A DNA stretch of 64,000 bases, from positions 1 through 64,000 of the forward strand of contig CAZALK010000010.1 in NCBI GenBank assembly GCA_964486045.1, written 5' to 3'. The stretch's first letter is position 1. Every line of letters starts with the position of its first letter. Shown in pieces: positions 1-64,000 of this stretch. The notes under the pieces were generated by a model, which saw only the letters and a list, made by a program, of their open reading frames with translations, did not search any database and was not told the DNA's origin. Origin of the DNA: an uncultured archaeon. GTDB taxonomy: Archaea; Asgardarchaeota; Lokiarchaeia; Sigyniarchaeales; SOKP01. The translations under genes and the position numbers were made by a program.

Positions 1-1
1 G

Positions 2-1096
2 TGGGCGGGAGGGGATTACCCCGATATTATTGCACCAAGTATCTATGTAGATAATAAAGACTATCTATTTACTTCAGACGTAATAGAAGGTCTTGAAGAT
101 ATATTTGTTGGGGAGGGAAATATTGAAAATCACTTATTTGGAAAGGAAGCATTAAAATATTCTAATGTGCTTAATGTTCATGAATTAAAGAATAACTACA
201 ACATTTTAATGAAATATTTTCATTTTCATTATAAACAACTGGGAATTGAGAATGAAAACCTCTTTAAACAGCCGATTATAGTCATCGCACCTTTTTTCAT
301 GTCAGAATTAGAAAAAACAAAGCTAACAGATATTTTTTTCAATGTATTTGAGTTTCCAGCATTACTTTTTTTACCTGATAGTCAAGGAGTGTTATCTATA
401 TTACGAAAACCAAGTATTGTGATAGTAAATATGGGAGAATCAAATACATATATTACAACATTTCTCCATGGTTTCACTAACATAATGGCAAGGGATACGT
501 TTCCAATCGCGGGTAAAGATTTGACCAAAGCCCTTTTGAATATGTTATTAAAAGGTTCTGGAAAAAGTGTATCCCTCGATCAAATGATAGCAAAGGAGAT
601 AAAAGAAAAACTTGCAGTATGTGTATTAGATCCAGAAGGGGAATTAAAGCGTATAAAGGACGGTTTAACGAAATTTAAGAGTTTTGTTGATTTACCTAAT
701 GGTTCAAAACTTGAAATTAATACAGAAAGATTTCAACTTGTCGAACCTTTATTTGATCCTTCCATAATTCATATTGATTATATTGGTTTACCTGAGGCCA
801 TAGCAAAGGTTATTAGAACATGGGATAGGGAGGATTGGAGTGAACTTTTACCAAACATTGTACTTTCTGGGGGTGGAAGCTTAATCCCAGGATTTGAAAA
901 AAGATTGAAATTAGAAATTTCAAAATTTTTTTCAGAAAAATTAAGAGCCAACATCAATGTACTAGCAACAACAGGAAGGGATACGATTGGTTGGGTTGGT
1001 GCAAGCGTTTTGTGGGCTCAAGGGAAGTTAAAAAAAGGGTGGCAGTATAACCCGAAAGTTTCTACAGAAGAAGAAAGTTTAGAAGATAACACTTAA
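2..1096 (+). CDS. Actin-related protein (divergent Asgard actin/ARP family), 5' end outside the window
   Basis: The frame is open from nt 2 (WAGGDYPDIIAPSIYV, compare actin FAGDDAPRAVFPSIVG). Actin-like motifs: AGKDLT, EIKEKL, LPNG...TERFQLVEPLFDPS, NIVLSGGGSLIPGFEKRL, GWVGASVL. The ORF-track start at 167 is internal. Confidence 0.9.
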   Translation, partial: WAGGDYPDIIAPSIYVDNKDYLFTSDVIEGLEDIFVGEGNIENHLFGKEALKYSNVLNVHELKNNYNILMKYFHFHYKQLGIENENLFKQPIIVIAPFFMSELEKTKLTDIFFNVFEFPALLFLPDSQGVLSILRKPSIVIVNMGESNTYITTFLHGFTNIMARDTFPIAGKDLTKALLNMLLKGSGKSVSLDQMIAKEIKEKLAVCVLDPEGELKRIKDGLTKFKSFVDLPNGSKLEINTERFQLVEPLFDPSIIHIDYIGLPEAIAKVIRTWDREDWSELLPNIVLSGGGSLIPGFEKRLKLEISKFFSEKLRANINVLATTGRDTIGWVGASVLWAQGKLKKGWQYNPKVSTEEESLEDNT

Positions 1097-1128
1097 AAAT
1101 ATAATTAAATGAAAGGGGAGTATAGTTT

Positions 1129-3720
1129 ATGACTATTAGTTTAGATATAAGAAAAGAATTTTTAACTGACTTTCAAAAAAAAATAATAATAGCTCGTAAG
1201 TTATTATTCTCTGCAAATCATAAATGGGCTTCAAAGTTGTTCGATAATCTAGCTATGGAGATCGAGAAAAATGAATGGTTAGATATTCAAAAAAAACATC
1301 AATTGAATATGATAATCTCGAATTCATGGTGGATCTATTTAAATTCTCTCATACGGAGAAAAGAAGGGAAGGAAAAAATCGATCTTATTAGGTATATAGA
1401 TGCCTATAAACGATTTTTCGCATTTTTAGCAGGTTTAGATGATCCATATTTACTGAATAATTTTGGAATAAATCTTCTGAAGCAATTCATAAAATTGGAA
1501 GATTTATCACAAGTTGGAATTACAAAATTTATAAATTCTTTTTCTATTAGATTACAAAAAAGAGAAGATTACCAAAAATTAATTGAACTACAAATTTTAT
1601 TAGTGTTTTTAAGGGGTTCAGTTGCTCCTTCAGAACATTTTCATTTAAGTATGGAAATTTTAGGAAAAACCTTATTTAAATTAGAACCAAGTAAGAGAAC
1701 TCTATTGCTTTACATGGTTTTAGAAAATGTATGTATTAAATATCAACTTATGGAAGATTCTTCAGAATTTATTAGAATGGTTGTTAAAATCCTGATTAAT
1801 CGTCTCCCTCAATATTTAAAAAATGAATTTAGCAGTATTAGTAGAATTTCTATTAATGAGAGAAGTTTTAGTCCAATTTTAATCGATCTCGAAGAAGTAA
1901 TTAATTATCTAAATGATATAGGAGAATATTCTTGGATAATTATTATTATTAGAAACATTTTTTCAAAAATACAGAAATTCCAATCTTTTGGAGATGCCGC
2001 AACCTATATCCGCAAATTTATTGATTTCTCAATTTATAGAAATCGTTTCGAGATTGCCTTTGAAATTTATGATTTTCTAGAAGATATTTTTATTTATCAA
2101 ACAGATCTTTCCTATGATAACATTTTAATTGAACTTTGGGTTGAAGCGTGCAAGAAATTCGTAGATATGAAAGAAAAGAAGTATTTACTGCAATCTTTAG
2201 AAAAATTGAATAATCACTTAAAAATGCCACAGACGAGTGCCCAGATCTATCATTATTTTTATACTTGTGATAAATTGTGGCAATTTAAGTCGATATTCTT
2301 TTCTTTAGAACAACGAGATTTTTGGAGAATGATGTTTTATCGTGCACTTTTCGAAGAAAAAAACTTTATAATTGCTCAGAAAATCCTTCCTTATCTCGAA
2401 AAAGATTTTGGAAAATTAGTATCAAATGTTATCTCATTATATGAAGAAGTAGAACCATTAAAAACTCAGATATATTCCTTTGAGGCGGAAGAAAAATTTC
2501 TTTCCTTAGATGAAACGGATTTTAACATTAAAGATATGATTCTTAGGATTAACTCAAGTGGAATAATTACATATCGGATAAAATCAACAGCAGATCAAGT
2601 AATTGAAGGTTCAATAAAAACAGAAAACTGGAATGATGCCCAAATTCTTGAAATTTATAACGAACTGTTTTTTGAACCCGATATGAGAAAATTTTCATTC
2701 ACTTTACATGAATTTGGGGAATTATTGTACATTTTTTTACCCAAGATAATCCGAGATTTCTTTAAATCTTTTAAAATTAAAAATTTAGATAATACTCCCC
2801 AGTTTTATTTTATCCTTGATAATATGACGATTCCTTTTGATTTAATATATGATAATAATTTCTTCTTGCTAAAATATTCAAGTGGGTATAAAATTGGTGA
2901 AATACCTCTTGGAGGTGTAGCTTTTGAGCAAGCATCAGTATTAGAGACTCTTCCTGTACCCAATGAAATGAAATATAATGTATTAATAATTGATTCCATT
3001 AATTCCAAAATCCCTCTAAAATGGAATGATAAATTGCAAAGAAAGGAGTTAATCTATCCATTTATAGCAGGGGCAAAGGAATTGGATTATATCGTAAATT
3101 TTTTTAATAATATTGATGAAATTAGTCAACTAACTGCTCTTATAGGATCTCGTTCAACCAAAGAAGCAATACTGACCCATCTTGCTAAAGATCTGTATCA
3201 TATTATAGTGTTTGTGGGTAATATTTTCTATTCAAAATTAAGCCCGAAAGATAGTTTTTTTCTAACTAATGATAATGAAATTGTCACTTTTAGCGAAATA
3301 TATAACTATTTGAATCAAGAGAATACCAGATTACAACCATTTTTATTTTTTAATGCCCAAATTTTTGATATTGAAGGTCAGAAGTTAAGAAATGTATTAA
3401 GAACTTTTGGAGAAATGGTAACTCAGTTTAATCAGGATAAGATTACAGGAATATTAGTGAGACCGTATCCTTTATTTAATGAAGAGACTAAAGAAATTCT
3501 TTCAGAATTCTTTCTTAATTTACTTAGAAGCAACAGTCAGGGTGTATCCCTTCTTAAAGCACGTCAACAGTGTATTGCAAAAAAAATGGAAAATATTGTG
3601 GACGAGCAATTTAAAGATAAACCTATAGAGGGTGGCACTACAAGAATCGATTTAAGAAGTAGTTTAGCAGTGTCAAGTTACCTACTCTTTGGACAACCAA
3701 GGAAAAAATTGAAACCTTAA
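1129..3720 (+). CDS. Large alpha-helical protein with a C-terminal CHAT (caspase/separase-like) domain lacking the catalytic His/Cys
   Basis: The C-terminal region follows CHAT order: IPFDLI, HIIVFVGN (compare HFAGH), FLFFNAQ (compare LVFLNAC), FFLNLL...GVSLLKARQ...SYLLFGQP (compare FY..L..G.AL..AR...F.L.GDP). Confidence 0.65.
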   Translation: MTISLDIRKEFLTDFQKKIIIARKLLFSANHKWASKLFDNLAMEIEKNEWLDIQKKHQLNMIISNSWWIYLNSLIRRKEGKEKIDLIRYIDAYKRFFAFLAGLDDPYLLNNFGINLLKQFIKLEDLSQVGITKFINSFSIRLQKREDYQKLIELQILLVFLRGSVAPSEHFHLSMEILGKTLFKLEPSKRTLLLYMVLENVCIKYQLMEDSSEFIRMVVKILINRLPQYLKNEFSSISRISINERSFSPILIDLEEVINYLNDIGEYSWIIIIIRNIFSKIQKFQSFGDAATYIRKFIDFSIYRNRFEIAFEIYDFLEDIFIYQTDLSYDNILIELWVEACKKFVDMKEKKYLLQSLEKLNNHLKMPQTSAQIYHYFYTCDKLWQFKSIFFSLEQRDFWRMMFYRALFEEKNFIIAQKILPYLEKDFGKLVSNVISLYEEVEPLKTQIYSFEAEEKFLSLDETDFNIKDMILRINSSGIITYRIKSTADQVIEGSIKTENWNDAQILEIYNELFFEPDMRKFSFTLHEFGELLYIFLPKIIRDFFKSFKIKNLDNTPQFYFILDNMTIPFDLIYDNNFFLLKYSSGYKIGEIPLGGVAFEQASVLETLPVPNEMKYNVLIIDSINSKIPLKWNDKLQRKELIYPFIAGAKELDYIVNFFNNIDEISQLTALIGSRSTKEAILTHLAKDLYHIIVFVGNIFYSKLSPKDSFFLTNDNEIVTFSEIYNYLNQENTRLQPFLFFNAQIFDIEGQKLRNVLRTFGEMVTQFNQDKITGILVRPYPLFNEETKEILSEFFLNLLRSNSQGVSLLKARQQCIAKKMENIVDEQFKDKPIEGGTTRIDLRSSLAVSSYLLFGQPRKKLKP

Positions 3721-3825
3721 ATAAAGGGAAATAAAAATAAAATTGAATAAACATTAATTTAAGCAATAATTACAAAAATTAAAAGAAATTTTCATATAAA
3801 GAAAATATCAATAATTAACTGAAGG

Positions 3826-4374
3826 TTGAAATTGTTGTCAGATCCGCGAATAATAGCTCTGAGGGTTGAAAATAAGAAATTAAAACAAGAAATTGCTTCG
3901 TTAGAAAACAAAATTCTCTCGTTGGTTGGGATGTTTAATATAGAATCTTCTGGGGGCCAAGATAAAAAAAATGTACTCAATGATCAACTTTTGAATTTAA
4001 TCGGATCAACTAAAGAACAACTTAATATTGTAACTCCCAAAATCGATGAGTTTTATTCGAGAGAATTAAAAAAAATTACTCAAAAAGGTATACCAGTTCT
4101 TTTGATAACAAACGATAGAGCAGATTTACATAAATCTTATCGCCCGATTTATGATGATATAAAGACTGTCGAAGGAATAAGTATAATTAATAATCCTAAT
4201 GTAAGATTTTTATTATTATTTAATAATAGTCAAGCGGTTTACTCTGGAGGATCGTTAGATAAAGAAGAGTTAACAAGATCAACATTGGTCATAACGACAA
4301 TACAAGAAAAGGCAAAATTAAGAAAGATTGCAGAGATTTTTTCTTTAATGCTTCCTACGTTCATGAGGAAGTAA
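3826..4374 (+). CDS. N-terminal coiled coil plus degenerate PLD/TrmB-middle-like domain
   Basis: LRVENKKLKQEIASLENKI is heptad-like. The following order (LNIVTPKI...KGIPVLLIT...VRFLLLFNNSQAVYSGGSL) matches the PLD-like fold but has no HxK motif. Confidence 0.5.
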   Translation: MKLLSDPRIIALRVENKKLKQEIASLENKILSLVGMFNIESSGGQDKKNVLNDQLLNLIGSTKEQLNIVTPKIDEFYSRELKKITQKGIPVLLITNDRADLHKSYRPIYDDIKTVEGISIINNPNVRFLLLFNNSQAVYSGGSLDKEELTRSTLVITTIQEKAKLRKIAEIFSLMLPTFMRK

Positions 4375-4397
4375 GATTAACTTTTTTTTGATTTCAA

Positions 4398-6590
4398 ATG
4401 GGAATTAGAAAATCAATTAATTCTGAGACTATTATCGAGATTTTTGGCTTAACTTCAAATATTTATAAAGAATTTATGAGTTTTCTAAAAGAAAAGACAT
4501 CGATTGAAAAGTCTTATGAAAAAAATTTTAGAAACTGGAAGAAATTTTTTAGCCATATTTATGGCAATGAATTAAATTCAAGCTTATTTCTAAATCATAC
4601 ATATTATGCCCTTATATTAAAAACTCTAGTAATTTATAAGATAGGTTTGATCAAAAACCTAAACTTTGAAGAGATGTATGTCAGTATAACCGATATTGAG
4701 AGCAATTACCACAAAATATTTGATTTTAACTTCTTTTTTTGGATTACTATTAAAAAAAAGCTATTTAAGATGGTAAATGATGCTATCATAGGACTTAAAT
4801 TTAAAATGCAAGATATTTTCAGCCAGCTCTATCAACAAATCTTTAAATCTGATCTTAGACATAAGAGAGGTGAATTCTATACGCCATTACATCTCGTTAA
4901 CAAAATGATTGATGATTTTTACAAAATTGGTTTAAAAATTTTAGATCCTTCTTGTGGTTCAGGTAATTTCTTGGTAAATATTTTTATAAAAATAATAAAT
5001 TCTCAGAATTCAATTTCATTAAAAATTAAAGCAATTACTAATGTCTATGGTTTTGATTTGAATCCATTAGCAATTATCACATCTAAAACTAATATCTTTT
5101 TGATATTCTTAGAATATTTTAAACTGAGAGATCAGGAAATCCCCATAATTAATATTTTTCTCTGTGATTCTTTGTTTCCAGAAGATTGCAAAGATGAACT
5201 ATACCCTAATCTCAGGGATTTCTATAACTCATTCGATTTAATAATTGGTAATCCTCCTTGGTTAACTTATAAAGATTTGAATGATAAAGATTATCAATTA
5301 AAGATTCGAGAATTATCTGATACATTAAGAATTAAACCTTCAAGCCAATATATAACTCATATAGAATTAGCAGCGGTTTTTTTTTATGCAATCCCTGTAA
5401 AATTTCTTAAAAAGAAAGGCAAAATCTTTTTTGTAATGCCCAAAAGTTCCTTGAATGGTGATCATTGTTACGAATTTCGGGCATTTTCAATTTTTAACAA
5501 AGAATTAGAAATTTGGGATTTCCCTAATAATTATTTTTTTAACGTCAATCACATATGTCTTAAAGCAGAATATATTGGCCAAAATAATAATATATCAATT
5601 AGTGAACGTTATCCAATTAAAACTAAGATTTTTAATAGAGTTTTAGAGTTACAAGAAGAAACAAGTTATTCAAGTATAAATGTTGGAGATGATGGAGCTA
5701 AACTAATTTTACCAAATAATGAAGTAGAAAAGTTAAATAAATTAGAAATTAGCGAATATAAAAGTAAATTCTTCCAAGGAGCTACATTAGTTCCAGGAAC
5801 ACTCGTTTTCTTTCAAATTAGAAAGAAAAAAAATGGGTGTTTAATAATTGATTCAGATCCTGAGATCTTATCCAGAGCAAAAAAAAAATGGATATTTCGC
5901 TTTCAAAATAAAGAGATTGAGGAAAGGTTTCACTTTAAAACATTTCTTAACATTCACCTTATCCCATTTCATTTAAAAACTTTGAAGGATGTGTTCTTAC
6001 CTATAAATGAGCAATTACTATTTAGTTCTGAATTTTTACAACGCTATCCAAAAGCTCAGAGCTTCTATAATGAAGTAAATAAGTTTTATCAAGAAAATAA
6101 AAAAGAAACTAGCGACATAAAAACTCTATATGATAATTTAAATTATTGGAATAAATTACAAAAGCAAGTGAAAAACAAATCTTTCATTGTGGTTTATAAT
6201 GCAAGTGGCTCTAATTTAAAAGCTGTTGTCATAAATAATGAAGCTCAGAAAGTTATCATGGGTTCTGAAAATTATTATTTCACTACGGATTTAGAAGAAG
6301 AAGCTTATTATTTATCAGCTGTTTTAAACTCACCTAATTTATCAAAAAATATTAAACTTATAAAAAGTTCAAGACATATTCATAAAAGGCCCTTTGATTT
6401 CCCGATACCCATTTATGATGAAAAAAATTCAATTCATAAAAAATTAGCAAAAAAAGCAAAAACTTGTCATGGACTCGCCCAGGAGTTATTTATTAATAAT
6501 CCAAAAATAACAGCTGAAAAAGTAAGAATATTCATTAATAGAAAATTAATGAAAATACAAGATCTAACTGAAGAGATTGTTTTCAAGTAA
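4398..6590 (+). CDS. N6-adenine DNA methyltransferase (gamma class, Eco57I/type IIG-like) with C-terminal target-recognition region
   Basis: Motifs GEFYTP, LDPSCGSGNF, GFDLNP and DLIIGNPPW. C-terminal EAYYLSAVLNS...FPIP. Confidence 0.88.
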   Translation: MGIRKSINSETIIEIFGLTSNIYKEFMSFLKEKTSIEKSYEKNFRNWKKFFSHIYGNELNSSLFLNHTYYALILKTLVIYKIGLIKNLNFEEMYVSITDIESNYHKIFDFNFFFWITIKKKLFKMVNDAIIGLKFKMQDIFSQLYQQIFKSDLRHKRGEFYTPLHLVNKMIDDFYKIGLKILDPSCGSGNFLVNIFIKIINSQNSISLKIKAITNVYGFDLNPLAIITSKTNIFLIFLEYFKLRDQEIPIINIFLCDSLFPEDCKDELYPNLRDFYNSFDLIIGNPPWLTYKDLNDKDYQLKIRELSDTLRIKPSSQYITHIELAAVFFYAIPVKFLKKKGKIFFVMPKSSLNGDHCYEFRAFSIFNKELEIWDFPNNYFFNVNHICLKAEYIGQNNNISISERYPIKTKIFNRVLELQEETSYSSINVGDDGAKLILPNNEVEKLNKLEISEYKSKFFQGATLVPGTLVFFQIRKKKNGCLIIDSDPEILSRAKKKWIFRFQNKEIEERFHFKTFLNIHLIPFHLKTLKDVFLPINEQLLFSSEFLQRYPKAQSFYNEVNKFYQENKKETSDIKTLYDNLNYWNKLQKQVKNKSFIVVYNASGSNLKAVVINNEAQKVIMGSENYYFTTDLEEEAYYLSAVLNSPNLSKNIKLIKSSRHIHKRPFDFPIPIYDEKNSIHKKLAKKAKTCHGLAQELFINNPKITAEKVRIFINRKLMKIQDLTEEIVFK

Positions 6591-6598
6591 TGAAATCT

Positions 6599-9500
6599 TT
6601 ACGCAAATTTTTCTTTCCACTTGTCTAACTCTTCAAGAAACTCTCCCTTGATTTTATCTGATAAAGGAGATCGGATCGACCTCAGTTTACTAATCCACTG
6701 CCTAATTACGTTAGCAGCAACAGCACCATGAGTTGTCACTACTATATCTGAGATATCCTGCAGAGAACTAGATAACTTGTTACCCGTTAAAATGTTTGCA
6801 TCCTGAATCAATCCCTCTATTTTTCCAATTATTCCATTACTCTTACCATTGGAAACTTCATCCTCTAATACCTCATCTGAAGGGCCAAAATCTAATGTTT
6901 GGTTATCAAATTCTTCAGTAGAATATTTTTCTTTCCACTTAAAAAAATCTAAAACGAAATCTTCTTTAATCTCTTCATTGAGAAGCCCTTTAATCTTGCG
7001 TAACTTACCAATCCAATCTTTTATATCTTTCAGACCCATTGAATATCCTTCAGTCTCAAGAATAATATCAATAATATTCTGCAACTTTTTACTAATGTCA
7101 ATTCCTTTTAATTCTGTGAAATTACTCTCAATGCTATCAAATATTTCTTTCATTTCTGCTTAAGGATAAATTTTGCTGGACCCCTCATCCATAGATTCAG
7201 ATGATGAACCGTCATCTGATTGAAATTGTGTTTGAGACAAACCTGGGCTTATATATTCTTCTTCAAAAATTGAAGCTGCGTTATCTTCCTTTGGTTGATG
7301 TGATTTAGAGGATTTATAAATTTCTGAAGGTTGATCTCTCCCAGGTTCCTCTGTTGCTGGGACTTGATTTAATAATCCAAATTTCCACCTTAAAAAATCA
7401 TCCTTGATTTTTTCTTTATCAGGTTCATTCAAAGTTTCTTGATCGTTTTTTAGCTTATTTTTCCAGTTAATTATTTGTGAATATCCTTGTAATTTTAAGA
7501 CCACTTCAATGAACTGATCAATTTGGATCCCAATTTCCTCTCCGTGAAGATCTCCGATTTTTTCAAGGAAGATTTCGAATAAATTGTTAATTTTATTTGA
7601 ATCAAGAGGGGCAATTTCAACATCTTCTGGTATCTGCCTCTCTTCTGGTTCTCCGTGAACTTCTTCTTCCATTATAGGAGGTCTAAATTCCGGAGAATCC
7701 ACTAATTCTATGGTTGATAACTCTACATTTAATCTATTAAGTTCACCAATTACGTATTCTTTCATATCATCAGGTAGAGGGGTATAAAGGTTTTCAATTT
7801 TTCCGATCAATAATTTAAGCTCTAAAATATTAAGAGAGATTCCATCCTTTGCAAAAGCAACATCAAGGAGTTTTTTTAATCTTTTTCCAATTTTTCTACC
7901 AGGATAATCATTGATATTTTCAATGACTTCGTTAAATCCTATATTAATTTGAACTTCTCTAGATGGTCTTGAGTTACTACTGATTTTGGATATTATTGGA
8001 ATAAATGACTCGATTAATCCTTTATATGTTGTATAAAAGCCAGTTATTTCAAAATATGGTTTATAGTCAATTTTTTGAAAAATTCCAAACACTAAATATG
8101 TAGAATCTCCCAGAATAGCGATAACATTATTTTTTACAACCCTAAAATATTTAAAATTTGGTTTTTTTTTAATTGCTAGCACATGTTTATTATCATGAGG
8201 TTCTGAAGATATAATTTTTATGTGTAAACCACCGTTAGCGGTTTTCTTTTTTTTTAAGAATTTCTCAAGCCTAGGTTTTTCTAGTTTGATCTCGTCTGAG
8301 CCTTCTTCTGTTGGCTCTTCTTCTATTTCTTTTTCAATCTTCTTAGGATAATTCTCCTTCCATTTATTAATGTTCTCCAGGAGTAAGAATTGAGTATTTG
8401 AATCTAAAAGCTTTCTTATTACTAACAACCTGTTTAACCATCCTTGTATGCTCTCAATGACAACAGACTCGGGGTTTAAATCGGAAACCATAGATAATAT
8501 TTCAGCCACATTATGACTCAATTCAAAACCTTTAACTTTTGAAGCCACCTTTGAGAGAGCATCGAGATTTTTTTCAAACTCTTGCTTTTGCTTCTTCGAA
8601 ATTGAGGGACCTTTTGGTTTTTGTGGTTTAGTTTTTGGGGAGCCTTTGGCTTGTGGTTTGGGTGCGGAGCTCAGATCAACAGAGTAATCTAATTTTAATT
8701 TTTCAAGGGGTATAAAATCCTCGATTTTAGGAACTATTATAGTAAGGTTTTCCGTTGATTTTTCAATCAAAATAGATAAAATCTCTTTTATTTTCTCGTA
8801 AGTACTTACGTACCATAGTTTTTCATCCGAGATTTTTTCTTTACTGATGTAATCAGTTAAGATATTGTATAAGGACTTCTCCATCATTTCAACTTTTTTA
8901 GAAGAAAAAGAACTCTGTCCAACTGGTTCAAACGAAATTTCACTTACTCTCTTATCAATTGATTCTCCTAATTTTCTTATAAATGTTTTGAAAGCCTCTG
9001 CTTGCTGAGAAGTATCTGGAGACACCATTCCCTTTACTATGTCTCTAAATTGAGAAAACATGTTCTCTGCTATTTCATCAGATTCACTAATTTTTTGTTT
9101 TATTGCTGTAATTAATTTAGCTATATCTCGACCATCTATACCAGATTGAATTTTGAGTGGATTAATTAATTTAATTATGTCAGAGATTATTAATTGAGCA
9201 AATTTCTTCACATTTTCTTCGACTTCAGATAATACTTCGGTCGTTTGACTCGTGGTATCTTGATTACTAATTACTTCTATTAAATCTTGACTTATATTTT
9301 CAAGATCTTGAAATAAACCATCTTGAAATTTCTCTAACTGGGAATTTTGCTTTCCTTCTTTTGGTTTAGGAGTATCAACACCTTGTGAAAGTTCTGATAT
9401 ACTATTAATTATTGCCGCAATTGGGGGTATAGAAATATAATGAGGTAGGGATTCTGAATATTTAGGTTCTACTTGTAGAAGAAGTTTCTTTTCGAGAAGA

Positions 9501-9706
9501 TTGTCTATAATTTGCTGTATCTCTTCCTGCGATTGTTTAGACATGAATGTTCCTATTTCATTAAAAGTTAAAGGAATGCTTCGAATAAGTTCAACATAAA
9601 GTTTAACTTCATTATCAGAAATGTTGTATGCCTTCAATAAAGCTCTCATTTTTAATATCTCAACTTTCTGTGTGAGTTTAATATTTATTATATCCTTATA
9701 TATCAT
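6599..9706 (-). CDS. TrmB-like HTH protein with five ~60-aa helical repeats, interrupted by one in-frame TAA at 7160-7162 (ORF-track ORFs 7160..9706 and 6599..7153 are in the same frame)
   Basis: The N-terminus LKAYNISDNEVKLYVELI...LLEKKLL...YISIPP is TrmB-HTH-like. The junction reads ATT TAT CCT TAA GCA GAA ATG AAA in one frame, and the same repeat occurs on both sides of the stop. Confidence 0.65.
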
Positions 9707-9970
9707 GAAACTTCTTACTTTTTAATATTCTGAAACCGAAAAATTGAGATTATTTCCAAGAAAATTCTGAAAAGTTATAAAGGTAAAATTTGGGTAGAGG
9801 ATAAAATAAAAGGGGATTATTCAAAAGGTAGTAAATTCGTCCTCTTGATTCCGAGATTTATAAAACCATAAAAAATCTCTTTAATTTTTTTTTGGAAAGG
9901 TTTTTCTGTAATAAATATATATCTATAGTGTAATAGTGTCAATAAATGAAAAAAATTTTTGTGAAATAAA

Positions 9971-11125
9971 CTGAATTTTGAAGAATTAGGCATTAACCAT
10001 GGAAATGTTAATGCATTACGGAATTTGAATATACTCTCACCGACTCCTGTTCAGAAAACTGCCATTCCCTTAATTTTAGAGGGTAAAAATATTATGGCTC
10101 AAGCCAAAACAGGGAGCGGTAAAACATTTGCTTTTATATTACCAATAATAGAAAATTTAAAATTTCTAAACAATGAAGCCCTTGTTTTAGTACCAACAAG
10201 AGAATTAGCTGTACAGGTTGAGAGAGTAATAAAAGATTTAAAAAATCCAAAAGTTAAATCTATGACTATATATGGTGGCGTCTCTATTGCTAACCAAATA
10301 AGGAAGTTAGAACAAGGTGTTCATATAATTGTTGGAACTCCTGGAAGAATTATAGATCTTTATAAAAGAAGGAATCTGAGATTAAATAATATCAGATTTG
10401 TGACTTTGGATGAGGGAGATCGATTGTGGGATATGGGGTTCGCTCCTGACGTTAAATACATTTTGAGTCAAATAAAATCTGACTATCAATTTCTATTATT
10501 TTCAGCAACTCTAAATTCTGACATTAGAGAATTAGTCAAGAAATTTTCTAGAAATAGTTTCGAGTTTTTGAATTTAAGTCGAGATAATTTAACAGTGGGG
10601 AGTACGAAACAATTCTATTATATGATTGATAGATTTGATGAAAAATTTAGAACTTTTCTAAAAATTTTGAGAAGAGAAAAGCCTACACACACGTTGGTGT
10701 TTGTAAATACAAAAAAGACTGCTTCTTGGCTGTCTAATAGATTGAGATCAAGTAGGAACCTGAATTACAGAGTGAATGTAATATCTGGCAGTTTGTCTCA
10801 AGCCCAACGTGAAAAAATGCTCTCAGCTTTTAGAAATCATAAAATAAATATGCTTATTGCGACTGATGTTGCCGCTAGAGGCTTAGATATTGACAATATA
10901 TCTCATGTAATAAATTATGATGTCCCTAAATACCCAGATGTTTATATTCATCGAATTGGAAGGACTTCAAGAATGAATAAACGTGGAGTCGCAATTACAT
11001 TATGTTTAAAGGATGAATATCAATATCTATGCCATATTGAGGGACTAATTGATAAAGAGATTAAAAAGAAGACATTATATAAACCGAAACATGAAGAAGG
11101 GAAATATCATAACCCGTTTTACTAA
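9971..11125 (+). CDS. DEAD-box RNA helicase (motif II DEGD), probable CTG start
   Basis: Motifs PTPVQ, AKTGSGKT, PTRELA, TPGR, DEGD, SAT, ARGLD and HRIGRTSR. The frame extends upstream of the track start (10025) to CTG AAT TTT GAA GAA TTA GGC (NFEELG, Q-motif Phe). There is an in-frame TGA at 9962. Confidence 0.92.
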   Translation: MNFEELGINHGNVNALRNLNILSPTPVQKTAIPLILEGKNIMAQAKTGSGKTFAFILPIIENLKFLNNEALVLVPTRELAVQVERVIKDLKNPKVKSMTIYGGVSIANQIRKLEQGVHIIVGTPGRIIDLYKRRNLRLNNIRFVTLDEGDRLWDMGFAPDVKYILSQIKSDYQFLLFSATLNSDIRELVKKFSRNSFEFLNLSRDNLTVGSTKQFYYMIDRFDEKFRTFLKILRREKPTHTLVFVNTKKTASWLSNRLRSSRNLNYRVNVISGSLSQAQREKMLSAFRNHKINMLIATDVAARGLDIDNISHVINYDVPKYPDVYIHRIGRTSRMNKRGVAITLCLKDEYQYLCHIEGLIDKEIKKKTLYKPKHEEGKYHNPFY

Positions 11126-11227
11126 CTTATAAAAAAAGTACTCCGTTGAAACGATCGGTATTTTTATTTCTTCATATTCAGGAAATAATTGTTTATCCAT
11201 TTACGTCATAATTTATTGATTTAATTA

Positions 11228-12421
11228 TTATTTTATCAGTTCTGCCACTTCTTTTCCGTATTCTACACATTTAAGAATACTTTCATCATCAGGATTCCAC
11301 ATAGCTCGTATTCCATTATTGATTATAGAAAAACCTGATTTTTCTAGACGCTCCATTAACACTTTAACAGACTCACCACTCCAGCCGTAACATCCAAATG
11401 CTGCAGCTTTTTTATTTTTAAACCGTAGTCCTTTGATCATCTCCATAATTTCTGCAATAGAGGAGAGAATTCCTCCACCAAGAGTTGGAGAGCCAACAAG
11501 GATGGCTTTAGATTTAAATTTCTCCGTAATAATGTCGTTTTTATCAGTTTTAGCAGTATTAAAGATTTTGATATTGATATCTTTATCTACTTCACGAATC
11601 CCTTTAGCAATAGATTCAGCCATTTTGCGAGTTCCCTGCCACATTGTATCATACAAGATAGTAATTTGATTTTCCTGGTAATCATTAGACCAAGTTATAT
11701 ATTTCTCTACAATCTGAAGAGGATTATCTCTCCAAATAACGCCATGACTCGTTGCAATTATATCTATCGGGATTTTGAGCTCAAGGAATTCCTTTATTTT
11801 TTTATCAACAAGAGCACTAAATGGTGTGAGGATATTTGCATAGTACTTAATGCATTCATTATAGAGTTCATTTTGGTCAACTAAATCATTGTACATGTAT
11901 TCACTCGCATAATGCTGCCCAAAGGCATCATTGCTAAAAAGGATATTATCCCCAGTTAGATAACATGCCATGCTATCAGGCCAATGAAGCATCCTCATTT
12001 CAACAAATATCAATTCCTTCCCGTTTCCAAGACTTAATTTATCTCCGGTTTTTACGACTTGAAAGTTCCAGTCTTTATGATAGTGTCCTTTCAATGATTT
12101 CACACCATTACTCGTACAGTATACAGGAGCATTTGGTATATTTTCCATGAGTTCTGGAAGCACTTCACTGTGATCAATCTCTGCGTGGTTTGCAATAACA
12201 TAATCAATTTTGTCTAAATCAACTTCTTTGGAGAGGTTCTTTACAAATTCTTTTGAATAGGGCATCCAAACTGTTTCTATTAGTGCAACTTTTTCTTCTT
12301 TAATAAGGTAAGAATTATAGGTTGTTGCCCGATGAGTGGAATATTCATTACCATGGAACTTTCTTAATTCCCAATCGATTTTTCCAACCCAATAGGTATT
12401 ATTTTTAATGTTAAAACTCAT
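11228..12421 (-). CDS. fprA: Flavodiiron protein (FprA/NorV family, metallo-beta-lactamase plus flavodoxin)
   Basis: Motifs TTYNSYLI, HAEIDH, LHWPD, SNDAFGQH, ATSHG. Flavodoxin motifs TMWQGT, GSPT, FGCYGWSGE. Confidence 0.92.
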   Translation of the reverse strand: MSFNIKNNTYWVGKIDWELRKFHGNEYSTHRATTYNSYLIKEEKVALIETVWMPYSKEFVKNLSKEVDLDKIDYVIANHAEIDHSEVLPELMENIPNAPVYCTSNGVKSLKGHYHKDWNFQVVKTGDKLSLGNGKELIFVEMRMLHWPDSMACYLTGDNILFSNDAFGQHYASEYMYNDLVDQNELYNECIKYYANILTPFSALVDKKIKEFLELKIPIDIIATSHGVIWRDNPLQIVEKYITWSNDYQENQITILYDTMWQGTRKMAESIAKGIREVDKDINIKIFNTAKTDKNDIITEKFKSKAILVGSPTLGGGILSSIAEIMEMIKGLRFKNKKAAAFGCYGWSGESVKVLMERLEKSGFSIINNGIRAMWNPDDESILKCVEYGKEVAELIK

Positions 12422-12676
12422 TTTTATTTCCTAAAAATTGTTTTTTTGTATCTAAATTCGTTATTTTGTTGTTGACTTAATCATTAATGTCATTTAATTT
12501 TTTATAATCGCATCATGTAAATAATATTTAGATATTAGAACTAAATACAAATGAGAATAAGACTTTCAATACTTAAAAGTCACAAAATTTTTCTTTTGCA
12601 AATTTTTATATTACAAGAGTTTTATAGATTTTATAAGATAAATTTTATAATTATTTAAAATTGAGGTTCGATATGT

Positions 12677-13285
12677 TTGCCTAGCCGTCGCGGAGATGGA
12701 ACACTTGTTTTTAAAATCTGTTTCTATGGTCCAAGCCTTGGGGGAAAAACTACTGCACTAGACTGGGTTTACAGAAGAGAAGGTCTCGCTAGTGGGGATA
12801 TGCAACAAATTCAAGACCCAACTGGAAGAACACTTTTTTTTGACCGAGTTGTAGCAAGAGTCTCTAATGTAGTTTTTCAGGTATATACAGTAGCAGGTCA
12901 GAGAAGGCATAAATTTCAACGTCAAACTGTTTTAAAAGGCACTGATGCGGTTATTTTCACCTTTGATTCCTTAATAGACCAATGGGAAGAGAATTTATGG
13001 TCTCTTAAAGAACTACTAAGATTCTATGGAGCTAAATTAATTCCTGCTGCAGCATTTGACCCACCAGAGGTACCTCTTGTAATGTTAGCAAATAAACGTG
13101 ATTTAGAGGATATTGTAGAGGTTGCTAAAATACGTAAAGTGTTAGATGTAGCTAAGTTAAATCACTGTTTAATTTACGAAACTATTGCTATACAAGGAAT
13201 AAATGTAAAGCGAGCTTTTGTGTACGCGGCCCGTCAGGCAGTACTTAATCATTATAAGAAACTTTCAGGAAAATCAATGGAATAG
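12677..13285 (+). CDS. MglA-family small GTPase
   Basis: G1 YGPSLGGKTT, switch I RTLFFD, G3 YTVAGQ (MglA has TVPGQ), G4 NKRD, G5 TIA. Confidence 0.88.
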   Translation: MPSRRGDGTLVFKICFYGPSLGGKTTALDWVYRREGLASGDMQQIQDPTGRTLFFDRVVARVSNVVFQVYTVAGQRRHKFQRQTVLKGTDAVIFTFDSLIDQWEENLWSLKELLRFYGAKLIPAAAFDPPEVPLVMLANKRDLEDIVEVAKIRKVLDVAKLNHCLIYETIAIQGINVKRAFVYAARQAVLNHYKKLSGKSME

Positions 13286-13416
13286 CCTAAATTTAATGAT
13301 ATACTTTTTTTAACTTCATTCTAAGTTATAGATATAATATTCTTTCTATCGAGTACTCTGATCTACACTTTTAATGAACTTAATTAGACCAGTGAAATAA
13401 GTTTAATAATTCCTCT

Positions 13417-14349
13417 TTATCTGTCTTGATCATTTTTCTCAGTCTCTTTCATTTTTATCTTTGCAACTTTTAAAGCATAATTAATAACTTCTTCAAGATT
13501 TTTCCATTTTCCTAAGTTTATCATATCTTTAGCCCAGTAGAAGAGATCTTGACTTATGGCAACAGTTGAGAATATTGGTTTTACTGCTTGTTCATCTCCA
13601 GATTTGGCTTTATTTAGTAGCCAAGAAATGATATTACTTACCAATTTAAAATTATCTGCTGCCTTTATGCCATAAGATTTATTTAAACTCGAAAAAAGCG
13701 ACAAATTCCCAATAACCACAACTTTCCCTGAATGATAATGAGTCACTCCAATAACCGGAAAGTATTGCTTGGATTCATCATGCCACCCATCTCCGTTTAA
13801 ATGACTATGCCAAGAAGTATATTCAGAGGAATATGCTATACTATTAACATCAATATTCTCATTTTCAATCGATTTATCAATCGTTAGAGTACAACCAGTT
13901 GAGTGAACAAATTGAATAATGTCTCTTGTTATAAAATGGCTGCTAAAATCTTTTATTAAGGGGTGGGAATTATCTTTAGAGAAATTTTTATTGTCATACA
14001 GCCGATCCGAATTAAAGAGTAAGCCAAAATGCTTAGTCAAATCGGATAAATTGTTTTTATTCTCATAATCTCCTCCTCCATCATTTATAACTAATAAACT
14101 TCCCCCATTCTTAACGTAAGAAACTAAATCATTTATTTCATCTTGATCAAGATCCGGACCGAGAGTTGGAACTCCGATTATCAAAATATCATATTTTCTT
14201 AACTTATCAAGAGTTATCCCTGCTTCAATTTTACCCAATTGGAAGCTGGAGTCAAATAGGAACTGGGTGAAATCAGTAAAAGCGTTGTTTTCCATAGCTA
14301 ATTTATTATTGTGAGTATAGTCAAAACCAATAGTTATCTTCTTTGTCAT
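13417..14349 (-). CDS. GATase-like GIFT/DUF4350 (GldG/IFT52 N-terminal-like) domain protein with a C-terminal ribbon-helix-helix-like tail
   Basis: IGFDYTHN...YDILIIGVP...EINDLVSYVKNGGSLLVI...HFITRDI...GKVVVIGNLSLFS...DNFKLVSNIISWL. Tail reads TVAISQDL...GKWKNLEEVINYALK. Confidence 0.65.
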   Translation of the reverse strand: MTKKITIGFDYTHNNKLAMENNAFTDFTQFLFDSSFQLGKIEAGITLDKLRKYDILIIGVPTLGPDLDQDEINDLVSYVKNGGSLLVINDGGGDYENKNNLSDLTKHFGLLFNSDRLYDNKNFSKDNSHPLIKDFSSHFITRDIIQFVHSTGCTLTIDKSIENENIDVNSIAYSSEYTSWHSHLNGDGWHDESKQYFPVIGVTHYHSGKVVVIGNLSLFSSLNKSYGIKAADNFKLVSNIISWLLNKAKSGDEQAVKPIFSTVAISQDLFYWAKDMINLGKWKNLEEVINYALKVAKIKMKETEKNDQDR

Positions 14350-14430
14350 ACATAACCCCTATTGTACCTTTTTTCGACAAAATCTTTATGTTTATACCTA
14401 ATTAAATTAACTTCAAAATAACTTTTATTA

Positions 14431-15807
14431 TTATTTTTTTGATAAATTTTCTAATGTTATAAATGCACTCCCAATTTGAACTCGGACTAGTTTTTGGATA
14501 GGAATAACCTCAAATTTGATACCACTTAATATTTCATTGATTTTTTGTTCAATCCATTTTTCTAAGTCATTTTTAATTATCACAATTTCAGCTTTATTTT
14601 CAGAGTGATTTGAAATAGCTTCTTCACATAATCTTACAATCATCGAAATAGTTAGCAAACTATAATATCTACTTGAGATATTTGAATCAAATGCTTGGGA
14701 AACAGTTGCTTTCCCCTCATACATCGGGGAGGTTTTTGCATCAGCGATCCCCAATTCAAGCATAGGTCCTGTCCTCCTTATATAATCTGCTATTGCGGTG
14801 TATATTCGTGTAGATTTATCACAAAATTTCCTTATATGCCTAAAATTTATTTTAGAATGTTTATAGATATTTTTTACGTATTCTATTGATTTTAAACGGA
14901 GATCTCTTCTTTCAAATTCAGTTAGAGAAGTATCTTCTATAGATTTGTGGTAAAAATAGGGCATCTCACAAACAAGAGTAAAACTCTCTTCACTAACATT
15001 ACTTTTAAGATAATCAAATGAAGAAGTACCTGTCTTAATGATATCTTGAGGATTTTCCAGACCTATACTTTCAGCAAAATCATACTGCGCTTGAACACCA
15101 AACATTTGGAAAACCCCATCATGTAATTTTTTAATGTAAGGATCTTCAGGTTCTCCTAAATGCAACGGTAAATGCTCTTGTTTCATAAGATCAGTAAGAT
15201 TAGTAAATAAACTACCAACTCCACGAGAAACATAAAAATAAACACCTCCAAAAGCAGAGTTGTGAAGACTATACATAAATGTAGGTTCTATTTCATTTAT
15301 CAATTGCATTAAAGCTTGAGTTTCTGGAGGGGGAGTTTCAAAATTAAGTTTTTTATAATCGATTGGGAATGACCATTCAACTTGTTCAAAACTCGCAGGT
15401 CTATAAAAATTCTTCGCATATTTAAAAGGATTAAATTCTCCTTTAAACCATCCTTCGTTGAGGATCGCACCATCTATATCAATTCCTTTGATTAAATACC
15501 ATGTATAGCCTGTTTTTTTTGTAAAATCTGGATTTTCTGCTAAAAATTGGGATAAGAATTCCAAAGTCATGCTTCCTATTGGTTCATTGGGATGTGGGAA
15601 TGCAAATAGGAGTATATTTTCTTTTCCTTCGCCAATTTTTAAACAATAAATTGTCTTTCCCGCTTGTGATTTTCCTAGTTCTTTTAGTTCCACATTCATA
15701 AAATCATTTGCAAGCTTTTTACTGGAGTCATCTAATTCAGAAATAGTCATGAATTCTTTATAATTTGGAACCTGATTAAGAATTTCTTCAAGTTGCATTT
15801 GTTTCAC
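14431..15807 (-). CDS. Zinc carboxypeptidase, M14 family
   Basis: LGKSQAGKTIYCL, HPNE (HxxE), SLHN, LVCE. Confidence 0.8.
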   Translation of the reverse strand: MKQMQLEEILNQVPNYKEFMTISELDDSSKKLANDFMNVELKELGKSQAGKTIYCLKIGEGKENILLFAFPHPNEPIGSMTLEFLSQFLAENPDFTKKTGYTWYLIKGIDIDGAILNEGWFKGEFNPFKYAKNFYRPASFEQVEWSFPIDYKKLNFETPPPETQALMQLINEIEPTFMYSLHNSAFGGVYFYVSRGVGSLFTNLTDLMKQEHLPLHLGEPEDPYIKKLHDGVFQMFGVQAQYDFAESIGLENPQDIIKTGTSSFDYLKSNVSEESFTLVCEMPYFYHKSIEDTSLTEFERRDLRLKSIEYVKNIYKHSKINFRHIRKFCDKSTRIYTAIADYIRRTGPMLELGIADAKTSPMYEGKATVSQAFDSNISSRYYSLLTISMIVRLCEEAISNHSENKAEIVIIKNDLEKWIEQKINEILSGIKFEVIPIQKLVRVQIGSAFITLENLSKK

Positions 15808-15921
15808 CTTAATTAGCTGAGAGATTTTTGTTTTAAAGGTTTTAAAGAATTTAATGAAACTTTATATTTTTAACTTAATGAAATTATCAAGTCTAATTAT
15901 AAATTAGAAATAGAATTTTAA

Positions 15922-18360
15922 TTAAAGTTCTTTCTCACACTTTCCAATAGCAACTACGGAATCTTCCTCATAGAGTTTGATTACACGTACGCCCCTGGCC
16001 CGTCTATGTGTGATTCTAATAGATTTAATTGGTATACGTATGACTTGTCCTTGTTCTGTTCCAACTAACAAATCTTTATCTCTTGCAATTCTAATAGCAA
16101 TTACTTCATCATTTTTAGTTTTATTTAGTGTGATATTCTTAACCCCTTTTGCACTTCTACCTGTTTTTCTGTATTCTTTCGTATAAGTTCTTTGACCATA
16201 TCCGTTTTTAGTTAACGTTAAGATAATTTCGTCATCAGAAACCAATAACGAATCAATAACTTCGTCACCCTCTCTTAAATCCGCACCCTTTACACCCATT
16301 GAGGTTCTTCCTAATTCGCGTAGTTCAGATTCATCAAATCTAATAGCATATCCAAGCTTAGTTGCCATGAATATATCTTCTATCTCATTTGTAAGTCTTT
16401 TAACACTCACTAATGCATCATCTGGTCTTATTTTTTGTGCCCTAACTCCTGTACTTCTAAATTTTGAGAACAATTTCAGTGGTGTTTTCTTTACTATACC
16501 ATTTTTAGTGGTCATTATGAGCATTTCATTAGTATTAAAGTTATTAATAGGGATCATTGATGATATTTTTTCCTCAGATTGTAGGGGAAGAGCATTAATT
16601 ATTGGTTTACCACGAGCGGTACGAGTTTGAAGTGGAATTTCAAAACAATTAAGGCTATAAACTCTTCCTTTTGATGTGAATACCAAAATTGTATCGTGTG
16701 TAGAGCACACAAACAAATCTATAATAAAATCTTCTTCACGTACAGTCATTCCTTTTTTACCGCGTCCACCTCTACCTTGAGAACGATACTCTTCAACCGA
16801 AAACCTTTTAATGTACTGATTTTTAGTAAAAATCACGATAGTGGGCTCTTTTTTAATAAGGTCTTTACTTTTGATATCCTTTATGGAATTATCGACGGAA
16901 ATTTCGATTTTTGATCTTCTCGGATCACCATATTTTTCACTTAGGTCAGTCAACTCGCTTTTAATTATATCTAAACGAAGTGCTTCATTTCCTAGTATTT
17001 TATTAAACCCTCTAATGCTTTCGTTTAAAGATTTTTCTTCATCTACTAATTTTTGTTTCTCCAAACCGGTTAATCGGGACAGTTGCATGCTTAATATTGC
17101 TTGTACCTGAATTTCACTAAAACTATATTCTCCTATTAATTTAGTTTTCGCATCTTTAGTATCTTTCGCGTTTTTTATAATCTTTATAACGTTATCGATG
17201 TCATTCAAAGCGATAAGAAGACCTTCTACTCGATGGAGTCTGCTCTCAGCTTTTTTTAGGTCGAATTCTGTTCTTCTTTTGATAATTAGTAGGCGGTGAT
17301 TAATATATTCTTGAATGAGTTCTTTTAGAGTCAAAATTTTAGGTTGTTTACCTTCATTGACCAAAACGAGATTAATAATATTGAAATTTATAGCTAACCT
17401 TGTTCTTTTAAATAAGATGTTTTTTATAATAACTGGTTGAGCAGCTTTCTTTAGGTCTAGTACAATTCGCATACCCTGTTGATCTGACTCGTCTCTCAAA
17501 TCTCTAATATCTTTGATAATCCCATCTTTTATTAATTTAGCAATGGACTCAATCAAAATAGTCTTATTGACTAAATAGGGAATTTCTGTTATAATTAAAC
17601 TAGTTTTCTCTTTTTTAACCTCGGTTTCGATACACCCTCTAAGATTAACGTTTCCTATTCCTGTAGTATAGGCGTTATAAACGCCATTGAGATCTGTAAT
17701 AATCCCGCCTGTCGGAAAATCTGGTGCTTTAATTATTTCCATAAGTTCTTGAATAGAAATTTCAGGATCATCTAAAGTAGCAATTATGCCTTTACAAACT
17801 TCATTTAAATTATGAGGTGGCATCGAAGTTGCCATACCAACCGCGATCCCCTTAGTTCCGTTTAACAACATATTTGGTATTTTAGCAGGCAAGTAGAAAG
17901 GTTCAACTTTACTATCATCAAAATTTGGGACAAAATCTACCGTCTCTTTATTAATGTCTTCTACTAATTCATTAGCAATACGAGATAATCGGGCCTCGGT
18001 ATATCTGTAAGCTGCTGGAAGATCCCCGTCGATCGATCCAAAATTACCTTGAGGATGGATTAAAGGGTATCTAAGAGACCAAGTCTGACCCATTCTAACG
18101 AGAGCACTATACACAGAAGAATCTCCATGGGGATGGTAATTTCCTAAAACCTCCCCCACGATTTTGGCACACTTGACAGCTGGTGCGTTCCGCTGCCAAT
18201 TATTCTCGGCCATAGCGTAAATAATTCTCTTTTGAACTGGTTTTAATCCATCTCGCACATCTGGAATTGCTCTACCAGCAACTACGGACATAGCATAGTC
18301 GATATAACTGCTTTCCATCTCATCCTTTAATAAAATATCTTCTATTTGTTCTGAAGCCAT
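15922..18360 (-). CDS. gyrA: DNA gyrase subunit A
   Basis: PDVRDGLKPVQKR, YHPHGDSS, catalytic AAYRYTE, GyrA-box QGRGGRG and C-terminal pinwheel repeats. Confidence 0.97.
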   Translation of the reverse strand: MASEQIEDILLKDEMESSYIDYAMSVVAGRAIPDVRDGLKPVQKRIIYAMAENNWQRNAPAVKCAKIVGEVLGNYHPHGDSSVYSALVRMGQTWSLRYPLIHPQGNFGSIDGDLPAAYRYTEARLSRIANELVEDINKETVDFVPNFDDSKVEPFYLPAKIPNMLLNGTKGIAVGMATSMPPHNLNEVCKGIIATLDDPEISIQELMEIIKAPDFPTGGIITDLNGVYNAYTTGIGNVNLRGCIETEVKKEKTSLIITEIPYLVNKTILIESIAKLIKDGIIKDIRDLRDESDQQGMRIVLDLKKAAQPVIIKNILFKRTRLAINFNIINLVLVNEGKQPKILTLKELIQEYINHRLLIIKRRTEFDLKKAESRLHRVEGLLIALNDIDNVIKIIKNAKDTKDAKTKLIGEYSFSEIQVQAILSMQLSRLTGLEKQKLVDEEKSLNESIRGFNKILGNEALRLDIIKSELTDLSEKYGDPRRSKIEISVDNSIKDIKSKDLIKKEPTIVIFTKNQYIKRFSVEEYRSQGRGGRGKKGMTVREEDFIIDLFVCSTHDTILVFTSKGRVYSLNCFEIPLQTRTARGKPIINALPLQSEEKISSMIPINNFNTNEMLIMTTKNGIVKKTPLKLFSKFRSTGVRAQKIRPDDALVSVKRLTNEIEDIFMATKLGYAIRFDESELRELGRTSMGVKGADLREGDEVIDSLLVSDDEIILTLTKNGYGQRTYTKEYRKTGRSAKGVKNITLNKTKNDEVIAIRIARDKDLLVGTEQGQVIRIPIKSIRITHRRARGVRVIKLYEEDSVVAIGKCEKEL

Positions 18361-18406
18361 AATAAAAACCTTAGTCTTAAGATGAATAGTTATTTTAAAA
18401 AATAAA

Positions 18407-20428
<2,022 letters not shown>

Positions 20429-20709
20429 CTATAATGTATTGTAAGAGTAAATTTATCAAATCTAAAATGAATTAAGTGATAATTTAACAGTTTACATATA
20501 TTGTATGGTATTAATCAAATTTAAATATGAGTACTTTTTTCATAGTTTTTGGACGCTCAAGAATGTTATAGGATATCTGAGTTCTACCAATATTCAGATT
20601 AAAAAGAGAATATACAATAATAACTGATAATAATGAATAACCATATATATTTTAATCTTTACAGCTGATTTTTTTAAAGTTAATTTTCTTTATAAATAAT
20701 TCTATAAAG

Positions 20710-21555
20710 TTAACATCTCCGGATTTCTTCTGCCATTTTTACCATTTCAAAGAGTTGTTTATCAACATCATGAGTTCGAACAATGTGAGCACCATTATAA
20801 ACGGCAATAGCTGTTGAAGAAAGGGTTCCATTTAGTCTATCTTTAGGATCTGGAATGTTTAGCGTTGTCCCTATAAAAGACTTTCTGGAAATGGCGACTA
20901 AAATTGGTTTATTTAGTGTCCTCAGTTGAGGTAATTCATCGATTATTTTTAAATCATAAGTATATACCTTTTCTTTTACCCACTTACCAATGCCAGGGTC
21001 TATGATTATGGAATCTTCATTAAAACCATGGAATTTTAGTTGTTCTATCGTCTTTTTGAATTCTTCAATTATTTCATCAACTGTGCATAAATCTCCAGGA
21101 ACACTTCTAGAAGCCATTATAATCATTGGAAGATCGTGATTGATTATAAAATCTTGGAGACTAGGATCAGTTTTTAAACAACTGACATCATTGATGATAA
21201 TTTTTCTTTTATATTCAAGAGATATATTGTATGCAACCTGAGCCACTTTACTATATTGAGTATCAACAGAAATCATGATATTTTCTGGGATTACTTTGCA
21301 TACAGTTTCCATTGCCCATTTTAATCTACTAATTTCTTCTTCAATGGTTATTTTTTGAGACCAGGGAGCAGTGGATCGCGCACCTAAATCTAATATTTTA
21401 GCACCATTTTTTATCATCTCTAATGTAACGTTCTTTAAAATTTGAGCGTCGGTATACACAGAACCTTTATAAAAACTCTCGGGACTTAAATTCAAAACAC
21501 CCATTATTACTGTTGAAAATCCATCACCAATTTCTAAAGTGTCATATAGATTCAT
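20710..21555 (-). CDS. folP: Dihydropteroate synthase
   Basis: IMGVLNLSPESF, DLGARSTAP, ISVDT, INDVS, IDPGIG, SRKSF, VRTHDV. Confidence 0.92.
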   Translation of the reverse strand: MNLYDTLEIGDGFSTVIMGVLNLSPESFYKGSVYTDAQILKNVTLEMIKNGAKILDLGARSTAPWSQKITIEEEISRLKWAMETVCKVIPENIMISVDTQYSKVAQVAYNISLEYKRKIIINDVSCLKTDPSLQDFIINHDLPMIIMASRSVPGDLCTVDEIIEEFKKTIEQLKFHGFNEDSIIIDPGIGKWVKEKVYTYDLKIIDELPQLRTLNKPILVAISRKSFIGTTLNIPDPKDRLNGTLSSTAIAVYNGAHIVRTHDVDKQLFEMVKMAEEIRRC

Positions 21556-21576
21556 ATATATTTTTTTCGTGCTAAT

Positions 21577-22980
21577 CTACCCTACGATTTTTTTATTCAA
21601 TTTTTCTCTATATTTATATAAATTTAAGAATGCTTTTGCTGCACTTTCAAAACTAGGAAAAATAGGTACTCCCATCTCTATCATTTTCTTTCTATAAATT
21701 TCTCTATTTTGATAATTAGTAAATGGTAGAGAAAGAAAAAATGGTTTTCCTTGTTCGTGACATAAATTTTTTAATAATAGCAGGTTTTCGAAATAGTTAT
21801 CCCACGATTTTTCATCTTGGGGTTGATAAGTTTCTGCTAACACACCACCTATATATGGTTCTTCTATGGCAATTTTTGCGATTTTTGAATACTCATCTGA
21901 GAAATTTTTCCAAGGAAGATCTAACGGATTCACAACTCCCCCAAATCTAATTAACTTCTTCAATTTCACCTTAGTTTCATTACTAAATTCAGGTACAGTT
22001 GCCCCAAGTTGGGTAATTAAATCAGTTGCGATGGTTGCATTCCCACCTGACCATGTTATTAATAAAATTCCTTTTTTTTGAGGGAGTAAATCTTTATAAT
22101 GATCAAACGCGAGTGTTGTTTCCATTAATTCTTCGAATGATCGAACCTGAATAGTGTTTGTTTGAGAAAAAACTGCTTTCCAGATTTGATTTGAAGTCGT
22201 TAAACTACCTGTATGAGATTCTGCAGACCTTTTCCCTGCATCTGTTTTTCCAGTTCTTAGGAAAATAATAGGTTTGTTAACCTTCTTCAGTAATTCATAC
22301 AGTCTCCTTCCTTCATGGAGATGATATCTCGAAAAACCCTCGAAATAAATACTTATTATTTCAGTTCCATCGTCGTCATTGAAATATTGAATCAAATCTG
22401 TTACGTTTAGTGAAATAGAATTACCTATGCTTGCTCCCGCTGAGAAATTAACACCGAGATAGTTTAAATTATTGACAAACCTTTCCGTAAGGTCTCCAGA
22501 TTGAGATATAATTGCTACATTACCAATAGGATCTGCTTTGAAAGAAGCATTAAATGAATAACGACCACCAGTTGAGTATAATCCCATACAATTAGGTCCA
22601 ATAGCTCTAGTAGAACTATTTTTTAATAAGGTATATATTTCATCTTCGATTTTTCTTCCCTCTTCATCAAATTCCCCTGTTCCTGCGGAAAAAATGTGGA
22701 TAGTAGCGAATTTTTTCTTTACACATTTTTGTACAACCTCAAATAATTGATTTCGATTGACTGCTATTATTGCATGATCAATACTATCAGGGAGGTCGTT
22801 AACATCCTTAACACACTCAATATCGAATATTTTTTCACTTCCTTTGGAAACGAAGTATAATTTCCCTTGAAATTCCCTATCGACATACCCCTTTAATTGC
22901 CATATTCTCTTACTTGAAGCACCTATATAGGCTATAGTATTCGGATAGAATAATTTTTCAAAATAATTTATCTGTTCCAC
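21577..22980 (-). CDS. NDP-forming acyl-CoA synthetase, alpha subunit
   Basis: IGAS, GPNCMG, ISQSG, SIGN, phospho-His motif SHTGSL, NPLD. Confidence 0.85.
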   Translation of the reverse strand: MEQINYFEKLFYPNTIAYIGASSKRIWQLKGYVDREFQGKLYFVSKGSEKIFDIECVKDVNDLPDSIDHAIIAVNRNQLFEVVQKCVKKKFATIHIFSAGTGEFDEEGRKIEDEIYTLLKNSSTRAIGPNCMGLYSTGGRYSFNASFKADPIGNVAIISQSGDLTERFVNNLNYLGVNFSAGASIGNSISLNVTDLIQYFNDDDGTEIISIYFEGFSRYHLHEGRRLYELLKKVNKPIIFLRTGKTDAGKRSAESHTGSLTTSNQIWKAVFSQTNTIQVRSFEELMETTLAFDHYKDLLPQKKGILLITWSGGNATIATDLITQLGATVPEFSNETKVKLKKLIRFGGVVNPLDLPWKNFSDEYSKIAKIAIEEPYIGGVLAETYQPQDEKSWDNYFENLLLLKNLCHEQGKPFFLSLPFTNYQNREIYRKKMIEMGVPIFPSFESAAKAFLNLYKYREKLNKKIVG

Positions 22981-23125
22981 GCGTGTAATAATATAATTAC
23001 AAAATTAAGTTTAATTAATGAAATTCAAAAAAACGACAAATATTACAGTTTCATATTTAATATCAATCAAGTTGATAAGTTAATTATTTATATCATTATT
23101 CAAAAGAAAATTTGATAGTGATCAC

Positions 23126-24418
23126 ATGAATTCAGAAGAATCAACTCCAATAAATTGGATTAGAAATAATCAAGAAAAAGTTGTGAAGTTCATTCAAGAT
23201 TTAGTTCGGATACCTAGTGTTTCTGGAAAAGAAGAAGATGTCCAAAAATTAATATTTGGAAAGCTTACAGAATTGAATCTTGATCCAAAATATGTTTATC
23301 CCGACATTGAAAAATTAAAAAAAAATGAAGACTTTTTCGAAACAACTTCTTTTACTAAATATGGCTATGAAAATCGTCCTAACGTTGCAGGTATCTTTAA
23401 AGGAACCGGTGGTGGTAGATCTATATGTCTTAATGGGCACGTTGACGTGGTTAGCCCAGAACCAGTAGAGCACTGGACCTATGATCCATGGGGTGGCGAG
23501 AAGGTTGATGATTTCATTTATGGTCGAGGTGCTGGAGACATGAAAGCAGGTGTCGCATCTATAATTTTTGCAATTCAAGCTCTTAAGGAAACAAATACCA
23601 AATTAAAGGGTGACGTTTTAATAGAAACAACGATCGATGAAGAAGATGGCGGTATCGGAGGGTGCCTATATATGCGCTTGACTCAACCAAAAGTGGAGGC
23701 AGCATTAATACCTGAACCTGGAGGTAATTCCATTGGTGTTGCTAGTGCAGGAGTGATGTATTTTCGTGTAGTTGTGATTGGTATTCCCGCACACGCGGCT
23801 ACAGCTCATTATGGTGTGAACGCAATTACTAAGATGGTTCCCATAATTGAGGCCCTCAAAATATTAAACAAAAAAAGGCAAGAAAAAATTCATTATCAAT
23901 ACTCTGAAGTAGATCCTAGCATGAAGGGAAAAGCAACAACTCTTAATATTGGAACGATTAAAGCAGGGGATTGGCCATCGACAGTACCAGCTTTGTGTAC
24001 TCTCGAATGCCGTATTGGATTCCCTCCTGGAGAAACTCGGGAAATAGTTATCGATCAAATTGAAAACACTATCCAAAATGCTGCAAATGAGGATGAATGG
24101 TTAAGAGAACACCCCCCTAAAATAGAATGGTTTGGGTGGAAGGCTAGACCTCATGAACAAGATCCTAAACATCCATTCGTAAAACTTCTAGAAACAAATA
24201 TTAAAAAATTTACTAAAGAAACTCCGTTGTATGTTGGTGGTGCAGCGGGTCTAGATACTCGGTTCTTTGTTCATCACGGTATCCCTGCAGTATCATTTGG
24301 TCCATACGGTGAGAAAATTCATTCCATAGATGAAAGAGTTTCAATTAGCTCTACTCTGAAAACAACCGAAATCATAATTAGTACAATAATAGATTGGTGT
24401 AGTGTAGAAAAAAATTGA
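23126..24418 (+). CDS. ArgE/DapE-family M20 deacylase/peptidase
   Basis: LNGHVDVV, YGRGAGDMKAG, DEE, PEP, HSIDE. Confidence 0.9.
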   Translation: MNSEESTPINWIRNNQEKVVKFIQDLVRIPSVSGKEEDVQKLIFGKLTELNLDPKYVYPDIEKLKKNEDFFETTSFTKYGYENRPNVAGIFKGTGGGRSICLNGHVDVVSPEPVEHWTYDPWGGEKVDDFIYGRGAGDMKAGVASIIFAIQALKETNTKLKGDVLIETTIDEEDGGIGGCLYMRLTQPKVEAALIPEPGGNSIGVASAGVMYFRVVVIGIPAHAATAHYGVNAITKMVPIIEALKILNKKRQEKIHYQYSEVDPSMKGKATTLNIGTIKAGDWPSTVPALCTLECRIGFPPGETREIVIDQIENTIQNAANEDEWLREHPPKIEWFGWKARPHEQDPKHPFVKLLETNIKKFTKETPLYVGGAAGLDTRFFVHHGIPAVSFGPYGEKIHSIDERVSISSTLKTTEIIISTIIDWCSVEKN

Positions 24419-24439
24419 TGGTATAATCTTATTTATAAT

Positions 24440-25693
24440 CTAATTTCTTTTTTCCAAAATTTGGAGGTTTTCTTCAATTATTTTTAGACCTTTCTCTAGT
24501 TCTTCATCATTGATTACAAGGGGCATAAGTAACCTTATCGTACTTCCATATTTTCCACATGTTAGTATTACCAAGCCCTTTTCATAGCATAAGTTGACTA
24601 AATCCTTTGCTTTATCTTTATCAGGTTTATTCGCTTCAGAATCAATTATTTCAAATGCTAGCATAGAACCAATTCCATTAATATTTCCGACGATTTTAAA
24701 ATTTTCTTGCCAGATTTTAAGTTGCTTTTTCAATTTCTGACCTAAAATTTCAGCTTTTTGTAATAAATTGTCTTCTTTAAATATATCGAGAACCGCTAAA
24801 GCTGCCCTACACGCTACTGGGTTACCACCATAAGTTCCACCCAGTCCACCATAATGAGGAGAATCCATAATTTCTTTACGTCCTACAACTGCACTTAAAG
24901 GTAATCCCGCTGCTAGACTCTTAGCTAGAATAATAATATCAGGATTAACATTCCAATGTTCAATCGCAAACATTTTTCCTGTTCGGCCAAAACCAGATTG
25001 GATCTCATCTACAATAAACAGAATTCCATGTTCTTGACATAATTTAACAATATTTGGGAAGAATTCTGGAGGTGGAGCGATAAATCCGCCTTCCCCTTGA
25101 ACAGGTTCTGTAATAATAGCGGCGACAGATTCTGGTGCTATATGATCAATAAGAAATGTTTCAAATAATTTAGCGTCACCGAAGGGGATTCGATAAATCT
25201 CTGGAGCAAAAGGCCCAAAGCCTAATTTATATGGTTTTACTTTACTTGTTAAACTCATTCCCATGAGTGTTCTCCCATGGAAAGCATTTTCAAACGTGAT
25301 TATTCCAGTTCGTTTTGTATAATATCGAGCTACTTTTATAGCATTTTCTACAGCTTCAGCACCACTATTTGCTAAAAAAGCCATTTTTGGGAAATCTCCA
25401 GGTGTAATTTTACAGAGTCTTTTTGCTAATTCTACATATGGTTCGTACATTGCGACATGAAAACATGTATGGATGTATTTTTCAGCTTGATCTTTAATAG
25501 CATTCACAACTTTAGGATGACAATGACCCACGTTAATTGTTCCTATACCACCGGCAAAATCTATCATTTCAAATCCTTCAATATCGGTCATTTTAGCACC
25601 TTTTGCTTTTTCGATAAATGAAGGAATCGTATTGAAAACAGCTTGCGGGACATATTTATTCCGCATTTCAAGCAGATCTTTATTTTTTTTCAT
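24440..25693 (-). CDS. gabT: 4-aminobutyrate aminotransferase (class III PLP enzyme)
   Basis: DFAGGIG, NSGAEAVENAIK, FHGRT, EPVQGEGG, DEIQSGFGRTG, AKSLAAG, GGTYGGNP. Confidence 0.88.
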   Translation of the reverse strand: MKKNKDLLEMRNKYVPQAVFNTIPSFIEKAKGAKMTDIEGFEMIDFAGGIGTINVGHCHPKVVNAIKDQAEKYIHTCFHVAMYEPYVELAKRLCKITPGDFPKMAFLANSGAEAVENAIKVARYYTKRTGIITFENAFHGRTLMGMSLTSKVKPYKLGFGPFAPEIYRIPFGDAKLFETFLIDHIAPESVAAIITEPVQGEGGFIAPPPEFFPNIVKLCQEHGILFIVDEIQSGFGRTGKMFAIEHWNVNPDIIILAKSLAAGLPLSAVVGRKEIMDSPHYGGLGGTYGGNPVACRAALAVLDIFKEDNLLQKAEILGQKLKKQLKIWQENFKIVGNINGIGSMLAFEIIDSEANKPDKDKAKDLVNLCYEKGLVILTCGKYGSTIRLLMPLVINDEELEKGLKIIEENLQILEKRN

Positions 25694-25824
25694 GATCTTA
25701 ACCTTTTATATAAAGATTTTTAATAAAAGAAATCAATAATATTTTTTATGTTTTTTACTTAAAAAATGTTTGATAATTCATTACGAAAATTGATTTAAAA
25801 TAAGTTTAATTCTTTATATTCAAT

Positions 25825-26607
25825 ATGTTAATATTTTCGTTGAAGCTTCCCCTTATTAAAGAAAATGATGATTTATTAAGAATAATTATTGAGAATATAA
25901 GGGAAAAGGGTGAAAAACTAAAAGATGGTGACATCATAGTAGTCGCGGAAAAAGTTGTAGCTACTTCACAGGGAAGAGTTGTAAAACTAACTAATGTTAC
26001 TGATATATCTGAAAAGGCAAAAGAATTAGCACAAGAATATGATATGGATGAACGTTTTGTAGAACTTATAATACGGGAATCTTCTATGATTTTAGGAGGA
26101 ATGACACATGTTATACTGGCGCAGGTGAACGATTTTTTAATCGCAAATGCGGGAATTGATCAATCAAACGCAGGACTAGGAAAAGTCGTTCTCCTACCAA
26201 AAGATCTGGATAAAATTGCTTGGGAATTTAGGAGAAAATTGAAAAAAGAATTTGGAATAAATAACTTGGGAGTAATCATCTCAGATTCAAGAGTTCAACC
26301 TCTAAGAAAAGGTACAATTGGAATAGCTATAGCAACAGCGGGATTTGAACCTGTGGAAGACTTGATAGGAAAACCAGATCTTTTTAATAGACCCATGGAA
26401 ATAACAATGAGGGCAATAGCGGATGATCTTACTAGCGCAGCTCAATTTCTTCTTAGTGAGGCTGATCAGCAAACACCTGTCGTTATTATTAGGGAGAGCA
26501 ATGTAGAGTTTACTGAAAATCCTAAATCAACTCCAGAAATGGCACCAGAAAAGTGTCTCTACATGAACATTTTCTCAAAATATCTTTTACAAAAAAATCA
26601 GAAGTAA
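25825..26607 (+). CDS. cofE: Coenzyme F420-0:L-glutamate ligase
   Basis: GDIIVVAEKVV, ANAGIDQSN, ISDS...PLRKG, DLIGKPDLFNR, ADDLTSAA, TPVVIIR. Confidence 0.9.
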   Translation: MLIFSLKLPLIKENDDLLRIIIENIREKGEKLKDGDIIVVAEKVVATSQGRVVKLTNVTDISEKAKELAQEYDMDERFVELIIRESSMILGGMTHVILAQVNDFLIANAGIDQSNAGLGKVVLLPKDLDKIAWEFRRKLKKEFGINNLGVIISDSRVQPLRKGTIGIAIATAGFEPVEDLIGKPDLFNRPMEITMRAIADDLTSAAQFLLSEADQQTPVVIIRESNVEFTENPKSTPEMAPEKCLYMNIFSKYLLQKNQK

Positions 26608-26747
26608 ATTAGGTTCAAGTTAACGGTTGTCTAGTAATAGTCTTTTTCTTATATTATTAATTTTTCATGAAAATCTTCTCAGATAGATTTTTTTGAAATC
26701 AATAATACATTAGGATATATTAAAGGTTAAAATTTTAAAATACAACT

Positions 26748-28049
26748 ATGAAGGAATTAAAATATCTCACGATTAAAAAAGCTCTGGAAGTCAATGCTAC
26801 TCAAGTTAACTTGAGAGGGTGGGTCTATAGAGAAAGAAAGTCAAATAAGTTCGTTTTCATCGTTTTAAGGGATGGTTCAGATATTATTCAGTGTGTCATC
26901 TCAAAAAGTAAAAGTCCAGAGATATTTGAAAAAGCTGAAAAATTAACAATTGAATCCTCAGTTAAAGTCTCAGGTGATCTAAAAAAGGATGAGAGGGCAC
27001 CTACGGGATATGAAGTATCTGTGACCGCTTTAGATATAATCCAAATTGCGGAACCTTTCCCAATTACACAATATCAATCACCTGAACTTTTATACGATAA
27101 TAGGCATCTTTGGTTAAGATCAAGGAGATTAAATTCAATTCTAAAAATTCGTCACACAATTGTTGGTGCAATTCACGAATTCTTTAGAACGAATGGTTAT
27201 TATGAATTTACTGCACCAATTTTCCAACCCAGTATGTCAGAAGGTGGATCTACATTATTTGAAGTGAAATATTTTAATGATACTGTGTATCTTAGCCAAT
27301 CATGGCAGTTATATGCAGAAGCAGGAATCTTTTCATTGGGGAAAATTTACAATATGGGACCAACCTTTAGGGCTGAAAAATCAAAAACTTCAAGACATCT
27401 GTCAGAATTTTGGATGGCAGAAATGGAAGCTGCATTTATGCAACTGTATGAGCTTACAGAAGTTGCAAAAGATGAGATACGCTTTATCATACAACAAGTT
27501 TTGAAACATAACATGACGGAACTTGATATTTTAGAAAGAAACATAAATTTATTAGAAGAATATGTTAAAGCAGAATATCCTACAATTAAATACGCTGAAG
27601 CCTTAGACATCCTCAATAATAAATACAATATGAATGTTCCTTGGGGTAAAGATCTAAGAACAATCGAGGAAGAAAAGATTGCTGAACATTTTAAGGTTCC
27701 CGTCGTTGTTACACATTATCCTACTGAGATAATGGGTTTTTATAAACCACCCAGTGATGAAGATTCTAAGGAAGCACTCTGTTTTGATATGCTAGCTCCA
27801 GAAGGATATTGTGAAATAATTGGGGGTTCTGAAAGAAGTTTACTTGTAGATAATATGAAGGATAGATTAAAAGCAGAAGGAGAAGATCCAGAAACTTACT
27901 CATGGTATTTTGATCTGAGACGATATGGTAGCGTTCCTCATTCTGGTTATGGGTTAGGTGTAGAAAGAGTAATCTCTTGGATTTGTGGTTTGGATAATAT
28001 TAAAGATGCGATCCCATTTCCTAGGACTATGTTAAGGAAATCACCGTAA
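26748..28049 (+). CDS. asnS: Asparagine--tRNA ligase
   Basis: OB fold LRGWV...LRDG, RHLWLRS, FRAEKSKTSRHLSEFWM, EIIGGSER (AsnRS type rather than the AspRS EISSG), GLGVER. Confidence 0.9.
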   Translation: MKELKYLTIKKALEVNATQVNLRGWVYRERKSNKFVFIVLRDGSDIIQCVISKSKSPEIFEKAEKLTIESSVKVSGDLKKDERAPTGYEVSVTALDIIQIAEPFPITQYQSPELLYDNRHLWLRSRRLNSILKIRHTIVGAIHEFFRTNGYYEFTAPIFQPSMSEGGSTLFEVKYFNDTVYLSQSWQLYAEAGIFSLGKIYNMGPTFRAEKSKTSRHLSEFWMAEMEAAFMQLYELTEVAKDEIRFIIQQVLKHNMTELDILERNINLLEEYVKAEYPTIKYAEALDILNNKYNMNVPWGKDLRTIEEEKIAEHFKVPVVVTHYPTEIMGFYKPPSDEDSKEALCFDMLAPEGYCEIIGGSERSLLVDNMKDRLKAEGEDPETYSWYFDLRRYGSVPHSGYGLGVERVISWICGLDNIKDAIPFPRTMLRKSP

Positions 28050-28129
28050 GAAAATAAACTAGTAGTAGCAAATAGGAGTTAATAAATAGATCCTTTCTCT
28101 TAATTATTTAAAAGTGTGGTTTGTGTTAT

Positions 28130-29596
28130 ATGAAACTCTATGAATACATGGCATATGAACTCCTCGAAAAAATTAAGGATAGAGAAATTACTATTGAAGA
28201 AGTAATCCATCAAGTTTATGAAAGAATAGAAGAAACCGAGGATAAATTACATTCATTTGTTCATTTATCAAAAGATGAGGCGATTAATAAAGCTCAAAAA
28301 TTAGACAAAAAAATTAAAAATGGAAAGGCTATAGGAAAATTCTATGGCGTACCTATAGGGGTTAAGGATCTTATCTGCATTAAAGATAGTCCAACTACTT
28401 GTGGGTCTAAAATTTTACAAAACTATATTCCTCCGTATAATGCTACTGTAATTGAGAACTTAATTGAGAAAGAGGGTGCAATTTGTGTTGGGAGAACCAA
28501 TATGGATGAATTTGCCATGGGCTCTTCTACAGAAAATAGTTGTTATGGTCCAACGTATAATCCATGGAATTTAACCCATGTTCCAGGAGGATCAAGTGGG
28601 GGATCAGGAGCATGTGTAGCTTCAGCTCAAACACCAGTTGCATTGGGAAGTGATACTGGCGGAAGTGTTAGATGTCCTGCTTCTTATTGTGGTGTAGTGG
28701 GTTTAAAGCCTACCTATGGAAGAGTTTCCAGGTATGGTTTAGTCTCATATGCTAATTCACTAGATCAAATTGGTCCTCTATCAAGATGTGTTCGGGATAC
28801 AGCCCTATTATTAGAAATAATTGCGGGGCATGATCCCTTAGATTCTACAACAGTTGATATTAAAGTTAATAATTACACTATAAACCTTCAAAATCCAATA
28901 AACAATGTGACTGTCGGAGTACCAAAAGAATTTTTTAGTGAAGGTTTAGATAGGGGTGTAAAGGATAAGGTTAATGAAGCTATCGATAAATTATGTAGTT
29001 TAGGAGCTAAAAAAGTAGAAATTTCTTTTCCTCATTTAGAATATGCCATCCCAACCTATTATCTTATAGCTATGAGTGAAGCGAGTTCAAATTTAGCTAG
29101 ATATGATGGTTTGAGGTATGGAACTATGAGTGATGATAGTAATGGGGATGTTTATGAGGTGTTTAGTACCACTCGAAATGAAAAATTTGGTGCTGAGGTA
29201 AGAAGAAGGATTATTTTAGGAAGTTATACCCTTTCCGCGGGATATTATGATATGTTTTATTTGAAAGCATTGAAAGTAAGATCTTTGATTAAAGATGATT
29301 TTCAGAATGCGTTTAAACATTGTAATGTAATCGTTTGCCCTACAATGCCTACTACTGCATTTAAAATCGGAGAACTATTAGATGATCCATTACAAATGTA
29401 TTTAATGGATGTCTTAACTTGTCCTGTAAATCTTGCAGGGTTACCTGCGCTCTCAATTCCGTGTGGATTTGATGCAAAGGAGCTCCCAGTAGGATTTCAA
29501 ATAATTGGAGACTATTTTGATGAAAAATCAATACTTAACATTGGATATATGCTTGAACAGGAATTAAAGATCTACAAAAAGTTAGCAACACTATAA
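28130..29596 (+). CDS. gatA: Asp/Glu-tRNA amidotransferase subunit A
   Basis: Amidase signature VKD, NMDEFAMGSSTE, GGSSGGS, GSDTGGSVR, SSNLARYDG. ATG at 28130 is preferred over TTG at 28121. Confidence 0.95.
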   Translation: MKLYEYMAYELLEKIKDREITIEEVIHQVYERIEETEDKLHSFVHLSKDEAINKAQKLDKKIKNGKAIGKFYGVPIGVKDLICIKDSPTTCGSKILQNYIPPYNATVIENLIEKEGAICVGRTNMDEFAMGSSTENSCYGPTYNPWNLTHVPGGSSGGSGACVASAQTPVALGSDTGGSVRCPASYCGVVGLKPTYGRVSRYGLVSYANSLDQIGPLSRCVRDTALLLEIIAGHDPLDSTTVDIKVNNYTINLQNPINNVTVGVPKEFFSEGLDRGVKDKVNEAIDKLCSLGAKKVEISFPHLEYAIPTYYLIAMSEASSNLARYDGLRYGTMSDDSNGDVYEVFSTTRNEKFGAEVRRRIILGSYTLSAGYYDMFYLKALKVRSLIKDDFQNAFKHCNVIVCPTMPTTAFKIGELLDDPLQMYLMDVLTCPVNLAGLPALSIPCGFDAKELPVGFQIIGDYFDEKSILNIGYMLEQELKIYKKLATL

Positions 29597-29612
29597 AAAA
29601 GAGGAATATAAA

Positions 29613-31070
29613 TTGAGTTCTAATTATCAAGATGTTATTATTGGATTAGAAGTCCATATTCAACTTACAAATTTAAACACAAAATTATTTTGCAGTTGTA
29701 ATGCTGATTATCGAGGGGCTGAACCAAACACTTTCAATTGTCCAATTTGCTTGGGATTACCTGGATCTCTACCCACAATAAATAAGAAAGCTATCGAATT
29801 TGCTACACGATTAGCATTGGTATTAGATTGCAAAATTAACAAATTAACCTATTTTTTCCGAAAAAATTACTTTTATGTAGACCTTCCAAAAGGCTTTCAG
29901 ATCAGTCAATACAATAAAGCTGGAGGAAAAGCTTTCGCAGATGGAGGGAAAATAACAGTAAGATTAAACGGTTCAAAAAAGGATATTATACTTAACCGAA
30001 TTCACTTGGAAGAAGATCCTGCAAGGTTAGTTCACAAAGGATCTATTGCAACATCTCCATACACTTTAGTAGATTACAACAGATCAGGGGTTTGTCTTAT
30101 TGAAATCGTAACCGAACCTGTTATAAGTTCTCCTGAAGAAGCTAGAGAATATCTGAAAAAATTAAAATCAATAGTTCAATATACAGGTATTTCAGATCTA
30201 GATTTAACTGGAGCTGCTCGAGTCGATGCAAACATATCAATTAAAGGACATAAACGAAGCGAAATTAAAAATATTAATAGTTTTAAAGAAGTTGAACGTG
30301 CATTAAAATGGGAGATTCAAAGACAAAGAAATATGTTAAAACGAGGTAAAGAATTAACTCAAGAGACGAGGCATTGGGATGATAAAAGAAGAATCACAAT
30401 TTCTTTAAGAACAAAAGAATTTGAAGCGGATTACCGTTATTTTCCAGAACAGGATTTAGTCCCAATTGCAATAAATGAAGATTTTATCCAAAAAGTTAAG
30501 GATGATCTACCAGAAATGCCAAGTGAGAGATCGTTAAGGCTTACTAGAGATTATAATCTATCAGAATTTGATTCAGATAATTTAGTTTTAGATAAGGAAA
30601 TAGCAGATTTTTATGAAGATGGTGTAAATTCTGATCCATCCTTCGGTTCTAAAGAATTTAAGCAATATTGCAATTGGTTAATAAACGATGTATTTCGCCA
30701 TTTAAACGAACAAAATAAGTCATTAAAAGACACAAAACTTCACCCACACCAACTAGTTGATTTAGTGAACCACATTAATGAAGGTAAAATTACAACTAAG
30801 ATTGCTAAATCCTTCATAGATGATATGATGAGGGGAATTTCATTATCCAAAATTATTGATAAAAAGGGTAAAAAAAGAATTTCAAATGAAGAATTTATCG
30901 AAAGAAATTGTGTAGAAGCTATTAAAGAAAATCCAAAAATAGTTGAAGATTTTCGGATTAATTCAAGGGCTATTGAAGCATTAATAGGTAAGGTAATGGG
31001 AAAAACTAAAGGTCAGGTTGACCCAAAAATCACTAGAAAAATAATGATTAAACTTCTTGAAGAAAAGTGA
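29613..31070 (+). CDS. gatB: Asp/Glu-tRNA amidotransferase subunit B
   Basis: IGLEVHIQL, CPICLGLPG, RKNYFY.DLPKGFQISQ, HLEED, EIKNINS, ADYRYFPE. Confidence 0.95.
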   Translation: MSSNYQDVIIGLEVHIQLTNLNTKLFCSCNADYRGAEPNTFNCPICLGLPGSLPTINKKAIEFATRLALVLDCKINKLTYFFRKNYFYVDLPKGFQISQYNKAGGKAFADGGKITVRLNGSKKDIILNRIHLEEDPARLVHKGSIATSPYTLVDYNRSGVCLIEIVTEPVISSPEEAREYLKKLKSIVQYTGISDLDLTGAARVDANISIKGHKRSEIKNINSFKEVERALKWEIQRQRNMLKRGKELTQETRHWDDKRRITISLRTKEFEADYRYFPEQDLVPIAINEDFIQKVKDDLPEMPSERSLRLTRDYNLSEFDSDNLVLDKEIADFYEDGVNSDPSFGSKEFKQYCNWLINDVFRHLNEQNKSLKDTKLHPHQLVDLVNHINEGKITTKIAKSFIDDMMRGISLSKIIDKKGKKRISNEEFIERNCVEAIKENPKIVEDFRINSRAIEALIGKVMGKTKGQVDPKITRKIMIKLLEEK

Positions 31071-31113
31071 ATAAAAGGTTAAAACAAATAAGATTTTAAA
31101 TTAGAATTTAAAT

Positions 31114-32784
31114 GTGAAGGAAAACATGAGTGAAAAAGTGAAAAAAAAACCAGCGCACTGGATTGATAAATTAACGTCTAATTTAATTGAGAATTGGCCG
31201 GAAGTAGAGAATTATAATTGTAATTGCGGTATTTCTGTATCTGGTCAGCAACATGTAGGGCGATTAAGGGGGGAGATAGTACTCACAAATGCTGTTGTAA
31301 CCGAACTTCAAGCCCTTGGACACGAAGCTACACATAATTTAATCCTCTATACATCTGATCCTTGGAAGGGTAAAGAATCGCAATTGAATGAGTTTTCAAA
31401 CCCAAAAGAAGCAGAAAAATACATAAATTGGCGATTAATTGACGTTCCTGGTCCTACAGATCCGGAGATATCATGGGTAGATGAATATTGGAAAGATTTT
31501 GGAGTACCATTACCAAAATTCGGGAGTGATATACAGATAATTCGAACTCACGAATTGTACCAGCAACAAAGAATGAAAAAAGTAGTAATTGAATTAATTA
31601 ATAAAAAAAATCAAATTAGAGATATTTTAAACAAATTTCGCAAAGAAAATCCTTACCCCGAAGATTGGCTCCCCATAAATCCCCTTTGTGAACAATGTAA
31701 TCGGATAGGAACAACAACAGCCTTAGAAATTAATACAAAAACATATCAAGTTCATTATTTCTGTAAGGAGTGTCAACACGATGGATGGTCTGATATTAGT
31801 AAAGGAAAATTGACTTGGCGACTCGAATGGTTAGCAATCTGGTATGTTCTTAATATCCACTTTGAACCTTATGGAAAAGATCATGCAACGCCAGGAGGAT
31901 CAAGAGATAGTTGTTTAGAAATTATAGAGACTGTTTTACAGCATAAAGGTCCACATGGATTTTGGAATGAGTGGGTGGGTTATTCAGAGGGTCGAAAAGA
32001 TTATGGAGATATGACAAGTTCAGGTTTTATTGGATTTACACCAACAAAATGGCTTGAATACGCTGATCCAGAAGTGTTAAAGTATGCTTATCTTAAAACA
32101 CCACCTAGAAGAAGAATGGTCCTCGGGTTAGACAAAATTTCAAATTATATTTCTGAATTTGACCGAGCTCAAAGGATTTATCACGGAATAGAAAAATTTG
32201 AAGACCCCAACGAGCTTCTATCAATTAAAAGAAGCTATGAAATGGTATTTTATAACAATATCCCTGAATATAGGGGATTCCAACTAGATTTTCAGCATGC
32301 AATCATACTTTCTCAATTAACAACTTCTGACCAAAAAGGAGCTTCACAAGCCATTGAAAAATTAATTGAAACTGAAATTTTAAAGAAGAAACCTTCAAAT
32401 GAAATTAAATCTCATATTCAAATGCGCATAACTCAGGGGAGAAACTGGATAAATTCGAAATATGCTCCAGATCATTTAAAAATTCAATTAGATGGTCACA
32501 TATCAACAGATATTTTAGAACAATTTGATTTAAAGATCCGTAATCTTCTAATAGATTTAGCTAGTGCACTCGAAAAAATAAAATGGACTGAGGATGGAAT
32601 AAAAAAAGAAATGATGACGTTAAGAGAAAAGGCAGAGTTATCTCGAAAAGAAATGAATCAATTCTTCCAAATTTTGTATCAAATTTTTCTTGGAGATTCA
32701 AGAGGACCTAGATTTTCGCCGTTTATAGCAACGCTGGATAAAAATTGGGTCATTAATAAACTTCAAGATGTCAAAAAGATCTAA
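31114..32784 (+). CDS. lysS: Lysine--tRNA ligase, class I
   Basis: HW, GISVSGQQHVG (HIGH-like), CxxC pairs, GKLTWRLEW, EPYGKDH, MTSS (KMSKS-like), RGPRF. Confidence 0.93.
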   Translation: MKENMSEKVKKKPAHWIDKLTSNLIENWPEVENYNCNCGISVSGQQHVGRLRGEIVLTNAVVTELQALGHEATHNLILYTSDPWKGKESQLNEFSNPKEAEKYINWRLIDVPGPTDPEISWVDEYWKDFGVPLPKFGSDIQIIRTHELYQQQRMKKVVIELINKKNQIRDILNKFRKENPYPEDWLPINPLCEQCNRIGTTTALEINTKTYQVHYFCKECQHDGWSDISKGKLTWRLEWLAIWYVLNIHFEPYGKDHATPGGSRDSCLEIIETVLQHKGPHGFWNEWVGYSEGRKDYGDMTSSGFIGFTPTKWLEYADPEVLKYAYLKTPPRRRMVLGLDKISNYISEFDRAQRIYHGIEKFEDPNELLSIKRSYEMVFYNNIPEYRGFQLDFQHAIILSQLTTSDQKGASQAIEKLIETEILKKKPSNEIKSHIQMRITQGRNWINSKYAPDHLKIQLDGHISTDILEQFDLKIRNLLIDLASALEKIKWTEDGIKKEMMTLREKAELSRKEMNQFFQILYQIFLGDSRGPRFSPFIATLDKNWVINKLQDVKKI

Positions 32785-32820
32785 TTAATCCGATGAAATC
32801 TGAAAAAGGTGAAAAAAAAA

Positions 32821-33183
32821 TTATAAAAGCTTTCTGAGTACAGTACTAGCAGCATCCAGTTTTAAATTAATTATACCAAGTTTAGCTTCTTTTGTGGTAA
32901 TAATTGTTAGAATATTTCCCTCGATCTCACTAAAAAGTATTTTTCCTTTCTCAGACTCAATAATCGCACTGAAAAATTGTCCTTGTTCTAATTCTTTTGT
33001 GGCTCTTTGGCTTGCTTTCAAAATTAAAGTGACCATAGCAGCCACTGCTTCTGGGTCTACCCAACCTGGTAGAGCACTTCCCTTAATTAAACCAAATTTC
33101 TCAATAAGTGCCGCACCATGAACACCTTTAATTGCTTTTAAAGAATCTAGGATTTCTGTTAACCTTTCACTCATCTGACTCAT
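32821..33183 (-). CDS. Roadblock/LC7 (MglB-like) domain protein
   Basis: GVHGAALIEKFGLI...AVAAM...ELEQG...IIESEKGKIL...AKLGII. Confidence 0.9.
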   Translation of the reverse strand: MSQMSERLTEILDSLKAIKGVHGAALIEKFGLIKGSALPGWVDPEAVAAMVTLILKASQRATKELEQGQFFSAIIESEKGKILFSEIEGNILTIITTKEAKLGIINLKLDAASTVLRKLL

Positions 33184-33486
33184 ACCAACTTTGTTTTAGT
33201 GAGATTAAATTTTTATTAAGATGTAATTATATATACAAATCCTTATTAAAAAAGCTATTTGTCATTCTTTGACTTATTTTATTTATGAGATTATCTTAGA
33301 AGTTTCTAATATTCAGAAAGTGTCAATTATTTTAAAGAAAATAAGTCATGAATGCTATAAAAAATATTTTTTACCTCTATTTTTTTTCTATTTACATATC
33401 CTTATCATTCCATGAAAGACATAAGCATAAATATTCTATTTATGATCTTAAATACAGTTTAGGCTTAATTAACACAATTTTAGAAG

Positions 33487-34278
33487 GTGGGGATAATAGG
33501 AAAAGAAATAGATTTAGCAAAAAAAGTGTTTAAAGATGGTTTTGATGCATTAAGCGATTATTTTAATGAAAGACGATCAGATACTGTTGTAGAAAATCAA
33601 AAGAAAGCTAAGAAAGGTAAAGTAGCATTAGCAAAATTCTCTAAGGGTTTAATAGGTAAAACAGATAAGATTAATTTTAGAATTTTAATAGGTTATAAAA
33701 AAGTCCTCGGGGACTTCATTTATGAGGCGGTTTATTTAACCAATAAAAAAGAACCTCGAATTTTCGTATATGAAATAAATCAAGGAAAACCATGCAATAC
33801 AATCCTAATGAATTTTAAGGAAGAAACGTGGAGTGGTTTTAAGAAAATTCAAAAATACAAATCTTTAACCAAATTTTTGCAAGTTGTATACAAAGAGGGA
33901 ATTTATTACAAAAAGAAAAAGGAAAAAAAGGAAAACGCTCTAAATATTTTGATAAAAGGCTTTAAACGCTCCTTGGAAGCTGTTGGAGATGACGAAAAAT
34001 CTAAGAAGGGAAGTAATAGTCCAATTGCTAGGAAAATCGCTAAAGTAGTTGCAATTGCAGCGGTAACAACAATAGTTTCTATAGTACTATCTCCAGCCGT
34101 TGGTGTTGTTGCTCACGAAATAGCTGGAGGTGGTACGCTTGGAACGGATGTACTCGGACATGCAGGAGAAGCAGCAATGCAGGGACTTAAAAATTTATCT
34201 GATCCTACTAAATTAGCTAAAAAAGTGGTTACCAAAATAATAACTAAAGGTAAGGATATCCCTGGTACTGACCAGTAG
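33487..34278 (+). CDS. Hypothetical basic protein with a C-terminal Ala/Gly-rich hydrophobic segment
   Basis: 263-aa open frame. Hydrophobic stretch VVAIAAVTTIVSIVLSPAVGVVA followed by Gly-rich sequence. Confidence 0.6.
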   Translation: MGIIGKEIDLAKKVFKDGFDALSDYFNERRSDTVVENQKKAKKGKVALAKFSKGLIGKTDKINFRILIGYKKVLGDFIYEAVYLTNKKEPRIFVYEINQGKPCNTILMNFKEETWSGFKKIQKYKSLTKFLQVVYKEGIYYKKKKEKKENALNILIKGFKRSLEAVGDDEKSKKGSNSPIARKIAKVVAIAAVTTIVSIVLSPAVGVVAHEIAGGGTLGTDVLGHAGEAAMQGLKNLSDPTKLAKKVVTKIITKGKDIPGTDQ

Positions 34279-34355
34279 TCTTAAAAATAGTAACATACTT
34301 AACTTATTCTTTTTTCTTTTTCTTAATTTAAGCTACCTTTTAATTATTCAAGTGA

Positions 34356-34844
34356 GTGATTCAAATTTCAATTCTTAGAGAAAGAAATATAAATCGGGGT
34401 GTGTTGATATCTTCATTAATAACTGTTGGATCTTACATAATAGTTTCTATTATATCCACTGTAATGAGATTTGGTTTTGCTGGATTTTACCTTTTTGCTG
34501 ATATAAATTTTGTATTAGGAACAATTTTTGGGGTAGTCATCACATTAAACAATCGATTAGAACATCAAAGTATTTTAAAAAGTGGTGTAATTGTTGGTTT
34601 AGCTGGAGGTCTTTTGTCTTCTTTCTTTATTAGCTTATATGAAATGATTATAAGCGCAATATTTTTTAGTCCGAACGTTGCCATCTTCTTTTTTTTCTTA
34701 GGACTTTCACTTATTACGGGGATTGTTGTTGGATTAATAGGAGGAGCCCTCATTGGCACCTATTACACGTATAGAGATTTGAAAAATGTATCTGAAGAAG
34801 AAACAATAGATGATGATTTTTTTGATGATCTTATTAAAAAATGA
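34356..34844 (+). CDS. Small four-helix membrane protein with an acidic tail
   Basis: Four hydrophobic segments with GxxxG motifs. Tail EEETIDDDFFDDL. Confidence 0.75.
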   Translation: MIQISILRERNINRGVLISSLITVGSYIIVSIISTVMRFGFAGFYLFADINFVLGTIFGVVITLNNRLEHQSILKSGVIVGLAGGLLSSFFISLYEMIISAIFFSPNVAIFFFFLGLSLITGIVVGLIGGALIGTYYTYRDLKNVSEEETIDDDFFDDLIKK

Positions 34845-34923
34845 TGAAAACTATAGCTTTTTAGAATGTAAAGGCAAATATTTTTATTTAAAATTAAAAA
34901 AAAGTAAAGTTTAGTATTTGACT

Positions 34924-35862
34924 TTACATTAATGAAGCAAGGGAACTTCCTAAAGTCTCTTTTATTGGGTTTCCTTTTAGCAATTCCTTTTCAACTCGCT
35001 CAGCTAAGAGTTGAGGTGTAAATCGTTCTCCGTTGTTACTTATTTGTTTAAGAGTTGTCCATCCACTTAATGAAAATACACTATCACTTACTACTCTAAA
35101 AACTTCCCCTGTAATCCCTTTTGCTTCATCCGAAGCTAAAAATGTAACCATAGGGGCAACATTTGCAGGATTGAATACATCGAAACCTTTTTTATCTAAA
35201 GTGCTCATTGTTTGTACCATTTTAGGTGTTGCGTCTGTAGTGAGTCTAGTCCTTGCAACTGGTACTATACAATTTATGGTAGCATATTTTTTTAACTCCA
35301 TAGCAGCAATATTTGTAAAGGCTGCAATACCTGCTTTTGCGGCACCATAATTTGCTTGACCCATATTTCCCAATAACCCAGCGTCAGAGGCAGTATTAAT
35401 CACTCTCCCAAAGTTTCCTTTATCAGGATTTGTTTTTCCTTGTTCTCTAAAATATGCAGAAGCATGACGAGTCATGTTAAACGTACCCTTTAGATGCACT
35501 GCTACTACATCATCAAACTCTTTTTCGGTCATATTAAAAAGCATACGGTCTCTGAGGATACCTGCATTATTAACAACAATATCAAGCTTTCCAAATTCAC
35601 CAATAGCCTGATCAATCATTGCTTTAGCCTTATTAAAATCTGTTACAGAATCATAATTCCCTACAGCTTTAACACCTAATTTCGTTATTTCCTCTGCAAT
35701 TTGGTCAGCCACTTTATTTTCAGCACCACTACCATCGAAAGCACCACCCAAATCATTTACAACAATATTACAACCTTCTTTAGCAAATAATAGTGCTTCT
35801 TCTCGCCCTAATCCGCGACCAGCACCTGTGATTATGGCGACTTTTCCACTCAACATTCCCAT
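34924..35862 (-). CDS. SDR-family oxidoreductase (hydroxyacyl-CoA dehydrogenase/MFE-2-like)
   Basis: TGAGRGLG, VVNDLG, NNAGILRD, GQANYGAAK. Confidence 0.92.
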   Translation of the reverse strand: MGMLSGKVAIITGAGRGLGREEALLFAKEGCNIVVNDLGGAFDGSGAENKVADQIAEEITKLGVKAVGNYDSVTDFNKAKAMIDQAIGEFGKLDIVVNNAGILRDRMLFNMTEKEFDDVVAVHLKGTFNMTRHASAYFREQGKTNPDKGNFGRVINTASDAGLLGNMGQANYGAAKAGIAAFTNIAAMELKKYATINCIVPVARTRLTTDATPKMVQTMSTLDKKGFDVFNPANVAPMVTFLASDEAKGITGEVFRVVSDSVFSLSGWTTLKQISNNGERFTPQLLAERVEKELLKGNPIKETLGSSLASLM

Positions 35863-35988
35863 ATTTTTTCACTTTTTATTTTTTCAGTATGATTTCTGAT
35901 AAATAAAAGTCAATTGCAAGTTTAAAAAATTTTAAGGATTTTGCTTAATAAAGAAAAAACGTCTTAAACAACTTATGAGGGATTATGA

Positions 35989-36486
35989 TTGGAAACAATT
36001 ACACACAATCTAATTGCAGTAATTATTCAAATTTTGTGTTTTAAATTTGGATTCTTTCCTTTGAATATTATTTTGACTATAATTTTTGCTTTTTTATTTC
36101 ATATTATCACTGACGCTATAGCTATTATTACATACCATACTCCAGAGATCCAGAAAAATAAATTTTGGATTGTTTGGCACGTGATAATTTATTTTCTAAC
36201 CGTTTTATCGATGATAATCTTCGTTATTTCCTTCTGGTTGGCCCTCTTATTTTCTAATATCATGGATATTTGGGATTGGTTTATTTTAAGACCTATTCAG
36301 AACAGAAAGAAGAAAATTAATCCAGAAACTAATTGGGGAGAAAAATATTATTTCCATAGAATTGTTGATGCAACGAGAAACAAAATTTTCTATTGGCTTC
36401 CTAAATGGAATTATAAGAAAGGATGAATACTTATTGAGGTTGCTTTTATGATTATTTTAATTGTATTTATAATTCTTCTTCTTTAA
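35989..36486 (+). CDS. Membrane protein with an in-frame TGA at 36424-36426 before a probable last transmembrane helix
   Basis: ETITHNL...HIITDA...YHTPE...DIWDW...YFHR. After KKG* the frame continues ILIEVAFMIILIVFIILLL* to TAA at 36484-36486. Confidence 0.6.
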
Positions 36487-36491
36487 ATACT

Positions 36492-36887
36492 TCAGAAACT
36501 GAAATTCTTAAATTCCTTAATATAAAATAAATGGCTCTGGCAGCTACAATCAGAAGAGCCAAAATCTTTAATACTGTTATCAGCGAACATTAATAAATCT
36601 TTAGCAATCATACATTCTAACCTTTCGCTAGAAGGAATTAAATATAATTTGGTAATAATGGACTTTTTTTGATTTAATAAATAATCTATATGCCAGTGAG
36701 TTTTTTTATCCTTTGAAGGCTTAATATGTCTTTTTACACGGTTTATTAGGGTAGAAGAACCATAATCTCCCATCGCAGATCCTATATAAAAGTAAAATCC
36801 TTGATTAAATAATATTTTACCAAGGGAACCGATATAGATTGCTTCTTTTTCAGAAATTTGAATTACTAGAATGTAAGTGCCTTTCAT
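36492..36887 (-). CDS. DUF123/Uri-superfamily (GIY-YIG) endonuclease
   Basis: KGTYIL...YFYIGSA...RVKRH...HWHIDYL...EC...FGSSDCSCQSHL. Confidence 0.88.
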   Translation of the reverse strand: MKGTYILVIQISEKEAIYIGSLGKILFNQGFYFYIGSAMGDYGSSTLINRVKRHIKPSKDKKTHWHIDYLLNQKKSIITKLYLIPSSERLECMIAKDLLMFADNSIKDFGSSDCSCQSHLFYIKEFKNFSF

Positions 36888-37061
36888 CTATTTACAATTT
36901 TTCTTATGATCAACATAGCAACTATCACAGTAAGAGGTGCCACAATTCTTACATATATTAGTACACACATCGCAAAGAGGATTACCGCAATCGTCACATT
37001 CAAATATTAATGTGTTAGTGTTTTCTCCGCAGTTTTCACATATAATTTCATCTTCACTCAC
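36888..37061 (-). CDS. 57-aa Cys-rich zinc-finger protein (not in the ORF track)
   Basis: GTG at 37061 gives MSEDEIICENCGENTNTLIFECDDCGNPLCDVCTNICKNCGTSYCDSCYVDHKKNCK*. It has five CxxC plus HxxxC. The TAG stop abuts the ATG of the next gene, and AGGTTGA lies upstream. Confidence 0.85.
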   Translation of the reverse strand: MSEDEIICENCGENTNTLIFECDDCGNPLCDVCTNICKNCGTSYCDSCYVDHKKNCK

Positions 37062-37393
37062 TTAATTCAACCTATTTAATTTAATAGAATTAATCAATAT
37101 AGTCGATTTAGGATAAAAATATCTTCTATTATTGGATAAATAAGTTAATTTTCCCGAATTGCTTCAAGGATTATTAAACAATTACTAAAACTTTTTTTTA
37201 ACTAGAAAATTCATGATTAATAATTAATCCAGAAAGCTTGTTATTTATGGAGAACACAGAAGAGTGAAAGGTACTTATAATTTCAGCCCATTAAATAAAG
37301 ATAAGATAGTTTTAGAAAAAAATAAATTAGTTTTAGTAAGAAGATAAGGAGAGCATTTTTCTTATTTTTTAATAATATTCGTAAAACCCACCC

Positions 37394-37539
37394 TCAATTT
37401 TGGATACTTTTATACGCATTATTAATGATTGTTTTATTTACATCAATAAAGGTTTTTTGTATCAATATCTTGCCATTAATTTTGTGATTCCCAAGTCCAA
37501 TTGTCCAGATCCAATTATGCCTACTTTCTAAATGTTCAC
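37394..37539 (-). pseudogene. Decayed 5' remnant of a 3-hydroxyacyl-CoA dehydrogenase-like gene
   Basis: GGAG then GTG: MNI*KVGIIGSGQLDLGITKLMARY*YK/(frameshift)TFIDVNKTIINNAYKSIQN*. This matches the Rossmann start KVGIIGSGxMGxGIA...GYxVxxxD. Confidence 0.65.
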
Positions 37540-37547
37540 AAATCTCC

Positions 37548-38342
37548 CTACTTTCTAAACTTGTTAAAATTTGGTTTCCTTTTTTCTAAAAATGCATCAT
37601 TTCCTTCCATCGCTTCCTCAGTGTCGTAATAGAGTGATAAACCCCCCATCCCTAGTTGGGTTACTCCAGCGACTCCATCTGTTTCAGCCAAAAATGAGTA
37701 TTTAAGCATTTTAAGAGCCGTAGGGCTTTTTTCCAAGATTTCCTTACACCATTGATCCACTTCTTCATCCAATTTTTCCATAGAAACCACAGAATTTACA
37801 AGTCCCATTTCCAATGCTTTTTGGGCAGTGTAACGTCTACACAAAAACCATATTTCTTTAGCTCGTTTAATTCCAATAGCTCTCATTAAATCTCCTGTAC
37901 CAAATCCTGGATCAAATGAACCCACACGGGGACCTGCTTGCCCAAACTGTGCATGATCTGCTGCAATAGTAAGATCACAGTTAACATGCCACACATGCCC
38001 ACCTCCTATAGCATAACCATTCACTCGAGCGATAACAGGTTTAGGTAAGGTCCTGATTAGCTGTGTGACACGTTGCCAACCTATCTCCAAGGGTAACTTA
38101 AATTCACCCTCTTGTGTATATCCACCCTTCTCACGAGTTTTTTGATCTCCCCCGGTACAAAATGCTTTTTCGCCGACTCCTGTAAACACAACGACACCAA
38201 TAGAATTATCCATGCACCTGGTGAAAGCATCTATTAACTCATGTACAGTTTGTTGTGTACATGCATTGTAACGTTGAGGTCGATTAATGGTTATACGAAC
38301 GGTATGATCCTTTTTTTCAAAAATTATATCTTTATATTCCAA
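37548..38342 (-). CDS. Crotonase-family enzyme of the MenB/BadI type (DHNA-CoA synthase or 2-ketocyclohexanecarboxyl-CoA hydrolase)
   Basis: INRPQRYNA, AFCTGGDQ, GYAIGGGH, QAGPRVGSFDPGFG, KRAKEIWFLCRRY, FLEKRKP. Confidence 0.85.
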   Translation of the reverse strand: MEYKDIIFEKKDHTVRITINRPQRYNACTQQTVHELIDAFTRCMDNSIGVVVFTGVGEKAFCTGGDQKTREKGGYTQEGEFKLPLEIGWQRVTQLIRTLPKPVIARVNGYAIGGGHVWHVNCDLTIAADHAQFGQAGPRVGSFDPGFGTGDLMRAIGIKRAKEIWFLCRRYTAQKALEMGLVNSVVSMEKLDEEVDQWCKEILEKSPTALKMLKYSFLAETDGVAGVTQLGMGGLSLYYDTEEAMEGNDAFLEKRKPNFNKFRK

Positions 38343-38455
38343 ATTTTTTCCAACTCTATGTTTTTAAAAAATCTAATTTGATGATTTATGATTTAATATG
38401 ATCTTAATATATTTTTTTCGTTTTTATGACTTTTACTTCAATTTATATTAGACCT

Positions 38456-38477
38456 TCGTGAAACCCGAGTTTCACGA
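38456..38477. repeat. Perfect 9-bp inverted repeat/hairpin (TCGTGAAAC-ccga-GTTTCACGA)
   Basis: Read directly from the sequence. Intergenic, about 115 nt upstream of the MenB/BadI start. Confidence 0.7.
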
Positions 38478-38557
38478 TCTGAAATTATAATATTATAAGG
38501 CTGCAGTTCTCCCTCCAAGAAGTAGAAAGATTATTTAACCGGTATATTAGTGTATTA

Positions 38558-39076
38558 CTAAAGTACTATTTTCTGCTTAATTTCTTGAACCATCTTGTAC
38601 CCATTTTCATTTATTTCTGTTATAATATCTCTTAATATTTCGTTAATAGACATACCATGTAAATCACACGATATATAAAGAAGTGATATAATTTCTTTTG
38701 CTAGCATTGAGATATTTTTAACATCACTTATCGGAATTCTAATACCAAGAGCCTTTAAATCCTGATGAGTTTCTCTTTCTTGTTGTCTAATTGTTATAAG
38801 GATATCGTTTTTTCTTCCTTTCCATTCTTCGGTTATAGCTCGTAAAGATAATATATATTTTTTAGTAGGACTTCCTACTCCCATAACATCTTTGGCAAAT
38901 TCTAATGGTTCAGAATTTCTAATGGTCTTTAAACCAAATGTTCTATTAATCTTGTAGTTCTTATCCAATTTAACTTTCATTTTTGAGATTTCATCAGTTA
39001 GTTGCTCAACTCTTAATGCTAACTTTTCAAATTTTTCAAGAAATATTTCCTCAATATTTGATTCATAGTGACTCAT
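38558..39076 (-). CDS. Hypothetical protein with an N-terminal coiled coil
   Basis: 172-aa ORF with heptad-like LALRVEQLTDEISKMKVKL. Confidence 0.7.
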   Translation of the reverse strand: MSHYESNIEEIFLEKFEKLALRVEQLTDEISKMKVKLDKNYKINRTFGLKTIRNSEPLEFAKDVMGVGSPTKKYILSLRAITEEWKGRKNDILITIRQQERETHQDLKALGIRIPISDVKNISMLAKEIISLLYISCDLHGMSINEILRDIITEINENGYKMVQEIKQKIVL

Positions 39077-39261
39077 TATGATTACAGGAACAGAATTTAC
39101 ATAGATACTTTTTGATTATCTGTTTAATAAAATTAATTATTAAACTATTAATCTATTGAGAATTTTTAATTTTTAATCAAAAGATCAACTAATAATTACT
39201 TCATCATACACTTAATACGCAAAAAAAAAGAATTTTATTTGATAAAAAGGTCAGGTGTTAG

Positions 39262-40503
39262 TTAAGCATCCTCATTACTATTTTCAACTTTATTCCCGTT
39301 TCCTTCCTTAATCTCTCCGGAATCCAATTTCTCTTTATTATCTTCTTCCATAACGGGTTGAGATTCATATGGACTAGGTTCAAGGGACGCTATCTCTTTT
39401 TCTTCTTCTGTTCCGTCTTCCCTTGGTTTTTTTCGGTCCTTATGATATTTATGGATCTCATATATCCCGATTACGACTAACAACGCGATAAAGAAAGCTA
39501 ATACAGAAATATTTTTTATGTGGTTAATCAAGTCGTTATTCAAGGCACTTAAAATATCTGAAAAAGGAATGGTCACTACATTGAAGATTTCGTATGGGAA
39601 GTAATGTATAAATTCATAAGTAACTTTTGAAAGAATTAACCAAATGATTATTGTATCCATTCCAAATCTTTTTATTCTTTTGCTAAGAAGTTCTGCCTGC
39701 GAGCCCATGAGAGTGCTGAGTGAGTAAAAGACAATAAATAGATCGGGTAATATTAGGGCTACATAAGCCCAAATTGAAGCTAATTCCTTTGGATCTGTGT
39801 TTGTACCCACTAAACCCATATAAATTTTAAGCACTAAAAATAATGAGTATATTGATATTAAAATTGTAAATAACCCGAACCACCCATTAAAACTCTTCTT
39901 GAACATATAAATTAAACAAATTATAGCCAGTCCGATTAACACACCCCCAACAATAAGAAAAACTCCGTTCAAATACCAAGGAAAATCTATTCGTTTTTCA
40001 AGTATAATAGAGAAATCAAATATTGTGGGTCCTATAATAAATAGAAATAATAATAACAGCGCGATCGCTAAACCCCCAAAAAAGATAAGGAACCTCAAAA
40101 AAGCACTTCCGCTTCCTTTATGGACTAATTTATCATCTACCTTCTTACCAACTAAATAACAACCATAAAAGATAAACCAACTTGTAAAAAAGACGTAGGT
40201 GATTACTGCAATAGCAAACATAAAAACTAAAACTACAGATATTAAGAGCATTATTGGTAACGAAACCAGAAGAAACAATATTGTTTTCCCCACTGAATAT
40301 TCAAAGATATCTCTTTTAGAGATAAGAGAGAGTAAAAATAGGAACATTAGAAATACCAAAAAAGGCAGAAAGATCAGAATGCCAATAAATGAAACATCTG
40401 GATTGGGATAAGGAATTACCGCTACTCCTATTAACAGCCAAATTACAAGTGCTGTTAATCTCCAGTTTTTACCTATTTTCTTTAAATTATCAATAATATC
40501 CAT
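39262..40503 (-). CDS. Polytopic membrane protein (about 10 TM) with an acidic cytoplasmic tail
   Basis: Many hydrophobic segments and a Glu-rich C-terminus. Confidence 0.8.
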   Translation of the reverse strand: MDIIDNLKKIGKNWRLTALVIWLLIGVAVIPYPNPDVSFIGILIFLPFLVFLMFLFLLSLISKRDIFEYSVGKTILFLLVSLPIMLLISVVLVFMFAIAVITYVFFTSWFIFYGCYLVGKKVDDKLVHKGSGSAFLRFLIFFGGLAIALLLLFLFIIGPTIFDFSIILEKRIDFPWYLNGVFLIVGGVLIGLAIICLIYMFKKSFNGWFGLFTILISIYSLFLVLKIYMGLVGTNTDPKELASIWAYVALILPDLFIVFYSLSTLMGSQAELLSKRIKRFGMDTIIIWLILSKVTYEFIHYFPYEIFNVVTIPFSDILSALNNDLINHIKNISVLAFFIALLVVIGIYEIHKYHKDRKKPREDGTEEEKEIASLEPSPYESQPVMEEDNKEKLDSGEIKEGNGNKVENSNEDA

Positions 40504-40587
40504 AAAAGATTAGTCAGACTTAATATATTTAAACTTTCTTATTCAATTGAGCAATTCATATATCAAGATAAAGGCTTTAAAAGCACT

Positions 40588-41391
40588 CTATTTCATAAAG
40601 TCGACTAAACTTTTTTGCGTAGTGAATTGATGAAAAGGAAGATGTAATTTCTTTTTTAACTCATTAGCTGATTCTGGTGCAAAACCAGCAAAATGATTGT
40701 TGACAATAATAAAGATTTCATGGATGTTTGGTATTTTGATTAATTTATCAATATTCTTACCTAAATCAGATAAAGATATCTTTTGTTCTCTTTGAATCCG
40801 GTTAAAAACAGTTATCTCTCGATTCCCTATGAGTCGTATATAGTAATTTCCTTGATTTTCTAAATAATATGGCATAACATCAGGTTTGTAAGTTGTTCCG
40901 AGAATAACTCTCTTACCATCAATAAAGTCAAAAAGAATTTCTGAGTTAAACCAGGAATTGTCTCTTAATTCAATTATGTATTTATATTCTAAAGGTATTT
41001 CTTTAACCAGTGATTTCAATTTTCTAAGATGACTCTCTATATAATTAAACCAAGGTGGAAATTGTAAGAGAAAATACTCAATCTTCGCGTTTAAAAGCCC
41101 CAAAGTGGAAAAAAAATTGTTAATGTTTATCTCTAAATCAGATCCCCTAAGGTTATGAGTTATTTTCTGCCATACTTTTACAACAAACCGGAAATTTTCT
41201 GGAACACGGTTTTTCCAATTTATTACCATAGTTTCAGTAGGTAAATTGTAAAAAGTAGAATTGATTTCAACAACATCAAAGATTTTTGAAAAATAGGGAA
41301 GATATCTAGACTTTTCTAACTGTTTTGGGTAAAAAGGGCCGACCCAATCTTTATAATCCCATCCTGCTGTTCCGATTTTGATTCTTACCAT
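40588..41391 (-). CDS. DUF72 (YecE) family protein
   Basis: IGTAGWDYKDWVGPFYP, VEINSTFY, LLQFPP, IELR, YIRLIG, NNHFAG. Confidence 0.92.
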   Translation of the reverse strand: MVRIKIGTAGWDYKDWVGPFYPKQLEKSRYLPYFSKIFDVVEINSTFYNLPTETMVINWKNRVPENFRFVVKVWQKITHNLRGSDLEININNFFSTLGLLNAKIEYFLLQFPPWFNYIESHLRKLKSLVKEIPLEYKYIIELRDNSWFNSEILFDFIDGKRVILGTTYKPDVMPYYLENQGNYYIRLIGNREITVFNRIQREQKISLSDLGKNIDKLIKIPNIHEIFIIVNNHFAGFAPESANELKKKLHLPFHQFTTQKSLVDFMK

Positions 41392-41552
41392 TTGAGAGAA
41401 AATGAAACCTTATGTTATTTTAATGATTCAATATTTTTCTAAACTGAAAAAATTATTTTTTATATATAATTGATTGTAGTTTTAAGATATAGATTGAAGA
41501 AAATTTATATTTATAGGTGAAGTGTGGTGATGTTTGTGATGAGGTGGGGCAT

Positions 41553-42269
41553 TTGATCGATTGGGACTTAGCTGAATCAAAACCAGATAAAAATCAATCC
41601 ATCGAAGGAAAAAAACTATTAGAATTCAGAGCGAAAATTGAGAGTCTTGAAAAAAAATTTTCTCAAAGGGATAAAGAACTGGAAGATGAGTTGAAAATAA
41701 TTAAAGAAAAATTGACAGAACGAGAAAAAAGCTTAATTCAACTCACTGGAAAAAGGTCTTCAGCAAGAAAATCAGTTGATAAAATCAAGGAAGAGAAGTT
41801 GCATGCGGATATCGAAGTTACAAAATTAACCGCTGCAAAATCAGAATTAGAAAAAAAATTAGCTGAATCTACCGAAAAAATTACTGTATTGGAAGGTCAA
41901 TTAAAGAATATCATTATAAAATTTGAAGAAATAGAGAAAAAAATTTTGGCAAAGGAGAAGGACAATCAACATCGAGAAGAAGAAATGTTGGTTAAAACGA
42001 AAAAATTACTAGAAAAAGAAAAAAAAATACAGAGCATTAAAACTGCAATAGATCAACGCGATAGAGAAATTGAGTTTCTTAAAAAGAACTTAGAGGTAGA
42101 GAAAGGAAAAACATCTTATCAAATGAAAAGGGTTGAATCTATAGAAGCTCAAATAATAATGGCAGAAAATGTATTAAAGATAATAAGTAAAATCAAAGAT
42201 TCAATTGGGGTTAAGGGATTTTTATCAGACAAGGAGCTTGAATCATTTCTGACAGAAATAAATGATTAA
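41553..42269 (+). CDS. Coiled-coil protein, paralog 1
   Basis: TTG at 41553 follows the SD-like GAGGTG (41541-46). Head IDWDLAESKP, continuous heptads, tail KGFLSDKE. Confidence 0.8.
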   Translation: MIDWDLAESKPDKNQSIEGKKLLEFRAKIESLEKKFSQRDKELEDELKIIKEKLTEREKSLIQLTGKRSSARKSVDKIKEEKLHADIEVTKLTAAKSELEKKLAESTEKITVLEGQLKNIIIKFEEIEKKILAKEKDNQHREEEMLVKTKKLLEKEKKIQSIKTAIDQRDREIEFLKKNLEVEKGKTSYQMKRVESIEAQIIMAENVLKIISKIKDSIGVKGFLSDKELESFLTEIND

Positions 42270-42413
42270 GAAAATTGTATTGTTCTAATAATTACACAAA
42301 AGTGAATAATATTTTGATGAAAAAATTAAATATAAGAGATTTTAATAGAATTAATATATAATTAATATAAAAAAAAAAAATACCAAATTTGAATTGCCCA
42401 AAGGTGAAATAAT

Positions 42414-43181
42414 ATTAGTATTGACTGGGAAAAAGCTGAATCAAAACCAGAAAAGAAACTAGCTGTTGAGGGAAGATTTTTACTAGATCTAAGATCCAAA
42501 ATTAATAACATAGAAAAACAATTAGCTCAAAAAACTAAAGATTTAGAAAAATCTACTAATGATCTAACAACTACTCAAGAGAAATTACAAGAAATAGAGA
42601 AAATTACCAAAAATAAAAATAAAAGTTTTGAAGAAACACTGAAAAATTTTGAAAGAGCAAAAGAAGAAAAACTTTATGCTGACGCTGAAATTACTAAGCT
42701 AATAACCTCAAAATCAGAGATTGAAAAAAAAATGGCAGAGAGAGAATCTAAAATTACAGAATTGGAAAATAAACTAAAAGAGGCTTCATTAAAAGCTGAA
42801 ACTTTAGAAAAAGAAAAGGATGATGTTCAAACTAACATAGCAAAAGAAAAGGAAGATGTACAAACTAATTTGGAAAAAGAAAAAAATGATTTTAAAGAAA
42901 ATTTACAGCAAAAGGAGAATGAAATTGCAGATCTGAAAAAGCAACTACAGACAATTAATTCAAATAATTATGTTGAGATTGAAAGCCTGAAAAATGAAAA
43001 AGATTCCCAAGCAACAGAGATAACAACCTTAAAACAAAAAATCGAATCACTCGAAGATGCCATCTCTGAAGCTAAAGGAGCACCCCAACTTATGGAAGAA
43101 GTTAAAAACATTATGTCTCATAAGGGATTCTTGAGTGACCGTGAATTTGATGATCTCCTCTCTAAATTAGACATTAAATAA
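42414..43181 (+). CDS. Coiled-coil protein, paralog 2, with a probable ATT start (the ORF track shows only 42732..43181)
   Basis: The frame is open from after TGA 42405-07. ATT AGT ATT GAC TGG GAA AAA GCT GAA TCA AAA CCA reads (M)SIDWEKAESKP, aligning with the paralog 1 head. SD-like AGGTGA at 42402-07. Tail KGFLSDRE. Confidence 0.8.
   Translation: MSIDWEKAESKPEKKLAVEGRFLLDLRSKINNIEKQLAQKTKDLEKSTNDLTTTQEKLQEIEKITKNKNKSFEETLKNFERAKEEKLYADAEITKLITSKSEIEKKMAERESKITELENKLKEASLKAETLEKEKDDVQTNIAKEKEDVQTNLEKEKNDFKENLQQKENEIADLKKQLQTINSNNYVEIESLKNEKDSQATEITTLKQKIESLEDAISEAKGAPQLMEEVKNIMSHKGFLSDREFDDLLSKLDIK
42804..42890 (+). repeat. 33-nt (11-aa) in-frame tandem repeat, about 2.6 copies
   Basis: LEKEKDDVQTN / IAKEKEDVQTN / LEKEKND. 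Confidence 0.8.
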
Positions 43182-43199
43182 ATTCTTTTTACTATCAGA

Positions 43200-44294
43200 A
43201 TGGTTAAGTTAACTTGGGAAGAAAAAAAAGACGTCAACATAAATCTAGTTAAACTAAAAACAAAATATTCTAATTTTTTTGAAGATCTGCTAGACAATAC
43301 ATCAATCGACAACGAGCAAGTCCCTTCTAGTTCTAAAAGTAATAGATGGAAAAATAAATTATTTTGGGGTGAAAATTTAGAAGTTTTATATTCATTGTTA
43401 AATAATTTCGAAAATAAAATAGATCTCATTTATATTGATCCCCCTTTCTTTTCGGGTGTGAATTACAAAATAGAAATTTCTATTGAAAGTAAAGCTTATG
43501 ATTCGATTGCTTACATTGATAGCTGGCAAAAAGGTTTTGATTCATATTTACAAATGCTTTATGAACGAATAATACTATTTCAAAAACTTCTCTCACAGAC
43601 AGGCTTACTATTTATTCATCTAGATTGGCATGCTAGTCATTATATCAGAATATTGTTAGATGAGGTCTTTGGTAGAAATAAGTTTGTAAATAATATTATA
43701 TGGTACTATTACAACAAATATTCTGCTGGAAAGAAAAATCTACCACGCACATATGATAACATCTTAGTCTATTCCAAATCACAACAATACACTTTTAATC
43801 AAATTAGGATACCTCGCAAAAAACCAAGAAAACAACTAATGAGAGTCAATGTTAATGGTGTTTTAAAGAATGCTAAGGATGAGAATGGTCATGTAAGATA
43901 TCGTATTGTCACAGATAAGAAGTTAGATGATGTTTGGAAAATCCCCTGTCTGCAACCGGCTTCAAAGGAATGGACGGGCTTTCCTACCCAAAAACATCAT
44001 AAATTATTGGAAAGAATAATAGAGTTAGGATCTAATGAAGGTGATTTAATAGCAGACTTTTTTTGTGGCTCAGGGACTAGTTTGTTGGCTGCAGAAAAGT
44101 TAAAAAGAAGATGGATCGGATGTGATATCTCTGAATATTCGATGTACTTAACTAGAAAGCGTCTTTTAAACCATCATAAAAATATTCAAAAATATTTTTC
44201 CTTTGATATTTTAACTCACATGAATAAAAAGAGAAAAAAAATAATCGATTCGGGTTTCTTTAGAAAGAATCTCTCAGTAAAAAGGAAAAAATGA
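43200..44294 (+). CDS. Site-specific DNA methyltransferase (beta class, Mod-like N6A/N4C)
   Basis: DLIYIDPPF precedes FPTQK and DFFCGSGT, then RRWIGCD. Confidence 0.9.
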   Translation: MVKLTWEEKKDVNINLVKLKTKYSNFFEDLLDNTSIDNEQVPSSSKSNRWKNKLFWGENLEVLYSLLNNFENKIDLIYIDPPFFSGVNYKIEISIESKAYDSIAYIDSWQKGFDSYLQMLYERIILFQKLLSQTGLLFIHLDWHASHYIRILLDEVFGRNKFVNNIIWYYYNKYSAGKKNLPRTYDNILVYSKSQQYTFNQIRIPRKKPRKQLMRVNVNGVLKNAKDENGHVRYRIVTDKKLDDVWKIPCLQPASKEWTGFPTQKHHKLLERIIELGSNEGDLIADFFCGSGTSLLAAEKLKRRWIGCDISEYSMYLTRKRLLNHHKNIQKYFSFDILTHMNKKRKKIIDSGFFRKNLSVKRKK

Positions 44295-44298
44295 AATT

Positions 44299-45735
44299 CT
44301 ACGAGTTTTGGTTGTGATATCTTATACTATACCTTAAATATTTTGATAATGCTTCATACACAGCATCTCCAATTTTATTTAATGAAGCGGCAACATGATG
44401 AGCGTATCCTTCTTCACATACAATTTTCAACAAATCTTGTAAATTAGGGATTTCAACAACCCCATATCCTCCAAATGTATTTACAGGATCATCTATGTAA
44501 TTACCTTCTGTTACTATCGCTTTAATCTCGCCAAATAAATCATCTGTATCAACTCTAAGTAATGTACAGGGTTTGGTTTTGATTCGTCCTTGAATTGCTC
44601 CAAAACTTACCTCCTCTCCCTTTAAATCAGAAATAATAGGGTGAATAGTCATTTGGCTATCTTTAAAGAAAGATTTAGGAAGGTTACTACAATGAAATAA
44701 TATCAATTTGTTAGGATTTTTACCGTAATTGTTATTCCAATCGAGAATAGCAGAAGGTGTATCAGAAGCAGTCTGTAAAATTAACATACTAATCAACCCA
44801 GGAATATCTGCTTCACAAGCGGCTGGTACTAATCCTTCGCTAAACATACTTAGTACTGCACAAGGCACGATACCGAAGTTATCTTGAATTGAAGGCCAAC
44901 ATTGAAATGCAAAACCATCTAGTTCATTTTCAAAGACCCAATTTTCAACCACTACTGCTAATTTTGCTAATTTAATGACCCCTTCTTCTGGAAATGAGGA
45001 AGTTGAGGTATAATTTTTAATAAATTGGATTTTTTCTACTACTTTTGGATCGTTATTATTTAATTTGCTAATAAAACCAAAAATTTCAGATAAGTCAATT
45101 GGTTCTATACTTATACCATTGAACTCCAGAATTTTTTCACTGTACCTTACGGTTTCAAATGCGTTAGGTCGTGTTCCAATTTGACCCAACCTAACCACCC
45201 TAAGTTTTTTCACAATTTTGCAAATTTTTTCAAACCACCTTAGATCTTTCTTAAAAATGTCTGATTTTATTGGACAAGTATGATATTCTGTAAGAGTAAA
45301 TGGAATTCCATATTGATACAATACACTAGTGACTGAAATTTTACCACAAAATGCATCTCTTCGATTTGGACGATCCATTTTATCAAGCTCATCAGATGAT
45401 GCTTGAATTAACACAGGAACATTGAGATCTGCAATTTTTAGTGTGTTAGCTACTCCCTTTTCATCACCAAAATTAGGAAGTATAACTATTACTCCGCCTA
45501 TTTTTTCCGCATTATTTTTAAATAAAAAGGCACATTTTTTAGCTTCTTTATAGGTTTCTACTGTTCCAGATTTTGTATCCTCCTCGCTTAAAATAACATA
45601 ATTGTAACCCATTTCTTCCATAACTTCTATAATTTCAAGCCTCCCTTCTTTTGCTAGATTATCTGGAAACACATCTCGGTTACCTACAATGATTCCAAAC
45701 GTTATTTTTTCAGGTGTTTTGGATTTAAATCCCAT
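44299..45735 (-). CDS. L-fucose/L-arabinose isomerase family protein
   Basis: NFGDE, RRDAFCGKIS, FETVRYSE, QCW, CEAD, FHCSN, HHVA. Confidence 0.85.
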   Translation of the reverse strand: MGFKSKTPEKITFGIIVGNRDVFPDNLAKEGRLEIIEVMEEMGYNYVILSEEDTKSGTVETYKEAKKCAFLFKNNAEKIGGVIVILPNFGDEKGVANTLKIADLNVPVLIQASSDELDKMDRPNRRDAFCGKISVTSVLYQYGIPFTLTEYHTCPIKSDIFKKDLRWFEKICKIVKKLRVVRLGQIGTRPNAFETVRYSEKILEFNGISIEPIDLSEIFGFISKLNNNDPKVVEKIQFIKNYTSTSSFPEEGVIKLAKLAVVVENWVFENELDGFAFQCWPSIQDNFGIVPCAVLSMFSEGLVPAACEADIPGLISMLILQTASDTPSAILDWNNNYGKNPNKLILFHCSNLPKSFFKDSQMTIHPIISDLKGEEVSFGAIQGRIKTKPCTLLRVDTDDLFGEIKAIVTEGNYIDDPVNTFGGYGVVEIPNLQDLLKIVCEEGYAHHVAASLNKIGDAVYEALSKYLRYSIRYHNQNS

Positions 45736-45826
45736 ATTTTTATTCTCGATTTATTATATTTACAAAATTTAATTAAGTAATTTAATTAAAGAATTTAAAA
45801 CTAAAATAAAAATTGGTACCTCTTCA

Positions 45827-47089
45827 ATGAATATAAGATCTAGATTCATAACTAAAATAAAACATCTTTGGGATCAAAAGATATTTCGTTTAGCAGTTGT
45901 CTTACACAGTTTTTACTTTATTCTTTCGATAATTTTATTCTTATTACTTTATAAGGAAAAAAATGATTTTTTAATTTTTTATCATGTTGGGGATATTTTC
46001 GTCAATGATATTGAAAATTTGTATGATCAAACCCATTATTTATGGGATTTTAGATATTTTCCTTTATCAGCACTTTTTTTTATTCCTTTTTCAGTCTTGA
46101 GTTTTGAAATTGCATTTATAGCTTTTAATATTTTTAATGTTCTGCTTAACGTTCTGATTTCCGTTATCCTCTATAAAGTAATTATTTTAGTCAGAGATAA
46201 AGATCATGAGAAAGATGATAAAAGAATAATAATTTATATATGTATTTACTTAATGGGTTTACCTCATATCTTAAATTATGTTTATGGGCAAATAAACTTA
46301 TACATAACACTATTTATTATAGTATCTCTCTATATATTTCTTAAATATGAAGACCTTAAATGGCAATTAATTGGAAGCGTAATCCTAGGAATTAGCATCA
46401 TAATTAAACCCACGGCATTATTCCTAATTCCATTTTTAATAGTGTTAAAATTTGATCTAGGAAAGAAGAAGTTTAGCTTTAATTTCTCTACAAGTGCTAT
46501 AAGGTTAATTGGCGTCGTTTTACCTGTCTCATTAAATTTTATACTTTTTTTTATGTATCCCCCTTTATGGGAAGGCTTCTTAAAAACAAATTTTACGGGG
46601 AGCAATCCGGTTGCATTAAATTTTTCTTTCAGCATTTCAAAACTAATTATTAATTTCTGCTATTTCTTTAATATTCCTTTTAATCAAATCTTCATATTAA
46701 TCGTAGTTATCGGTGTCATAGGTGGTCTAGGTTTTATTGTCTTTATATTAAGAAGAACTGAAAATTATTCTATAATATATGGATTTGCATTAGGTATAAC
46801 CATAATGCTCCTTGTTTATTATGATTCTTGGGACCATCATCTGTTAAATTTAATCCCTGTTTTAATTATTATTATTTTCAATCTTCCTAAGAACTCAGGA
46901 ATAACAACATCCATTAAAACAAGTTTGATTTTCTTCAGCTTTTTCGATCTTGCTTTTGTGGGCATCTGGTACCTCATTTATCCGTTGTTTCCATTCAATT
47001 TTGAAGGTACCTTCTTCCTATTAATTTCTTTTTATGCTCTCTATAAGTATTTGGTGAAAAAAGAAATGCATCAAACAATGGAGGACTAA
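45827..47089 (+). CDS. GT-C fold glycosyltransferase (GT87/DUF2029-like), paralog 1
   Basis: DFLIFY...LY...FRYFPLSALFFIPF, GQIN, IIKP, WDHH. Multi-TM. Confidence 0.8.
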   Translation: MNIRSRFITKIKHLWDQKIFRLAVVLHSFYFILSIILFLLLYKEKNDFLIFYHVGDIFVNDIENLYDQTHYLWDFRYFPLSALFFIPFSVLSFEIAFIAFNIFNVLLNVLISVILYKVIILVRDKDHEKDDKRIIIYICIYLMGLPHILNYVYGQINLYITLFIIVSLYIFLKYEDLKWQLIGSVILGISIIIKPTALFLIPFLIVLKFDLGKKKFSFNFSTSAIRLIGVVLPVSLNFILFFMYPPLWEGFLKTNFTGSNPVALNFSFSISKLIINFCYFFNIPFNQIFILIVVIGVIGGLGFIVFILRRTENYSIIYGFALGITIMLLVYYDSWDHHLLNLIPVLIIIIFNLPKNSGITTSIKTSLIFFSFFDLAFVGIWYLIYPLFPFNFEGTFFLLISFYALYKYLVKKEMHQTMED

Positions 47090-47093
47090 GAAA

Positions 47094-47861
47094 TTGAAAG
47101 GAAAAAAGCTATCTCTAGGTTTTTTGATTGTTTTTATCTTTATAAACGGGATGATTTTCAATGTTTTTGGGATCAATTATGGGATTGGTGTGCATCAAAA
47201 TGATGAGTTAGTATGGGAGTGTAAAGTTAGTATTAACTCTGAAATAGATTTGATTTTTGGAAATGGGTGGGATAGTTCAGGAATTTTCACAAATTTAAGT
47301 CGAGGAACGAGGATGAAATGGAGAATAAATTCTGCTGAAATAAATGACACCATTAGCAGTATTGAATATGATATATGGTTTTGGAGTTTAAATGATGATT
47401 GGGGTACCAAAGATAATAGCTCCCAAATTAATGTTTTTATTGATCCGATTGATTATTCGGAGAACTATAGTTTTCTTAATTATACTTCACTTGTCCCATT
47501 TTGGATTCCTATTCCAGTGGGAGAGTACATAGGAGGTCTAAGTTCAAATCTAAGTTCTTGGTATGATGTAGATAATAGAGTGTTACCGACATTAAATGTA
47601 AACATTCGAAAGAATGATATTTCTCCTGGTTATCCTAACAAAGATATTAAAATCATTGCTATTTACAATGATCGTGGGCTTTTGAATTCTTACAAACTCT
47701 ATGGAAAGGGAAACACAGTAATTATTGATATAGTTCTAGATGATTTACCATTCTATGTAATACCTACATTAATAGGGTTAATAGTTGCTTTCTCTGTATG
47801 TATCATCATATATATTGTAAAAAATAAATATATACATAATTCACCAATAGTTAAGAAATGA
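47094..47861 (+). CDS. Secreted/surface protein with a signal peptide and C-terminal membrane anchor
   Basis: N-terminal MKGKK plus hydrophobic stretch. C-terminal VIPTLIGLIVAFSVCIIIYIVKNK. Six N-x-S/T sequons. Confidence 0.8.
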   Translation: MKGKKLSLGFLIVFIFINGMIFNVFGINYGIGVHQNDELVWECKVSINSEIDLIFGNGWDSSGIFTNLSRGTRMKWRINSAEINDTISSIEYDIWFWSLNDDWGTKDNSSQINVFIDPIDYSENYSFLNYTSLVPFWIPIPVGEYIGGLSSNLSSWYDVDNRVLPTLNVNIRKNDISPGYPNKDIKIIAIYNDRGLLNSYKLYGKGNTVIIDIVLDDLPFYVIPTLIGLIVAFSVCIIIYIVKNKYIHNSPIVKK

Positions 47862-49141
47862 TTGCAAAACAAATTTTACCCAAAATTAAAAGCAGGATTA
47901 AGGTATTATGGGAGTATAAAATATTTAAATATACTTTAATAATTCATGGAGGTTATTTTATAGTTTCACTCATTTTAACACTCATTTTTTTTAGGGATCA
48001 GAGCGATTTCCTTGTCTATTATGAAGTAGGAGAAGTAGTACTTAGAGACATTAATGATCTTTATACTCAGCCCTATAAATGGCCATTTAGATACTTACCA
48101 ATTTCCTCATTGTATTTTGTTCCCTTCTATTTGATGGGGTTTGATTTAGGTTTCATAGTTTTTAACTTAATAAACTTGATGTTAAACATTCTAATTTCTA
48201 TATTTCTTTTTAGGATTATTAATTTGGTAAGAAAAAAGGATCATGAGCAAAATGATAATAGGGTTATTCTTTACATTTGTTTATACATGATTAGCCTTCC
48301 GCAGATATTTAATTATATTTTAGGACAAATTAATTTGTATGTAACACTGTTGATTTTATTGTCATTATTTATATATTTGAAATACTCTGAACTAAAATGG
48401 CATTTTATTGCTAGTATAATTCTTGGTTTAAGCATAGTGATAAAACCGATAACAATTCTCATGATTCCCTTCCTATTTGTATTGAAAATTGATTTAAGAA
48501 ATAAAAAAGTAAAACTTGATGTTACTAAAAGCATTATACGATTAATTGGAATAATACTACCCATCTCCCTTAATTTTATAATGTTTGTAATGTTTCCACG
48601 ATTATTACAGGGATTTTTAGCCACAAATTTTACGAGTTCTGAACCTTCACAAGCGAATCATTCATTTAGCATTACCAAATTAATTATTAATATCTTGTAT
48701 TTTATAGGAATTGCTGAGGAACAAGTGTTATCGATTCAATTATACTTATTTTTCATTATTTTAGTAATAGTAGCTCTATTAGGTTTCCTATCATTCATAA
48801 CAAGAAAGATTAACGAACATGCGATTATATATGGTTATAGTTTTGGGATCTTAATTATGTTCCTTTGTTATTACGATTCCTGGAACCACCATTTACTGAA
48901 CTTAACACCTTTATTAATAATTATTTTATTCAATTTATCGCGAAAATCTGAAATAACTAAAAAATTCATCAAACCCAGTTTTTTCTTTTTAAGTTTTCTT
49001 GATCTAGCGTTCATGGGGTTATATTTTGCAGTAGAAGACTATTTTCCTTTTAATTTCGCGAGCACCATCTTCCTTTTACTTGTTTTTTATGGATTAATTA
49101 AGTATTTAAATTTTAAAAATGATAAAAAAAGGCTCAATTAG
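47858..49141 (+). CDS. GT-C fold glycosyltransferase (GT87/DUF2029-like), paralog 2
   Basis: DFLVYY...FRYLPISSLYFVPF, GQIN, VIKP, WNHH. Clearly paralogous to 45827..47089. Confidence 0.8.
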   Translation: MIAKQILPKIKSRIKVLWEYKIFKYTLIIHGGYFIVSLILTLIFFRDQSDFLVYYEVGEVVLRDINDLYTQPYKWPFRYLPISSLYFVPFYLMGFDLGFIVFNLINLMLNILISIFLFRIINLVRKKDHEQNDNRVILYICLYMISLPQIFNYILGQINLYVTLLILLSLFIYLKYSELKWHFIASIILGLSIVIKPITILMIPFLFVLKIDLRNKKVKLDVTKSIIRLIGIILPISLNFIMFVMFPRLLQGFLATNFTSSEPSQANHSFSITKLIINILYFIGIAEEQVLSIQLYLFFIILVIVALLGFLSFITRKINEHAIIYGYSFGILIMFLCYYDSWNHHLLNLTPLLIIILFNLSRKSEITKKFIKPSFFFLSFLDLAFMGLYFAVEDYFPFNFASTIFLLLVFYGLIKYLNFKNDKKRLN

Positions 49142-49144
49142 AAA

Positions 49145-49864
49145 ATGGAAATAATTCCTGCTATAGATATTAGTAACGGAAGATGTGTTCGATTATATAA
49201 AGGGAGAAAGGGAACAGAGACAATATATTTTGAGAATCCTCTTGAAGCGTTAGAATTCTGGACAAAAAATGGAGCAAAAAGACTTCATTTTATTGATCTC
49301 GATGGAGCATGGGGCTCAGATATCAATAAAAAGTTGCTTCGAGAGATGATTAAAATTGTTCCCAATAAAACTAAAATTCAAATAGGTGGAGGAATCAGAA
49401 GTATTGAATCTGCTCTAGAGTTAATTAAACTTGGTGCCGATCGCGTTATTATAGGCACCTTTGCGGTAAAAAATCCTAAAGGTGTAAAAAATTTATTAGA
49501 AACAATTGGTGTTGATAAAGTAATTATTGCAATCGATTACCGAAAAGAAAGAGTGGCCATTCAAGGATGGACTGTACTTTCCAATAAAAATCCATTTTCC
49601 TTTGGACGAGAGCTCGAAGAATTTGGAGTAAAATACTTCATTTTTTCATCAATTGAGGCAGATGGAACTTTATCTGGTCCAGATTTTGAAAATATAAGAA
49701 AGATGATTAAATCAGTTAAGAATTCTTCAATTTATGTTGCAGGTGGGGTAAGATCTATAGAGGATTTAGAAACTTTGCAAAAAATCGGAGTTAAAGGGGT
49801 TATAATTGGGAAAGCTTTCTATGAACATTCTTTACCATTTTCTATAATCAAAAATTCTATATAG
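49145..49864 (+). CDS. hisA: ProFAR isomerase
   Basis: IIPAIDISNGRCVRL, LHFIDLDGA, QIGGGIRS, DGTLSGPD, AGGV. Confidence 0.93.
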   Translation: MEIIPAIDISNGRCVRLYKGRKGTETIYFENPLEALEFWTKNGAKRLHFIDLDGAWGSDINKKLLREMIKIVPNKTKIQIGGGIRSIESALELIKLGADRVIIGTFAVKNPKGVKNLLETIGVDKVIIAIDYRKERVAIQGWTVLSNKNPFSFGRELEEFGVKYFIFSSIEADGTLSGPDFENIRKMIKSVKNSSIYVAGGVRSIEDLETLQKIGVKGVIIGKAFYEHSLPFSIIKNSI

Positions 49865-49949
49865 GAAAGTTAAATTATAATCAAAGAGGACCAAAAATTA
49901 GGCTCCAAAAAAGTTTTATAATTACACTTGTATTTTTATCGAATTAAAA

Positions 49950-50684
49950 ATGTTTCAAGCGTTTTATTTCCCTCCATTATTGCTTGTTTTTGCCCCTGCA
50001 TTTACTCTAGGAATTCTTCATACTGCAATTCCATGCGAAGATAAGGCAATATTTTTTTTTTGGTCGTTTGGAATATCTAAAACACCTAAAAAAAGTATTT
50101 TTATTTTAATGCTTTACGGACTAGGATTAATTTCTTCAAATTTAATAATTGCGACAGGAACGATTGTTATTAGTTTTATTCCTCAACTTCTTTTTCCGGC
50201 TATTATTCCAGAAGACCCCTTTTCAATTAATTTCTTTGGAGCTGTTACATCCATGTTTGCGGGATTTGTTTTGTTGTTTTTTATAATAAGGAAAGGATAC
50301 ATGCCCCATTCTAAACAAAGGGAAGAGATCGATAAATTTAATTGGGAAAAGAAAAAAACTCCGTATCTGTTTGGCATCTTAGCAGGATTCGCTCCTTGTA
50401 TTTTTGAGTTGCTCATATATACTTGGTGCCTACAATGGTCATTACGAGGTGGGCTTGGTTTTATAGATGGAATTTTCACTGTGTTTTACTTTTCATTGGG
50501 AACATTTATAGGACTATTCCCTCTGGCTTTAGCTAAGCACGGTACATCTCAAATAATAAAAACTAAAAAAAATGAAAGGCGCGGAGTCTTAATTAGTATG
50601 ATACTTATTATTGTGATATTTAATGCTACAGTTATGATTTTATCCTTCCTTAGGATTCCAGTTTTTCCAAAAGTCCCTTTTTAA
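49950..50684 (+). CDS. Membrane protein of the DsbD_2/NiCoT-UreH-like superfamily
   Basis: About six TM segments, with GILHTAIPC in TM1 and GFAPC in TM4. Confidence 0.55.
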   Translation: MFQAFYFPPLLLVFAPAFTLGILHTAIPCEDKAIFFFWSFGISKTPKKSIFILMLYGLGLISSNLIIATGTIVISFIPQLLFPAIIPEDPFSINFFGAVTSMFAGFVLLFFIIRKGYMPHSKQREEIDKFNWEKKKTPYLFGILAGFAPCIFELLIYTWCLQWSLRGGLGFIDGIFTVFYFSLGTFIGLFPLALAKHGTSQIIKTKKNERRGVLISMILIIVIFNATVMILSFLRIPVFPKVPF

Positions 50685-50835
50685 ATAATTTCATTGAATA
50701 ATATAATGAAAAATTTAAATATCTCTCGATTATTCAATAAAAAGTAGAAATAATAAAATTGGACTCTATAAATATTTTAAGATGTAATTTCATTATATTT
50801 ATATAGTTTTTAAAAATGCAAATGGATTTAAAATA

Positions 50836-53208
50836 ATGAATTGCTTATTCTGTGAAAGCCAAAAAATCGATCACACATGCGAAAAATGTAAATCTAGCTT
50901 TTGCATTAATCATATTGCCACTACTGAAATTCATGAATGTAAGAAGCATAATATTATTTATTCAAAAGCAAAGGCAGCAGAAAGAAATTTTAAATGTACT
51001 ATTGTCGAAGATAGTGCGTGTCCTGTTTGTAAATCTCTTTTAAGATTGGAAAGATTATCATCAGGACAATATTATTTAGAATGTACAAATCCTCAGTGTC
51101 CTGATTCATGGAATTCTTATTTGAAAACTCCAGGTTTGTTTTTCCCTTCAAAGGAAAAACTAGCAAGAGAAGCCTTAAGGTACAATCTAATAAGAGGAAA
51201 TAGATTAATTTTATGCGGAAAGAGATTAAAACATATTATAGGGAAAGAAATATGTCCTAACTGCTTTTTGGATTTGTTAAAAAGAGCTACTCTCACTAAT
51301 TTTTCCACAATAATGGATTCTTTTAATATCACAGCAGAACAAATGATAAAATTTATTAATAAATATATAGGGGAAGAGAGAATCTATGGAATAATTGATC
51401 AGAAAAATCAAATGTTCTATTATATATCCCCTGAAATACGTGAAAAATTATTGGCCAAATTCAATGATGTTGGAATTATTAAAGTAGAAGATTTAGCAAC
51501 AATGTTAGATATGAGTAGCGAAATTGCCCGAAATGTAATCTATAAGTTAATTAGCCAATTTCAAATAAAAGGATCATTTTCACAAGACAAAAATGTTTAT
51601 TACACTCAAAAGTACGTAATGGATAGATTGATAAATAGTATTAAGAAGAAGGGAAGGATCTCTTTAAAAAACCTCGCAAATGAATTTAGCCTACCGAAAG
51701 AACTGGTAAAATCATTTTGTGTCAATTTAATGAGAGCAAAAGCCGTCAACGGTTATTTTGCTGATAGAGGTAATGAAGTAATTACTGCTGGTCAAATTCA
51801 TAGGGAGATTAAAGCTTTTGCTAAAAAAGAAGGATTATTTGAGCTTAATAAACTAGCTACAAAATTGAAAATAGCCGTAGAACTAGCCAGAAAAAGTCTT
51901 CATGAATTAATTAAAACCGGTAAAATTAAAGGTATATTTACTCAACGAAGAGAATTCATGACATTTAAGCATTTAGAAACAAAAATAAAAGATCTCGCAA
52001 GAGCTTATAGAACTATGCCCTTAAGAGAGCTATCAAACAGACTTGGAGTTACTGAATCAAGCATAGAGGAGAATCTGGCGCAAATTATTGCAAGAGGAGA
52101 TATTGATGGATATATAGACATGTCGAAAAGAACTTTTGTTGCCTATTCGGTGCCAATGGAGGAGAAACATAGAGTTAAGTCAAAAGTGACCAAACCATCT
52201 AATAATGGTAAGGTTGAAGTAACACGTGCCTATGATTTCATCGGAGGTCAGTTACACATGAAAATTGTAGTAACGAATAAGAGTGATATGGCTATAAATT
52301 CAGTAAAAGTTATCTTAGATGCCCCTTCAAGTTATAACATAAAAACACCTTTGATTAGTATCCCTTTTATTGAAGCAAATAACTCTAGAGGTGTCGATTT
52401 CTACTTAGAGCCAAAAGAGTGTGGAAAATCTTCAATTGGGGGAGATGTGATATACAAAACAGCCTTGGGGGAAAAAAGTACAATTCACATAAAAAAACGC
52501 GATGTTCAGATAAAATGCCCCCTTGTTGTTTCATGTTTATCAACAATCGAGGATGTCCAGCTTTCGATTCAAGATTTACCAAACGATGCACGTGCATTTT
52601 TGGTAGCAGACTTAGACCCTAGATTGGCTTATAGAGCTGCTGTTCGGACATTAAAACGTTTTGACGTAAGCACAGTAACGTCACATGAAGGAAAAGATGC
52701 TAAGGGAAAATATGAAGCAGAGAGTTGGCATTGTTCAGAAGCAAAGATCGGTGGAGGCAGAATAATAACCAGGATTTATGTCTCCGAGGTAAATCAATCA
52801 TTAGAAGTGAGAGTTTGGTGCGGGAGCGCTTCGCAATTAACTGGTTTCCTGGCGAAAGTTATTGAACTGTTATTTGAGGAAATCAACATCATTCGGAAGA
52901 TTAAATCAGAAGAGCGTGAGAAAACTATTGATTTAATGGCTATAACTCAAAATTTAGCTGAAGTTTCAGACTATTGTATGCTTAGATGGAAGGCTCAAAA
53001 CATCAGAACTAAATTACATGACACTTTCGTGCGTGTTAGGAAAGTTATTGGTGATAAAAATGAGGCAGTCCTCGGAAGGTTAGAGTTTTGGCTCACAGAA
53101 TTAAATAAATATGGTAAAGATGAGAAAATCTCTGAAGAAAATGCTGATAAACTTGTTAACGATGTAGAGAACTTCAAAGCTGTCATTGCCCGGTCTATAA
53201 AATTATAA
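50836..53208 (+). CDS. Multidomain protein: N-terminal Cys/His zinc fingers, about five tandem PCI-like winged-helix repeats, Ig-like (adaptin ear) plus platform-like domain, helical tail
   Basis: CxxC...CxxC...CxxH N-terminus. Repeated wing motifs IYGIID, IKGSFS, VNGYFA, IKGIFT, IDGYID. Beta-sandwich VEVTRAYDF...KIVVTN...VDFYLEP, followed by an alpha/beta segment. Confidence 0.7.
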   Translation: MNCLFCESQKIDHTCEKCKSSFCINHIATTEIHECKKHNIIYSKAKAAERNFKCTIVEDSACPVCKSLLRLERLSSGQYYLECTNPQCPDSWNSYLKTPGLFFPSKEKLAREALRYNLIRGNRLILCGKRLKHIIGKEICPNCFLDLLKRATLTNFSTIMDSFNITAEQMIKFINKYIGEERIYGIIDQKNQMFYYISPEIREKLLAKFNDVGIIKVEDLATMLDMSSEIARNVIYKLISQFQIKGSFSQDKNVYYTQKYVMDRLINSIKKKGRISLKNLANEFSLPKELVKSFCVNLMRAKAVNGYFADRGNEVITAGQIHREIKAFAKKEGLFELNKLATKLKIAVELARKSLHELIKTGKIKGIFTQRREFMTFKHLETKIKDLARAYRTMPLRELSNRLGVTESSIEENLAQIIARGDIDGYIDMSKRTFVAYSVPMEEKHRVKSKVTKPSNNGKVEVTRAYDFIGGQLHMKIVVTNKSDMAINSVKVILDAPSSYNIKTPLISIPFIEANNSRGVDFYLEPKECGKSSIGGDVIYKTALGEKSTIHIKKRDVQIKCPLVVSCLSTIEDVQLSIQDLPNDARAFLVADLDPRLAYRAAVRTLKRFDVSTVTSHEGKDAKGKYEAESWHCSEAKIGGGRIITRIYVSEVNQSLEVRVWCGSASQLTGFLAKVIELLFEEINIIRKIKSEEREKTIDLMAITQNLAEVSDYCMLRWKAQNIRTKLHDTFVRVRKVIGDKNEAVLGRLEFWLTELNKYGKDEKISEENADKLVNDVENFKAVIARSIKL

Positions 53209-53283
53209 AATAATTCCCAATAAAAGTTTAAATATTTTGATTTGATCATTATTATTAATATAACAATATAACAAAACCTAATT

Positions 53284-53697
53284 ATGCCCATTATATCTAT
53301 TTCCATCAATGAAAGCCTTAAAAAATTCATTAATAAACTAATCTCAAAAAATCAATATGAGAATAAATCAAAATTGATAAGAGATGCATTATTGAGACTA
53401 ATGTCTACAGTAGATATTTCTAGTATTGATGATGTTAGCGATTCAGGCCCAGCTCCTAAGAATATTGTTGGAAACATGATTCTTGTCGCACCCAACGACT
53501 CGAATATTCAAAAAAAGATAAATAGGATTGAAAGTAAATATAAAGACCAAATTATAAGCAAGAACCAAAACTTTGTTGATCAAAGCGTAGTAATGTTTAT
53601 GATATTTGAGGGAAAACTTCAAGATTTCCAAAAACTGGTTGTTGAAATAAACAGTATTGAAGAACTCAAAAATTTCAGGTATCTTATTATAAATTAA
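53284..53697 (+). CDS. NikR-like regulator (RHH plus ACT) lacking the nickel ligands
   Basis: PIISISI...YENKSKLIRDAL is an RHH domain. The ACT-like C-terminus has no His or Cys. Confidence 0.75.
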   Translation: MPIISISINESLKKFINKLISKNQYENKSKLIRDALLRLMSTVDISSIDDVSDSGPAPKNIVGNMILVAPNDSNIQKKINRIESKYKDQIISKNQNFVDQSVVMFMIFEGKLQDFQKLVVEINSIEELKNFRYLIIN

Positions 53698-53779
53698 GTC
53701 TCATACTTTTTTCATCAAAGCTGAAATACTGTTTTAAAAGCTATTAAATTATAAATTCAAGTTACATTGTGAGATTATC

Positions 53780-54139
53780 ATGGGAAAAAACAGGTATGGA
53801 AAAGTTAGACAGAAAAAAGGGAAAAATTTTCCAGGAAGATCTAGTAAAAAGGGAGATCCAATACGGAATGGGAAAATCAAGGCGAGTCATATTTTAGTTG
53901 ACAAATTTAGCAAGGCTCAAGAAATATATGAAGATTTAGGAGCGGGAGAGAGCTTTCAAAAGTTAGCTCAACAATATTCAACTTGTCCTAGTAAGAAGAA
54001 AGGTGGAAACTTAGGTGAATTTTCAAAAGGAGATATGGTCCCTGAGTTCTGGAATACTTGTACTAAATTAAAATTGGGCAATATTTCTCAACCTGTTAAA
54101 ACTCAATTTGGATATCACGTTATAAAACGAACTGGTTAG
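53780..54139 (+). CDS. Parvulin-type peptidyl-prolyl isomerase with a basic N-terminal extension
   Basis: ASHILV, YSTCPS..KGGNLG, MVPEF, PVKTQFGYHVI. Confidence 0.93.
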   Translation: MGKNRYGKVRQKKGKNFPGRSSKKGDPIRNGKIKASHILVDKFSKAQEIYEDLGAGESFQKLAQQYSTCPSKKKGGNLGEFSKGDMVPEFWNTCTKLKLGNISQPVKTQFGYHVIKRTG

Positions 54140-54147
54140 AAGAAAAA

Positions 54148-54280
54148 TAGCCCAGCACGGAATTCCGAATAACGATAAGTTCATTAAATTTTCGAACCGT
54201 GGTCCAGGGGTTCAGGGCCCCCGATGCTTGACCTTTACACTATTGAGCAACAATCATGCTCAATTCTACACCACTGGGCT
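54148..54280 (-). tRNA. tRNA-Gln(CUG) with two introns (D-loop ~54236-54265, T-loop 59/60 at 54162-54190)
   Basis: Acceptor stem AGCCCAG/CTGGGCT with A73 (A1-U72, typical of archaeal Gln). D arm GTGTAG...GGTCAAGCAT. Anticodon arm GGGGG-CCCTGAA-CCCCT. T arm CACGG-TTCGAA^T-CCGTG. Removing both inserts gives about 74 nt. Confidence 0.85.
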
Positions 54281-54413
54281 GTATTAATAATTAATTATGA
54301 TTAATAATCTATTTTTTCTAAAAAATTTATGCTATTTGCTGAAATCTTGATATCTAATAGGAGAAAGCCAGCTAAAAATAGCCAATTTTTAATTACAAAT
54401 TTATTGTAAAATA

Positions 54414-54428
54414 GGAAAAATTTATTTA
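54414..54428 (+). promoter_or_regulatory. Putative BRE/TATA promoter for the structured RNA at 54450
   Basis: Purine-rich GGAAAAA followed by TTTATTTA, starting about 30 nt upstream of the 5' stem (G54451). Confidence 0.45.
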
Positions 54429-54449
54429 CTAAGATCGATATTAATTTTA

Positions 54450-54616
54450 TGGATTACACATTCTTAATGGGAGGTCTCGAAAAGGTATCAGTTTCAAAAA
54501 CTAATTTTTAAACCCCGTGAAAGTCTCGGTATCAAGCCGTATTTCGGGAAACTGAAAAAAAAACCTAGTAAACTGTTTTACTTTTTTTACAATTTTTCCT
54601 CCTATGGTGTAATCCA
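54450..54616 (+). ncRNA. Putative structured non-coding RNA of unknown family
   Basis: Nested helices: TGGATTACAC/GTGTAATCCA, ATGGGAGG/CCTCCTAT, GGT/ACC, TCAGTTTC/GAAACTGA, CGGT-atcaa-GCCG, AGTAAA-ctgt-TTTACT. G-U pairs favour the + strand. No long ORF. Confidence 0.6.
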
Positions 54617-54696
54617 CCCTTTCTAAATTAAAATAGTATGTGATATTAGTATATTATCAACAGGTTAGAATTCAGAATATGGAAATCAGGCTTATT

Positions 54697-55902
54697 TTAT
54701 TCTTTATGAAATAGTTCGAATATTTCGTAAAAATACTTGTCTGACATACCTGCCATATAATCTCTAACAATTAAGGTTAGTTTATTCGTCTTTTTTAAAG
54801 GTTTAAAATATGTGCTATAATTTTTATCGTCAATATATTCAATATGATCCTTAAAAATTGGGCTATTAAAATTTTCTTCCTTTAGATCTACTAAACACTT
54901 ATCAAAGATTTGTTTAAACTTACTTTTTAATCTTTCTACAAAATTTTCATATGATAAAACTTTGTTATCTCTCCTAGTGTATATGTTTTCATAATTAAAT
55001 TTCTTCAATTCCCTTAAAGCTTGGAAAATATTATCACTGTAACCAATGACATCATTATCCAAACTGAAATTAAGTAAGTCAGTTATTAAAGTGTTAATAA
55101 TCATTGCATTTGTATCTCCAAGTACTTTTTTGCATGATTCTGGGATTTGGTCTCGATTTATAAGCTTTAGTAGTATAGCATCCTCAATATCCCTTCCAAT
55201 ATAGGCAATTGAATCACTAAGTCTTACGACAATGCCCTCAAAACTCATAGGAATTCTTTTAATTTTGTTTTCATTAAAACAATCTTTATATTCTGAAAAA
55301 TAAACTTCCCAAGTTTTTCCGTTTCGTTTATATGGCTTCAATTCTTGTTCATTTACCTCACCATCATGGCAAAGTATACCATCTAACACTTGCAAAGTTA
55401 AGTTAAGCCCTTTAGCAGGTTTATCCGGGTGTTGTTTTTCAAGATTAGAAAGCCATCTTACTCCTTGTGCATTATGCAAAAAAGTACCCATGCTGTATTC
55501 CCTACTAATGTCATCTAAGATTTCTTCACCGAGGTGACCATAAGGGGCGTGGCCTATGTCATGTCCTAAGGCTATTCCTTCGATTAAATCTGTGTTTAAT
55601 CTTAAAACTCGGCCTATTTGGCGAGCTATTCTTGAAACTATATGTACATGAAGTGAACGATGGGTAATATTGGCATTATTTATCTCAAAGAAGACTTGGG
55701 ATTTATCTATATATCGAGCATAAGCTCTCGAATGTACAATGCGGTCCACATCTCTAAAAAAAGGAGGTCTAATATCTTCACTTTCTTCTTCATGAAATCG
55801 AGTAGCTTCCGAGTCCAATATCCCATGGATCCCCACATTAACATCTCTTTTCATTCTTGCTTGTAATTGCTCAGAAATTTTCTTATCCATTACTTTATTC
55901 AA
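54697..55902 (-). CDS. HD-domain dGTP triphosphohydrolase-like protein
   Basis: FFRDVDRIVHSRAYARYIDKSQV, HRSLH, ALGHDIGHAPYGHLGE, DSIAY...DIEDA, DYMAGMSD. Confidence 0.88.
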   Translation of the reverse strand: MNKVMDKKISEQLQARMKRDVNVGIHGILDSEATRFHEEESEDIRPPFFRDVDRIVHSRAYARYIDKSQVFFEINNANITHRSLHVHIVSRIARQIGRVLRLNTDLIEGIALGHDIGHAPYGHLGEEILDDISREYSMGTFLHNAQGVRWLSNLEKQHPDKPAKGLNLTLQVLDGILCHDGEVNEQELKPYKRNGKTWEVYFSEYKDCFNENKIKRIPMSFEGIVVRLSDSIAYIGRDIEDAILLKLINRDQIPESCKKVLGDTNAMIINTLITDLLNFSLDNDVIGYSDNIFQALRELKKFNYENIYTRRDNKVLSYENFVERLKSKFKQIFDKCLVDLKEENFNSPIFKDHIEYIDDKNYSTYFKPLKKTNKLTLIVRDYMAGMSDKYFYEIFELFHKE

Positions 55903-56037
55903 ACCTTTGAGAATTTTCCTTAATATATGAGTAGAACTATTAAAATAAAGGTTTATCTTATCAAAAAATTTGATTCATCAAACTTAATTAGGTAAATCTG
56001 AAGCTTTGGCTTGAAATTTTCCTCATAAATATTGATT

Positions 56038-56985
56038 TTATCCAAATTTAATGGTAATAGCGTCATAAGGACATAATTCTTTGCATTTCAAGCAGAAATT
56101 GCATTCTCCTTTACCGGTAAAAAACTCAAATGGTTCATCTAACATTCTAATTTGTTTTGGGCAGGTTTTTTCGCATATACCGCATTCAGCCCTTCCTACA
56201 CATTTTACAGGGTTCCTTGATAACTTCAAGAATGAAAATTCTCCCACTGCTGAAGCTACTGCTCCAAATGGGCAAATATACTTACAATAAATTCTTGGAT
56301 ACCATACTGATAAGACTATTACTATTAAATAAAAGATAAAGATGATAAATGTTAGTAAATTGGAGAATAATGGTTGTAGGCTCCCTGTGAGAATCATATC
56401 TCTAAGCATATTTGGGAAGAAAACAAAAATGTATTCAGATAAAGAAAAATAGCCCATAGGTTTTTCTCCAAGAGCTCCTATATTATTTCTATAATCTATA
56501 TAGAAGAGATTGTTTGATATTTTTGAAATCCCTAAAGGAATGATGAGAATTATGATTATTATCACAATCACATATTTAACTTTTAATAATGATTTATGCA
56601 TGTTTGTTTTTATATTCTTTTTCTTTGTTGGAATAGCCGTACATACATCTTGAATAGCGCCGATTGGACAAATCCAGCCACAAAATACACGATTTGTAAA
56701 TAAAAGTATCATTATTAATAACGCGATTAGAAATAATGGAATTATTCCTTCGGTGATTGAGAAGAAAATATATTCCAGAATTCCAGCCCCATTTGAGAGA
56801 GAATTTCTTGGAGAATTTAAAATTGGAAGAACTTTAATAAGGTTGTCTAAACTTAATAGATTGATTGAAAAAATTACTTCTATAATAATATAATTGATTA
56901 ATAGAAACGCAATAACTTGAATAACTCTTCTCAATATAGTTATTGGTTGATTTTTTAACTTATTTTTAAAGCTTATTATATTCAA
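56038..56985 (-). CDS. Membrane 4Fe-4S-binding protein (NapH/MauN-like)
   Basis: RVFCGWICPIG, YCKYICPFG, CxxCxxxCP twice. Confidence 0.88.
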   Translation of the reverse strand: MNIISFKNKLKNQPITILRRVIQVIAFLLINYIIIEVIFSINLLSLDNLIKVLPILNSPRNSLSNGAGILEYIFFSITEGIIPLFLIALLIMILLFTNRVFCGWICPIGAIQDVCTAIPTKKKNIKTNMHKSLLKVKYVIVIIIIILIIPLGISKISNNLFYIDYRNNIGALGEKPMGYFSLSEYIFVFFPNMLRDMILTGSLQPLFSNLLTFIIFIFYLIVIVLSVWYPRIYCKYICPFGAVASAVGEFSFLKLSRNPVKCVGRAECGICEKTCPKQIRMLDEPFEFFTGKGECNFCLKCKELCPYDAITIKFG

Positions 56986-57177
56986 AAATTACCACATAAC
57001 ACTCTTTTAAAAAGTTTAATTAATACTGTTTAAAAAAATTAATTCTTCTGTAGAAGAAAATTCATTTGAATGATTATCGTATTATTTAATAATTCTTATG
57101 AAAAATTGAATTAAAAAATAAAGAGAAAAAGATCTTTACAACTAAATGTGATGTTTCTACTGTATTCTAAAGATAGA

Positions 57178-59088
57178 TCACTTTAAGACAACAGTTTCCA
57201 AGTTCAATGGACTTTTTGTTTGTTTTCTTAACTTTTTATGAATCATCGTTGACAAACTCACACATTTAGAAGCTTCACCATGGTTAACTATTATTGATTT
57301 TGGTCTTGGTTGAATTCTTCTTAAAAATTGGGAGATCTGGCTACGAGAAGAATGTCCGCTAAAACCTTCAAGTGTAAATACTTTTAGATTTATCTTTACT
57401 AGTTGTGTGCGTCCTTTTGCATCAATATAGTTAAATTCCTTGAATCCACGATGGATTCTATTCCCAAGAGTGCCTGAAACTTGATAAGAAACGAAGACTA
57501 ATGAATTCTTTGAGTCTTCAGCTAATGCTTTTAAGTATTGAACAGATGGACCACCTATAAGCATTCCACTTGTAGCTAAGATAATACAAGGCCCCCCCTT
57601 TATAATATCAAGTCTTTCAGATTGAGCAGAAACTGTTTCAAAGAAATCACTTAAAAAGGGATTTTTTCCTTGATGTAAAATCTTCTCTCGTAAATCACTA
57701 CTAAGAAAGTCTGGATTAGCTGTGTGAATAGCAGTAGCTTCACTTATTAAACCATCAATAAAAATAGGTACTCTATCAATAAATCCTTTAGTGATATATT
57801 CTTCTAAGACTATTAATAATTCCTGAGCTCGCCCTACAGCAAGAACGGGAATCAAGACTTTTCCACCCCTTTTAAGCGTAGAGTTTAATATCTGTTTAAA
57901 TTCTTTTTCAGATTCTTGCCTACTAGCTATACGATCTTGAGGTCCCCCATACGTTGATTCAATTAATAGGGTTTCCACTCTTGGAAATTTGGTCGCTGCT
58001 TTTTCTAATAATCGAGTTTTCTGAAATTTAAAATCTCCCGTGTATACAAAATTATAGTCACCTTTTCCAAAATGTAAATGTACCATTGAGGATCCTAAGA
58101 TATGGCCTGAATTATGAAGAGTTAATTTAATATCGGGAGCAATATCTGTCACTTTACCCCAAGAGAGAGGAATTGTATGAAGAACAGTGGTTTTAACATC
58201 TCTTTTTGAATATGGTAGGGGAGATCCTTCTTTCTCACAAATTTGAATGAAATCTAATTGCAACATTGTTGCTAAATTTCTCGTAGGTAATGTGCAATAT
58301 ACAGGACCACGATACCCGTATTTAAAAAGAAATGGAACAAGCCCACAATGATCTAAATGAGAATGAGAAATAATAACAGCATCAAGATCTCTTAGTGAGA
58401 ATTCTGGTGCCTCAAAATAGGGGAATTTATCATGAGGACTTCCGACATTCAATCCAACATCCAGTAAAACACTGCTATCTCTTGTCTGCATTAATACACA
58501 AGATCTACCTACCTCTCGAAAACCTCCTAAGGCAGTTAATCTTATGTTCAAGTTCCTAAACAGAGCTGGTCTATGAATTCTCTTACCTATTTGTAATAAA
58601 ATATCTTTTTGCGTTTGTCTCTCTTTTTTCAGCATACCCCTAATTAATTGAATGGTTCTAGATGCTAATGGAGGTGTCCTAATGGTTCTAGGTTGCCAAA
58701 ATGTATTTGCTCTTATATCCTTTAAATTCACTCCTTTTTTACCAATAACAAGCCCAGGCTTCCCTGATTCAATAATGACTTCACCCCGTGTGTGATCAAA
58801 CTCTATTACGCCAATCTCTGCATCCTTACTAACTAAATTTCTAATGTAATCTTCAGTTTCAGTTGGATCCTTGCGTTTGTCTACATTCCATCGGAAAACA
58901 ACACGTTTTCGCATAGTTTTCGCAAGATCTTTAAGCACAGTAGAATTTTCAATAGCTTCTACGTCTGCATTCTCTGAATATACAGCAATCTCAGGACCTT
59001 CGAACTCTATTTTCTTAACTTTAATTTCAGGTGGAAGAATTTCGACAATTTCATTTTTAATCCTTTGTAATTCTCCTTCAAAACTCAT
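57178..59088 (-). CDS. fttA: Beta-CASP ribonuclease aCPSF1 (transcription termination factor FttA)
   Basis: EFEGPE, KH motif KPGLVIGK, LGGFREVGRS, SHSHLDH, GHILGS, ESTYG, GFSGHS, NHGE. Confidence 0.95.
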   Translation of the reverse strand: MSFEGELQRIKNEIVEILPPEIKVKKIEFEGPEIAVYSENADVEAIENSTVLKDLAKTMRKRVVFRWNVDKRKDPTETEDYIRNLVSKDAEIGVIEFDHTRGEVIIESGKPGLVIGKKGVNLKDIRANTFWQPRTIRTPPLASRTIQLIRGMLKKERQTQKDILLQIGKRIHRPALFRNLNIRLTALGGFREVGRSCVLMQTRDSSVLLDVGLNVGSPHDKFPYFEAPEFSLRDLDAVIISHSHLDHCGLVPFLFKYGYRGPVYCTLPTRNLATMLQLDFIQICEKEGSPLPYSKRDVKTTVLHTIPLSWGKVTDIAPDIKLTLHNSGHILGSSMVHLHFGKGDYNFVYTGDFKFQKTRLLEKAATKFPRVETLLIESTYGGPQDRIASRQESEKEFKQILNSTLKRGGKVLIPVLAVGRAQELLIVLEEYITKGFIDRVPIFIDGLISEATAIHTANPDFLSSDLREKILHQGKNPFLSDFFETVSAQSERLDIIKGGPCIILATSGMLIGGPSVQYLKALAEDSKNSLVFVSYQVSGTLGNRIHRGFKEFNYIDAKGRTQLVKINLKVFTLEGFSGHSSRSQISQFLRRIQPRPKSIIVNHGEASKCVSLSTMIHKKLRKQTKSPLNLETVVLK

Positions 59089-59470
59089 AACTCTTCATTC
59101 ATTTATTTATTTATGTTATACAATATATGCAATTATTTCTAAAAATGCAAGTTTAAAACCTATTTTCTTCTGAATTATCATTAAAAGTTCATGTTGAATT
59201 ATTGATTTAGTAAACTCAAAATTTCATTTATATATGTTTATGCTTTGACATTTGGTAAATACAATTTTTACATAAATAGGATAGTTTTCTCTCACAACAG
59301 ATTTACAATAGAAGAGAATAATTTTTAGAATGAAATAATTCTAAATTTCTATGTTAGATATAAATTAATCAAATAAAAACATTATGTTTATTGAAAAAAC
59401 AGTCATATAAATACTATTTCTCTTCTCTCGAATAGATAGATTTTTTTGAAAATAATTCTTAGATTGAATT

Positions 59471-60103
59471 ATGGGAAAAGTTAAAATTGGGGCTATTGCT
59501 AGTGGAAGTGGTTCTAACTTTGAGTCTATTGTCGCATCATGTGAAACTGGAATTTTAAAGGAAAAAGCTACTATGGAAATTCTTATTTGTAACAAACCAG
59601 GAATGTATTGCATGGCACGAGCTAAAAATCATAATATTCCATACGAACTCATTGAATCAGATAAATTTAAGGGAACAAGGGAAGAGTTTGACCAAAAAAT
59701 GATTAACGTCTTGGATAAATACGGATGTGAATTAATTGTGCTAGTAGGTTATATGAGATTTGTTAGCAAAATGTTTATTGATTATTTTAAGGGTAACGCT
59801 ATGAATATACATCCAGCACTTCTTCCTTCTTTTAAGGGAATGCACGCTCATGAAGACGCATTAACTTATGGTGTTAAAATTTCGGGAGTTACAGTTCATT
59901 TTGTCGACCCTTTAGAAGATCATGGACCAATAATTATACAACACGCTGTTCCTGTATATGACACAGATACGAAGGACACATTAGGGTCTAGAATTCTTAA
60001 ATTGGAACATAAAGCTTTTCCAAAAGCTATTGAATTATTCTGTGATGGAAGATTGCATACAGACGGGAGAATTGTTAGGATCGATGGTGAAGTTAATCTA
60101 TAA
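59471..60103 (+). CDS. purN: Phosphoribosylglycinamide formyltransferase
   Basis: SGSGSNF, GYMR, NIHPALLPSF.G, GVTVHFVD...DHGPII. Confidence 0.95.
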   Translation: MGKVKIGAIASGSGSNFESIVASCETGILKEKATMEILICNKPGMYCMARAKNHNIPYELIESDKFKGTREEFDQKMINVLDKYGCELIVLVGYMRFVSKMFIDYFKGNAMNIHPALLPSFKGMHAHEDALTYGVKISGVTVHFVDPLEDHGPIIIQHAVPVYDTDTKDTLGSRILKLEHKAFPKAIELFCDGRLHTDGRIVRIDGEVNL

Positions 60104-60121
60104 AATCCATTAATTTATTAT

Positions 60122-60222
60122 GGGAAATGATTTTTAATCATATGATAACTCTGACCCAACTGAAATCGAGATTTTAAATTCGATAAATGTAGAAGATCTT
60201 GAGTAATGAAAAATCATTTCCC
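60122..60222 (+). ncRNA. Putative box C/D guide sRNA within a 14-bp terminal stem
   Basis: Stem GGGAAATGATTTTT/AAAAATCATTTCCC. Box C ATGATAA (60142-48), 11-nt guide, D' CTGA (60160-63), hairpin ATCGAG/TTCGAT, C' ATGTAGA (60187-93), 12-nt guide AGATCTTGAGTA, box D ATGA (60206-09). Confidence 0.7.
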
Positions 60223-60322
60223 TCCTTACTTTCGTTTAATCTCTGCAGTAATTAAATACTAAAGTTTTAATCAAAGAAATTATAATCTAAAATAATTAAT
60301 TAGATCACTTTTTCACAGCAGA

Positions 60323-62512
60323 ATGCCTCGTAGGAAAGAAATTACGGAAATACTAAACTTAATGAACAATACTAAATCCATTCGCAATTTTGGCTTAGTT
60401 GGGCATATAGATCATGGAAAAACAACACTTTCTGATTCTTTGTTAAGTGAAGCTGGATTTTTATCACCAGATTTAGCTGGTGAAGCCCGAGCGTTAGATT
60501 TTTTGGAGGAGGAACAGAAACGTGGGATAACAATGAAATCAGCTAATATTTCATTATATTATGAAAAATCCTTAGAAAATCATGAACCGTTTCTAATAAA
60601 TCTAGTCGACACCCCTGGGCATTTAGATTTTAGTGGAAAAGTGACTCGTGCTCTACGTCTTATTGATGGAGTAGTTGTAGTTGTTGATGCTGTTGAGGAA
60701 ATAATAACGCAATCTGAAACGGTAATTAAACAAGCATTACAAGAAGGAGTTAAACCGGTACTTTTTATCAATAAAGTCGATCGTTTAATTAGGGAATTAA
60801 AGCTCTCAGATGAAAAAATTAAGAAAAAATATATTAGAATTATAAAATCTTTTAACACTCTAATAGAAAGATATGCAGAACCTCCATTCAATAGTAGGTG
60901 GAAAGTTTCACCCCAATTGGGAAATATTGCTTTTGGTTCAGCATTACATAAGTGGGGGTACACCCTAAATATATTAGAAAAAAGTAATTTAAAATTTCAA
61001 GATATTAGAAAAAGATATCACAAAGAGACGTATACTAAAGAAAGTTATGCAGATTTAGCTGTTTATTTTCCAATCCATCAGGCTATATTAGAAATGGTTA
61101 TTGATCACCTACCAAATCCTATAAAGGCTCAAAAATATAGAATTGGGAAAATTTGGAATGGAAATTTAAATTCTGAAATAGGAAAAGCGATGATTAATTG
61201 TGATCCTGATGGGCCTTTAATAATTTGTATGAGTAAAGTTCAAGCGGATAAACACGGTTTAATAGCTACTGGGAGAATATTTTGTGGAAGTTGCACCAAA
61301 AAAAATGAAATTTTTCTTTTAAATGAAAATAGTTATGAAACTATTCAGAGAATAGCCATATTTATGGGCCAAAGACGGGAGCAAGTAGATAGAATCCCAG
61401 TAGGTAATATTCTTGCAATAGAGGGATTGAAAAATATAAAAAGCGGTGATACTATTATTGACAGAAATAATATAAATGGAATGGTGCCATTTGAAAGTGT
61501 GAAATACGTCACTACTCCAGTTGTAACAATTTCAATAGAACCTGAATCTCTAAGGGATCTTGACAAAATGAAAAAGTTAATTGAGAACATGCTGATTGAG
61601 GATCCTAATTTAAAATTCGAAATTAATGAGGAAAATGGTGAATTCTTATTATCAGGTATGGGACCCTTACATCTTGAGGTCACGGCCAATGAAATAGGCA
61701 AAAGGGGCGTAAATGTGACCATTTCAGAACCAAGAGCTGTTTTCAAAGAATCTTGCCGTTTGAGTTCCTCTTTAATAACTATATTATCTTCTAATGGGAA
61801 AAATTCTTTAAAATTAAGAGTTGAAAGACTTGATGAAAAAACAGTAAAATTCTTTCAAAATGTTGATTACAAGTCATTAAAACCTCTTGATGTCTTATAC
61901 AGGACTTTAAGAGAGGAAACCAAGTTAGGAGAAGAAGAAATTAAAAATTTTTGGATTTGTGATGACGATCAAAATGTTATAACTTATAGCAGTAATTCTG
62001 ATATAAATCCAGTTCATAAAAACACAATTCTTGAAATATTTGAAAAAATAAAATTACGAGGTCCTCTCAGTGGTGAAAAATTAACTGAAATTAAGGTCAC
62101 AATTGAAGATTTAATCATTGATAATATTTCACAAGAAGAAATTTTTACAGAATTATCCACCATGCTCTATGAGGCAATAAAGAAAGGTTTGGAGGAAGCA
62201 GAATTAATCCTTCTTGAGCCTATTTATCACACTATAATACAACTACCTCCTGATTATATTAAAAATACTCTTTCTCTACTTTCGAAATATTTGGCAAAGA
62301 TAAAAAGTGTTGATCAAGATAAAGAGTATCAAGCGATTATTGAAATCCTTTTATCAGTTAGAAATTCCCTAAAATTTTCGGAAGATATTCGAAATATTTC
62401 TTCAGGGAAAGCATTTTGGCAGAATGAGTTTTACGCTTTCATGGAAGTTCCTAAACAGGATGCTCAGCGACTGATTCAAGATTTACGTTTTCTTAAAGGA
62501 TTAACATGGTAA
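60323..62512 (+). CDS. Elongation factor 2 paralog (aEF-2p type, no diphthamide His)
   Basis: GHIDHGKTT, RGIT, DTPGH, NKVD, GMGPLHLEV, LLEP. The domain IV loop reads EDLIIDNISQEEIFTEL instead of the HxDxxHRG loop. Confidence 0.88.
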   Translation: MPRRKEITEILNLMNNTKSIRNFGLVGHIDHGKTTLSDSLLSEAGFLSPDLAGEARALDFLEEEQKRGITMKSANISLYYEKSLENHEPFLINLVDTPGHLDFSGKVTRALRLIDGVVVVVDAVEEIITQSETVIKQALQEGVKPVLFINKVDRLIRELKLSDEKIKKKYIRIIKSFNTLIERYAEPPFNSRWKVSPQLGNIAFGSALHKWGYTLNILEKSNLKFQDIRKRYHKETYTKESYADLAVYFPIHQAILEMVIDHLPNPIKAQKYRIGKIWNGNLNSEIGKAMINCDPDGPLIICMSKVQADKHGLIATGRIFCGSCTKKNEIFLLNENSYETIQRIAIFMGQRREQVDRIPVGNILAIEGLKNIKSGDTIIDRNNINGMVPFESVKYVTTPVVTISIEPESLRDLDKMKKLIENMLIEDPNLKFEINEENGEFLLSGMGPLHLEVTANEIGKRGVNVTISEPRAVFKESCRLSSSLITILSSNGKNSLKLRVERLDEKTVKFFQNVDYKSLKPLDVLYRTLREETKLGEEEIKNFWICDDDQNVITYSSNSDINPVHKNTILEIFEKIKLRGPLSGEKLTEIKVTIEDLIIDNISQEEIFTELSTMLYEAIKKGLEEAELILLEPIYHTIIQLPPDYIKNTLSLLSKYLAKIKSVDQDKEYQAIIEILLSVRNSLKFSEDIRNISSGKAFWQNEFYAFMEVPKQDAQRLIQDLRFLKGLTW

Positions 62513-62611
62513 GAAAAGTTTACTTCTCTTTTGATATCTATGCTTGTTGCTTTGAATAACCTAAGTGTAACCAAACTTCATGCTATTTAACAAAATAAAA
62601 TTGAGTTAGTT

Positions 62612-63943
62612 TTAATTCTTAACAAAATCGATGATTTTTCCAGCGATTTTAAAATTTGGGAGTTTAAAATTTGCAAAGCCTTTTTCTGCTGCAAATTTAG
62701 GCATTGCATATAAAATGCATGTCTCTTCTGACTCTGCGATTGTTTTACCACCTAACTTTTGGATTACACCTAATCCTTCAACTCCATCAGCACCCATCCC
62801 TGTCAATATTATCCCTAAGGTTCTTTTTCTAAACATCCGAGCTGCTGAAAAGAAAAGGATATCAATTGAAGGCATGCAATAATTAACAGGAGTACCTACA
62901 TATATTTTAATAACTGGTTTTTTATTTTTTTCTACAATTTCCATATGATTATCACCGGGGGCAATATAACATACTCCAGCTTGGAGAGCTTCCCCGTTAA
63001 CTGCAACCTTAACTCTCATTTTGCATTCTATTCTCAAATTATCAACGAATGCATCTGTAAAGTGTGAAGAAAGATGTTGAACTACTAAAACTGGTGCACC
63101 TAAATTTCGGGGTAATTCTTTTAGTATTGTAGTTATAGTCCTAGGACCGCCTACACTTGCCCCAATAACCACAATGTTGGTTGATAGAATCACATCTCTA
63201 ACAGGAGTTAGATTTGGAACATAAGCGGGTGCTTTCTTTACGTATTTTGTTGAAATTTGTTTTTTCATTAAAGGAATTGAAGCTTTACTTTTTGTTACAG
63301 TGACTTTTCCTTTTTGTAATGTTTTTGCAATGGCTTCTTTCTTAACAATTTGTTGAGTTTCCTTTGTAGCTATTTTAGTTTTACCAATATCAATTATTTG
63401 AGTTTTTTGATCTTTCTCGATTTCTTGAACTGGTTGTAATCGATTTAGATATTGTCCAAAATTAAAAATGTCATTGATTATATCTTGTCGAATTGAAGTC
63501 CCCTTTTTTATCGGTTCACCATCTTTTCGAAATATCCTTTTGATTTGTGATTGGGAAGCTAAAAGAACTTTAGCAAGTAATTCCTCCTTGAATAACGGTA
63601 ATTTTTTGGCGCCCATTCCCCCTGGTTTTATGATATAGTCGAATGCACCCATCAATAATGCTTGTATAGAAGAATCTAGGTTTTTAGGACTTATAGCTGA
63701 AAGTATAACAGTGGGAGTGGGATGATCCTCCATTATTAATTTAAATGCCTCTAGTCCATTCATTTTTGGCATTACTAAATCTAATACTAACACATCTGGG
63801 CTGTATTTCCCAACAAAATCAACGGCCTCTTCTCCATTTTTAGCAAATTCTAAAACATTAATCAATTCATGGCCTCTAAGAATATCGGCTATACTTTTTC
63901 TTAAATACGCAGAATCGTCGGCAACTAGAACATCAATCGACAC
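62612..63943 (-). CDS. cheB: Chemotaxis methylesterase CheB (receiver domain, long linker, esterase)
   Basis: VADDS, LDLVMP, KP in the receiver domain. GASVGGP, VVQH, PSID, LTGMGADG in the esterase domain. Confidence 0.93.
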   Translation of the reverse strand: MSIDVLVADDSAYLRKSIADILRGHELINVLEFAKNGEEAVDFVGKYSPDVLVLDLVMPKMNGLEAFKLIMEDHPTPTVILSAISPKNLDSSIQALLMGAFDYIIKPGGMGAKKLPLFKEELLAKVLLASQSQIKRIFRKDGEPIKKGTSIRQDIINDIFNFGQYLNRLQPVQEIEKDQKTQIIDIGKTKIATKETQQIVKKEAIAKTLQKGKVTVTKSKASIPLMKKQISTKYVKKAPAYVPNLTPVRDVILSTNIVVIGASVGGPRTITTILKELPRNLGAPVLVVQHLSSHFTDAFVDNLRIECKMRVKVAVNGEALQAGVCYIAPGDNHMEIVEKNKKPVIKIYVGTPVNYCMPSIDILFFSAARMFRKRTLGIILTGMGADGVEGLGVIQKLGGKTIAESEETCILYAMPKFAAEKGFANFKLPNFKIAGKIIDFVKN

Positions 63944-64000
63944 AAAAATCTCCTTTAAAATTTGATATAGTAATTCTTATAAATAGTCGTGTAAAGAAAT

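What the first reader, a model, noticed from the sequence alone, without database searches (positions are those of the whole stretch)
54414..54625. Candidate novel ~165-nt multi-branched ncRNA with its own promoter, divergent from the tRNA
Seen: the ends pair as a 10-bp perfect stem (TGGATTACAC/GTGTAATCCA), continued by an 8-bp stem with a G-U pair (ATGGGAGG/CCTCCTAT). Inside are GGT/ACC, TCAGTTTC/GAAACTGA, CCC/GGG, CGGT/GCCG and AGTAAA/TTTACT helices, all properly nested. A BRE/TATA-like element lies ~30 nt upstream and a pyrimidine run follows. I cannot match it to tRNA, 5S, SRP or RNase P RNA. Inference: an independently transcribed structured RNA of unknown class, possibly Asgard-specific.
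Basis: partly seen in the sequence, partly recalled or inferred. Interest (0 to 1): 0.75.

Follow-up and report, generated by a model that had tools for sequence, protein, structure and literature searches.

The report
New small structured RNA in Lokiarchaeia
This is a real stand-alone gene for a folded, non-coding RNA of about 170 bases that occurs once per genome in one family of Loki-type Asgard archaea and matches no catalogued RNA family; its function is still unknown.

Summary
Window 54450-54618 (+) folds as described (MFE -41.3 kcal/mol, z -3.2; reverse strand z -1.0) and sits between a BRE/TATA promoter and a T-run.

It is single-copy in its 5.2-Mb genome, so it is not a MITE. Covariance models find exactly one copy in 96 of 131 sampled genomes of the same Lokiarchaeia family (9 of 13 genera). 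They find none in 19 genomes of sister families or 125 genomes from the rest of the phylum sample.

The stems covary: 25 of 29 pairs show double changes and 95% of cells are paired, against 43-53% in slid controls.

No Rfam family matches. RNase P, SRP and 5S RNAs lie elsewhere in the genome. There is no C box, no Ro60 gene and no conserved ORF.

The family architecture is a closed rod (P1, P2, usually P3/P4). It carries an A-rich, mostly unpaired apical domain with a U-tract, a near-invariant CCCCGUGA...ACUGA motif and usually a second CCCCGU. This genome has a "long form" with a covarying hairpin inserted in that motif.

Best guess, not shown: a stable trans-acting RNA whose apical motifs bind a protein. 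A base-pairing regulator is the main rival.

The scan apparently noted a probable homologue in another genome (e1-5574990), read there as a fold-back with a micro-ORF.

The parts
54410..54429 (+). BRE/TATA promoter. The TATA-like box is at 54420-54427, which is -30 to -23 from 54450.
   Evidence: Sequence. The same purine-rich BRE plus T-rich TATA sits at the same distance in all 44 homologues.
54436..54446 (+). AT-rich proximal promoter element. In relatives it reads like CATATAWTT at about -13 to -6.
   Evidence: Conserved in the upstream flanks printed. Its role as a promoter element is inferred.
54450..54618 (+). The RNA gene. The transcript most likely starts at 54450/54451 and ends in the T-run after 54618.
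   Evidence: Covariance-model hit at 54450-54618: 117 bits with R1 and 113.9 bits with R2. Fold z = -3.17.
54450..54459 (+). P1, 5' strand. Pairs with 54607-54616.
   Evidence: 10 bp, perfect. 8 of 10 pairs show double compensatory changes in the CM alignment. 7 of 10 do so in an independent MAFFT/RNAalifold run.
54607..54616 (+). P1, 3' strand.
   Evidence: As for the P1 5' strand.
54467..54475 (+). P2, 5' strand. The conserved core is GGAGG at 54470-54474, and it pairs with 54597-54605.
   Evidence: 6 of 6 core pairs covary. Examples are GAAGGA/UCCUUC, GGAGAA/UUCUCC and AGAGGA/UCCUCU.
54597..54605 (+). P2, 3' strand (CCUCC core).
   Evidence: As for the P2 5' strand.
54479..54484 (+). P3, 5' strand. 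Pairs with 54581-54586.
   Evidence: RNAalifold consensus. 5 of 6 pairs change on both sides. It becomes GC-rich (AGAGG/CCUCU) in genus g20. It is not universal and is absent in g12.
54581..54586 (+). P3, 3' strand.
   Evidence: As for the P3 5' strand.
54489..54494 (+). P4, 5' strand (CAGUUU). Pairs with the distal AAACUG at 54570-54575. In this genome an alternative 8-bp pairing is possible with 54548-54555.
   Evidence: The distal pairing covaries: CGGCUU/AAGCUG in L072 and UUUCGGC/GCCGAAA in L075-L077. 6 of 7 pairs show double changes.
54570..54575 (+). P4, 3' strand.
   Evidence: As for the P4 5' strand.
54496..54512 (+). Conserved single-stranded A-run, CUAA, U-tract and AAA. This is an Sm-site-like pyrimidine tract.
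   Evidence: Conserved across 9 genera. U-to-C changes in it are not compensated, so it is not a hairpin (reading).
54513..54520 (+). Near-invariant CCCCGUGA motif.
   Evidence: CCCCGUG is present in 41 of 44 homologues, with column identities of 0.93-1.0.
54514..54548 (+). Long-form insert.
- Closing helix: 54514-54517 with 54545-54548.
- 3-nt bulge UGA: 54518-54520.
- Middle helix: 54521-54524 with 54541-54544.
- Apical helix: 54527-54530 with 54536-54539.
   Evidence: The same bulged-hairpin design, with unrelated stem sequences, occurs in subsets of g1, g12 and g16. It is absent from the short forms of most relatives.
54551..54555 (+). Invariant ACUGA half-motif, followed by an A-run at 54555-54563.
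   Evidence: ACUGA is present in 44 of 44 homologues, 0-45 nt after GUGA.
54563..54569 (+). Degenerate second C-motif. It reads ACCUAGU here, where most relatives have ACCCCGU.
   Evidence: 42 of 44 homologues carry two or more A-run plus CCC motifs, and 28 of 44 carry two exact CCCCGU. G000 and G019 have a decayed copy.
54617..54624 (+). 3' tail (CC) and an oligo-T terminator.
   Evidence: Sequence. A T-run lies within 14 nt downstream in 41 of 44 homologues.

Best explanation
**What it is.** Window 54450-54618 (+) is a stand-alone gene for a stable small non-coding RNA. It is 169 nt here and 106-206 nt in relatives.

**How it is made.** It is transcribed from its own archaeal BRE/TATA promoter. 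Transcription starts at the first base of the terminal helix and stops at the T-run just after that helix.

**How it folds.** The RNA forms a closed rod.
- P1 is 9-10 bp.
- An asymmetric internal loop follows P1.
- P2 has a GGAGG/CCUCC core.
- P3 and P4 are present in most genera.
- The rod hides both ends.
- It carries an A-rich, mostly unpaired apical domain.

**What the apical domain displays.**
- A U-tract.
- The near-invariant bipartite motif CCCCGUGA...ACUGA.
- Usually a second AAACCCCGU.

**The form in this genome.** The two halves of the motif are separated by a covarying hairpin. That hairpin pairs CCCG with CGGG and leaves UGA as a 3-nt bulge.

**How it most likely works (inferred, not shown).** The RNA acts in trans as the RNA partner, scaffold or decoy of an RNA-binding protein.
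- The rod gives stability.
- The conserved unpaired or bulged motifs are the protein-binding platform.
- An Sm-like (SmAP) ring on the U-tract is one concrete candidate.

**Confidence.** About 0.9 that it is a real, selected RNA gene of a new family. About 0.4 for the protein-platform mechanism.
For: **Shown**
- The fold is better than shuffles on the + strand only.
- It is single-copy in its own genome.
- One copy per genome:
  - 69 of 101 family genomes with model R1.
  - 96 of 131 family genomes with model R2.
  - 0 of 19 genomes in sister families.
  - 0 of 125 genomes in other families of the phylum sample.
- Covariation is strong:
  - 95% of cells are paired.
  - 25 of 29 pairs change on both sides.
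  - 0 of 500 shuffles reach the observed values.
  - Slid controls reach only 43-53% paired.
  - P1 is recovered from an independent MAFFT alignment, with 7 of 10 pairs compensatory.
- The promoter sits at a fixed spacing in 44 of 44 homologues and a T-run follows in 41 of 44.
- In G021 and G060 the gene alone is inverted relative to its neighbours, as expected for an autonomous unit.

**Supporting a protein platform rather than an antisense guide**
- The two half-motifs tolerate 0-45 nt between them.
- In long forms the first CCCC is paired internally while UGA stays bulged.
- In G000 the second C-motif has decayed, so no free C-rich seed is left.
- No extended complement exists anywhere in the genome.
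- Pairing to rRNA is no better than for shuffled sequence.
- The apical domain is 44% A and poorly structured.
- Three LSM-domain genes are present in the genome. This shows plausibility only.
Against: - There is no expression data, so the transcript is inferred from promoter, terminator and covariation.
- No partner protein was identified, and no gene co-occurs strictly with the RNA. The adjacent HD phosphohydrolase is found across the whole order, including genus g19, which lacks the RNA. Genus g14 has the RNA without that gene.
- The G-U versus A-C count in the stems (29 vs 20) does not by itself fix the strand.
- The U-tract is Sm-like only loosely. It matches a naive AU3-6R pattern in 29 of 44 homologues.
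- Ten genomes of the same genus lack the locus, so the RNA is dispensable.
- Repeated C-rich unpaired motifs fit a base-pairing sRNA equally well.
Confidence: 0.5

Rival explanations
1. It is a trans-acting, base-pairing regulatory sRNA. The unpaired C-rich motifs (AAACCCCGU, 2-3 copies) act as seeds that pair with G-rich stretches of mRNAs, for example around ribosome-binding sites or start codons. This would resemble the C-rich-motif sRNAs of Firmicutes (RsaE/RoxS) and RBS-targeting archaeal sRNAs.
For: - Two or more A-run plus CCC motifs occur in 42 of 44 homologues, in a largely unpaired A-rich loop.
- In short forms there is no G-rich partner within the RNA, so the motifs would be free.
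- The closed terminal rod is typical of stable sRNAs.
Against: - In long forms, including this window, the first CCCC is sequestered by a conserved internal CGGG.
- In G000 the second motif has decayed.
- No complement longer than the 8-mer exists in the genome.
- The 8-mers occur at chance frequency: 39 observed against about 38 expected by my estimate.
- The ACUGA half-motif and the variable spacing have no role in this model.
Confidence: 0.25
2. It acts locally rather than in trans. One version is a convergent-transcription or antisense regulator of the adjacent HD phosphohydrolase gene. Another is an element tied to expression or processing of the divergent tRNA-Gln(CUG) gene.
For: - The gene order PpiC, tRNA-Gln(-), RNA(+), HD(-) is kept in g1, g12, g13, g16 and g21.
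- The HD gene stays next to the RNA after some rearrangements (L080, L083, L054).
- ACUGA contains the CUG anticodon and P4 contains CAG (reading).
Against: - The RNA has its own promoter and terminator and does not overlap either neighbour.
- Synteny is broken in g14, g17 and g18 while the RNA is kept.
- g19 keeps tRNA-Gln and HD without the RNA.
- g14 has the RNA but no HD orthologue.
- The P4 CAG/CUG covaries away in g13 and g16.
Confidence: 0.07
3. It is a very divergent member of a known RNA class that Rfam models miss, such as 5S rRNA, the SRP Alu part, Y RNA, a C/D or H/ACA guide, or 6S-like RNA.
For: - Rfam models perform poorly in this AT-rich family. 5S rRNA scores below threshold and only the S domain of SRP RNA matches.
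- CUGA is present in all copies.
- Paired ends plus a 3' U-tail resemble Y RNAs.
Against: - RNase P RNA is found at C18 with 147 bits.
- SRP RNA is complete at C9.
- The family's 5S-like genes are at other loci.
- No C box in 44 of 44 homologues.
- No TROVE/Ro60 gene in the genome.
- No Rfam hit for 20 homologues, even at E<=1.
Confidence: 0.03
4. It is not an RNA gene. Instead it is a DNA-level inverted repeat (MITE, integration scar next to a tRNA gene, or protein-binding palindrome) or a small protein-coding gene.
For: - It has terminal inverted repeats next to a tRNA gene.
- Another scan note (e1-5574990) read a probable homologue as a fold-back element with a micro-ORF.
Against: - It is single-copy, with no dispersed copies.
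- Pairing is kept through complete sequence replacement of P1 and P2 in other genera.
- The promoter and terminator are conserved.
- There is no conserved ORF on either strand. The longest ORFs are 3-57 codons, in different frames and encoding different peptides.
Confidence: 0.02

Closest known systems
Y RNAs (Ro60-associated small RNAs of eukaryotes and some bacteria)
   Same: About 100-170 nt. The 5' and 3' ends are paired in a long terminal stem with a short 3' U-tail. There is a large, weakly structured loop thought to bind proteins, and the gene has its own promoter.
   Different: - No TROVE/Ro60 gene in this genome.
- No Rfam Y_RNA match.
- No conserved bulged-C Ro-binding helix.
- The loop is A-rich with C-runs rather than pyrimidine-rich.
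C-rich-motif base-pairing sRNAs (RsaE/RoxS of Firmicutes) and RBS-targeting archaeal sRNAs such as Methanosarcina sRNA41 (both from my own knowledge)
   Same: A stable small RNA that displays two or three copies of an unpaired CCCC-type motif.
   Different: - Different domain of life and no sequence or structure homology.
- Here the first motif is paired internally in long forms.
- No target complementarity was found.
Protein-sequestering or scaffold RNAs (CsrB/RsmZ, 6S RNA)
   Same: A repeated short motif sits on a stable structured carrier, and the RNA acts in trans.
   Different: Only 2-3 motif copies. The motif is unrelated to GGA. There is no two-sided central bubble like that of 6S. The partner protein is unknown.
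Sm-class snRNAs and SmAP/Lsm-bound archaeal sRNAs
   Same: A single-stranded A/U-tract (AAUUUUUAAA type) is flanked by helices. In long forms these are P4 and the inserted hairpin. LSM-domain genes are present in the genome.
   Different: - The tract lacks the canonical G of the Sm site and is UUCUU in several genera.
- There are no other snRNA signature boxes.
- Binding has not been tested.
Archaeal box C/D sRNAs
   Same: A CUGA (D-box-like) motif occurs in all copies, preceded by GUGA.
   Different: - No RUGAUGA C box in 0 of 44 homologues.
- No K-turn geometry.
- Two to three times longer than C/D sRNAs.
- No guide complementarity to rRNA above chance.

Membership tests
Any Rfam 15 family | A covariance-model score at or above the family's gathering threshold. 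| tested here: not met
   - No hit in the 64-kb window.
- The best hits over the element are at E = 2.7-3.4, on the wrong strand.
- 20 homologous loci give only tRNAs.
- 5 loci searched at E<=1 give nothing over the RNA.
5S rRNA | It is the genome's only 5S-like gene, with a three-way junction and the loop C and loop E motifs. | tested here: not met
   - The family's 5S-like genes, carrying the CCGAAC...GGAAGUUAA type motifs, lie at other loci.
- The G000 copy is at C1:82328-82408.
- This RNA is a nested rod, not a three-way junction.
SRP RNA and RNase P RNA | It is the genome's SRP or RNase P RNA. | tested here: not met
   - RNase P RNA is at C18:75104-75427, 147 bits.
- SRP RNA is at C9, about 155.8-156.2 kb, and reads as a full-length gene.
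Box C/D sRNA | A C box (RUGAUGA) and a D box (CUGA) form a K-turn next to a terminal stem, with a 10-12 nt guide upstream of D or D'. | tested here: not met
   - RUGAUGA or UGAUGA in 0 of 44 homologues; CUGA in 44 of 44.
- No rRNA complementarity above shuffled controls.
Y RNA / Ro60 RNP | A Ro60 (TROVE) protein is encoded in the genome, and the terminal stem has a conserved Ro-binding bulged helix. | tested here: not met
   - No match to PF05731 in G000, which is 99% complete.
- P1 is an uninterrupted helix.
MITE / dispersed repeat | Many dispersed copies bounded by terminal inverted repeats and target-site duplications. | tested here: not met
   - Only the locus itself matches in 5.18 Mb. 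The other hits are short A/T-rich strings.
- One CM hit per genome in 96 genomes.
SmAP/Lsm-bound sRNA | Specific binding of an Sm-like ring to a single-stranded U-rich tract. | not testable with these tools
   - The U-tract is conserved.
- Three LSM-domain genes are present.
- Binding needs RIP or EMSA.
Stand-alone archaeal sRNA gene (generic kind) | Its own BRE/TATA promoter about 25-30 nt upstream of the 5' end, an oligo-T terminator, no ORF, and conservation with covariation. | tested here: met
   The transcript itself has not been observed.

The most novel reading that the evidence does not exclude
The RNA is the core of a lineage-specific RNP that has no counterpart in other archaea. Two versions are not excluded.

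- An Sm/Lsm-ring RNP built like a eukaryotic Sm-class small RNA: a U-tract between two helices and a protected terminal stem. This would be an Asgard example of snRNA- or Y-RNA-like RNP architecture.
- A decoy that mimics a conserved rRNA segment. The 23S rRNA of this genome contains ACCCCGUG twice, including the site next to the peptidyl-transferase loop. The decoy would titrate a ribosomal protein, an rRNA-modifying enzyme or an rRNA-directed nuclease.
Probability: 0.1. Interest if true: 0.8.

Novelty: categorically new. Interest (0 to 1): 0.55.

Why it matters
- **Few known RNAs.** Asgard archaea are the closest known prokaryotic relatives of eukaryotes. Almost nothing is known about their non-coding RNAs beyond rRNA, tRNA, SRP, RNase P and guide RNAs.
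- **A defined new family.** This is a cleanly delimited RNA family supported by covariation. It has a defined promoter, defined ends, a consensus structure and a short, near-invariant motif. That gives experimenters a concrete handle for Northern blots, pull-down with mass spectrometry, and SmAP RIP in enrichment cultures or metatranscriptomes.
- **Annotation.** The two covariance models built here can annotate it in about 100 genomes that currently show an unannotated gap at this locus.
- **Limits.** It is confined to one family and is dispensable in some members. It is therefore more likely a lineage-specific regulator or RNP component than a universal machine.
- **Mechanism.** Novelty is at the level of the RNA family. 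The mechanism is unknown.

Tried and rejected
- **MITE or repeat:** rejected. The element is single-copy.
- **5S rRNA:** considered because RF00001 finds nothing in G000. Rejected, because the family has weak-scoring but typical 5S genes at other loci and G000 has one at C1:82328-82408.
- **SRP Alu domain of a split SRP RNA:** considered because only the S domain matched. Rejected, because the C9 locus reads as a full SRP RNA.
- **RNase P:** found elsewhere in the genome.
- **Y RNA:** no Ro60 gene. The La search was uninformative because its control also failed.
- **C/D guide or K-turn:** no C box. The GUGA/CUGA geometry does not fit a K-turn in either short or long forms (reading).
- **H/ACA guide:** the ACA is not conserved.
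- **Hammerhead-like core or BHB processing site:** the motifs do not fit (reading).
- **Antisense guide:**
  - No complement of the core in the genome at up to 2-4 mismatches.
  - Duplex energies with 16S and 23S are no better than for shuffled cores.
  - The 8-mers occur at chance frequency.
- **Micro-ORF:** no conserved ORF on either strand.
- **Functional link to the HD phosphohydrolase:** presence and absence do not match outside simple linkage.
- **Viral or mobile origin:** two 16-mer hits in IMG/VR are not homologues.
- **Homologues outside the family:**
  - None with R2 in the order and phylum samples.
  - The core motif pattern is absent from three closed genomes of the sister family.
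- **Literature:** three full-text searches found no description of such an RNA.

Full report
**1. The observation**

- A perfect 10-bp helix joins 54450-54459 to 54607-54616.
- An 8-bp helix with one G-U pair joins 54467-54474 to 54598-54605.
- Further nested helices lie inside.

RNAfold gives -41.3 kcal/mol on the + strand. That is z = -3.17, and none of 200 dinucleotide shuffles folds as well. The reverse strand is unremarkable, at z = -0.98.

A TATA-like box at 54420-54427, preceded by a purine-rich BRE-like stretch, lies 23-30 nt upstream of 54450. CCCTTTCT follows the last paired base.

Rfam 15 gives nothing over the element, either at gathering thresholds or at E<=10.

**2. Not a repeat; conserved once per genome in one family**

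*Own genome.* The assembly is 5.18 Mb in 45 contigs and 99% complete. Only the locus itself matches; all other hits are short A/T-rich strings. This removes the MITE reading.

*Same genus.* BLAST finds one homologue per genome in 19 of 24 genomes. Most of them lack the central 30 nt of the window's copy.

*Model R1*, built from 18 genus sequences, finds one copy in 69 of 101 family genomes, covering 9 of 13 genera.

*Model R2*, built from 41 sequences of 8 genera:

| Sample | Genomes with one copy |
|---|---|
| Own family | 96 of 131 |
| Three sister families of the order | 0 of 19 |
| Own family, within the phylum sample | 16 of 25 |
| Other families, within the phylum sample | 0 of 125 |

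*Other checks.*
- The core-motif pattern is absent from three closed genomes of the sister family.
- Neighbouring ORFs carry UFL1/DDRGK/PCI and Vps28-like domains. An Asgard, Loki-type host is therefore confirmed.
- The RNA is family-specific, not Asgard-wide.

**3. It is selected as RNA**

On the CM-based alignment of 41 sequences:
- 95% of cells form standard pairs.
- 25 of 29 pairs have changes on both sides.
- 0 of 500 column shuffles reach the observed values.
- Sliding the partners by 1-3 columns drops pairing to 43-53%.
- P1 has 8 of 10 compensatory pairs and P2 has 6 of 6.

That alignment is fitted to the model, so I repeated the test with a plain MAFFT alignment of 31 sequences and RNAalifold. 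P1 was recovered with 7 of 10 compensatory pairs.

Raw sequences show the same thing directly.
- P1 is completely replaced in genera g13 and g14 (UGGUGGAUGU with ACAUCCACCA).
- P2 changes from GGAGGA/UCCUCC to GAAGGA/UCCUUC, GGAGAA/UUCUCC, AGAGGA/UCCUCU or GAAGAU/AUCUUC.

The strand is fixed by three features.
- The promoter: a BRE/TATA box with the same spacing to the first base of P1 in 44 of 44 homologues.
- The terminator: a T-run within 14 nt downstream in 41 of 44.
- Composition: the apical domain is 44% A against 28% U.

The G-U versus A-C count in stems (29 vs 20) is not decisive on its own.

No ORF is conserved on either strand.

**4. Anatomy of the family**

Lengths run from 106 to 206 nt, with a median of 156.

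*Universal parts.*
- P1.
- An asymmetric internal loop of variable sequence.
- P2.
- An apical domain.

*Helices present in most genera.*
- P3 and P4 are present in most genera.
- P4 pairs a UUCAGUU-type strand with a distal AACUGAA.
- P4 covaries as CGGCUU/AAGCUG in L072 and as UUUCGGC/GCCGAAA in L075-L077.
- P3 becomes AGAGG/CCUCU in g20.
- Genus g12 lacks P3 and P4.

*The apical domain*, read 5' to 3':
- An A-run, CUAA and a U-tract. U-to-C changes in the tract are not compensated, so it is single-stranded.
- CCCCGUGA. CCCCGUG is present in 41 of 44 homologues, with column identities of 0.93-1.0.
- A spacer of 0-45 nt.
- ACUGA, present in 44 of 44.
- An A-run.
- Usually a second AAACCCCGU. 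42 of 44 homologues have at least two A-run plus CCC motifs, and some have three.

*Long forms.* These occur in subsets of g1 (including this window), g12 and g16. The spacer is a hairpin built in this order:
- CCCG
- a 3-nt bulge (UGA)
- a variable helix and loop
- CGGG

The helix sequence is unrelated between genera, which is again covariation.

TCAGTTTC/GAAACTGA is a possible alternative pairing that family covariation does not favour. GGT/ACC and AGTAAA/TTTACT are local.

**5. What it is not**

| Candidate | Result |
|---|---|
| RNase P RNA | At C18, 147 bits |
| SRP RNA | At C9. Only the S domain scores, but the locus reads as a full 330-nt RNA with promoter and T-run |
| 5S rRNA | Rfam finds none in G000. 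The family's 5S genes score 25-33 bits, below threshold, at other loci. G000 has a homologue at C1:82328-82408 |
| Box C/D sRNA | No C box in 0 of 44 |
| Y RNA | No Ro60/TROVE gene |
| Any Rfam family | 20 homologous loci give only tRNAs |
| Viral or mobile element | Two IMG/VR hits to a 16-mer of the core are not homologues |
| Published RNA | Three full-text literature searches found no description |

**6. Context**

The usual gene order, kept in five genera, is:
1. PpiC-type isomerase (+)
2. tRNA-Gln(CUG) (-)
3. the RNA (+)
4. HD/HD_assoc phosphohydrolase (-)
5. 4Fe-4S protein

Several observations argue against a functional link to the neighbours.
- Synteny is broken in g14, g17 and g18 while the RNA persists.
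- In G021 and G060 the RNA gene alone is inverted.
- The HD protein occurs throughout the order at 40-45% identity.
  - It is present in genus g19, which lacks the RNA. There a 390-nt spacer holds nothing similar.
  - Its orthologue is missing in g14, which has the RNA.
- Ten g1 genomes lack both the RNA and the HD gene. Four of them were tested and also lack PpiC, so the whole locus is missing there.

The linkage therefore looks like inherited gene order rather than functional coupling. The RNA is dispensable in some members.

**7. How it most likely works**

*Shown.*
- An autonomous gene.
- A rod with both ends sealed.
- A conserved, mostly unpaired apical platform.

*Inferred.* The platform is a binding surface for a trans factor. 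I favour a protein at about 0.4, for these reasons.
- The two half-motifs tolerate any spacing from 0 to 45 nt.
- In long forms the first C-run is paired internally while UGA stays bulged and ACUGA stays free.
- In G000 the second C-motif has decayed, so no free C-rich seed remains.
- The genome holds no extended complement of the core.
- Pairing to rRNA is no better than for shuffled cores.

The U-tract between helices makes an Sm-like ring a concrete candidate, and three LSM-domain genes exist in the genome. That is plausibility, not evidence.

The main rival, at about 0.25, is a base-pairing sRNA that uses the C-rich motifs as seeds. Short forms fit it well.

Local or cis roles, a missed known family, and DNA-level or coding readings together get about 0.1.

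**8. Novelty and verdict**

Every membership test for a known family failed. No paper or Rfam model describes this RNA. It is therefore a new RNA family.
- It has well-defined ends, structure and motifs.
- It is restricted to one Lokiarchaeia family.
- Its function is unknown.

Another first-stage note of this scan (e1-5574990) apparently saw a homologue in a different genome and read it as a fold-back element with a micro-ORF. I could not inspect that sequence. The micro-ORF idea is not supported by the 44 homologues examined here.

Interest is moderate. It is a solid new Asgard ncRNA with a testable motif, but it is lineage-restricted and has no demonstrated role.

Noticed in passing
window 54148-54280 (-): tRNA-Gln(CUG) interrupted by two inserts (introns). 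ARAGORN and Rfam both miss it. The orthologous tRNA-Gln next to the RNA in relatives is intron-less or has one intron, so intron content varies within the family.
   Followed up: partly
G000:C1:82328-82408 (outside the window); L114-L117 in relatives: The 5S rRNA of this Lokiarchaeia family is so divergent that Rfam RF00001 scores it at 25-33 bits, below the 38-bit threshold. Rfam finds nothing in G000. The sister family scores 50-68 bits. Automatic annotation will miss 5S in these genomes.
   Followed up: partly
G000:C9 about 155.8-156.2 kb (L101:1460-1760, - strand): The SRP RNA matches the archaeal Rfam model only over the S domain: 47.6 bits against a threshold of 96.5. The locus nevertheless reads as a full RNA of about 330 nt with a TATA box and a T-run.
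   Followed up: partly
G000:C1 about 570.6-574.5 kb and about 626.4-627.9 kb: The 23S and 16S rRNA genes are about 50 kb apart, so they are unlinked. The 23S contains ACCCCGUG twice, including next to the peptidyl-transferase loop. The resemblance to the RNA's core motif is probably chance.
   Followed up: partly
L054 (G021) and L053 (G060): In two genomes of the same genus the RNA gene alone is inverted relative to its HD, tRNA-Gln and PpiC neighbours.
   Followed up: no
L120:2680-3100 (G066, genus g19): Genus g19 keeps tRNA-Gln and the HD gene. The 390-nt spacer between them has no recognisable copy of the RNA. It may hold a different or very divergent element.
   Followed up: no
window 54627-54670: A short inverted repeat (TGATA...TATCA type) sits in the gap between the RNA's terminator and the stop codon of the converging HD gene. 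It is conserved in genus g1 and similar in g16. It could be a shared terminator hairpin or a protein-binding site.
   Followed up: no
window 50836-53208 (+) and 57178-59088 (-): A 790-aa protein combines PCI, DDRGK, UFL1-like and Vps28-like domains. A standard FttA/aCPSF1 termination factor lies 2.5 kb from the RNA.
   Followed up: no
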